Assembly (NCBI RefSeq): GCF_003334315.1
Contig: NZ_QOWR01000082.1
Direction: 5' to 3' (one strand)
Length of the DNA stretch: 13,470 nt
Source of the DNA: Escherichia coli
GTDB lineage: Bacteria > Pseudomonadota > Gammaproteobacteria > Enterobacterales > Enterobacteriaceae
In this document: piece after piece, positions 1-13,470 of the stretch
Position numbering within the stretch: position 1 is the stretch's first letter
Layout of the letters: each line of letters begins with the position of its first letter
Program-made: the position numbers and the translations under genes
The notes under the pieces: generated by a model
Told to the model about the DNA's origin: nothing
Databases searched by the model: none
The model's input: only the letters and a program-made list of their open reading frames with translations

Positions 1-149
1 GGTTGAGAAGCGGTGTAAGTGAACTGCAGTTGCCATGTTTTACGGCAGTGAGAGCAGAGATAGCGCTGATGTCCGGCGGTGCTTTTGCCGTTACGCACCA
101 CCCCGTCAGTAGCTGAACAGGAGGGACAGCTGATAGAAACAGAAGCCAC
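1..149 (-). CDS. insA: InsA (IS1 transposition regulator), N-terminal part; CDS runs off the window
   Basis: Minus-strand GTG at 149..147 followed by codons for [49 protein letters not shown], the known InsA N-terminus with its zinc-finger CxxC...CxxC. Not in the ORF track because it has no stop inside the window. Confidence 0.85.
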
Positions 150-204
150 TGGAGCACCTCAAAAACACCATCATACACTAAATCAGTAAGTTGGCATCAT
201 CACC
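1..204 (-). mobile_element. IS1: IS1 insertion sequence, left-end 204 bp; the element continues beyond the window start
   Basis: Reverse complement of 1..204 reads ggtgatgatgccaacttactgatttagtgtatgatggtgtttttgaggtgctccagtggcttctgtttc..., matching the IS1 terminal inverted repeat and 5' region as I recall them (one mismatch in the IR). The element boundary at 204/205 abuts yafO codon 20. Confidence 0.9.
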
Positions 205-264
205 CGCATCAAGTTCCTCTGCTGTAAGTTGCAGGCGAATAAGTTTTGTTTTGAATACCCGCAT
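205..264 (-). pseudogene. yafO: yafO (toxin of the yafN-yafO module), 5' remnant of 20 native codons interrupted by IS1
   Basis: Minus-strand ATG at 264..262, two nt after the yafN stop, encodes MRVFKTKLIRLQLTAEELDA, which matches the YafO N-terminus. The frame then enters the IS1 inverted repeat (GDDANLLI) and stops at 177..175. Confidence 0.8.
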
Positions 265-266
265 CC

Positions 267-560
267 TTATTCCTTAAAGTCATTGAAATCATCATCCGTC
301 ATATCATTAAGATATTTTTCAGCTCGGCGTGTAATTTCCTCTAATCTTGCAGCACTTGGACGGAAGCGCGCCTTTATGGGCTTTTTCTCCTCTTGTTCAG
401 CAAGCATGTCCATTAACGCTTCGAATGCGCTGGCACTTAAGAGATATCCTGCGGGGCGATTATTAGAAAGAACCGCAACCGGTTGATCAATAAAGTATTT
501 AGCTGGGTTTTTACGTAACTCAGTAATATTGACCGATTTTTCAGCGAGAATTCGATGCAT
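267..560 (-). CDS. yafN: YafN antitoxin (Phd/YefM-like), 97 aa
   Basis: The 97-aa ORF MHRILAEKSVNITELRKNPAKYF... matches K-12 YafN in length and sequence; ATG start at 560..558; sits 51 bp downstream of dinB on the same strand. Confidence 0.93.
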   Translation of the reverse strand: MHRILAEKSVNITELRKNPAKYFIDQPVAVLSNNRPAGYLLSASAFEALMDMLAEQEEKKPIKARFRPSAARLEEITRRAEKYLNDMTDDDFNDFKE

Positions 561-611
561 GCAGTGATCCCCTCATAATAATGCACACCAGAATAGACAT
601 AATAGTATACA

Positions 612-1667
612 TCATAATCCCAGCACCAGTTGTCTTTCCATTTGCGGATCAAGCAACGTCACATGCAGCCCCACCAGTCGCACACCGCGCCCGCCGCGGC
701 GTTCATCCCAGGTTTTACGCGCGGTGGCGATTAAGTCAGCTTTATTCAGCCGCGGCCAGACGTGCTCCTGAGTGGTTTGCTGAAAATCGTCGAACTTTAA
801 TTTCACCCCCTGGCGGGCAATCAGTAAATCAGGTTTTACCTTTGCCAGACGGCGTTCAAGTTCCGGATACAGCCGCTCGATAATCGCTTCACATTCAGAC
901 CAGTGGTGGATATCTTCCGCCATCGTGCGTTCCACGCCGACGGATTTTCGCAACCGTTCGCTGTTAACGTCGCGCTCGTCAATCCCCTGACTACGCTCCC
1001 ACAAAATGCGGCCAAATTTGCCAAAGCGTTTAAGCAGCATCACCAGATCACACTTTTGTACATCACCGCAGGTTCGTAGCCCCATCGCTTCCAGTTTTGC
1101 CGCCGAGACTTTGCCGACGCCGGGGATTTTTGCCAGTGGTAAGGTTTGTAAAAATGCCGGAACTTCTGCCGGCGTAATCACAAACTGGCCGTTGGGTTTA
1201 TTCATGTCGGAGGCGATTTTGGCGAGAAACTTTACGGGTGCCACGCCCGCAGACGCCGTCAGTTGCAGCTCGTTGAAAATCGTCTGGCGGATTTCCTGGG
1301 CGATGAGGGTCGCAGAACCGTGGCAATGGACGCTATCGGTGACGTCGAGATAAGCCTCATCCAGTGACAACGGTTCAATACGCGAGGTGTAGCGCGAGAA
1401 GATTTCGCGGATATGATTTGAGGCTTCTTTGTAGGCGTCAAAGCGCCCCGGAAGCAAGGTGAGATGCGGGCATAATTTGAGCGCCATCCCTGTCGGCATA
1501 GCGCTACGTACGCCAAATTTACGCGCGGGATAATTGGCGGTGCTGATCACCCCCCGACGTTCGCGGCTGCCGCCAATAGCAATAGGGATATCGCGCAGGG
1601 CGGGATTGTCGCGCATCTCCACTGCGGCGAAAAAGCAGTCCATATCCACATGAATGATTTTACGCAT
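612..1667 (-). CDS. dinB: DNA polymerase IV (Y-family translesion polymerase), 351 aa
   Basis: The 351-aa [36 protein letters not shown]... carries the Y-family catalytic motif ([10 protein letters not shown]) and matches DinB in length; ATG at 1667..1665 preceded by a GAGGTG Shine-Dalgarno. Confidence 0.97.
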
Positions 1668-1681
1668 TACTCACCTCTCAA

Positions 1682-1701
1682 CACTGGTAAAGTATACAGT
1701 G
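1682..1701. promoter_or_regulatory. LexA operator (SOS box) of dinB
   Basis: cactggtaaagtatacagtg, whose reverse complement is CACTGTATACTTTACCAGTG (CTGT-N8-CCAG, one mismatch to the CTGT-N8-ACAG consensus), lies about 15-35 bp upstream of the dinB start. Confidence 0.8.
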
Positions 1702-1737
1702 ATTTCAGGGTTTGAGAAATGCGTAAAGATTCAGCAT

Positions 1738-2467
1738 TTAGCGCGTTCGCTGCGAAAGCACCTGCTGCTTATCCAGCTTTTGCACCAGCGGCTGCACCAC
1801 TTTATCCCCATGCTGACCAAAGTATTGATACAGCGTATCGGACGCACTTTTGGTCAGCACCATAATCTCGATGCGCCGATTACCCGCACTTTGCGGATTC
1901 TTCGCGTCCAGCAGCATCTGGTCCGCCATTGCGCTTACCTGCATCACTTTATCTTCCGGCATTCCGGCCTCTTCCAGCACCCGACGAGCCGAAAGCGCGC
2001 GGTCACCCGAAAGGTTCCAGTTGTTGTAGATATTGTTTTTGTAGGCCATCGCATCGGTATGCCCGGTAATAATAATTTTATTATCGAGCGAGTCGAACAC
2101 TGGCGCGAGCTCCACCAGCAGCGTTTTAAAGAACGGCATAATCTTCGCGCTGCCGCGTTCAAACATATTGCGGTTCTGGTCATCTTTAATCAGCACGCGC
2201 AATCCCTGGGGAACAATCTCCATCTCCAGATTCGCTTCCATATGCGCATCACGGGCAATGGTGTTGATACTGGTTGCCAGCTCGCCAAGCTCGGTGGCGG
2301 ATTTCTTCTTCAGCAGCGCTGTTTTCTCGTTGACGTCTCGCGCTTTTTTCTCCGTCTCTTCCGGCACCGCCACGGTGGCAGGTTTTGGCGGATGAGACGG
2401 GCTGATTTTATTTAACGGCGACAATCCGCCGCCACTGAAAATCGACTGCCCGTGCAGCGCGGCGATA
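1738..2467 (-). pseudogene. lafU: lafU (mbhA), 5'-truncated MotB-like gene of the lateral flagellar (Flag-2) system; upstream boundary approximate
   Basis: The minus ORF 1738..2628 contains a MotB/OmpA-like C-terminal domain (LRVLIKDDQNRNMFERGS...IIITGHTDAMAYKNNIYNNWNLSGDRALSARRVL) but no N-terminal transmembrane helix. Its first ~50 codons are antisense lfhA sequence, so the real remnant starts somewhere around 2450-2490. Confidence 0.75.
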
Positions 2468-4207
<1,740 letters not shown>

Positions 4208-4230
4208 GTATCCAGCATTGGTGCACAACT

Positions 4231-4418
4231 GCCGGATGCGGCGTGAACGCCTTATCCGTCCTACCGTTCAGGCACAAGTTTGTAGGCATGATAAGACGCG
4301 CCAGCGTCGCATCAGGCATCTGCGCATAACTGCCGGATGCGGCATAAACGCCTTATCCGGCCTACCGATCCGGCACAAGTTTGTAGGCATGATAAGACGC
4401 GCTAGCGTCGCATCAGGC
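4231..4418. repeat. BIME: four REP (repetitive extragenic palindrome) units in alternating orientation
   Basis: gccggatgcggcgtgaacgccttatccgtcctac (4231-4264), tgtaggcatgataagacgcgccagcgtcgcatcaggc (4281-4317), gccggatgcggcataaacgccttatccggcctac (4332-4365), tgtaggcatgataagacgcgctagcgtcgcatcaggc (4382-4418). Confidence 0.85.
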
Positions 4419-4430
4419 ATCTGCGCACAA

Positions 4431-4928
4431 TTATGAAATGATACGCTCCCCGGCACTAAAATCCGTTACGTCCCCCGCCCAATCGATGGGATATAACCCT
4501 CGCGCGACATCGCGATGGAACGTTGAGAATGGCCAATCACTCACTTGCTTTACCCAACCATGCTTTACTGGATTTATATAAATATAATCAACATGATGCC
4601 TATAATCTTTGGTATTGCGGATGGCGTGCTCCCAAAAACGTGGTTGCCAGATATTTTTCAATCCACAAGCATGGGTAAATTGCTTTTTAATTTCCCGCCA
4701 GCGCGAGGAAAAATCATCATCGCCTTCAGGTAATGTCCAGATACAGTGCATATGCTCTGGCAAAACGACCCAGGCGTTGATTTCAAAAGGCCTGTCTCGC
4801 TTAACTTTAATAATGGCGTGACGGAGCATCTGGTACTGGGTGGTCAAGAGTTGGCTTCGACGATTGCGTAAATTCACCGTGAAAAACCAGGTTCCCCCCT
4901 TGATGTAATAACGACGATATTCAGACAT
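4431..4928 (-). CDS. rayT: RayT (YafM), REP-associated tyrosine transposase of the HuH / IS200-IS605 TnpA-like family, 165 aa
   Basis: The 165-aa ORF has the HuH motif (PEHMHCIW) and a C-terminal tyrosine region (YRHHVDYIYINPVKHGW); ATG at 4928..4926; REP clusters lie on both sides. Confidence 0.92.
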   Translation of the reverse strand: MSEYRRYYIKGGTWFFTVNLRNRRSQLLTTQYQMLRHAIIKVKRDRPFEINAWVVLPEHMHCIWTLPEGDDDFSSRWREIKKQFTHACGLKNIWQPRFWEHAIRNTKDYRHHVDYIYINPVKHGWVKQVSDWPFSTFHRDVARGLYPIDWAGDVTDFSAGERIIS

Positions 4929-5022
4929 GGCGACTCCTTTTTCTCAACGGTAAGAAGAAAAGGAAAGGTCGGCAATGAGGTGATGGAATAACAGGAAAGC
5001 GGCTCGCAAAAACGCACAGATT

Positions 5023-5853
<831 letters not shown>

Positions 5854-6030
5854 TCTCAATAATGGCTGGTCATGCATTGATGTTACAGTGTATCCCGGCC
5901 CGTACCTGAACAAACTTAATAAACCATTATTATAAAATTAATAAATATATTTCAGTTAATTATGTAAAAACATCCGTTTATTAAATTACTCATGGATTGT
6001 CGCTGTTGCTCATTTGAGCTACAATTCAAG

Positions 6031-6046
6031 CTGAATAAATATACAG
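6031..6046. promoter_or_regulatory. LexA operator (SOS box) upstream of dinJ-yafQ
   Basis: ctgaataaatatacag (CTGA-N8-ACAG, one mismatch to consensus) lies 17 bp upstream of the dinJ ATG, in an AT-rich divergent promoter region shared with yafL. Confidence 0.7.
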
Positions 6047-6062
6047 CACAGGAGATCCCCCA

Positions 6063-6323
6063 ATGGCTGCTAACGCGTTTGTTCGCGCCCGAATCGATGA
6101 AGATCTGAAGAATCAGGCGGCGGACGTACTGGCCGGGATGGGGCTGACCATCTCTGACCTGGTTCGCATAACCCTCACAAAGGTCGCGCGTGAAAAGGCA
6201 TTGCCGTTTGATTTACGCGAGCCTAATCAATTAACCATTCAATCAATCAAAAACAGCGAAGCTGGCGTTGATGTTCATAAGGCCAAAGACGCCGATGATT
6301 TATTTGATAAATTAGGAATTTAA
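6063..6323 (+). CDS. dinJ: DinJ antitoxin (RHH/RelB-like), 86 aa
   Basis: The 86-aa ORF MAANAFVRARIDEDLKNQAADVLAGMGLTISDLVRITLTKVAREKALPF... is preceded by an AGGAG Shine-Dalgarno; its stop is 2 nt before the yafQ ATG. Confidence 0.95.
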   Translation: MAANAFVRARIDEDLKNQAADVLAGMGLTISDLVRITLTKVAREKALPFDLREPNQLTIQSIKNSEAGVDVHKAKDADDLFDKLGI

Positions 6324-6325
6324 AT

Positions 6326-6604
6326 ATGATTCAAAGGGATATTGAATACTCGGGACAATTTTCAAAGGATGTAAAACTTGCACAAAAGCGTCATAAGGAT
6401 ATGAATAAATTGAAATATCTTATGACGCTTCTTATCAATAATGCTTTACCGCTTCCAGCTGTTTATAAAGACCACCCGCTGCAAGGTTCATGGAAAGGTT
6501 ATCGCGATGCTCATGTCGAACCGGACTGGATCCTGATTTACAAACTTACCGATAAACTTTTACGATTTGAGAGAACTGGAACTCACGCGGCGCTCTTTGG
6601 GTAA
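6326..6604 (+). CDS. yafQ: YafQ toxin (RelE-family ribosome-dependent mRNA endoribonuclease), 92 aa
   Basis: The 92-aa ORF MIQRDIEYSGQFSKDVKLAQKRHKD... is translationally coupled to dinJ (taaatATG). Confidence 0.95.
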   Translation: MIQRDIEYSGQFSKDVKLAQKRHKDMNKLKYLMTLLINNALPLPAVYKDHPLQGSWKGYRDAHVEPDWILIYKLTDKLLRFERTGTHAALFG

Positions 6605-6759
6605 AGCACGCTGCCGATGAAATTTGTAAACCCTGCGCCGACAGGCTTGCGTAAAACTCTTTTGGTGATAATGTGAGCCTTCCAAATCCAGACTATTCCG
6701 ATTTGGGATCTATTTTGCCGTCCTGGCGTGTGTAACCGTTTTATCAAGGAATAAGCAGT

Positions 6760-7500
6760 ATGCGTAAAATCGCATTAATTCTTGCGATGTTGTTGATCCC
6801 GTGCGTTTCGTTTGCCGGTTTGCTGGGCAGCAGTAGCTCGACCACGCCAGTGAGCAAAGAGTATAAGCAGCAGTTGATGGGATCCCCTGTCTACATCCAG
6901 ATCTTCAAGGAAGAACGTACGCTCGATCTCTACGTCAAAATGGGCGAGCAATATCAACTGCTCGACAGCTATAAAATCTGTAAATATTCCGGCGGCTTAG
7001 GGCCAAAACAGCGTCAGGGCGATTTCAAAAGCCCGGAAGGGTTTTATAGCGTCCAGCGTAATCAGTTAAAACCAGACAGCCGTTACTACAAAGCGATTAA
7101 TATTGGTTTCCCCAATGCCTATGACCGTGCGCATGGTTATGAAGGGAAATACCTGATGATCCACGGCGATTGTGTTTCCATCGGCTGCTACGCAATGACC
7201 AATCAGGGTATTGATGAGATATTCCAGTTCGTTACTGGTGCGCTGGTGTTTGGTCAGCCGAGCGTGCAAGTGAGTATTTACCCGTTCCGCATGACCGACG
7301 CCAATATGAAGCGCCATAAATATTCCAACTTTAAGGACTTCTGGGAGCAGCTGAAGCCGGGTTACGACTACTTTGAGCAAACCCGTAAGCCACCAACCGT
7401 TTCTGTGGTCAATGGTCGTTACGTGGTCAGCAAGCCGTTAAGCCACGAAGTTGTGCAGCCACAACTGGCATCAAACTACACGCTCCCCGAGGCAAAATAA
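6760..7500 (+). CDS. yafK: YafK (DpaA/LdtF), YkuD-fold L,D-transpeptidase-like periplasmic protein, 246 aa
   Basis: Signal peptide [19 protein letters not shown] followed by a YkuD-like catalytic region ([18 protein letters not shown] with a conserved Cys); AAGGA Shine-Dalgarno upstream of ATG 6760. Confidence 0.92.
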
Positions 7501-8238
7501 GCGCCATTCGCCTGGCATAATCTTTTGCCAGGTTTCATTGCCCGTCAGCGGCTGTGTTGCAATCACCGTGACCACATCATTCGGTGTGGTCTGCGAGCTG
7601 AAGTCGATTTCCACATCCTGATCCAGCAACGTTGCCACGCCAAACGGCGCGCGGCGGGTGATCCAGTGTAAATTAGTCGAGCAATACGCCATTACATAGC
7701 GACCGTCCGAAAGCAGCATGTTGAAAACGCCCTTCGCCCGCAGTTCATCCGCCAGTGAGGCGATATATTTAAACACTGCCGCCATGTTGCCCGGCGTGCG
7801 CGGGTAACGCTGCGTTAATTTATGCAGGAGCCAGCAAAAGGCTTTTTCGCTGTCGGTTTCGCCTACCGGGCGGAAGTTGCCGGTTTCCAGTGATTTGTAG
7901 CCCGTCAGTTGTCCGTTATGGGCATAAGTCCAGTTACGCCCCCATAACTCGCGGGTAAATGGGTGAGTATTTTCCAGCGCCACCTCGCCCCGATTAGCCT
8001 GGCGAATATGAGCCACCACCGAACAGGATTTTATCGGGTAGTCCTGGACAAGTTTGGCGATGGGGGAATTAAAGCTGGGTTGTGGATCTTTAAATGTGCG
8101 ACAGCCTTTACCTTCGTAAAAGGTAATGCCCCAGCCATCTTTATGTGGCCCGGTTCCACCACCACGCTGTACAAGCCCGGTGAAACTAAAGCAGATATCG
8201 GTAGGGACGTTGGCGCTCATCCCGAGCAATTCGCACAT
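7471..8238 (-). CDS. yafJ: YafJ, class II (Ntn-type) glutamine amidotransferase-like protein, 255 aa
   Basis: Starts [19 protein letters not shown]: a Cys at position 2 after Met is the hallmark of Ntn class II GATases. GGAGG Shine-Dalgarno 7 nt upstream of ATG 8238..8236; the track ORF is extended 5 codons by a TTG. Confidence 0.9.
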
Positions 8239-8302
8239 GGGTAACCTCCACAACAGCGGGAGCGCATGGCCCCCGGCGAAGATTGATTTAAGAATTTTCA
8301 GG

Positions 8303-8436
8303 TCGGATGCGGCGTGAACGCATTATTCGGCCTACGGTTCGCGTACAGATTTGTAGGCATGATAAGACGCGTCAGCGTCGCATCAGGCATCAGCGCACAA
8401 ATGCCGGATGCGGCGTAAACGTCTTATCCGGCCTAC
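8303..8436. repeat. BIME: three REP units between gmhA and yafJ
   Basis: tcggatgcggcgtgaacgcattattcggcctac (8303-8335), tgtaggcatgataagacgcgtcagcgtcgcatcaggc (8352-8388), gccggatgcggcgtaaacgtcttatccggcctac (8403-8436). Confidence 0.85.
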
Positions 8437-8443
8437 GCCAGAC

Positions 8444-9022
8444 TTACTTAACCATCTCTTTTTCAATCAACTGGATCAGGATATGGATCACTTTAATGTG
8501 AATCTCCTGAATGCGGTCGGCATAACCAAAGTGCGGTACGCGAATTTCGATATCCGCCGTGCCAGCCATTTTGCCGCCGTCTTTACCGGTCAGGGTGATC
8601 ACTTTCATTCCCTTCTCACGCGCCGCTGCGATCGCTTTGATCACGTTTGCAGAGTTACCGGAGGTGGAGATCCCCAGCAGTACATCGCCTTCGCGACCTA
8701 CCGCTTCAACGTAGCGGGAGAAAATATCATTGAAACCGAAATCATTACCGACGCAGGAAATATGACTAACGTCAGAAATAGCAATCGCCGGGTAGCCCGG
8801 ACGGTTTTCACGGTAGCGACCGGTCAACTCTTCGGCAAAGTGCATAGCGTCGCAATGGGAACCGCCGTTGCCGCAGGAAAGCACTTTGCCACCGGCTTTA
8901 AAGCTGTCTGCTAACAGGACCGCCGCGCGCTGAATGGCGTGAATATTGGCGTCATCTTTTAAAAAGTTAGCCAGCGTTTCCGCCGCTTCGTTCAGTTCGT
9001 TACGAATAAGATCCTGGTACAT
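8444..9022 (-). CDS. gmhA: GmhA (LpcA), sedoheptulose-7-phosphate isomerase (SIS domain), 192 aa
   Basis: [20 protein letters not shown]...[18 protein letters not shown] matches GmhA; ATG at 9022..9020 with an AAGGA Shine-Dalgarno. The track ORF is extended 11 codons from an upstream TTG. Confidence 0.95.
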
Positions 9023-9223
9023 GAGGATATCCTTCAGCATAAATGTAATAGACAAAATGCAGTGTACCGGATACCGCCAAAAGCGAGAAGTACGGGCAGG
9101 TGCTATGACCAGGACTTTTTGACCTGAAGTGCGGATAAAAACAGCAACAATGTGAGCTTTGTTGTAATTATATTGTAAACATATTGCTAAATGTTTTTAC
9201 ATCCACTACAACCATATCATCAC

Positions 9224-9240
9224 AAGTGGTCAGACCTCCT
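9224..9240. promoter_or_regulatory. FadR operator in the fadE promoter
   Basis: aagtggtcagacctcct contains the TGGTCnGACCT core of FadR operators and lies about 25-40 bp upstream of the fadE ATG. Confidence 0.65.
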
Positions 9241-9261
9241 ACAAGTAAGGGGCTTTTCGTT

Positions 9262-11706
9262 ATGATGATTTTGAGTATTCTCGCTACGGTTGTCCTGCTC
9301 GGCGCGTTGTTCTATCACCGCGTGAGCTTATTTATCAGCAGTCTGATTTTGCTCGCCTGGACAGCCGCCCTCGGCGTTGCTGGTCTGTGGTCGGCGTGGG
9401 TACTGGTGCCTCTGGCCATTATCCTCGTGCCATTTAACTTTGCGCCTATGCGTAAGTCGATGATTTCCGCGCCGGTATTTCGCGGTTTCCGTAAGGTGAT
9501 GCCGCCGATGTCGCGCACTGAGAAAGAAGCGATTGATGCGGGCACCACCTGGTGGGAGGGCGACTTGTTCCAGGGCAAGCCGGACTGGAAAAAGCTGCAT
9601 AACTATCCGCAGCCGCGCCTGACCGCCGAAGAGCAAGCGTTTCTCGACGGCCCGGTAGAAGAAGCCTGCCGGATGGCGAATGATTTCCAGATCACCCATG
9701 AGCTGGCGGATCTGCCGCCGGAGTTGTGGGCGTACCTTAAAGAGCATCGTTTCTTCGCGATGATCATCAAAAAAGAGTACGGCGGGCTGGAGTTCTCGGC
9801 TTATGCCCAGTCTCGCGTGCTGCAAAAACTCTCCGGCGTGAGCGGGATCCTGGCGATTACCGTCGGCGTGCCAAACTCATTAGGCCCGGGCGAACTGTTG
9901 CAACATTACGGCACTGACGAGCAGAAAGATCACTATCTGCCGCGTCTGGCGCGTGGTCAGGAGATCCCCTGCTTTGCACTGACCAGCCCGGAAGCGGGTT
10001 CCGATGCGGGCGCGATTCCGGACACCGGGATTGTCTGCATGGGCGAATGGCAGGGCCAGCAGGTGCTGGGGATGCGTCTGACCTGGAACAAACGCTACAT
10101 TACGCTGGCACCGATTGCGACCGTGCTTGGGCTGGCGTTTAAACTCTCCGACCCGGAAAAATTACTCGGCGGTGCAGAAGATTTAGGCATTACCTGTGCG
10201 CTGATCCCAACCACCACGCCGGGCGTGGAAATTGGTCGTCGCCACTTCCCGCTGAACGTACCGTTCCAGAACGGACCGACGCGCGGTAAAGATGTCTTCG
10301 TGCCGATCGATTACATCATCGGCGGGCCGAAAATGGCCGGGCAAGGCTGGCGGATGCTGGTGGAGTGCCTCTCGGTAGGCCGCGGCATCACCCTGCCTTC
10401 CAACTCAACCGGCGGCGTGAAATCGGTAGCGCTGGCAACCGGCGCGTATGCTCACATTCGCCGTCAGTTCAAAATCTCTATTGGTAAGATGGAAGGGATT
10501 GAAGAGCCGCTGGCGCGTATTGCCGGTAATGCCTACGTGATGGATGCTGCGGCATCGCTGATTACCTACGGCATTATGCTCGGCGAAAAACCTGCCGTGC
10601 TGTCGGCTATCGTTAAGTATCACTGTACCCACCGCGGGCAGCAGTCGATTATTGATGCGATGGATATTACCGGCGGTAAAGGCATTATGCTCGGGCAAAG
10701 CAACTTCCTGGCGCGTGCTTACCAGGGCGCACCGATTGCCATCACCGTTGAAGGGGCTAACATTCTGACCCGCAGCATGATGATCTTCGGACAAGGAGCG
10801 ATTCGTTGCCATCCGTACGTGCTGGAAGAGATGGAAGCGGCGAAGAACAATGACGTCAACGCGTTCGATAAACTGTTGTTCAAACATATCGGTCACGTCG
10901 GTAGCAACAAAGTTCGCAGCTTCTGGCTGGGCCTGACGCGCGGTTTAACCAGCAGCACGCCAACCGGCGATGCCACTAAACGCTACTATCAGCACCTGAA
11001 CCGCCTGAGCGCCAACCTCGCCCTGCTTTCTGATGTCTCGATGGCAGTGCTGGGCGGCAGCCTGAAACGTCGCGAGCGCATCTCGGCCCGTCTGGGGGAT
11101 ATTTTAAGCCAGCTCTACCTCGCCTCTGCCGTGCTGAAGCGTTATGACGACGAAGGCCGTAATGAAGCCGACCTGCCGCTGGTGCACTGGGGCGTACAAG
11201 ATGCGCTGTATCAGGCTGAACAGGCGATGGATGATTTACTGCAAAACTTCCCGAACCGCGTGGTTGCCGGGCTGCTGAATGTGGTGATCTTCCCGACCGG
11301 ACGTCATTATCTGGCACCTTCTGACAAGCTGGATCATAAAGTGGCGAAGATTTTACAAGTGCCGAACGCCACCCGTTCCCGCATTGGTCGCGGTCAGTAC
11401 CTGACGCCGAGCGAGCATAATCCGGTTGGCTTGCTGGAAGAGGCGCTGGTGGATGTGATTGCCGCCGACCCAATTCATCAGCGGATCTGTAAAGAGCTGG
11501 GTAAAAACCTGCCGTTTACCCGTCTGGATGAACTGGCGCACAACGCGCTGGTGAAGGGGCTGATTGATAAAGATGAAGCCGCTATTCTGGTGAAAGCTGA
11601 AGAAAGCCGTCTGCGCAGTATTAACGTTGATGACTTTGATCCGGAAGAGCTGGCGACGAAGCCGGTAAAGTTGCCGGAGAAAGTGCGGAAAGTTGAAGCC
11701 GCGTAA
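9262..11706 (+). CDS. fadE: FadE, acyl-CoA dehydrogenase of fatty-acid beta-oxidation, 814 aa
   Basis: Long ORF with an N-terminal membrane-anchor-like region ([17 protein letters not shown]...) and acyl-CoA dehydrogenase domains. The start is taken at ATG 9262 (814 aa) rather than the track ATG at 9184, because the FadR operator at 9224-9240 falls inside the extension. Confidence 0.95.
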
Positions 11707-11712
11707 ATGAAT

Positions 11713-11740
11713 AACGGAGCCGAAAGGCTCCGTTTCTTTA
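11713..11740. terminator. Rho-independent terminator hairpin between convergent fadE and ivy, probably bidirectional
   Basis: aacggagcc-gaaa-ggctccgtt forms a 9-bp stem with a 4-nt loop, followed by tctttat on the plus strand and a T-rich run on the minus strand. It sits 7 nt after the fadE stop and 9 nt after the ivy stop. Confidence 0.6.
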
Positions 11741-11748
11741 TCCGCTAA

Positions 11749-12222
11749 TTATTTAAAATTAAAGCCATCCGGATGGTTTTCCAGGCTGCCGGTCAACGCC
11801 GCGAACAACACCGTTTTACCATCAATCGAAAGCGCATCGTTCACATTCAGCCAGGTGAGTTTCTCTTGCGACGTTTTCTCATCAATAGTCGAGAACAGCC
11901 CCGTCATCTGATTAGATTTCTCGGACCACATCACAGCGATACGTTGCGAGCCACAGTCATGCGGTTTGCACGCGCTCATCACCTGATACGTCTCATCTCC
12001 CAACGTTACGGTTTGTGCGGGAGTATAAGTACCGCCTTTCATCACCCAGGCAGGCAGCTTATGCCCTTGTACCATCTGATTAAATGCAGCTTTGGTGGTT
12101 TCGCCCTTTGCAAGGCTGCTAATGGTTAAATCATCCTGCGCCATTGCACTGGTGGCGATGACCAGAGCGGCGACTGTCGTTATTGCCTTAAACATCATTC
12201 CTCCCGAGCTTATCCTGCCCAT
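11749..12222 (-). CDS. ivy: Ivy, periplasmic inhibitor of vertebrate (C-type) lysozyme, 157 aa
   Basis: The 157-aa ORF has a signal peptide (MGRISSGGMMFKAITTVAALVIATSAMA) and the CKPHDC loop characteristic of Ivy; AGGAGG Shine-Dalgarno 8 nt upstream of ATG 12222..12220. Confidence 0.93.
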   Translation of the reverse strand: MGRISSGGMMFKAITTVAALVIATSAMAQDDLTISSLAKGETTKAAFNQMVQGHKLPAWVMKGGTYTPAQTVTLGDETYQVMSACKPHDCGSQRIAVMWSEKSNQMTGLFSTIDEKTSQEKLTWLNVNDALSIDGKTVLFAALTGSLENHPDGFNFK

Positions 12223-12375
12223 GTTATTAACCTCCTAAAGCCTGGCGATAACACGATAATTTGCAAATCAGATATTTCCAATATCAGCATTTGTTATCAA
12301 TTTATTCTGCGCTAAGGCAACTGCCTGATAAGGTGTTAAAGTTATAAAACCCTTCGCATAAAGGAGTTGTACACC

Positions 12376-13146
12376 GTGCCTGGTTTGAAGATTACGCTTT
12401 TGCAGCAACCACTGGTGTGGATGGATGGTCCTGCCAACCTGCGTCATTTTGATCGTCAACTGGAAGGTATTACCGGGCGCGATGTGATCGTTCTACCGGA
12501 GATGTTTACCAGCGGCTTTGCCATGGAAGCGGCAGCTTCGTCGCTAGCACAAGATGACGTAGTGAACTGGATGACAGCTAAGGCGCAGCAGTGCAATGCG
12601 CTGATTGCAGGCAGTGTTGCATTACAAACGGAGTCTGGTTCGGTTAACCGCTTTTTGCTGGTTGAGCCGGGCGGCACGGTACATTTTTATGATAAGCGTC
12701 ATCTGTTCCGCATGGCAGATGAGCATCTACATTATAAAGCGGGCAATGCGCGAGTGATTGTGGAATGGCGCGGCTGGCGTATTTTGCCGCTGGTGTGCTA
12801 CGACTTACGTTTTCCTGTGTGGTCGCGCAATCTCAACGATTATGACCTCGCCCTGTACGTCGCCAACTGGCCTGCTCCGCGCTCTCTGCACTGGCAGGCA
12901 TTGCTGACGGCCCGCGCGATTGAGAATCAGGCGTATGTGGCGGGATGCAATCGCGTCGGCAGCGATGGCAACGGCTGCCATTATCGCGGTGACAGCCGGG
13001 TGATTAATCCGCAAGGAGAGATTATCGCTACTGCCGACGCGCATCAGGCAACGCGCATTGATGCGGAGCTGTCGATGGCAGCATTGCGGGAATATAGAGA
13101 AAAGTTTCCGGCATGGCAGGATGCGGATGAGTTTAGGTTGTGGTGA
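12376..13146 (+). CDS. yafV: YafV, nitrilase-superfamily (CN-hydrolase) omega-amidase / 2-oxoglutaramate amidase, 256 aa with GTG start
   Basis: CN-hydrolase fold with a probable catalytic triad (E in VLPEMF, K in FYDKRHLF, C in LVCYDLRFP). AAGGAG at 12361-12366 is 9 nt upstream of GTG 12376; the track ATG at 12367 directly abuts the Shine-Dalgarno and is an unlikely start. Confidence 0.88.
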   Translation: MPGLKITLLQQPLVWMDGPANLRHFDRQLEGITGRDVIVLPEMFTSGFAMEAAASSLAQDDVVNWMTAKAQQCNALIAGSVALQTESGSVNRFLLVEPGGTVHFYDKRHLFRMADEHLHYKAGNARVIVEWRGWRILPLVCYDLRFPVWSRNLNDYDLALYVANWPAPRSLHWQALLTARAIENQAYVAGCNRVGSDGNGCHYRGDSRVINPQGEIIATADAHQATRIDAELSMAALREYREKFPAWQDADEFRLW

Positions 13147-13186
13147 GTGGGGGTTGTGTTTAAGGACGGGGAGAGTCGGGGTATTA

Positions 13187-13470
13187 CTACGAAAGCCCGC
13201 TCCCCGCAAGGACTGACGCCAGGTAGTTTCTGTCCATGGCTGCTTTTCGCATCTTACGTCTTAACCCTGCCTTGAATACCTTCTCATTCGTCAAAATATT
13301 AATAGCAATGTGCCGTATCCCTGAAAATAATTCTGCTGCGTTTCCTCTTCTTATTTTGTAGTCGTCTTCATTCATTACCACGTCCAGACGCCTGTGCAGC
13401 TTATTCTCCACGTGCCAGTGGTTTCGGATTGCTGTGGCGAACTTCTCTGCGGTTAAATCAGCAGAACTGA
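13187..13470 (-). mobile_element. ISAs1-family (H-repeat-associated) transposase, C-terminal portion; the reading frame continues beyond the window end
   Basis: The minus-strand frame reads ...[93 protein letters not shown], with the HWHVENKLH...RGNAAE signature of ISAs1/H-repeat transposase C-termini. The track's 74-aa ORF is only the part after an internal GTG. Confidence 0.7.

Follow-up and report, generated by a model that had tools for sequence, protein, structure and literature searches.

The window, meaning the whole stretch of 13,470 nucleotides analysed here, carries dinB, yafN and the beginning of yafO near its left end, in the order known from K-12, and then passes directly into the left end of an IS1 element that continues beyond the window (Table 1). 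In MG1655, by comparison, the dinB-yafN-yafO-yafP operon is intact. The upstream part of the operon is complete in the window. YafN matched NF007300 over residues 1-97 of 97 (196.7 bits, cutoff 99) and carries the substitution Q82K relative to K-12, and its gene is 100% identical at the nucleotide level to yafN of E. coli 2017.04.03CC (NZ_AP025205.2). DinB gave a full-length match to NF002677 (546.9 bits, cutoff 256), and the sequence CACTGTATACTTTACCAGTG upstream of it, which we take to be the dinB LexA box of the SOS regulon, is overlapped by a promoter-like site. These results uphold a preliminary description of this DNA, in which yafN and dinB were considered intact. The LexA box upstream of dinB is unbroken as well. 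An Rfam scan of window positions 1..1700 gave no matches.

Table 1. Features of the window (positions in nucleotides from the left end)
Feature	Position	Strand	Remarks
IS1 left (IRL) end	1..204	-	terminus at 204, rest of element leftward beyond window
insA, first 49 codons	3..149	-	GTG start at 149..147; translation and profile match
Sigma-70-like site ATGCCA-16-TATGAT	197..170	-	position agrees with known insA promoter, partly within IRL
Chimeric yafO'-IS1 ORF, 28 aa	178..264	-	MRVFKTKLIRLQLTAEELDA + GDDANLLI, then TAG
IS1 left terminal inverted repeat, variant GGTGATGATGCCAACTTACTGAT	182..204	-	direct sequence reading
yafO 5' remnant, codons 1-20, ATGCGGGTATTCAAAACAAAACTTATTCGCCTGCAACTTACAGCAGAGGAACTTGATGCG	205..264	-	60/60 nt identical to K-12 yafO
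Predicted 9-bp target-site duplication copy CTTGATGCG (yafO sense)	205..213	.	deduced from other IS1 insertions at the same locus
yafN antitoxin gene, full length, 97 aa	267..560	-	NF007300 equivalog
dinB (DNA polymerase IV)	612..1667	-	protein identical to K-12 Pol IV
LexA box of dinB promoter, CACTGTATACTTTACCAGTG	1682..1701	-	exact sequence located
Promoter-like site TTCTCA-16-TATACT	1718..1691		overlaps LexA box
Flag-2 lateral flagellar cluster remnant	1738..4207		as in K-12
lafU	1738..2523	-	part of Flag-2 remnant
flhA/lfhA pseudogene, N-terminally truncated	2489..4207	+	part of Flag-2 remnant
naRNA4 (RF02564), three matches	4285..4362, 5027..5104, 8356..8433 (-)		74-78 bits
rayT	4431..4928		REP-associated tyrosine transposase gene
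dinJ-yafQ	6063..6604		second toxin-antitoxin pair, intact
ISAs1-family (H-repeat) transposase gene, 3' end	13187..13470		full length in 2017.04.03CC

The element at the left end was identified as IS1 by comparison with annotated copies. Positions 1..204 were identical (204/204) to two copies, one of the IS1B family in NZ_AP025205.2 and one in strain JX21CE35, and differed from the annotated IS1A of K-12 MG1655 by a single C to A change at IS1 position 8 (203/204). A perfect identity of 204 nt that ends exactly at the IS terminus rules out a chance match. Native yafO continues after nucleotide 60 with TTAACGGCGG, whereas the window has GGTGATGATGCCAACTTACTG, the IS1 left inverted repeat, at this point (longer reading on the minus strand: GGTGATGATGCCAACTTACTGATTTAGTG). 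The yafO homology stops precisely at the terminal nucleotide of IS1, and the junction at 204/205 is unambiguous, the first base being T in the native gene and G in IS1. The 49-residue N-terminal fragment of InsA was recognized by NF050000 (IS1/IS1595 zinc-binding domain; 42.8 bits, cutoff 28), and insA has the same orientation as dinB-yafN-yafO. The insA promoter has been described as lying partly inside IRL (PMC3000339). A complete IS1 has 768 bp, with IRR and the insAB' frameshift, of which the window covers 204 nt of the left end; it contains one junction, and transposition is deduced from that junction.

YafO is a ribosome-dependent mRNA-interferase toxin. The part of its gene that remains in the window, which is also identical over 60/60 nt to the intact yafO of 2017.04.03CC, amounts to 15% of the full length. 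Translation runs on from the 20 YafO codons through 8 IS1-encoded codons to a stop codon that precedes the insA start by 28 nt. Against the YafO model NF007377, this chimeric product scored 21.7 bits (cutoff 153) with residues 1-20 alone aligned, compared with 245.9 bits for the intact YafO of 2017.04.03CC. The chimeric ORF is a gene remnant and no member of the YafO family, the full length of which is 132 aa, and yafO'-IS1 is a predicted null allele of yafO. The preliminary description had read the left end of the window as IS1, placed the junction at 204/205, counted exactly 20 native codons and 8 further ones before the stop, and concluded that the toxin gene was knocked out. Alignment to IS1 copies (204/204, and 203/204 for IS1A) and to K-12 yafO (60/60) returned the same coordinate, the ORF at 264..178 agrees with the codon count, and a profile match confined to the first 20 residues and far under the cutoff agrees with a knockout. 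It had further suggested that the insertion, not known from MG1655, may be strain-specific, which is borne out by the intact yafO of MG1655 and by the occurrence of the junction in 0 of 5,426 complete genomes.

The reading that we favour, with a probability of roughly 0.9, is that the junction in the window represents transposition of IS1 into yafO and a strain-specific knockout of a dispensable toxin gene. An IS1 copy would have entered the gene between nucleotides 60 and 61, producing a genuine IS1-IRL/yafO junction. Among the 5,426 complete RefSeq E. coli genomes, a 200-nt query across the junction had no contiguous match, and neither metagenome contigs nor species-representative genomes contained the exact junction strings of 37 and 25 nt (0 matches in each set); Shigella genomes and draft assemblies were outside these collections. 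A literature search for IS1 in yafO found nothing relevant. The rest of the window, 205..13470, aligned to NZ_AP025205.2 with 0 mismatches in 13,266 nt, and that genome has intact yafO and yafP and no IS1 near yafO. Since the 13.3 kb beside the element does not differ from a strain with intact yafO, the yafO::IS1 insertion is most likely a recent event on a 2017.04.03CC-like background. The IS1-yafO junction constitutes a unique marker for the source lineage and can be used in strain typing.

It is extremely unlikely that the junction is an assembly artefact in the form of a chimeric contig end within a repeat. Such an origin would fit the absence of the junction from the complete genomes, metagenome contigs and species representatives, as well as the position of the two window ends, the left one in IS1 and the right one in an ISAs1-family element, an arrangement typical of a repeat-bounded short-read contig. 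However, the break falls at the exact terminal nucleotide of the IS1 inverted repeat, a signature of transposition that a random chimera would not be expected to reproduce, and comparable insertions are frequent at the yafO-yafP locus. The junction may also have originated as a subpopulation variant or as a laboratory-acquired insertion.

Further IS1 events at this locus were found by joining matches to the IS1 end with matches to the start of yafO and then reading the loci (Table 2). Besides the one in the window, at least five independent insertions lie inside yafO (nt ~7, 135, 196, 244 and 274), with about eight more in or beside yafP; the events are regarded as independent because the element copies differ, being 91-100% identical to one another. 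Where yafO is interrupted, RefSeq annotates the copies as pseudogenes. The kind of event seen in the window is common, with IS1 recurring in yafO and yafP of other strains. At least 14 distinct IS1 sites are spread over ~650 bp of yafO-yafP in ~30 complete genomes, in both orientations and with adjacent deletions at four. The AT content is ~57-60% locally (yafO-yafP) against 48% for the window, and yafO-yafP may be a mild IS1 hot spot. A dinB-anchored control also placed IS1 at yafO nt ~7, in or beside yafN and in the dinB-yafN spacer, in at least six genomes among the matches listed, which were dominated by adjacent IS1-IS1 pairs and support no claim of enrichment.

Table 2. IS1 insertions in the yafO-yafP locus of other strains (sites in yafO nucleotides, yafP being 409..861; orientation relative to the window IS1)
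Site	Strain	Orientation	Flanking sequence
~7	KFu022	opposite	position from match spacing only
135	ATCC 8739 lineage, 5 assemblies	same	1,071-bp deletion (135/1207), yafO 3' part and yafP gone
196	23AR1101	opposite	193-bp deletion (196/390), without duplication
244	MINF_8D	opposite	9-bp duplication
274	two dog isolates, Z1323PEC0011/0013	opposite	9-bp duplication
399	seven livestock isolates	opposite	9-bp duplication; yafO remains intact
406	JX21CE35	same	216-bp deletion (407..622; 406/623), yafP 5' part lost, without duplication
422	DLI.5a	same	duplication
428	BKQ37E	same	8-bp duplication
482	AF14, 2 assemblies	same	adjacent deletion, without duplication
590	NMBU-W13E19 group, 4 assemblies	same	duplication
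482, 494, 631, 655 (yafP)	other strains	opposite	positions from match spacing only

Two of the loci showed additional features. In NZ_CP043406.1 (NMBU-W13E19), which has IS1 inside yafP, the annotation also gives yafO (2791..3189) an internal stop, a different way for the toxin gene to be the first to decay at this locus. Assemblies labelled ATCC 8739 (NC_010468.1, NZ_CP043852.1) disagree with each other: several have an IS1-truncated yafO with 136 nt left, whereas yafO is full length and 100% identical in NZ_CP043852.1 (4.80 Mb), which suggests stock divergence or mislabelling.

Ten events were characterized at both ends, and six of these are simple insertions with 8-9 bp duplications while four have lost adjacent DNA. 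Based on this 6:4 precedent at the locus, we judge a simple insertion with an 8-9 bp duplication to have a somewhat better than even chance of accounting for the window. The duplication copy at 205..213 is predicted because of the 8-9 bp duplications at the six other IS1 insertions in yafO-yafP, and the second CTTGATGCG copy would sit past the far IS1 end, beyond the window. A simple insertion would give a far side that reads GGAGTCATTACC, CTTGATGCG and TTAACGGCGG in direct succession (IRR, 9-bp duplication and yafO from nt 61 onwards) or, in a longer string that would follow after 564 further IS1 bases, AATAAGTTGGAGTCATTACC, CTTGATGCG and TTAACGGCGGATTTTATTTC. From the same precedent, an IS1-mediated adjacent deletion or an IS1-IS1 rearrangement is a substantial possibility, though short of even; the 3' part of yafO, and possibly yafP and more, would then be missing or relocated and no duplication would be present. 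For example, if an IS1 lay just downstream of yafO with IRL facing the gene, an arrangement found in JX21CE35, a deletion from it into yafO could have reached nt 60. The four events without duplication (ATCC 8739, JX21CE35, 23AR1101 and AF14) are in line with such a course, as is JX21CE35 itself, which is 99.9% identical to the window and whose IS1, 346 bp further out, agrees with the window IS1 in orientation and in sequence (100%). In contrast, the six simple insertions argue against it, as does the lack of IS1 near yafO in the closest relative, 2017.04.03CC (0 mismatches).

If IS1 has transposed into yafO as we propose, YafO would be lacking in the strain, whereas Pol IV would still be made and YafN would be left as an orphan antitoxin. 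Transcription starting at the dinB and yafN promoters would enter IS1 in the sense direction of insA. IS1 insertions are classically polar, and such polarity would cut off a surviving yafP from LexA control. The uncoupling of yafP from the SOS promoter would, however, presuppose that yafP is still there, and its presence is in doubt because 4 of the 10 comparable IS1 events lost adjacent yafO 3' and/or yafP sequence. The strain is predicted to be yafO-null and possibly yafP-silent with normal Pol IV, which bears on studies of SOS mutagenesis or of translation arrest by YafO; a yafP-silent background would also bear on YafP-dependent handling of nitroaromatics.

The arrangement also allows a reading in which SOS transcription from the dinB promoter passes through yafN and yafO' into insA and renders this IS1 copy inducible by DNA damage. 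If true, DNA damage would be linked to production of IS1 transposase, possibly with positive feedback. The co-orientation of insA with the operon and the short distance of 28 nt from the yafO' stop to the insA start are compatible with read-through, and no convincing terminator was found between yafN and insA; the one terminator-like site, a weak one, lies inside yafN, and counts of such sites are within the expectation from shuffled sequence. Moreover, the IS1 transposase InsAB' has been reported to induce SOS (Lane et al. 1994, as cited in PMC3000339). Yet the main product is InsA, which acts as a repressor and as an inhibitor of transposition (PMC3000339). The orientations at the locus, the same as that of the window IS1 at 6 sites and opposite at about 9, are without bias and give no sign of selection for co-orientation. 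Impinging transcription, furthermore, has generally been reported to lower the activity of IS1 ends, and on balance we regard damage-inducible IS1 as very unlikely.

In NZ_AP025205.2, an IS1 located at 17289..18056, about 1.6 kb past the position of the right end of the window, is identical over the 204 nt compared and has the orientation of the window IS1. If the source strain also has this copy, the ~15-kb segment from yafO' to yafV would lie between direct IS1 repeats and would be prone to deletion, amplification or moving as a composite unit. Intramolecular replicative transposition from an IS1 in that position was rejected as the origin of the junction, because whichever of its outcomes is considered, deletion or inversion, an IRR-yafO5' junction or removal of the segment is expected, and the junction observed is IRL-yafO5'. 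At the right end of the window, homology to K-12 (the yafF remnant) ends at 13467, three bases short of the window end. Elsewhere, two of the three matches to naRNA4, a REP-derived nucleoid-associated RNA, flank rayT, and the intact dinJ-yafQ pair is located 5.5 kb from the disrupted yafNO.

Loss of yafO is widespread in the species. The gene was missing in 2,582 of the 5,426 complete E. coli genomes (48%) and present in 2,844, in 2,833 of which at least 80% of it was covered. This agrees with the published estimate that ~40% of strains have lost yafNO and kept dinB-yafP (PMC3105422). Given that half of the species is without yafNO, the fitness effect of the insertion is probably negligible, and the decay of this dispensable chromosomal toxin-antitoxin pair would most likely be neutral or close to neutral. 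The allele is new and the kind of event already well known. It is a further case in which a chromosomal toxin-antitoxin pair decays through an insertion sequence that strikes the toxin first and leaves the antitoxin orphaned, and it adds to the evidence that the yafO-yafP segment repeatedly takes IS1.

Among known systems, the yafO pseudogene of ATCC 8739 (Crooks; ECOLC_RS26185) shares with the window the IS family and its orientation, with IRL facing the yafO 5' remnant, as well as intact yafN and dinB upstream and a toxin truncated near its N-terminus. The two differ in that the ATCC 8739 junction is at yafO nt 135 (codon 45) instead of nt 60 and involves an IS1 variant 95% identical over 768 bp, and its 1,071-bp deletion takes the yafO 3' part and yafP, whereas the window shows one side of the IS1 only. 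In MINF_8D (nt 244) and Z1323PEC0011/0013 (nt 274), IS1 likewise splits yafO while yafN and dinB are intact, and both halves of yafO are annotated as pseudogene fragments; unlike in the window, the IS1 is reversed, the sites are others, 9-bp duplications are seen and yafP is kept. The CFT073-type dinB-yafP two-gene operon (Gutierrez et al. 2011, PMC3105422) is similar in that YafO function is lost from the SOS-regulated dinB operon. There, however, the toxin and antitoxin genes are both precisely deleted and dinB and yafP are coupled transcriptionally and translationally through an ATGA overlap, whereas in the window yafN persists and IS1 separates dinB-yafN from whatever is downstream.

Follow-up and report, generated by a model that had tools for sequence, protein, structure and literature searches.

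Does SOS induction still drive dinB and yafN in an Escherichia coli genome in which the toxin gene of the same operon has been broken? A sequence-only reading of the 13,470-nt stretch analysed here (the window) had answered that it should, on the grounds of a near-consensus LexA box in front of dinB; combined with an intact antitoxin gene and an IS1 break in yafO, this would give the polymerase and the antitoxin but no functional YafO toxin. The window corresponds, in reverse-strand orientation, to the dinB neighbourhood of K-12 type, and from position 207 to 13470 it is 100% identical, over 13,264 bases, to the chromosomes of 14EC001, 2017.04.03CC and BL12 as well as to other complete chromosomes. 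The gene map was obtained by transferring the 14EC001 annotation to window coordinates. The dinB operon and its control region are made up of the following features.

1-204, minus strand: left end of IS1, with the left inverted repeat (IRL) at 204 and the insA GTG at 149, cut by the window edge
178-264, minus strand: truncated yafO frame, from translation, with 20 YafO codons and 8 IS1-encoded codons up to TAG
205-264, minus strand: yafO remnant, transferred annotation
267-560, minus strand: yafN, antitoxin, intact open reading frame of 97 aa
561-640, minus strand: end of dinB and dinB-yafN spacer with the proximal yafNO promoter, from a promoter scan
612-1667, minus strand: dinB, DNA polymerase IV, intact open reading frame of 351 aa
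1668-1681, minus strand: short leader from the box to the dinB ATG, with the Shine-Dalgarno sequence TTGAGAGGTGAGTA
1682-1701, minus strand: dinB LexA operator (SOS box) CACTGTATACTTTACCAGTG, from sequence, K-12 identity and PWM
1691-1718, minus strand: predicted sigma-70 dinB promoter, from a consensus scan with 9/12 matches

The remainder of the window is occupied by these features, all by transferred annotation.

1738-2523, minus strand: lafU
2489-4207, plus strand: flhA/lfhA pseudogene
4431-4928, minus strand: rayT
5104-5847, minus strand: yafL
6063-6323, plus strand: dinJ
6326-6604, plus strand: yafQ
6760-7500, plus strand: dpaA
7471-8238, minus strand: yafJ
8444-9022, minus strand: lpcA
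9262-11706, plus strand: fadE
11749-12195, minus strand: ivy
12376-13146, plus strand: yafV

The short lafU (1738-2523) and the N-terminally truncated flhA (2489-4207) constitute a K-12-type remnant of the Flag-2 lateral flagellar locus. In KCTC 2571 and MS 21-1, motA, fliA and a longer lafU are retained immediately upstream of dinB. An Rfam scan of the window returned only three naRNA4 (REP-derived) elements, all of them far from the dinB box; these matches, of 74-78 bits, were located at 4285-4362, 5027-5104 and 8356-8433, all on the minus strand, and two of the three flank the REP-associated transposase gene rayT (4431-4928).

The 20-bp box, CACTGTATACTTTACCAGTG, is the minus-strand reading of window positions 1682-1701 (CACTGGTAAAGTATACAGTG on the plus strand). 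Box and dinB share a strand, with 14 nt between the end of the box and the dinB ATG, and the box is base for base the dinB (dinP) operator sequence found at positions 250864-250883 of E. coli K-12 MG1655. Together with its flanks, the box equals the K-12 dinB motif ATCACTGTATACTTTACCAGTGTTG (PMC3009722 Table 4). The sequence being identical to the K-12 operator, the claim that the dinB operator is present and intact at this position was upheld, whereas its description as near-consensus was overstated. The CTG-N10-CAG frame is retained; of the two half-sites, CTGTAT is perfect and CTGGTA contains one core mismatch. Compared with the consensus TACTGTATATATATACAGTA, 13/20 positions match and 7/20 do not, and with seven mismatches the dinB box ties with polB as the worst among 18 boxes. 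The published heterology index of the dinB operator is 9.4, which lies towards the weak end of the classical set (PMC11228462 Table 1). The box was also scored with a symmetric LexA PWM derived from UV-induced SOS boxes of PMC3009722 Table 4, namely the 17 that remain when dinB is left out. In this leave-one-out PWM the dinB box reached 13.67 bits and ranked 2 among 13,451 window positions, with the dinJ box first; among the training boxes, polB scored 13.75 bits and the remaining 16 boxes scored 18-29 bits. By sequence alone, the dinB box is a moderate match to the LexA consensus, and the operator is a weak one.

A match of this quality raises the question of whether the 20-mer is palindromic by chance alone and has no part in regulation. 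A score of at least 13.67 bits was present somewhere in 28 of 500 dinucleotide shuffles (5.6%) of the whole 13.5-kb window, a frequency that leaves some room for chance; in the window itself, only four CTG-N10-CAG frames were found. However, the 20-mer is base for base the operator of a classical LexA-regulated gene, it stands 14 nt before an ATG and over the predicted -10 hexamer, and it has been kept across Escherichia species whereas neighbouring bases vary. A chance origin is also contradicted by the K-12 literature, and we consider it extremely improbable. The box is placed beyond chance by its position, its identity to a characterised operator, and its conservation in Escherichia.

The 121-nt promoter region was present at 95% identity or more in 5,414 of 5,426 complete E. 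coli genomes. In an alignment of seven E. coli loci, the window among them (96-100% identity), the 16-bp CTG..CAG core was constant and variation of the box was confined to outer positions 1 and 20. At position 1, MSHS 133 has T in place of C, and at position 20, AR_0104 has A in place of G; each of these natural variants moves the box towards the LexA consensus by 3.3 bits, and, judged from this gain, lineages with the T1 or A20 variant may repress dinB slightly more tightly. Outermost-position variants (C1 to T or G20 to A) were also seen among other loci, including that of E. albertii NBRC 107761. An exact 18-mer scan, with one genome per species, placed the 18-mer before dinB in five Escherichia representatives (E. 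coli, E. albertii, E. whittamii, E1V33 and MOD1-EC7003), and the distance from the box to ATGCGTAAAATCAT (the dinB start) was equal in all five. Five further matches were obtained in unrelated organisms, with about nine expected by chance as estimated from the size of the collection.

Two of the loci inspected carried disruptions at or next to the box. In MS 21-1 (NZ_CP146670.1, locus 2560-4470), an ISL3-like ISEc53 transposase gene and an adjacent ClbS/DfsB-family gene lie within the dinB LexA box. The insertion splits both the box and the -10 hexamer and is accompanied by an 8-bp target duplication, ATACTTTA; dinB in MS 21-1 is probably uncoupled from LexA. The species representative E. albertii NBRC 107761 (~2840-2880, minus strand) retains the LexA box and the Shine-Dalgarno sequence along with 14 nt of the dinB start, after which the sequence diverges into phage-like ORFs, as judged by eye. 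In this representative, dinB thus appears to be interrupted at its 5' end.

The predicted dinB promoter consists of a -35 hexamer TTCTCA at 1718-1713, a spacer of 16 nt, and a -10 hexamer TATACT at 1696-1691. On the strength of this 9/12 consensus match, the predicted -10 falls within the LexA box. Both hexamers were constant in every aligned E. coli and Escherichia locus. Only 70 bp separate lafU from dinB, leaving any dinB promoter either to overlap the box or to sit upstream of it. When the region from -170 to yafO nt 60 was compared with MG1655, the upstream differences were limited to positions -74 and -2, the latter a C to T change in the leader. The -35, the spacer, the -10, the LexA box and the Shine-Dalgarno sequence were all identical to those of MG1655.

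Both genes directly downstream of the box are intact. DinB matched the Pol IV equivalog model NCBIfam NF002677 with 546.9 bits (cutoff 256), and its protein sequence is that of K-12 DinB. The 27 nucleotide differences that separate dinB from its MG1655 counterpart are all synonymous (27/27), a strong sign of purifying selection on Pol IV. YafN matched the YafN equivalog model NCBIfam NF007300 over positions 1-97 of 97 with 196.7 bits (cutoff 99) and differs from the K-12 protein by the single substitution Q82K. The 97-aa frame at 267-560 (minus strand) is thus full length on its equivalog, as expected for the intact antitoxin that had been proposed. The yafN stretch has 100% DNA identity to that of 14EC001 (WP_000554757.1), in which an intact yafO comes next. 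In NF007300 and the RefSeq product name, YafN is given as a 'type I toxin-antitoxin system antitoxin', an inconsistency in the library naming, since YafN is a protein and the antitoxin of a type II pair (Phd-like, with a weak TIGR01552 match).

The toxin gene is not intact. Only nt 1-60 of yafO are left (window 264-205), which match the reference up to nt 60 and diverge from it thereafter. The IS1 left inverted repeat (GGTGATGATGCCAACTTACTG...) begins at window 204 and abuts yafO nt 60, which confirmed the IS1 break. The IRL reads GGTGATGATGCCAACTTACTGATTTAGTG, the element has the orientation of the dinB operon, and 204 of the 768 bp of IS1 lie within the window. The InsA N-terminus (49 aa) matched the IS1 zinc-binding domain and IS1 transposase models (NF050000, 42.8 bits, cutoff 28), and the IS1 stretch in the window is 100% identical to the prfH-adjacent IS1 copy of 2017.17.03CC. 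Translation of the stub gave MRVFKTKLIRLQLTAEELDA followed by GDDANLLI and a stop, 28 codons in all, with the TAG located within the IS1 inverted repeat. The next Met of K-12 YafO presumably lies near the C-terminus. Because only 20 of the 132 YafO codons remain, this locus is unable to yield a functional YafO toxin and is defective as a YafNO type II toxin-antitoxin pair, with YafN an orphan antitoxin. IS1 insertions are classically polar, and therefore any yafP downstream of the element is probably cut off from the SOS promoter.

To place this junction among other E. coli, it was searched for in 5,426 complete genomes by megablast. The exact yafO nt 60-IS1 junction was absent from all of them: 22 matches of nominally full coverage were each made up of two pieces, with IS1 elsewhere, and no single piece spanned the junction. 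IS1 was found near the junction site in 41 of the 5,426 genomes, in both orientations. The first junction search, which detects same-orientation copies only, identified 22 genomes with IS1 within ~680 bp downstream, and a synthetic query containing the IS1 right end identified 19 genomes with IS1 in the opposite orientation. An orientation bias of IS1 was rejected on these counts (22 same vs 19 opposite). The six loci examined in detail each had a junction of their own: five lie in yafO-yafP, and the sixth, in 2017.17.03CC, lies ~1.25 kb downstream of the yafO ATG beside prfH. Two IS1 copies appear to lie at or just past the end of yafN. Simple insertions with target duplications were recognised in BKQ37E, EC0026B and 2017.17.03CC, and adjacent loss at IS1 was recognised in ATCC 8739 (at yafO nt 135) and JX21CE35. 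The proposal that all yafO-proximal IS1 copies are leftward deletions from one prfH-side IS1 was rejected as a general rule, since BKQ37E and EC0026B are simple insertions.

The junction in the window could itself be the endpoint of an IS1-mediated adjacent deletion, which would have removed the rest of yafO, and possibly also yafP and the rtcB/ykfJ remnants, and reduced the operon to dinB-yafN. In ATCC 8739 / KCTC 2571, yafO ends at nt 135 against IS1 and is followed directly by a prfH remnant, yafP being gone, and in JX21CE35 an IS1 copy has 216 bp missing alongside it. In addition, the window is matched at 100% identity over dinB-yafN by 2017.17.03CC, in which a co-oriented IS1 copy, of the IRL variant GGTGATGATGCC seen in the window, lies 1.25 kb downstream beside prfH. 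The simple IS1 insertions of BKQ37E and EC0026B, with their 8-9-bp target duplications, argue against it. The window stops 204 nt into IS1, so a simple insertion and a deletion are indistinguishable here; we regard the deletion as a possibility to be kept in mind, with the chances leaning against it.

IS1 copies in yafN-yafO-yafP were in a rough few-fold excess over random placement, a count that is inflated by clonal relatives and drawn from an AT-rich region. This region has 41-44% G+C, compared with 52% for the whole window, which fits the known preference of IS1 for AT-rich targets. About 40-50% of E. coli strains are without yafNO (PMC3105422). With recurrent IS1 on one side and yafNO-less strains on the other, YafO loss is thus an ordinary and evidently tolerated state. 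Since the IS1 copy is co-oriented with the operon and no terminator was predicted before it, LexA-controlled read-through into insA is conceivable. We consider it highly unlikely that read-through into insA/insAB' makes the expression or transposition of this IS1 copy SOS-responsive or, as a separate matter, that the recurrence of IS1 reflects selection against YafO/YafP; as an alternative to selection, the recurrence might reflect a target preference for AT-rich, dispensable DNA.

The arrangement of the operon is compatible with read-through from the dinB promoter. From dinB (612-1667) through yafN (267-560) to the start of yafO (264), all genes are on the minus strand and are separated by short spacers up to the IS1 junction, and a window scan found no terminator-like site between dinB and yafN or in the operon spacers. 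In K-12, dinB was induced 5.4-fold by AZT and showed a LexA dependence of 6.9-fold (PMC11228462). Mitomycin C induction of yafNO mRNA in K-12 was lost upon deletion of the dinB promoter (PMC2814082), and ciprofloxacin co-induced dinB, yafN, yafO and yafP (PMC11002266 Table 1).

We propose that this 20-bp sequence serves the E. coli dinB-yafN-yafO-yafP operon as its native LexA operator. When bound, a LexA dimer would cover both the -10 hexamer and the point at which transcription likely starts, thereby blocking RNA polymerase. Upon DNA damage, RecA-stimulated self-cleavage of LexA would free the promoter, and transcription would proceed via dinB into yafN. Because the operator is weak, repression is expected to be leaky and induction modest (~5- to 10-fold in K-12). 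In the strain studied here the transcript would meet IS1 after yafO codon 20, such that damage would raise Pol IV and YafN and yield no YafO; a further supply of YafN would come from the autoregulated promoter that lies directly before its gene. The K-12 literature is the source for LexA dependence and for read-through along the operon, and we infer that the strain behaves as K-12. With the transfer from K-12 made by sequence identity, we hold this explanation, including the production of Pol IV and YafN without YafO during SOS, to be very likely correct. The proposal that SOS drives dinB and yafN and gives no YafO is therefore supported by an identical promoter, intact genes, the lack of a predicted terminator and the published inductions, all as a transfer from K-12.

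The second source of YafN could nevertheless dominate its supply. In K-12, yafNO was reported to have two promoters, the proximal one being autoregulated by YafN and unresponsive to SOS (PMC2814082); it responds to translation inhibition and amino-acid starvation via Lon (PMC2814082). In the window, the promoter scan identified a promoter-like site at the corresponding place, with a -35 hexamer TGGAAA from 640 and a -10 hexamer TATGAT to 611. The suggestion of PMC2814082 that the proximal promoter has a functional LexA box of its own, the second in the operon, was rejected: no credible LexA box was found there, the top PWM score in 541-680 being -2.8 bits. The absence of a LexA-like site agrees with the negative induction result of PMC2814082. 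Since yafN has its own autoregulated promoter, SOS is not the sole driver of the antitoxin. It could be argued from this that YafN supply is set mainly by the proximal promoter and not by the LexA box. With YafO gone, YafN alone would autoregulate its level and SOS read-through would be of little consequence, and 'antitoxin without toxin under SOS' would be formally true and physiologically empty. Both the reported promoter pair and the promoter-like site at 640-611 are consistent with this argument, as is the weaker induction of yafN (log2 ~2.0) than of dinB (log2 ~3.1) by ciprofloxacin (PMC11002266). However, the damage response of yafNO mRNA depended wholly on the dinB promoter (PMC2814082), and the proximal region, at best -2.8 bits, offers LexA no site of its own. 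We consider it rather doubtful that the proximal promoter prevails, and its contribution adds to the LexA-operator explanation and does not replace it.

Little at this locus is new. Published work already covers the dinB operator, the four-gene operon and the fact that natural E. coli can dispense with yafNO, and yafO::IS1 is an ordinary strain-level polymorphism and no new system. The sole strain-specific item is the private yafO::IS1 allele at nt 60, shared by 0 of 5,426 complete genomes. With this allele, YafN is left as an orphan that is controlled in two ways, and yafP is probably disconnected from the SOS promoter. YafP has been reported to work together with Pol IV (PMC3105422), and for this reason the allele could matter for studies of Pol IV/YafP, or of toxin-antitoxin-linked stress phenotypes, in this strain.

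Two toxin-antitoxin loci in the window are associated with an SOS box; one of them is intact and the other is broken. The intact locus is dinJ-yafQ, which is preceded by ~15 nt by a LexA-type box, AGCTGAATAAATATACAGCA, at 6029-6048 (plus strand), the best PWM score in the window. Like the dinB box, it is an SOS-type operator just upstream of the first gene at a toxin-antitoxin locus; unlike the dinB box, it scores 20.0 rather than 13.7 bits, directly precedes the antitoxin gene, and is followed by two intact genes.

The closest relative of the broken locus is the K-12 MG1655 dinB operon, with which it shares the 20-bp box, the -35, the -10, the Shine-Dalgarno sequence, the DinB protein and the gene order dinB-yafN-yafO. 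It differs from the K-12 operon in that IS1 truncates yafO after nt 60, YafN has the substitution Q82K, the -74 and -2 positions are substituted, and the window is without yafP. The yafO::IS1 allele of ATCC 8739 / KCTC 2571 is similar in that a co-oriented IS1 truncates yafO while dinB and yafN are intact. In contrast, the junction in those strains is at yafO nt 135 (here nt 60), yafP has been lost, and the IRL variant is GGTGATGCTGCC. A comparable outcome by another route is found in CFT073 and in all ECOR B1 strains tested, which have a two-gene dinB-yafP operon that is SOS-controlled and likewise without YafO activity (PMC3105422). There, yafN and yafO have been cleanly deleted and dinB overlaps yafP by ATGA, whereas in the locus described here the antitoxin has been orphaned and the loss occurred via IS1.

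Follow-up and report, generated by a model that had tools for sequence, protein, structure and literature searches.

It is now appreciated that convergent overlaps are common in bacterial genomes: genes on opposite strands come to share their 3' ends when a stop codon shifts, and the published route to this arrangement is extension of a 3' end after stop-codon loss (PMC2716372; PMC4161906). Very short overlaps dominate among them. Convergent overlaps as a whole, of which 75 pairs are described in E. coli, are conserved to a greater degree than junctions without an overlap (Huvet & Stumpf 2014, PMC4161906). Related to these pairs are the convergent excludons, which are defined by reciprocal expression of the two genes, and whose overlapping transcripts form double-stranded RNA (dsRNA) that is processed to fragments of about 21 nt (PMC12288877; PMC7373196). 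Two further systems concern the way in which transcripts end, namely Rho-dependent termination of antisense RNA and untranslated read-through, after which exposed 3' ends are trimmed as far as a hairpin (Peters 2012; Dar & Sorek 2018; Adams 2021) and the bidirectional intrinsic terminators found as stem-loops at convergent genes (Ju et al. 2019; Wang et al. 2022).

Here, the junction of dpaA and yafJ in E. coli is compared with these systems within a window of 13,470 nt, which is the whole stretch of DNA analysed. The junction is of the same kind as the convergent overlapping pairs, although its 30 bp exceed the dominant very short overlaps and its architecture is unusually stable. It is an already known and ordinary kind of feature; the overlap has stood in the annotation of E. 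coli K-12 for decades, and both the transcript overlap of the pair and its dsRNA are present in published genome-wide tables. We consider it highly probable that two genuine genes overlap here tail to tail, in an ordinary arrangement that became fixed in ancient times. To this, the present analysis adds that the overlap is frozen at 30 bp in all the Enterobacterales loci sampled, with a stop codon that forces rare Leu codons on the opposite strand, and that it probably came about when a disordered protein tail grew into a structured neighbour. The locus further suggests that the 3'-end hairpins of one mRNA can be encoded in, and can covary at, the synonymous sites of the opposing gene.

The dpaA-yafJ overlap, its conservation and its probable origin

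The + strand gene dpaA (6760-7500) encodes 246 aa and ends in a TAA stop at 7498-7500, while the - strand gene yafJ (7471-8238) encodes 255 aa and ends in a TGA stop at 7473-7471, as given by the list of open reading frames. They share the 30 bp from 7471 to 7500, comprising the last nine codons and the stop of each gene, with codon position 2 opposite position 2 and position 1 opposite position 3. The shared stretch encodes S-N-Y-T-L-P-E-A-K-stop in DpaA and L-F-C-L-G-E-R-V-V-stop in YafJ. A first-pass annotation of this DNA had placed the yafK stop 30 bp within the 3' end of yafJ, and the ORF list, RefSeq and the K-12 annotation all agree. Strain CP53 is 100% identical to the query over 6700-8300 and its RefSeq annotation carries the same 30-bp dpaA/yafJ overlap; in K-12 MG1655, yafJ is annotated at 244327-245094 (+) and dpaA at 245065-245805 (-), and the mapping of K-12 coordinates to the window was verified directly. 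The gene names in the first-pass annotation were likewise correct, yafK now being called dpaA or ldtF.

Both members of the pair are genuine genes, as attested by their domains and by structures in the PDB. DpaA is an amidase that detaches Lpp from peptidoglycan (PMC10653827). The Pfam YkuD domain extends across its residues 45-159, the E. coli protein has a crystal structure (PDB 8IKR) and 3545 YafK homologues are found at E <= 1e-20. YafJ is a class II (Ntn) glutamine amidotransferase of unknown role, in which residues 1-252 of 255 match Pfam GATase_4 and align over the same span with the P. aeruginosa structure 1TE5 (E = 4e-100).

The arrangement extends well beyond E. coli. Of the 5426 complete genomes of that species, 5424 carry the dpaA-yafJ region, and a genome scan returned an overlap of exactly 30 bp in 80/80 species loci. 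The same length recurs in Pantoea, Erwinia, Shimwellia, Cronobacter, an Enterobacterales contig and Photorhabdus, bringing the total to 86 of 86 other species loci from Enterobacteriaceae, Erwiniaceae and Photorhabdus; with the window included, both stops occupy the same positions in 87/87 sequences. Mean column identity is 0.93 in the overlap, as against 0.81-0.91 in its flanks. The overlap is far more than a chance occurrence.

The stop of each gene constrains the codon on the other strand. The dpaA stop at 7498-7500 (TAA here, TAG in other species) is also the codon for YafJ Leu247, which among 86 sequences is TTA in 60 and CTA in 26. TTA and CTA together account for 7% of the remaining 1723 Leu codons of yafJ, and in no other conserved Leu column does their share exceed 16%, so that the dpaA stop forces rare Leu codons on YafJ. 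Conversely, the yafJ stop TGA at 7471-7473 is the TCA codon of DpaA Ser238 and is invariant, being TGA in every locus. Were the dpaA stop lost, that gene would grow by 56 codons. Enterobacteriaceae keep the PQLASNY tail of DpaA as a protein sequence, and the DNA just ahead of it varies synonymously. Moving either stop alters a protein, and this dual coding constraint fully explains the conservation of the overlap.

Given that the crystal model of DpaA is without the last 17 residues, and that the tail of the protein lies outside the region conserved in distant homologues, it could be argued that one of the two proteins ends earlier and that the coding overlap is an artefact of annotation. This we regard as extremely improbable, and the idea was rejected on several grounds. 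The stops are set by the sequence and not by the choice of a start, and neither frame holds an earlier in-frame stop. Their identity in all sequences, the restriction of the facing Leu codon to two rare, stop-preserving codons and the protein-level conservation of the PQLASNY tail speak against an artefact, as does the position of the final YafJ residues within the GATase_4 domain, where they align to a solved structure.

How the overlap came about can be approached from the two protein ends. Homology to distant YafK relatives stops at about residues 221-231, and one such relative terminates immediately after the RY.V motif. The DpaA crystal model covers residues 36-229 only and was obtained from V8-trimmed protein, the full-length protein having given no crystals. 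Beyond Enterobacterales, of three YafK relatives at about 50% identity, one has a neighbour on the same strand other than yafJ, and a second faces an unrelated convergent neighbour. Because the YafJ C-terminus appears ancestral and part of the fold, while the DpaA tail is lineage-specific and flexible, the overlap most likely arose by extension of the dpaA 3' end into the antisense of the last nine codons of yafJ, a scenario drawn from present-day sequences only. Such an extension could have proceeded through loss of a stop or fusion with the spacer, yielding a flexible DpaA C-terminal tail of about 20 residues. Purifying selection on the ends of both proteins would have maintained the overlap since then.

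Read-through transcription and double-stranded RNA

By geometry, each mRNA reaches at least 27 nt into the coding sequence of its partner, and the 3' untranslated part of each lies within the opposing gene; published data show the transcripts to extend considerably beyond this minimum. The first-pass annotation had proposed that the transcripts must run into each other's coding sequences; published Rho-termination regions, an excludon listing and captured duplexes bear this out. Read-through from dpaA, antisense to yafJ (7501-7790, +), ends in a published Rho region at K-12 244775(-), which corresponds to window 7790 (+) (score 6.55, p = 2.8e-17; PMC7815308 Supp. file 2). Read-through from yafJ, antisense to dpaA (6960-7470, -), ends in the region antisense to yafK at K-12 245605(+), or window 6960 (-) (score 6.11, p = 3e-16; PMC7815308 Supp. 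file 2). Both positions are approximate. On the published Rho scores, both read-through transcripts show the bicyclomycin sensitivity of Rho-dependent termination.

These bicyclomycin-sensitive regions, 290 and 511 nt past the dpaA and yafJ stops, liken the locus to the system of Rho termination and trimming, as does a stable hairpin at the dpaA transcript end listed in a published operon table (see below). The read-through RNA is untranslated by geometry. The locus differs from that system in that the enrichment of C over G downstream of the two stops is mild only, with C/G ratios of 1.07-1.23 over 7501-7800 (+) and 0.89-1.43 over 7470-6971 (-), in that the termination positions are approximate and in that internal antisense start sites may contribute. 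Antisense TSSs lie within yafJ at window positions 7681 and 7775, and these could explain part of the Rho signal at ~7790. The Term-seq data of Adams et al., covering three conditions, list no discrete 3' end for yafK or yafJ, and both genes are absent from the TERMITe and SMRT-Cappable-seq supplements. On the published data, dpaA transcripts that continue past the hairpins described below are halted by Rho in about 300 nt. The yafJ transcript, with no conserved hairpin past its stop, is halted by Rho in about 500 nt, inside dpaA.

Both genes are expressed, so that their complementary 3' ends form duplexes which RNase III cleaves. As evidence of this, 21-nt duplexes of RNase III type were captured by p19 at 7476-7498 on both strands, inside the overlap (PMC7373196 Table S3). 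Their strands match the window exactly, at 7476-7496(-) and 7478-7498(+), and the captured duplexes bear 2-nt overhangs, the dependence on RNase III having been demonstrated globally in that study (PMC7373196). They fall within dsRNA cluster 23 (K-12 244820-245319, window 7246-7745), at about 169 RPM (PMC7373196). Antisense reads of yafJ amount to 24-47% of sense reads, compared with less than 3% for the neighbours lpcA and fadE (PMC7373196). Moreover, yafJ-dpaA is listed among 165 convergent excludons of E. coli (ExcludonFinder, PMC12288877 Table 1), where the pair was called in 50% or more of the RNA-seq samples studied (PMC12288877). Overlapping transcripts are thus evident in published data of three kinds, namely the ExcludonFinder call, the Rho regions and the sense and antisense counts, and dsRNA with RNase III-type processing in the published duplexes, for which RNase III dependence is known at the global level.

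The likeness of the pair to convergent excludons therefore lies in transcript overlap and in dsRNA cleaved to a length of about 21 nt. The two differ in that the coding sequences overlap here and not the UTRs alone, and in that the reciprocal expression which defines an excludon is putative at this locus. A regulatory consequence of antisense pairing between dpaA and yafJ is possible. In its strong form, this idea would make the overlap a true excludon, a regulatory module under selection, in which pairing of the 3' ends with RNase III cleavage and/or polymerase collision renders DpaA and YafJ expression reciprocally dependent, and regulation, beyond any constraint on the protein ends, fixes the architecture. 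We hold this to be unlikely. The excludon call, the duplexes with their dsRNA cluster and the high antisense coverage of yafJ are what such a module would lead one to expect, and so are the retention of the architecture by all the Enterobacterales loci sampled from three families and the conserved RNA hairpins within yafJ codons; in addition, transcription can be terminated where a stem-loop positions the collision of convergent RNAPs (bioRxiv 10.1101/2022.10.23.513370). Against a selected module, however, the dsRNA cluster is a modest one beside the 4,478-17,960 RPM of the top 20 coding clusters (PMC7373196), and conservation of the overlap is already accounted for in full by dual coding. Antisense RNA from Rho-suppressed read-through is pervasive and mostly seen as noise, and DpaA and YafJ are not known to be linked in function.

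Hairpins of the dpaA 3' region within yafJ

The first-pass annotation had also held that the junction leaves no room for a terminator for either gene. This proved wrong, since elements that form a 3' end can be placed in the coding sequence of the partner; those of dpaA, two hairpins and a Rho-termination region, sit within yafJ. The first hairpin (stem-loop 7510-7533), which with its tract spans 7510-7540 (+), occupies yafJ codons 233-243 and reads GCCUGGCA-uaaucuuu-UGCCAGGU, followed by UUCAUUG; together with UUUCAUU it begins 10 nt past the dpaA stop. It is a stable, G+C-rich stem-loop with an 8-bp stem (5 G-C pairs), an 8-nt loop and an MFE of -14.6 kcal/mol, and 98% of cells are paired across 83 sequences. 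At the 4-fold degenerate yafJ sites in its stem (7510, 7513 and 7531), conservation is 0.92, 0.96 and 1.0, values of 0.9 or above being reached by only 14% of 105 yafJ 4-fold sites generally. Much of its conservation is nevertheless dictated by Trp and Met codons, no compensatory change occurs across the 83 sequences and the hairpin is weakened in Klebsiella and Raoultella loci. Its U-tract UUUCAUUG is conserved and holds 5 U in 8, with interruptions; a simple terminator scan of the + strand did not report the hairpin. No RNA 3' end maps to the U-tract in Term-seq under three conditions, a result whose meaning is limited by low expression, and the operon end in the published table lies at 7593, not at ~7540 where the U-tract is found. 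It is possible that hairpin 1 serves as a leaky intrinsic terminator of dpaA.

As a stem-loop at convergent genes that could position collisions, hairpin 1 resembles the bidirectional intrinsic terminators, from which it differs in having a U-tract on the + strand only. It lies upstream of the yafJ stop and so cannot be the yafJ terminator, and it is therefore not a bidirectional one.

The second hairpin, at 7570-7591 (+), occupies yafJ codons 216-223 and reads GACCACAUC-auuc-GGUGUGGUC. Its extended stem has an MFE of -18.3 kcal/mol and 92.5% of cells are paired. Changes on both sides of a pair occur in 14 cells, as against 5.0 +/- 1.8 in shuffles, and 0/500 shuffles reach 14, although this control can be beaten by related sequences without structure. 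The covariation, GC<->AU at 7570/7591 and AU<->GC at 7576/7585, falls entirely at third codon positions of yafJ and is modest, 13-15 cells being unpaired at the covarying pairs. In the operon table, the dinJ-yafQ-yafK operon ends at K-12 244972, which is window 7593 (PMC7373196 Table S1), and the base of hairpin 2 lies 2 nt before this end. Hairpin 2 is likely the terminal, protective stem-loop of the dinJ-yafQ-dpaA mRNA, an assignment we infer from this position and from its conservation. Following that operon entry, dpaA would be cotranscribed with dinJ-yafQ, and the two hairpins embedded in yafJ would shape the 3' end of the transcript. Since Term-seq lists no 3' ends for either gene, the roles given to the hairpins draw on their conservation together with one coverage-based transcript end, which that table gives at second hand.

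An alternative is that both hairpins are by-products of the YafJ amino acids and of codon preference, with no selected RNA structure and with 3' ends that are purely Rho-dependent, or in which Rho is joined by exonuclease trimming or polymerase collision. This reading deserves to be taken seriously, though we find it rather doubtful. The invariable Trp and Met codons of hairpin 1, its want of compensatory change and its degradation in Klebsiella and Raoultella fit a by-product, as do the silence of the + strand terminator scan, the Term-seq lists without a 3' end for either gene and the bicyclomycin sensitivity of both read-through transcripts. Folding of the 100-110 nt around the junction is also no stabler than that of shuffles on either strand, with ordinary z-scores of -1.06 and -0.26. 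On the other hand, the 4-fold sites of hairpin 1 stand well above those of yafJ at large and include a non-preferred CCA proline codon, the synonymous double changes of hairpin 2 exceed all 500 shuffles and this hairpin closes 2 nt short of the tabulated transcript end.

Other candidate elements were set aside. The simple terminator scan also gave, at 7517-7499 on the - strand, two weak sites of 5 bp that would halt yafJ ahead of its own stop codon; they were rejected as chance matches to the consensus. A hairpin past the yafJ stop, at 7451-7466 (-), is stable in E. coli, yet only 38% of cells are paired across 87 sequences, and it was rejected as a conserved terminator. An Rfam scan of the whole window gave no match at the junction and three REP/naRNA4 matches elsewhere.

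Possible coupling and practical consequences

The fixed 30-bp overlap and the two dpaA 3' hairpins in synonymous sites of yafJ might together form a selected device for post-transcriptional coupling, a reading to which we give a slim chance. Every dpaA mRNA would then be able to pair with the yafJ mRNA over at least 123 nt, and RNase III cleavage and/or collisions positioned by the hairpins would set the level of DpaA inversely to that of YafJ throughout Enterobacterales. Were this so, one might suspect that YafJ shares in an envelope-related role.

For the ordinary overlap that we favour, the consequences are practical. Deleting or tagging the 3' end of either gene also changes its partner and the partner's mRNA, and the same cross-effect calls for caution in the reading of yafK/dpaA or yafJ knock-outs.

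Gene ends and the reality of both partners

Both members of the convergent pair that meets at 7471-7500 are real genes. The product of dpaA (6760-7500, + strand; formerly yafK, now dpaA or ldtF) has a YkuD domain (residues 45-159) and a crystal structure for the E. coli protein (8IKR), and is the amidase that cuts Braun's lipoprotein off the peptidoglycan (PMC10653827). YafJ matches the Pfam GATase_4 model over residues 1-252 of 255, and the same residues align with P. aeruginosa 1TE5 (E = 4e-100). The ORF list and the RefSeq annotation place the ends identically, with a TAA at 7498-7500 (+) for dpaA and a TGA at 7473-7471 (-) for yafJ. Further, strain CP53, which is 100% identical over 6700-8300, is annotated with a 30-bp dpaA-yafJ overlap, and K-12 MG1655 carries yafJ at 244327-245094 (+) and dpaA at 245065-245805 (-). 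The ORF list and both annotations thus bear out the coordinates, gene names and 30-bp figure of the first-pass annotation. K-12 positions were converted as window = 252565 - K-12 coordinate, with exact seeds as a check.

At its 5' end, the mechanical yafJ ORF opens at a TTG at 8253 (- strand, 260 aa), while the annotated gene (255 aa) opens at an ATG at 8238. The cysteine of an Ntn amidotransferase has to be N-terminal, and since the 1TE5 alignment begins at the Met-Cys of the annotated start, the ATG at 8238 is the right one.

The overlap is already known, and the pair is already catalogued as a convergent excludon. The additions made here are small: the retention of the overlap in every sampled Enterobacterales locus, a codon bias imposed by a stop, a likely origin via the lengthening of a disordered tail, and hairpins encoded at synonymous sites of the opposing gene.

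Conservation and probable origin of the overlap

Of 5426 complete E. coli genomes, 5424 contain the region 6700-8300 and two do not; 15 of its 5435 matching places lie on records labelled plasmid. Scanning a single genome for each species gave 80 loci (Escherichia, Citrobacter, Enterobacter, Klebsiella, Raoultella, Salmonella, Kluyvera, Leclercia, Lelliottia, Kosakonia, Yokenella, Trabulsiella, Phytobacter and others), and every one has its two stops exactly 30 bp apart. The 30-bp overlap also occurs in Pantoea, Erwinia amylovora, Shimwellia and Cronobacter, on a further contig with 58% YafK identity, and in Photorhabdus at 53% identity. In two YafK relatives of about 50% identity, the neighbouring gene is one other than yafJ. 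Column identity peaks in the overlap, at 0.93.

Two loci are worth recording separately. The yafJ orthologue of Citrobacter koseri NCTC10786 (L050, 3212-3991) has several frame disruptions (5 internal stops in direct translation; 64% tblastn identity), with the last ~90 codons and the 30-bp dpaA overlap unbroken, which points to a pseudogene or to indel errors in the assembly. On a metagenome contig (L090) carrying a YafK relative at 51% identity, the yafK homologue lies in a 4-bp convergent overlap (1010-1013) with an unrelated gene, not yafJ, that has no Pfam match on record.

The dpaA stop, TAA or TAG, reads on the opposite strand as TTA or CTA, the codon for Leu247 of YafJ. All 86 sequences use one of these two (TTA 60, CTA 26), whereas together they account for only 7% of the other 1723 yafJ Leu codons and for ≤16% at every other conserved Leu column. 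Both states are found within single genera, so the site does mutate, yet stays with the two codons compatible with the dpaA stop. The yafJ TGA is invariant and lies opposite DpaA Ser238 (TCA). DpaA would gain 56 codons if its stop were lost, and YafJ 10 if the yafJ stop were. Within the overlap, a change that is synonymous in one gene is conservative in its partner, as with DpaA Thr/Ala against YafJ CGT/CGC, or DpaA AAC/AAT against YafJ Val/Ile. Since shifting either stop alters a protein, no regulatory role is needed to explain why the overlap is conserved.

As for its origin, the C-terminal end of YafJ (GEW.LFCLGER) lies inside the GATase_4 model and is kept as far as Pseudomonas. Alignments of distant homologues to DpaA end at about residue 221-231, one homologue terminating directly after the RY.V motif (E. 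coli residues 220-223), and the DpaA crystal model covers residues 36-229 only, from protease-trimmed protein, full-length protein having given no crystals. The DpaA tail PQLASNY is conserved within Enterobacteriaceae; in Erwiniaceae and Photorhabdus it is divergent, while YafJ LF.LGER is retained. The simplest reading is that the dpaA 3' end was extended into the antisense of yafJ, likely by extension of a disordered DpaA tail; 3'-end extension is the published route to convergent overlaps (PMC2716372; PMC4161906). The YafJ sequence now determines which residues DpaA can have at its end.

Transcripts and candidate 3'-end structures

The proposal that each transcript enters the other gene and yields antisense RNA is right and was documented already, by Rho-termination regions, RNA duplexes and an excludon listing. 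The bicyclomycin experiment of Adams et al., 2021 placed Rho-termination regions at K-12 245605(+), antisense to yafK (Rho score 6.1), and at 244775(-), antisense to yafJ (6.6) (PMC7815308); these correspond to window 6960 (-) and 7790 (+), positions that are approximate, being derived from 800-nt windows. The same study lists no Term-seq 3' end for dpaA or yafJ (PMC7815308), and Rho-suppressed read-through antisense RNA is widespread (PMC7815308). Beside the region at ~7790 lies a terminator-like site, GCGCGG-gtaacg-CTGCGT then TAATTTAT, at 7798-7815 (+).

Huang et al., 2020 report dsRNA cluster 23 at K-12 244820-245319 (window 7246-7745; ~169 RPM), labelled yafJ yafK, type "3' & Full", convergent (PMC7373196, Table S1), which is modest against their top clusters of 4,478 to 17,960 RPM. 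The 21-nt duplexes they list, perfectly paired and ending in 2-nt overhangs (~1000 reads per strand; Table S3), match exactly at 7476-7496(-) and 7478-7498(+), within the overlap, and antisense reads over yafJ in total RNA reach 24-47% of sense reads, against <3% for lpcA and fadE (PMC7373196). The cluster row also gives antisense TSSs inside yafJ at K-12 244790 and 244884 (window 7775 and 7681, + strand), whose RNAs may add to dpaA read-through, and an operon on the - strand (P 246532, T 244972; window 6033-7593). On this reading of the table columns, the operon is dinJ-yafQ-yafK and ends 2 nt beyond hairpin 2.

The first-pass annotation also held that neither gene has room for a terminator. 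This does not follow, since 3'-end elements can lie within the partner's coding sequence, and two candidate hairpins in yafJ do so. Hairpin 1 (7510-7540, +; GCCUGGCA-uaaucuuu-UGCCAGGU, then UUCAUUG; -14.6 kcal/mol) starts 10 nt past the dpaA stop. Over 83 distinct sequences, its pairing is kept in 98% of cells, with no compensatory change, and its conservation is partly forced by Trp and Met codons. The three four-fold yafJ sites in the stem, one of them a non-preferred CCA proline codon, have conservation of 0.92, 0.96 and 1.0, a level of 0.9 being reached by only 14% of 105 such sites. Hairpin 1 is weaker in Klebsiella/Raoultella loci and absent in Photorhabdus.

Hairpin 2 (7570-7591, +; extended stem -18.3 kcal/mol) has 92.5% of cells paired. 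GC<->AU exchange is seen at 7570/7591 and AU<->GC at 7576/7585, every one of these sites being the third position of a yafJ codon. Changes on both sides occur in 14 cells against 5.0 +/- 1.8 in shuffles (0 of 500 equal it); related sequences can exceed shuffles without structure, so the covariation is suggestive rather than proof. A small hairpin after the yafJ stop (7451-7466, -), present in E. coli, was rejected as a conserved element, with only 38% of cells paired. The junction is not a bidirectional terminator, since yafJ's own stop comes downstream of hairpin 1, whose U-tract is on one strand only.

Overall, convergent overlapping gene pairs are a common class, with 75 in E. coli (PMC4161906); dpaA-yafJ belongs to it and is one of 165 MG1655 convergent excludons in ExcludonFinder Table 1 (PMC12288877). 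In structure and transcripts the pair is an excludon; a functional one would also show reciprocal expression, and interference between the two genes is no more than a possibility.

Other features of the window

The window carries dinB-yafNOP, a lafU/flhA remnant, rayT, yafL, dinJ-yafQ, dpaA, yafJ, lpcA/gmhA, fadE, ivy and yafV of the E. coli chromosome. Three full-length Rfam naRNA4 matches (RF02564, REP-type; 74-78 bits) lie on the - strand, two of them (4285-4362 and 5027-5104) flanking the REP-associated transposase gene rayT (4431-4928) and the third (8356-8433) in the yafJ-lpcA intergenic region. Finally, in 1738-4207 the annotation has lafU overlapping by 35 bp with an flhA pseudogene truncated at its N-terminus; their product names (lateral flagellar export/assembly and flagellar biosynthesis proteins) suggest that the two are what is left of a lateral-flagella gene cluster.

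Follow-up and report, generated by a model that had tools for sequence, protein, structure and literature searches.

A small BIME-2-type REP cluster in the transcribed gmhA-yafJ spacer of Escherichia coli

The spacer between gmhA and yafJ in Escherichia coli holds an element that can be identified, on its sequence, as a small BIME-2-type REP cluster of a known and catalogued kind, and published long-read data place it inside a single gmhA-yafJ transcription unit. The interpretation that we favour, with a probability of roughly 0.55, is that this known REP element is read through by RNA polymerase and that its REP3:REP2 pair would serve as a barrier to 3′ exonucleases, shielding the gmhA message, rather than as an efficient terminator. 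REP and BIME clusters in 3′ untranslated regions have long been known in E. coli, the family is represented in Rfam and an RNA from this very spacer appears in a published table. What is modestly new is comparative: how old and how polymorphic the insertion is, that different repeats have recurrently used the gmhA-yafJ junction, and that the insertion may have broken a hairpin-mediated translational coupling between the two genes.

Taken alone the finding matters little, and the locus is of interest as a possible natural test case for the effects of REPs in a native operon. Three alleles segregate in E. coli, the repeat-free ancestral state is available in sister genera, and the cluster is flanked on one side by gmhA, a well-expressed gene for the LPS core, and on the other by the poorly expressed yafJ. 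For REPs generally, the size of the effect on stability, read-through and translational coupling is still debated.

Results

The gmhA-yafJ locus

The window, by which we mean the whole 13,470-nt stretch of E. coli DNA analyzed, is the reverse complement of approximately positions 239,095-252,564 of E. coli K-12 MG1655, and this correspondence was the basis for converting K-12 coordinates. A 501-nt probe around the REP cluster matches K-12-type genomes at 100%, and the RefSeq gene order across the window (fadE, gmhA [b0222], yafJ [b0223], dpaA, yafQ-dinJ, yafL and rayT) is as expected. Both genes of interest are encoded on the minus strand. The coding sequence of gmhA (lpcA; D-sedoheptulose 7-phosphate isomerase), taken from the open reading frame list and identical to its K-12 counterpart, runs from 9022 to 8444 and ends in a TAA stop codon at 8446-8444. 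That of yafJ (class II glutamine amidotransferase), likewise present in the open reading frame list and in RefSeq, runs from its ATG at 8238-8236 to 7471. Our literature search found no publication naming gmhA and yafJ together.

The yafJ start is of the AUGUG type (8234-8238, minus strand) and specifies Met-Cys; in a class II amidotransferase, this cysteine would be expected to act as the nucleophile. The gene is included in a list of E. coli AUGUG starts, where its Shine-Dalgarno sequence is given as GGAGGU and its abundance as 9.41 ppm, which marks YafJ as a low-abundance protein. At its distal end, yafJ is convergent with dpaA (yafK): the coding regions share 30 nt (7471-7500), the two genes appear in a list of convergent "excludons", and a Rho-dependent region listed antisense to yafJ at K-12 244,775 (window ~7790, plus strand) corresponds to dpaA transcripts entering yafJ. 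A promoter scan of 7900-9300 returned no sigma-70-like site; because the real gmhA promoter region was missed as well, this result carries little weight with regard to a promoter for yafJ.

Anatomy of the REP cluster

Three REP units occupy positions 8303-8436 between the co-directional genes, as the initial annotation had proposed, and both their coordinates and their content were confirmed from the sequence. The 7-nt segment GTCTGGC (8443-8437, minus strand) separates the gmhA stop codon from the GTAG of REP3, with equal spacing in single-REP alleles, and a further 64 nt (8302-8239) lie between REP1 and the yafJ ATG, in agreement with the earlier estimate of about 65 bp in addition to the cluster. 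By the published definitions, REP units of the y, z1 and z2 types measure 35, 29 and 37 nt, respectively, with a GTAG tetranucleotide immediately 5′ of the palindrome (PMC8266576). Along the transcript, the units follow one another in the order y, z2, y, and their orientations are minus, plus, minus.

The unit nearest to gmhA, REP3, is a 35-nt y unit (GTAGGCCGGATAAGACGTTTACGCCGCATCCGGCA; 8436-8402, minus strand) with an intact GTAG (8436-8433) and a hairpin of its own of −13.7 kcal/mol. A head-to-head linker at 8391-8401 (CAGCGCACAAA on the plus strand), which alignment shows to be conserved in the BIMEs flanking rayT and which is devoid of the IHF consensus, joins it to REP2, a z2 unit (GTAGGCATGATAAGACGCGTCAGCGTCGCATCAGGCAT; 8353-8390, plus strand) with GTAG at 8353-8356. 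REP2 is inverted relative to the other two units and folds into a hairpin of −14.8 kcal/mol (z = −3.9). Beyond a tail-to-tail linker read from the sequence at 8338-8352 lies REP1, a decayed y unit (GTAGGCCGAATAATGCGTTCACGCCGCATCCGACC; 8337-8303, minus strand; GTAG at 8337-8334), whose hairpin amounts to −6.5 kcal/mol (z = +0.14). For comparison with these three values, the consensus y unit folds at −20.9 kcal/mol. REP1 and REP3 are direct repeats, 88% identical, whose starts are 101 nt apart.

The GTAG tag by which E. coli REPs are recognized is thus present in all three units. REP3 and REP2 also form the palindromic stem-loop, which in REP1 is recognizable by sequence, through its identity to REP3, but not by stability. 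Because the REP1 hairpin is no better than that of shuffled sequence, we describe the cluster as two intact units and one relic. Eight copies of the REP core GATGCGRCG are present in the window, where 0.52 would be expected, and 0 of 200 shuffles reached 8. A longer REP pattern with a fixed 18-nt spacer had zero matches in the window; since y units are shorter than z2 units, one spacer length cannot fit both, and the core motif was used in place of this pattern. As befits a high-copy extragenic element, E. coli genomes contain a median of 7 places matched by a 201-nt query, and the copies in the window are all intergenic; the cluster is one of several hundred REPs of E. coli K-12.

Two further observations concern the units themselves. 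At window position 8422, within REP3, K-12 and strain D7 carry an A on the minus strand (GATAAGACG), and the other E. coli examined as well as Escherichia albertii have the consensus G. The A weakens the stem of REP3 itself, but within the long hairpin that REP3 can form with REP2 (described below) it pairs perfectly. In addition, plus-strand open reading frames at 8307-8501 (64 codons, MRRERIIRP...) and 8408-8914 (168 codons, MRRKRLIRP...) begin in REP1 and REP3, respectively. They are antisense to gmhA and were set aside as typical spurious open reading frames derived from REPs.

Family assignment and the neighboring rayT locus

The REP3 and REP2 pair gives a full-length match to the Rfam family naRNA4 (RF02564) at 8356-8433 on the minus strand, covering model positions 1-77 of 77 with a score of 74.1 bits against a gathering threshold of 59.5 (E ~6e-13). 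Matches to the Rfam family mir-5856 fell far below threshold and were taken as chance. Including its linkers and tail flank, the REP2-REP3 unit has ~95% identity with the right-hand BIME of rayT (5015-5107), and the alignment shows a close similarity to the left-hand units as well. The y and z2 units alternate, the short linkers match those of the rayT BIMEs, and the IHF consensus WATCAANNNNTTR, a hallmark of BIME-1 (the L motif), had no match in 8230-8450, so that a BIME-1 identity was rejected. The assignment to a small BIME-2 follows from the near-identity to a rayT BIME, from the naRNA4 matches of the rayT units and from the lack of the IHF consensus. Gyrase is known to bind and cleave BIME-2 elements.

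The window also contains the E. coli "REPtron", consisting of rayT (yafM; 4431-4928, minus strand; RefSeq), which encodes a REP-associated tyrosine transposase (RayT or TnpA-REP, by which E. coli REPs are recognized and cleaved), and the BIMEs on its two sides, one of four units (4232-4420) and one of two units (5015-5107). Both match naRNA4 at 77-78 bits. The distance from the gmhA cluster to rayT and its BIMEs is 3.3 kb.

Predicted RNA structure of the spacer

In the minimum-energy fold of the transcribed strand, the segment matching naRNA4 forms a long imperfect REP3:REP2 hairpin of −47.1 kcal/mol (z = −6.75), and 0 of 200 shuffled sequences were as stable. This hairpin is predicted to start at the G of GUAG, 7 nt past the gmhA stop codon, and the stem that REP3 can form by itself starts 11 nt from the stop. 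The fold of the whole spacer has an energy of −76.8 kcal/mol (z = −3.2). A scan of 8239-8443 for intrinsic terminators found no G+C-rich hairpin with a U-tract, REP1 being followed by CCUGAAAAUUC, and a Rho-independent terminator was rejected on this basis.

Published transcripts and 3′ ends

SMRT-Cappable-seq lists one operon, b0222|b0223, with a transcription start at 9054 on the minus strand (K-12 243,511; Supplementary Data 2 of that study), and the cluster is therefore read through. This operon was flagged as novel because gmhA and yafJ formed two separate units in RegulonDB. The same dataset gives no termination site within the spacer; the method depletes transcripts shorter than 1 kb, so that an RNA comprising gmhA only (~700 nt) would be under-sampled. 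The Term-seq data of Adams et al., in which curated peaks only are reported, list no curated 3′ end in K-12 244,122-244,326, and no Rho-dependent, bicyclomycin-sensitive region on the sense strand in the spacer.

A putative RNA, AC0244, is listed as a "3UTR" element between gmhA and yafJ in Table S1 of the RepRanger paper. Its coordinates, K-12 244,158-244,263 (window 8407-8302, minus strand), cover REP2 and REP1, although the boundaries are loose, the length being 106 nt by coordinates versus 78 nt as listed. The call was made because the RNA-seq profile is unlike that of the neighboring regions, and AC0244 is not among the four RNAs probed by northern blot in that work. The listing fits a protected decay product. 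In the public data, then, read-through of the cluster is documented and termination is not, and a discrete putative REP-containing RNA is reported.

Variation within Escherichia

Among 5,426 complete E. coli genomes, the three-unit form, scored as coverage of at least 80% of a 201-nt probe centered on the cluster, is present in 4,554 (~84%). The 501-nt probe is covered to at least 80% in 5,084 of the same genomes, and the difference between the two counts indicates that ~530 genomes (~10%) carry a short form and ~340 (~6%) some other form. In the short form (loci L002, L004, L005 and L090; strain TUM14771 carries this allele), a single REP remains in a spacer of 104 nt, which is exactly 101 nt shorter than that of K-12. 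Recombination between the direct repeats REP3 and REP1 would give precisely this outcome. In strain E686 (L003), the only strain with the "other" form that was examined, the REPs are replaced by a GGGAGAGGGCCGGGGTGAGGG-type element that resembles boxC and has a folding energy of −28.8 kcal/mol.

E. albertii possesses an orthologous three-unit cluster in which REP1 is more decayed, its GTAG having become GTAA, and the three-unit state is therefore older than the split between E. coli and E. albertii. In both species the hairpins of REP3 and REP2 remain intact, and most of the changes are compatible with pairing. Since ~16% of E. coli genomes carry something other than the three-unit form, any function of the cluster would have to be dispensable or to be met by another hairpin.

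An older hairpin and a recurrently invaded junction

The comparison across genera was made with one genome per species and covered 80 Enterobacterales loci. In 78 of the 80 species, gmhA lies directly upstream of yafJ on the same strand, and in 45 of these 78 the spacer measures 18-57 nt, most often 45-48 nt. The common short spacer has the form TAA-GACTTCGCTGGGGG-loop-CCCCCGCTGTTGTGGAGGTGATGT-ATG and can fold into a G+C-rich hairpin, in whose outer stem CUUC, 2-3 nt past the gmhA stop codon, pairs with the GGAG of yafJ. In other genera a hairpin of different sequence takes the equivalent place, and a few of these hairpins are followed by U-runs.

The corresponding hairpin in the window is predicted at 8243-8284 on the minus strand (−20.3 kcal/mol), with a consensus structure derived from 24 sequences of several genera. 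Its outer stem joins CUUC (8281-8278) to the yafJ Shine-Dalgarno sequence GGAGG (8249-8245), its inner stem is GGGGGC/GCUCCC, and it is conserved in Citrobacter, Enterobacter, Leclercia, Lelliottia and Escherichia. Covariation among the 24 sequences is weak (a term of −0.46 kcal/mol, with most pairs invariant), so that the argument for this ancestral hairpin is one of conservation and energy, not of compensatory change.

At 8280-8297 (minus strand), the sequence AAATTCTTAAATCAATCT resembles the last codons and stop of gmhA in relatives, GAAATGGTTAAGTAAATCT, and probably represents what is left of the 3′ end of the ancestral gmhA. It shares 24 of 28 identities with the Leclercia sequence (L042), in register with the alignment of the hairpin. 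Insertion of the REPs would probably have left behind a relic copy of the end of gmhA. When the two flanks of the cluster are compared directly, their similarity is not significant, 425 of 2000 shuffles scoring as well, and a target-site duplication was rejected; the support for the relic comes from the comparison with relatives and not from the flanks. As judged from these alignments, the REP cluster is an insertion of the Escherichia lineage between the gmhA stop codon and the older hairpin.

The junction carries insertions of 75-284 nt in the other 33 of the 78 species. Among the invaders are REPs of other types (in Citrobacter, Salmonella arizonae, Cedecea and the Klebsiella group) and a palindromic element of ~105 nt; further ones resemble ERIC or boxC. 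Invaders were seen at loci L008, L011, L015, L019, L030, L065, L040, L081 and L055, at L016, L034, L039, L043, L044, L047, L048, L054, L057 and L069, at L009, L010, L021 and L025, and at L068; in most of these loci the spacer lies upstream of position 1501. Because the insertions are independent and occur in many genera, the gmhA-yafJ junction can be regarded as a recurrent landing site. What stays nearly constant among the alleles and species examined is a hairpin directly following the gmhA stop codon, and the ancestral distance of 2-3 nt between stop and hairpin in other genera suggests translational coupling.

Discussion

According to the reading that we favour, RNA polymerase starts 32 nt upstream of gmhA and reads on across the cluster as far as yafJ. 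The REP3 and REP2 segments of the transcript would adopt either two hairpins or one long hairpin of ~36 bp that begins 7 nt past the stop codon, and this structure would block 3′-to-5′ exonucleases. The gmhA segment and small REP fragments would then outlast the yafJ segment, so that expression would be biased toward gmhA. The REP barrier would add to the older hairpin that closed the gmhA message and that is predicted to sequester the yafJ ribosome-binding site.

Precedents bearing on such a barrier, and on the change in the gmhA:yafJ ratio that we infer from it, point in more than one direction. Stable stem-loops, REPs among them, set steady-state 3′ ends by halting PNPase and RNase II, with Rho termination taking place further downstream. 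REP325, the founder of naRNA4, is reported to stabilize the upstream gene yjdM and to attenuate the downstream gene yjdN in part. For 146 tandem gene pairs with an intervening REP, the median log2 ratio of upstream to downstream expression is 0.96 versus −0.09 for controls, with large scatter. Genome-wide, terminal REPs showed no association with longer mRNA half-lives. At the present locus, a strong exonuclease block could be expected to leave a 3′ end in Term-seq, and that none is listed might argue against the barrier; the older hairpin at 8243-8284 could, moreover, already give 3′ protection.

The competing explanations are not mutually exclusive. The initial annotation had suggested that REP hairpins so placed commonly act as 3′ stabilizers or partial terminators, and as a general statement this is borne out by the literature, including the partly Rho-dependent attenuation described for REP325. 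Applied to gmhA and yafJ, the proposal divides. The stabilizer half is weakly favoured by the putative RNA AC0244. The terminator half, in which the cluster together with Rho would stop some polymerases after gmhA and thereby set the gmhA:yafJ ratio, appears unlikely: documented attenuation at REP325, the C/U-rich and G-poor composition of the 30 nt past REP1, and the predicted sequestration of the yafJ Shine-Dalgarno sequence, which could leave yafJ poorly translated and the RNA open to Rho, all speak for it, but full-length gmhA-yafJ primary transcripts are recorded, SMRT-Cappable-seq lists no termination site and Term-seq neither a sense-strand 3′ end nor a bicyclomycin-sensitive region in the spacer, and nothing there resembles an intrinsic terminator with its hairpin and U-tract. 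The same annotation had named uniform read-through into yafJ with no 3′ ends at the BIME as the outcome that would speak against it, and the public data come close to this, both datasets having the blind spots noted above. An effect on translation would be of a different kind. REPs no more than 15 nt past a stop codon reportedly lower translation of the upstream gene by ribosome stalling (Liang, Rudd and Deutscher, 2015). A ribosome stalled at the REP3 hairpin, followed by cleavage of the mRNA and a lowering of GmhA via tmRNA, would agree with the distance of 7 nt from TAA to GTAG and the first paired base (11 nt to the REP3 stem), and with the occurrence of some hairpin ~3-11 nt past the stop in each of the three E. 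coli alleles and in the majority of relatives. We nevertheless regard such a brake as rather doubtful; it would bring no obvious benefit to gmhA, a housekeeping gene of the LPS core. Stalling would in any case be compatible with an exonuclease barrier.

Somewhat less doubtful, though still improbable in our estimation, is that the cluster is neutral or selfish DNA, a repeat mobilized by RayT into a permissive hot spot where it persists without a selected function. The polymorphism of the locus (three-unit, one-unit and other forms in ~84%, ~10% and ~6% of 5,426 genomes), the decay of REP1 in E. coli and E. albertii alike, the independent invasion of the junction by unrelated repeats in other genera and the proximity, at 3.3 kb, of rayT with its own BIMEs are what this account would lead one to expect. 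It fits less well with the REP3 and REP2 hairpins, which have been kept across the two species through changes mostly compatible with pairing, and with the hairpin found after the gmhA stop in nearly every allele and species examined, which suggests constraint. A role at the level of the DNA or the nucleoid, either as a BIME-2 gyrase site or as the source of an naRNA4-like RNA that condenses the chromosome with HU, we consider very improbable: the naRNA4 match exceeds its threshold and the architecture is that of BIME-2, the class bound by gyrase, but a 2026 preprint describes no measurable nucleoid compaction by REP325/naRNA4 and no REP-REP contacts.

The exonuclease barrier remains the reading that we prefer, and the comparison across genera raises an additional idea about yafJ, which we put forward as a long shot. 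In the ancestral spacer of ~45 nt, the type seen in most Enterobacteriaceae, with the CUUC anti-Shine-Dalgarno 2-3 nt past the gmhA stop, a ribosome terminating on gmhA may have opened the yafJ ribosome-binding site, and the Escherichia REPs, by moving the stop codon ~160 nt away, may have uncoupled yafJ from gmhA translation. The three E. coli alleles would then represent natural expression variants. If this were true, the junction would be a recurrent landing site at which miniature repeats retune one gene pair across genera.

Several known systems resemble the gmhA cluster in part. REP325/naRNA4, a BIME-2 between yjdM and yjdN, is built of the same y and z2 unit and also lies between co-directional genes within one transcription unit; it comprises 12 palindromic units, in contrast to the two intact units and one relic of the gmhA cluster, which has left nothing in public 3′-end maps. 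With the stop-proximal REPs of the nrdAB type (Liang et al., 2015), positioned within 15 nt of a stop codon, the likeness is one of distance. The BIMEs of rayT share with the gmhA cluster the GTAG-tagged y and z2 units and the matches to naRNA4, but they flank the transposase gene itself, whereas the gmhA cluster sits in an operon spacer some distance away. The REP between malE and malF is, like the gmhA cluster, an intercistronic hairpin in a polycistronic mRNA, and Newbury and colleagues reportedly proposed in 1987 that it blocks 3′ exonucleases. Work by Espeli from 2001 is likewise said to deal with stabilization or attenuation by intergenic REPs. The gmhA-yafJ spacer differs from malE-malF in retaining, downstream of its REPs, an older hairpin that is not of REP origin.

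Follow-up and report, generated by a model that had tools for sequence, protein, structure and literature searches.

The TGTGA motif in the intergenic region between gmhA and fadE of Escherichia coli is a real, deeply conserved element at a class I position relative to the predicted fadE promoter. It lies directly upstream of an operator for ArcA-P, the first repeat of which had been taken for the second half of a CRP site. We propose, tentatively and at slightly less than an even chance, that TGTGA is a low-affinity class I CRP site with a single half-site, which ArcA repeat 1 overlaps. The product of fadE is the acyl-CoA dehydrogenase of the first oxidative step in beta-oxidation, and its promoter is the least studied in the fad regulon. 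A 2022 review (PMC9329746) treats the fadE start site, the geometry of repression by FadR and ArcA, and the choice between direct and indirect catabolite control all as unresolved. With its five invariant bases, TGTGA gives the question of whether CRP acts directly on fadE a precise target.

The region is part of a 13,470-nucleotide stretch of E. coli DNA, referred to here as the window, which belongs to the core chromosome and runs in the reverse orientation compared to K-12. The earlier note was right to describe a divergent control region of 239 bp at 9023-9261. gmhA runs leftwards, the last base of its start codon (CAT on the plus strand) being at 9022, and fadE runs rightwards from an ATG read from the sequence at 9262; the RefSeq annotation of identical DNA names these genes lpcA (gmhA) and fadE. 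The spacer is identical at every base to K-12 MG1655 243304-243542, so that a K-12 coordinate equals 252565 minus the window coordinate, and it is present at 95% identity or more in 5,424 of 5,426 complete E. coli genomes. It is a tightly packed fadE control region with the gmhA promoter at its far end (Table 1). An 840-residue open reading frame from a TTG at 9184 (9184-11706) was rejected as a gene of its own, as it is an in-frame upstream extension of fadE that overlaps the promoter, and the annotated start is the ATG at 9262. An Rfam search found no RNA family within the spacer.

Table 1 Features of the gmhA-fadE intergenic region, in window coordinates.
Feature	Position	Strand	Basis
gmhA (lpcA)/fadE divergent intergenic region, 239 bp	9023-9261		Sequence, annotation, K-12 identity
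gmhA proximal promoter: -35 TTCTCG (9089-9084), 17-bp spacer, -10 TACACT (9066-9061)	9061-9089	-	
Proposed PdhR/LldR secondary "consensus-2" box tccTGGTcatAgCAccT	9099-9115	-	PMC7660256, PMC10272880
CRP-like TGTGA-GCTTTG-TTGTA, composite of invariant TGTGA and ArcA repeat 1	9151-9166	+	
Invariant TGTGA, candidate single CRP half-site	9151-9155	+	Conserved in 79/79 spacers
ArcA-P operator, three direct repeats with 11-bp spacing: DR1 9162, DR2 9173, DR3 9184	9162-9193	+	
Minor distal gmhA start, inside ArcA repeat 1	9165	-	Kim 2012: K-12 243400, 15 reads, lpcA
Predicted fadE -35 hexamer TTGCTA, overlapping ArcA DR3	9184-9189	+	Shimada 2014 prediction, conservation
Predicted fadE -10 hexamer TACAAC, weak, without final T; implied start about 9219	9207-9212	+	
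FadR operator AAGTGGTCAGACCTCCT; also LldR gSELEX box	9224-9240	+	Core match, conservation, literature
fadE Shine-Dalgarno AAGGGG, 9 nt before ATG	9247-9252	+	Read from sequence

Park 2013 (Tables S1, S3 and S4) lists at fadE an ArcA box of three repeats 11 bp apart at K-12 243372-243403, with the sequence ttgtaattatattgtaaa and a score of 18 bits. The same study reports ChIP-seq peaks of ArcA at K-12 243344 and 243375, and fadE expression 17.5-fold up in an arcA mutant. The published interval maps to 9162-9193 of the window. We rebuilt an ArcA matrix from 114 of the Park 2013 boxes with fadE left out, using an 18-bp box and a threshold of at least 9 bits. With 18.1 bits, 9162-9179 is the top match anywhere in the window and falls at the 76th percentile of known boxes, and the second-best is the overlapping 9173-9190, at 13.8 bits; both consist of two repeats at 11-bp spacing and lie above the threshold. 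The box reaches at least 11.3 bits in every one of 79 species, among which DR2 differs (TGTAA, TGTGA or TGTTA), and an arcA mutant of Klebsiella has higher fadE expression (PMC10653796). Since the repeats defined by ChIP-seq and the top matrix matches start at 9162 and 9173, TTGTA (9162-9166) is the start of ArcA repeat 1. The 16-bp CRP-like element thus does not stand as a CRP site of its own, and what remains is TGTGA, to which the literature searched assigns no function. The element had been placed correctly in the earlier note, as 9151-9166 indeed reads TGTGA-GCTTTG-TTGTA, and a degenerate CRP site had been suggested for it; what was overlooked is that its TTGTA half is repeat 1 of an ArcA site.

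As a complete CRP site, the sequence TGTGAgctttgTTGTA could not be upheld: it fails the matrix test that the earlier note itself had set. On a symmetrised matrix from 149 gSELEX 16-mers (Shimada 2011, Table S3) it scores -0.07 bits, below the range of known sites, and ArcA accounts for its TTGTA half. All but one of the 149 gSELEX sites outscore it (5th percentile 3.0 bits, median 11.2 bits), it ranks 296th of 13,455 positions in the window, and about 2% of window positions picked arbitrarily reach its score. The two halves are very unequal, with +7.3 bits for the left six bases (a consensus half has 9.1) and -7.9 bits for the right six. Box position 4 carries its G and position 13 a T, and two of the five positions match in the right half; a C at position 13 is key to CRP affinity (Shimada 2011). 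Matches to TGTGA-N6-TCACA with up to three mismatches number 44 in the window, compared to 40 expected. Across the 79 species the element never exceeds 1.5 bits, so that drift towards a stronger CRP site is seen in none of the lineages. The classical galE CRP site has 1.7 bits on this gSELEX matrix and the trg site -1.1 bits. The CRP-like element is thus unremarkable by sequence statistics alone and more than chance by conservation.

The binding records agree with the low score. The CRP gSELEX table (Shimada 2011) has no peak from K-12 228450 to 268510, the Crp ChIP-exo supplement has no entry for fadE, and fadE is not among the entries consulted in the 2011 RegulonDB CRP list. PMC9329746 describes no CRP site at fadE and notes that control by CRP has yet to be investigated there. 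Both gSELEX and ChIP-exo miss many weak CRP sites, and the gSELEX study recovered 92 of 195 known CRP targets.

The case for TGTGA comes from comparative data. A scan of one genome per species gave the 80 closest fadE loci, ranging from Escherichia to Yersinia, Serratia, Hafnia and Pantoea, and from these we aligned 79 Enterobacterales spacers with 64 distinct element segments. The matches listed by a protein search aimed at more distant taxa, such as Vibrio and Proteus, were all from Enterobacteriaceae. gmhA is divergent from fadE in all 78 loci that reach far enough upstream of fadE, with spacers of 208-256 bp save for one of 574 bp. Invariant columns make up 43 of the 239 in the alignment, and the longest invariant runs are TGTGA (9151-9155), GTTGTAA (9161-9167) and the FadR core, GGTC plus GACCTC. 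TGTGA and GTTGTAA are present at fixed spacing in all 79 spacers, while the five bases between them are free to vary (GCTTT, ACCAG, GCAAG, GATGA and others). The stretch 9146-9195 is free of insertions and deletions in these spacers. Within Escherichia, substitutions are found at 9158, 9159, 9160, 9170, 9171, 9180, 9182 and 9232, all of them in the spacers of the three elements and none in their cores. The single long spacer belongs to Mixta sp. Marseille-Q2659 and has about 330 extra bases adjoining the gmhA end; its fadE-proximal module is intact from TGTGA to the FadR operator.

The fadE promoter predicted by Shimada 2014 is TTGCTA-17-TACAAC. In the alignment, TTG(C/A)TA-17-TA(C/A)A(A/C)C is conserved from Escherichia to Yersinia, Serratia, Pantoea and Hafnia. 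The upstream hexamer, TTG(C/A)TA with its 17-bp spacer, was recovered by pattern in 75 spacers and by eye in the remaining four, and T9207, A9208 and A9210 of the -10 hexamer are invariant in all 79. The missing final T of this hexamer is as expected for an activator-dependent promoter. A consensus promoter scan of 8800-9500 passed no candidate, TTGCTA-17-TACAAC being too weak for the scan, and no fadE-strand start was found in the Cappable-seq and Kim 2012 tables. With the predicted start at about 9219, ArcA would span -57 to -26 and FadR +6 to +22, the third ArcA repeat falling on the -35 hexamer. ArcA on the -35 hexamer and FadR just after the predicted start together give a coherent promoter model, which would resolve the puzzle raised in the review of two distant repressor sites. 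A FadR operator just downstream of the predicted start also fits the statement in PMC9329746 that the FadR site overlaps a start site seen by dRNA-seq. A different fadE start, at about 9159, follows from Table S6 of Park 2013, where the ArcA site is given as +4 to +35. We are highly confident of the layout of ArcA, FadR and promoter given here.

This layout sets the position of TGTGA. The -35 hexamer begins 25.5 bp from the centre of the CRP-like element (9158.5), and the same distance, read from K-12 DNA, separates the CRP site centre of lac P1 from its -35. Relative to the predicted fadE start the centre is at -60.5 or -61.5, within the range of class I/II positions; among the RegulonDB entries consulted, class I CRP sites at -59.5 to -62.5 include those of fadD, nanA, mdh and hlyE. 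The fad regulon is catabolite-repressed and has direct CRP sites at fadL, fadD, fadH and fadIJ (PMC9329746). The lac-like distance, the class I position, the invariance of TGTGA and the catabolite repression of the regulon together lead us to favour the half-site CRP reading.

In this mechanism, cAMP-CRP would occupy a site in which only the TGTGA half is specific and whose centre is about 60.5-61.5 bp before the predicted fadE start. CRP would bind at high cAMP levels, once acyl-CoA has released FadR and while ArcA is unphosphorylated, and would then help RNA polymerase to use a promoter with the weak -10 hexamer TACAAC. When oxygen is low, ArcA-P would occupy the -35, the A/T-rich stretch leading up to it and the promoter-proximal half of the CRP site, so that repression by ArcA and activation by CRP would be mutually exclusive. 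A possible extension, which we hold with more reserve than the half-site itself, is that TGTGA, together with the adjoining ArcA repeat 1, makes up a carbon/redox switch conserved across all Enterobacterales, in which CRP binds a deliberately half-strength site only when ArcA-P is absent. If true, signals from cAMP, oxygen and acyl-CoA would come together at fadE within about 90 bp, and the switch would supply the direct CRP input that fadE has lacked, which the 2022 review poses as an open question. Against the CRP step stands the fact that CRP does not explain the invariant G9161 and TTGTAA.

Comparison with known promoters shows both precedents and differences. lac P1, a class I CRP-dependent promoter, resembles fadE in having the TGTGA half promoter-distal and an imperfect core promoter at the distance given above. 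It differs in its good second half, TCACT, and its strong gSELEX hit, whereas the second half at fadE is anti-consensus and has no recorded CRP binding; the spacer between -35 and -10 is 18 bp at lac P1 and 17 bp at fadE. The CRP site of galE P1, TTTATtccatgTCACA, like the fadE element combines one near-perfect with one very poor half-site, and its halves of -6.1 and +7.8 bits are the mirror image of those at fadE. The low score of galE shows that such half-and-half CRP sites can function. However, galE is a class II site at -41.5 with direct biochemical evidence, its good half is the one nearer the promoter, and CRP is stabilised there by contacts with polymerase. At paaA, ArcA repeats overlap a CRP site and give combined carbon and redox control (Park 2013), as in the fadE candidate, although the paaA CRP site, TGCGAAATCCGTCACA, is conventional and gSELEX-positive. 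The fadD, fadL, fadH and fadIJ promoters belong to the same regulon as fadE and follow the same logic of FadR, ArcA and CRP. The CRP site of fadD, at -59.5, has 10.1 bits, far above the fadE element, and that of fadL, AGTGACCGAAATCACA, is a gSELEX hit, whereas none has been described at fadE.

The main rival to the half-site CRP reading is that TGTGA is a fourth, auxiliary ArcA repeat upstream of DR1, making 9150-9193 one extended ArcA-P operator with no role for CRP. This has some appeal, since ATGTGAG scores 3.25 bits on a single-repeat ArcA matrix, near the 4.09 bits of the accepted DR3, and TGTGA forms the repeat core in several ArcA boxes from ChIP-seq (rcsD, mglB and sdhC2). ArcA sites carry three to five repeats in over half of cases, and footprints extend over 30-60 bp (Park 2013). 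The spacing speaks against it, as TGTGA is 12 bp from DR1 instead of 11, and a repeat at 12-bp spacing in putP was unprotected (Park 2013); the multi-repeat search in the same study called just three repeats at fadE. Moreover, none of the 64 distinct sequences has the stronger TGTTA or TGTAA in place of TGTGA, though DR2 varies, and the lac-like register would be left unexplained. We consider a fourth repeat unlikely.

Similarly improbable is that TGTGA is read by another factor, or that it is the end of a -10 element of the form nAnnnT (9146-9151) followed by a discriminator, with transcription starting at about 9158-9159. An upstream start of this kind would agree with the one implied by Table S6 of Park 2013, and A9147 and T9151 of the -10-like pattern are conserved in most species. 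Such a promoter would nevertheless be without a usable -35, as TTGACC at 9119-9124 is 21 bp away and the consensus scan found nothing, and the -10 element accounts for T9151 and not for the invariant GTGA. The start tables of Cappable-seq and Kim 2012 are equally silent on it for the fadE strand, and the dRNA-seq start in PMC9329746 is overlapped by the FadR site. A further protein is suggested by the invariant G9161, which fits neither the CRP nor the ArcA matrix; indeed none of the CRP, ArcA or -10-like models explains this base.

All candidates for such a protein whose consensus sequences were compared with the element failed. At TGTGA, a sigma-54 -24/-12 element would have neither its GG nor its GC. 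A LacI-type half-site is matched by TGTGAGC, which resembles the left arm of lacO, and the symmetric partner is absent. A PhoP box on the minus strand is at the wrong position, CpxR repeats (GTAAA-N5-GTAAA) have a spacing of 11 bp and not 10, and a TyrR box has the wrong spacing and is not conserved. A site TGTGA-N5-GTTGTAA for a regulator not yet linked to fadE is less likely than the switch described above.

Still more doubtful is a conventional degenerate CRP operator in which TGTGA and TTGTA are both contacted by CRP. The N6 spacing is correct, one half-site is perfect and the flanks are A/T-rich, but the right half is worse than random and is explained by ArcA DR1, the total score is under the threshold, and the gSELEX and ChIP-exo tables show no binding in the spacer. 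ArcA repeats also recurrently yield poor-scoring "CRP" annotations, as at lpd, acnB, cyoA and glcC. Finally, a functionless chance resemblance, which the sequence statistics by themselves would allow, is effectively refuted by conservation, since TGTGA is among the longest invariant runs and is unchanged in 79 of 79 spacers amid freely varying bases and only 43 invariant columns of 239.

The FadR operator at 9224-9240 was correctly identified in the earlier note and is already known: the segment reads AAGTGGTCAGACCTCCT, the site given for fadE in the literature, which PMC9329746 credits to Campbell and Cronan 2002. It is a 17-bp imperfect palindrome just after the predicted promoter with an exact TGGTCNGACC-type core. 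This core, here TGGTCAGACC, occurs once in the window, compared to 0.06 expected. The full 17-mer has four mismatches to the textbook FadR consensus AACTGGTCNGACCAGTT, and a search for that consensus with up to three mismatches gave no match. GGTC and GACCTC of the operator are invariant in all 79 spacers. The sole operator position that varies within Escherichia (A or G) is 9232, the central N of the core TGGTC-N-GACC. The reverse complement of AAGTGGTCAGACCTCCT is also listed as a box in the fadE/gmhA spacer in the gSELEX study of LldR (PMC10272880). Downstream of the operator, the Shine-Dalgarno sequence of fadE is mostly conserved across the aligned spacers. A terminator-like hairpin at 9236-9252 was rejected, as it arises from base pairing between the fadE ribosome-binding site and the right arm of the FadR operator. 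Folding of 9219-9285 was no better than that of shuffled sequences (z = 0.52), and a structure hiding the ribosome-binding site was therefore dropped.

On the opposite strand, the main gmhA start is at 9053 (Cappable-seq, K-12 243512, relative score 95), and a weaker one is seen at 9035. The hexamers TTCTCG and TACACT of the proximal promoter are conserved from Escherichia to Yersinia and Pantoea. The CRP-like element is about 105 bp upstream of the main gmhA start, which indicates that it belongs functionally to fadE. The minor distal gmhA start likely uses TACAAT (9177-9172) as its -10. Most other genera replace the bases required for this hexamer (TTTTGTAA), so that the distal start should be mainly confined to Escherichia. 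As this start is inside ArcA repeat 1, ArcA might also affect the minor gmhA transcript. A hairpin at the 5' end of that transcript (CAACAA/TTGTTG around TGTGA) was discarded, being not conserved outside Escherichia. The PdhR/LldR box tccTGGTcatAgCAccT is in the least conserved part of the spacer, differing even within Escherichia and not conserved beyond it, which gives weak comparative support for a conserved function.

Two observations extend beyond this promoter. The RegulonDB "CRP" sites of lpd, acnB, cyoA (-37.5), glcC and csgD (-42.5) look like ArcA direct repeats, and they score from -6.6 to +0.3 bits on the gSELEX matrix (sites from Shimada 2011, Table S4). These annotations may perhaps be mis-assigned; ArcA repeats such as TGTTA and TGTAA mimic degenerate CRP half-sites and probably explain several poor-scoring RegulonDB "CRP" entries. 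Elsewhere in the window, Rfam family RF02564 (naRNA4, a REP-type repeat) has three matches on the minus strand, at 4285-4362, 5027-5104 and 8356-8433, with 74-78 bits. Two of them flank a 165-residue open reading frame on the minus strand (4431-4928), which is at the place of rayT/yafM in the K-12 gene order.

Follow-up and report, generated by a model that had tools for sequence, protein, structure and literature searches.

An ISEc1-type H-repeat beside yafV in Escherichia coli: probably an old, immobile copy at the edge of the aspV island

The window analyzed here, a 13,470-bp stretch of Escherichia coli DNA, begins within an IS1 copy and continues with yafO (truncated), yafN, dinB, lafU/lfhA (the Flag-2 scar), rayT, yafL, dinJ-yafQ, dpaA, yafJ, gmhA, fadE, ivy and yafV. 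Beyond yafV, a transposase reading frame on the opposite strand runs into the right edge of the window. A frame cut in this way raises the question of what adjoins yafV, a gene remnant, an active insertion sequence or an older inhabitant of the locus, and of how it came to lie there. The reading we favor, with a probability of about 0.85, is that positions 13177–13470 are the 3' end of an ISEc1-type H-repeat at an old, fixed site 30 bp downstream of yafV, its gene likely full-length, the copy probably immobile and its position a landmark of an island. The features on which the analysis draws are the following:

1–204, unstranded: IS1 end, insA side, terminal 204 bp (100% identical to an IS1B end in locus L002)
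4431–4928, minus strand: rayT, REP-associated tyrosine transposase (open reading frame, and annotation of identical sequence in L002)
12376–13146, plus strand: yafV (2-oxoglutaramate amidase), a core-genome neighbor, stop codon TGA at 13144–13146 (RefSeq annotation of identical sequence in L002)
13147–13176, unstranded: 30-bp spacer from the yafV stop to the end of the insertion sequence (from the element-end placement)
13177–13470, minus strand: ISEc1-type insertion sequence (ISAs1 family, 'H-repeat'), 3' 294 bp (alignment to other ISEc1 copies)
13177–13190, unstranded: degenerate terminal inverted repeat on the transposase-stop side, CGGGGTATTACTAC (comparison with canonical ISEc1 ends)
13187–13470, minus strand: C-terminus of an ISAs1-family DDE transposase, 93 codons and stop, the gene being cut by the window edge (translation and NF033564 match)

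The transposase fragment and its element

The minus-strand frame is open from a stop codon at 13187–13189 to the window edge at 13470 and encodes 93 residues ending in ...LAGSGLS*; the gene is convergent with yafV. An earlier note on this DNA had described a transposase C-terminus of the ISAs1/H-repeat type, encoded opposite to yafV after a 40-bp gap and running off the window. Both observations were borne out: the gap occupies 13147–13186, between the yafV TGA and the transposase stop codon, and the fragment scored 72.5 bits (E = 3.3e-20) against NF033564 (transpos_ISAs1), the NCBIfam equivalog model 'ISAs1 family transposase', which has a curated cut-off of 70 bits. The alignment covers the last 59 positions (256–314) of the 314-position profile, i.e., its C-terminal end. 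When the full-length copy at the yafV site of E. coli C was searched, the same model returned 407.6 bits (E = 3.2e-122), and both Pfam domains, DDE_Tnp_1_assoc and DDE_Tnp_1, were found. In addition, the 20 matches listed for window positions 13100–13470 are 100% identical to it and annotated as 'ISAs1 family transposase' next to yafV. The profile match, above the model's cut-off, and the identity to widely annotated DNA together show that the frame is not a chance one lacking a family signature, an outcome that the earlier note had named as grounds for abandoning its assignment, and the predicted product is an ISAs1-family DDE transposase. The HW-VEN motif would have a catalytic role in the transposase. 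A search of 12900–13470 for other functions gave no Rfam match at E ≤ 1, no terminator-like site and a single, weak promoter-like site.

The extent and identity of the element were read from its paralogues. The ISEc1 H-repeats of RhsE (ydcC) and RhsB (yhhI), annotated as 'ISAs1-like element ISEc1', have shared ends that define an element of 1291 bp, and this length and the 378-codon transposase are common to both and to the complete copies at the yafV site. Alignment with ydcC and yhhI, at 96–97% identity, begins at the base that corresponds to window position 13188; the canonical end of these copies is another 11 bp outward, and the element end was accordingly placed at 13177. Over 1280 bp the copy at the yafV site is 96.5–97.2% identical to ydcC and yhhI, with 33–36 differences in the 1137-bp coding sequence, and the part inside the window differs from other ISEc1 copies at 9–10 of 284 nt. 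The reference for these identities was the set of RefSeq genes labelled ISEc1, not the ISfinder entry. Insertion sequences that share at least 90% nucleotide identity are usually regarded as isoforms, and the values obtained exceed this level, which makes the copy an isoform of ISEc1. A complete copy would reach about position 14467, where it would end in GTGATCTTTCCCTG, with its ATG at about 14323. Members of the ISAs1 family carry one transposase ORF within about 1.2–1.3 kb, and genomes that agree fully with the window where the two overlap have a 1291-bp element with a 1137-bp ORF; of this element, the window contains 294 bp.

The founding member of the family, ISAs1 of Aeromonas salmonicida, shares the NF033564 family with the window transposase and was reportedly defined by observed transposition. 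H-repeats, for their part, are filed as insertion sequences although transposition of H-rpt has not been observed (PMC3032704). A literature match to 'ISEc1' in PMC10711316 was discarded, as the element named there is actually ISEc12.

The canonical ISEc1 ends, CAGGGCAAGATTAC and CAGGGAAAGATCAC, match each other at 12 of 14 positions; in canonical copies the match to the partner end is 11–12/14, and both ydcC and yhhI match the canonical end at 14/14. The window end, CGGGGTATTACTAC, matches the canonical end at only 9/14 and its own partner, which lies beyond the window and was read in relatives, at 8/14. The versions of the yafV-side end in O104:H4 and D3, CGGGGTAAGACTAC, are less decayed (11/14). 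The matching terminal inverted repeats by which ISAs1 members are recognized are thus lacking at the window end, which bears on mobility and not on descent from ISEc1. No target-site duplication surrounds the copy in E. coli C, whose flanks gacggggagagt and cccctgcgctca contain no repeat, and none is present at the ydcC and yhhI copies either. A candidate terminal repeat at 13165–13178, GGACGGGGAGAGTC, was dropped because the ydcC and yhhI copies give the true ends.

The site beside yafV and the aspV island

The same yafV/element junction was recovered in K-12, E. coli C, O104:H4, D3, Nissle 1917 and JCM 5491, and the first five of these also have the decayed terminal repeat there. The earlier note had proposed comparing the junction across E. 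coli genomes; this comparison located it in 2893 of 5426 complete genomes, distant lineages included. The strains compared presumably belong to phylogroups A, B1, B2 and E. Together with the decayed end and the missing target duplication, the sharing of the junction by distant lineages indicates an old, fixed copy.

What lies beyond the element differs strongly between strains. In O104:H4, the strain whose flank was read furthest, yafV is followed by an ISEc1-type copy with a stop at codon 18, an ISEc26-type copy, ydcD, an RHS core gene, VgrG, Hcp and a tss cluster towards aspV; here it is the Rhs toxin gene that closes the aspV type VI secretion cluster. The order in D3 and WS1933D is yafV, ISEc1-type copy, 'RHS element protein dsORF-h1', RHS core and VgrG, and in O157:H7 it is yafV, ISEc26, ydcD and RHS. 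In all four strains an ISAs1-family element thus stands directly after an Rhs toxin gene and a small downstream gene. At the other extreme, the site is empty in ST131, where the tRNA-Asp gene aspV lies 98 bp from yafV, and Nissle 1917 carries another island beside the decayed junction. The yafV-aspV interval of E. coli C, 2017.04.03CC, ET5 and K-12 contains no Rhs gene. The DNA to the right of yafV thus varies widely, from an empty site (ST131) to a full island (O104:H4).

An H-repeat is recognized by its place immediately behind an Rhs core gene and the small immunity ORF that follows it. The copy at the same junction occupies this place in O104:H4, D3 and WS1933D, and no Rhs gene neighbors it in the window's lineage, so the window copy is best described as an orphaned H-repeat. 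This sets it apart from ydcC and yhhI, which lie beside Rhs genes and do not have its decayed end (14/14 against 9/14). Read in this comparative context, the window element is, by its predicted origin, the H-repeat tail of an Rhs element closing the aspV secretion island. The Rhs and secretion genes would have been deleted in the window's lineage, leaving the ISEc1 copy orphaned beside yafV, where it would serve as a landmark for where the aspV island ends on the yafV side. The genome paper on E. coli W describes an Rhs element of this strain in the region b0215–b0221 that K-12, B and Crooks lack (PMC3032704), and a type VI secretion island of EHEC has been reported at aspV (PMC5363993).

O157:H7 offers a parallel case. 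It shares the yafV spacer up to 13172 and then continues with different DNA and ISEc26, an element of the same family and orientation as the window copy and in the same place at the Rhs-element tail beside yafV, but with about 67% nucleotide identity to it, at a distance of 117 bp from yafV and with a canonical-looking end, CAGGGCAAGAG. The ISEc1-type copy of O104:H4 is located between yafV and a 3'-truncated ISEc26-type copy. When O104:H4 (L007, 21918 onward) is set against O157:H7 (L008, 6546 onward), the ISEc1-type copy stands in place of the spacer and the initial ~100 bp of the ISEc26-type copy, an arrangement that looks as if ISEc1 had inserted into the 3' part of ISEc26 and about 170 bp had then been lost.

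The empty site of ST131 also gives an indication of where the variable DNA begins. Similarity between ST131 (L009, 6334–6347) and the window ends at 13133, and its yafV ends in DEFTFR*, compared with DEFRLW* in the window (13134–13146). The last four yafV codons consequently differ, and the boundary of the variable island would then fall within the yafV 3' terminus. Read as a degenerate 3' end of tRNA-Asp, i.e., an attachment-site repeat, the spacer offers only a 7-base match, GGACGGG, found by eye. Nine bases shared by the ST131 yafV end and the K-12 aspV flank were set aside, being inverted in orientation and consistent with chance.

Divergence was next compared between copies and their flanks. 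The A-type (L001, 6088–7224) and B1-type (L007, 20640–21776) copies at the yafV site differ with a dS of 0.135, about three times that of the flanking genes yafV (0.049), fadE (0.052) and lpcA (0.031). Moreover, the copy is about equally far from its paralogues and from its positional counterpart (34–43 differences in 1137 bp). The excess of dS over the flanks, combined with these paralogue-like distances, suggests that paralogous H-repeats have exchanged sequence with this copy through homologous recombination, that is, gene conversion. Rhs and H-rpt sequences are classically viewed as portable homology, which fits this pattern. With a median of 4–5 ISEc1-related places per genome, the copy may act as a block of repeated DNA that recombines with its paralogues. 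Past the intact element end in E. coli C (L001, 7530–7611), a direct repeat of 37 nt (92% identity) and a further GTGATCTTTCCCTG represent fragments of a second H-repeat 5' end, probably left behind by a former tandem H-repeat.

A further influence on the interval comes from IS1. In each of four group-A strains it has a position of its own, either within the ISEc1 copy or to its right (L002 20289; L013 19268; L001 8013–8028; L014 3013–3020), and a different part of yafU, ykfM or yafT is missing in each. This points to IS1 insertion with adjacent deletion as a process eroding the yafV-side interval, which would trim the aspV island differently from strain to strain.

Intact gene, remnant or mobile element

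The earlier note had called the transposase frame a remnant. Because the gene is cut by the window edge, with its upstream 843 bp and the other terminal repeat outside, its status as a remnant is not readable from the window, and the identical complete genomes that were inspected do not bear the description out. E. coli C, 2017.04.03CC and ET5 carry an intact 1137-bp gene of 378 codons at this site, free of internal stops, and the last 284 nt of the window show 0 differences from their copies; the identity of 2017.04.03CC extends across the entire 13.2 kb outside IS1, and that of ET5 is given as 100.0% over three pieces. A junction between IS1 and yafO like that of the window occurs in one piece in 0 of the 5426 complete E. 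coli genomes, and the sequence to the right of 13470 is therefore extrapolated from these identical relatives. On this comparison the gene in the window's own genome most likely continues to its full 378 codons.

The natural counterexample is K-12 MG1655, where the annotated pseudogene yafF (b4503) occupies the same place behind the same yafV junction and is 100% identical over window positions 12301–13467. It retains only 291 bp of the element (13177–13467) and breaks from the window at 13467/13468, jumping to yafU DNA, CATAGAATTT..., so that its next three bases are CAT; the last three bases of the window, TGA, are those of the intact element's continuation, TGATATAAT..., and not the CAT of K-12. 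EcoGene and UniProt describe yafF as an 'H repeat-associated protein' fragment. Zhao et al. 1993 (J Bacteriol 175:2799) are said to have reported a defective H-rpt at min 5 of K-12, and the map position of yafF, 239 kb or about 5.15 min, fits that location. A literature search for 'yafF' returned nothing relevant. The window ends only 3 bases past the yafF breakpoint, which may be a coincidence or may reflect an assembly contig stopping at a branch of the repeat graph.

A truncation of the gene to the right of 13470 through some deletion, IS1-associated or not, comparable to K-12 yafF or PSS-04, appears unlikely. Truncated versions do exist at the site, and they make such an event conceivable: the K-12-type truncation junction was found in 374 of 5426 genomes, an IS1 copy sits inside the transposase gene of PSS-04 with a breakpoint at about 13378, and Nissle 1917 and JCM 5491 have an internal deletion in the element; at least one IS1 insertion of the source genome, that in yafO, is itself unusual. 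Against this, the window passes both known group-A breakpoints, about 13378 and 13467, its last 3 nt match the intact element, and the gene is intact in the inspected genomes with 100% identity over 13.2 kb. A near-complete element, defined as at least 80% of the unit formed by 640 bp of yafV and the whole element in one place, is moreover present at the yafV site of about 3130 of the 5426 genomes. An intact gene might in turn be read as an active insertion sequence recently transposed next to yafV in the source strain, and the 378-codon ORF with both Pfam domains in close relatives, together with low dN/dS relative to the paralogues, speaks in its favor. We regard this as highly improbable given the identical junction in distant lineages, the degenerate terminal repeat, the lack of a target duplication and the literature statement that H-rpt movement has not been observed (PMC3032704). 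With one degenerate terminal repeat and no target duplication, the copy is probably unable to transpose by itself.

An immobile copy with an intact ORF could also be one that is kept for a role at the level of the host, acting in trans on other H-repeats or promoting gain and loss of Rhs toxin tips and the aspV secretion island. The intact frame and a dN/dS of about 0.1 relative to all other copies, despite the decayed end, would agree with this idea, and they would also fit a still-functional transposase. Gene conversion, to which the threefold dS excess points, is a simpler reading of the same pattern, with dN/dS between copies of 0.05–0.10, and the stop at codon 18 in the O104:H4-type (B1-type) copy also counts against a host role, which we consider improbable. 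The old, fixed and probably immobile H-repeat thus stays the preferred reading.

Mobile DNA in the window and the meaning of the element

The wider claim of the earlier note was that three unrelated mobile families occur in the window, which is bracketed by mobile DNA, and that this setting also hosted the Flag-2 deletion. All three families were found, namely IS1 (1–204), rayT (4431–4928) and ISAs1. The IS1 end abuts yafO 60 bp after its start (window 1–264), so that the gene of the YafO toxin is destroyed and the antitoxin gene yafN remains intact. No evidence supports the tie to Flag-2: the scar lies about 9–11 kb from the ISEc1 copy in lfhA/lafU, with conserved core genes in between, and published work traces the deletion to direct repeats within lfhA and lafU that recombined (PMC6993521). 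As for the bracketing, the IS1 and ISAs1 elements at the two ends are real, but their place at the ends may only reflect how the window was cut. It is possible, if not the likelier case, that the bracketing is a product of the cut, e.g., of a short-read contig breaking at multicopy repeats, rather than a property of the locus. Both ends of the window lie inside multicopy repeats (per-genome medians of 11 for IS1 and 4 for ISEc1), and the odd size of 13470 bp and an IS1/yafO junction unseen in complete genomes fit a draft contig. The retained repeat lengths differ, at 204 bp and 294 bp, which is at odds with such an origin, and the ISEc1 copy at yafV is real in complete genomes whatever the cut.

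The feature itself is already known: it is the standard RefSeq 'ISAs1 family transposase' next to yafV, annotated in thousands of E. coli genomes, and in that sense an ordinary element whose K-12 counterpart is a named pseudogene, yafF. Its importance is small beyond correct annotation, for which the edge of a sequence window is not to be taken for a gene truncation. The correction is one of context, since the element is to be read as the orphaned tail of the aspV island with its Rhs element and type VI secretion genes. As such, it would mark the yafV-side edge of a segment of the E. coli genome that ranges from absent in ST131 to tens of kilobases in O104:H4, O157:H7 and Nissle 1917.
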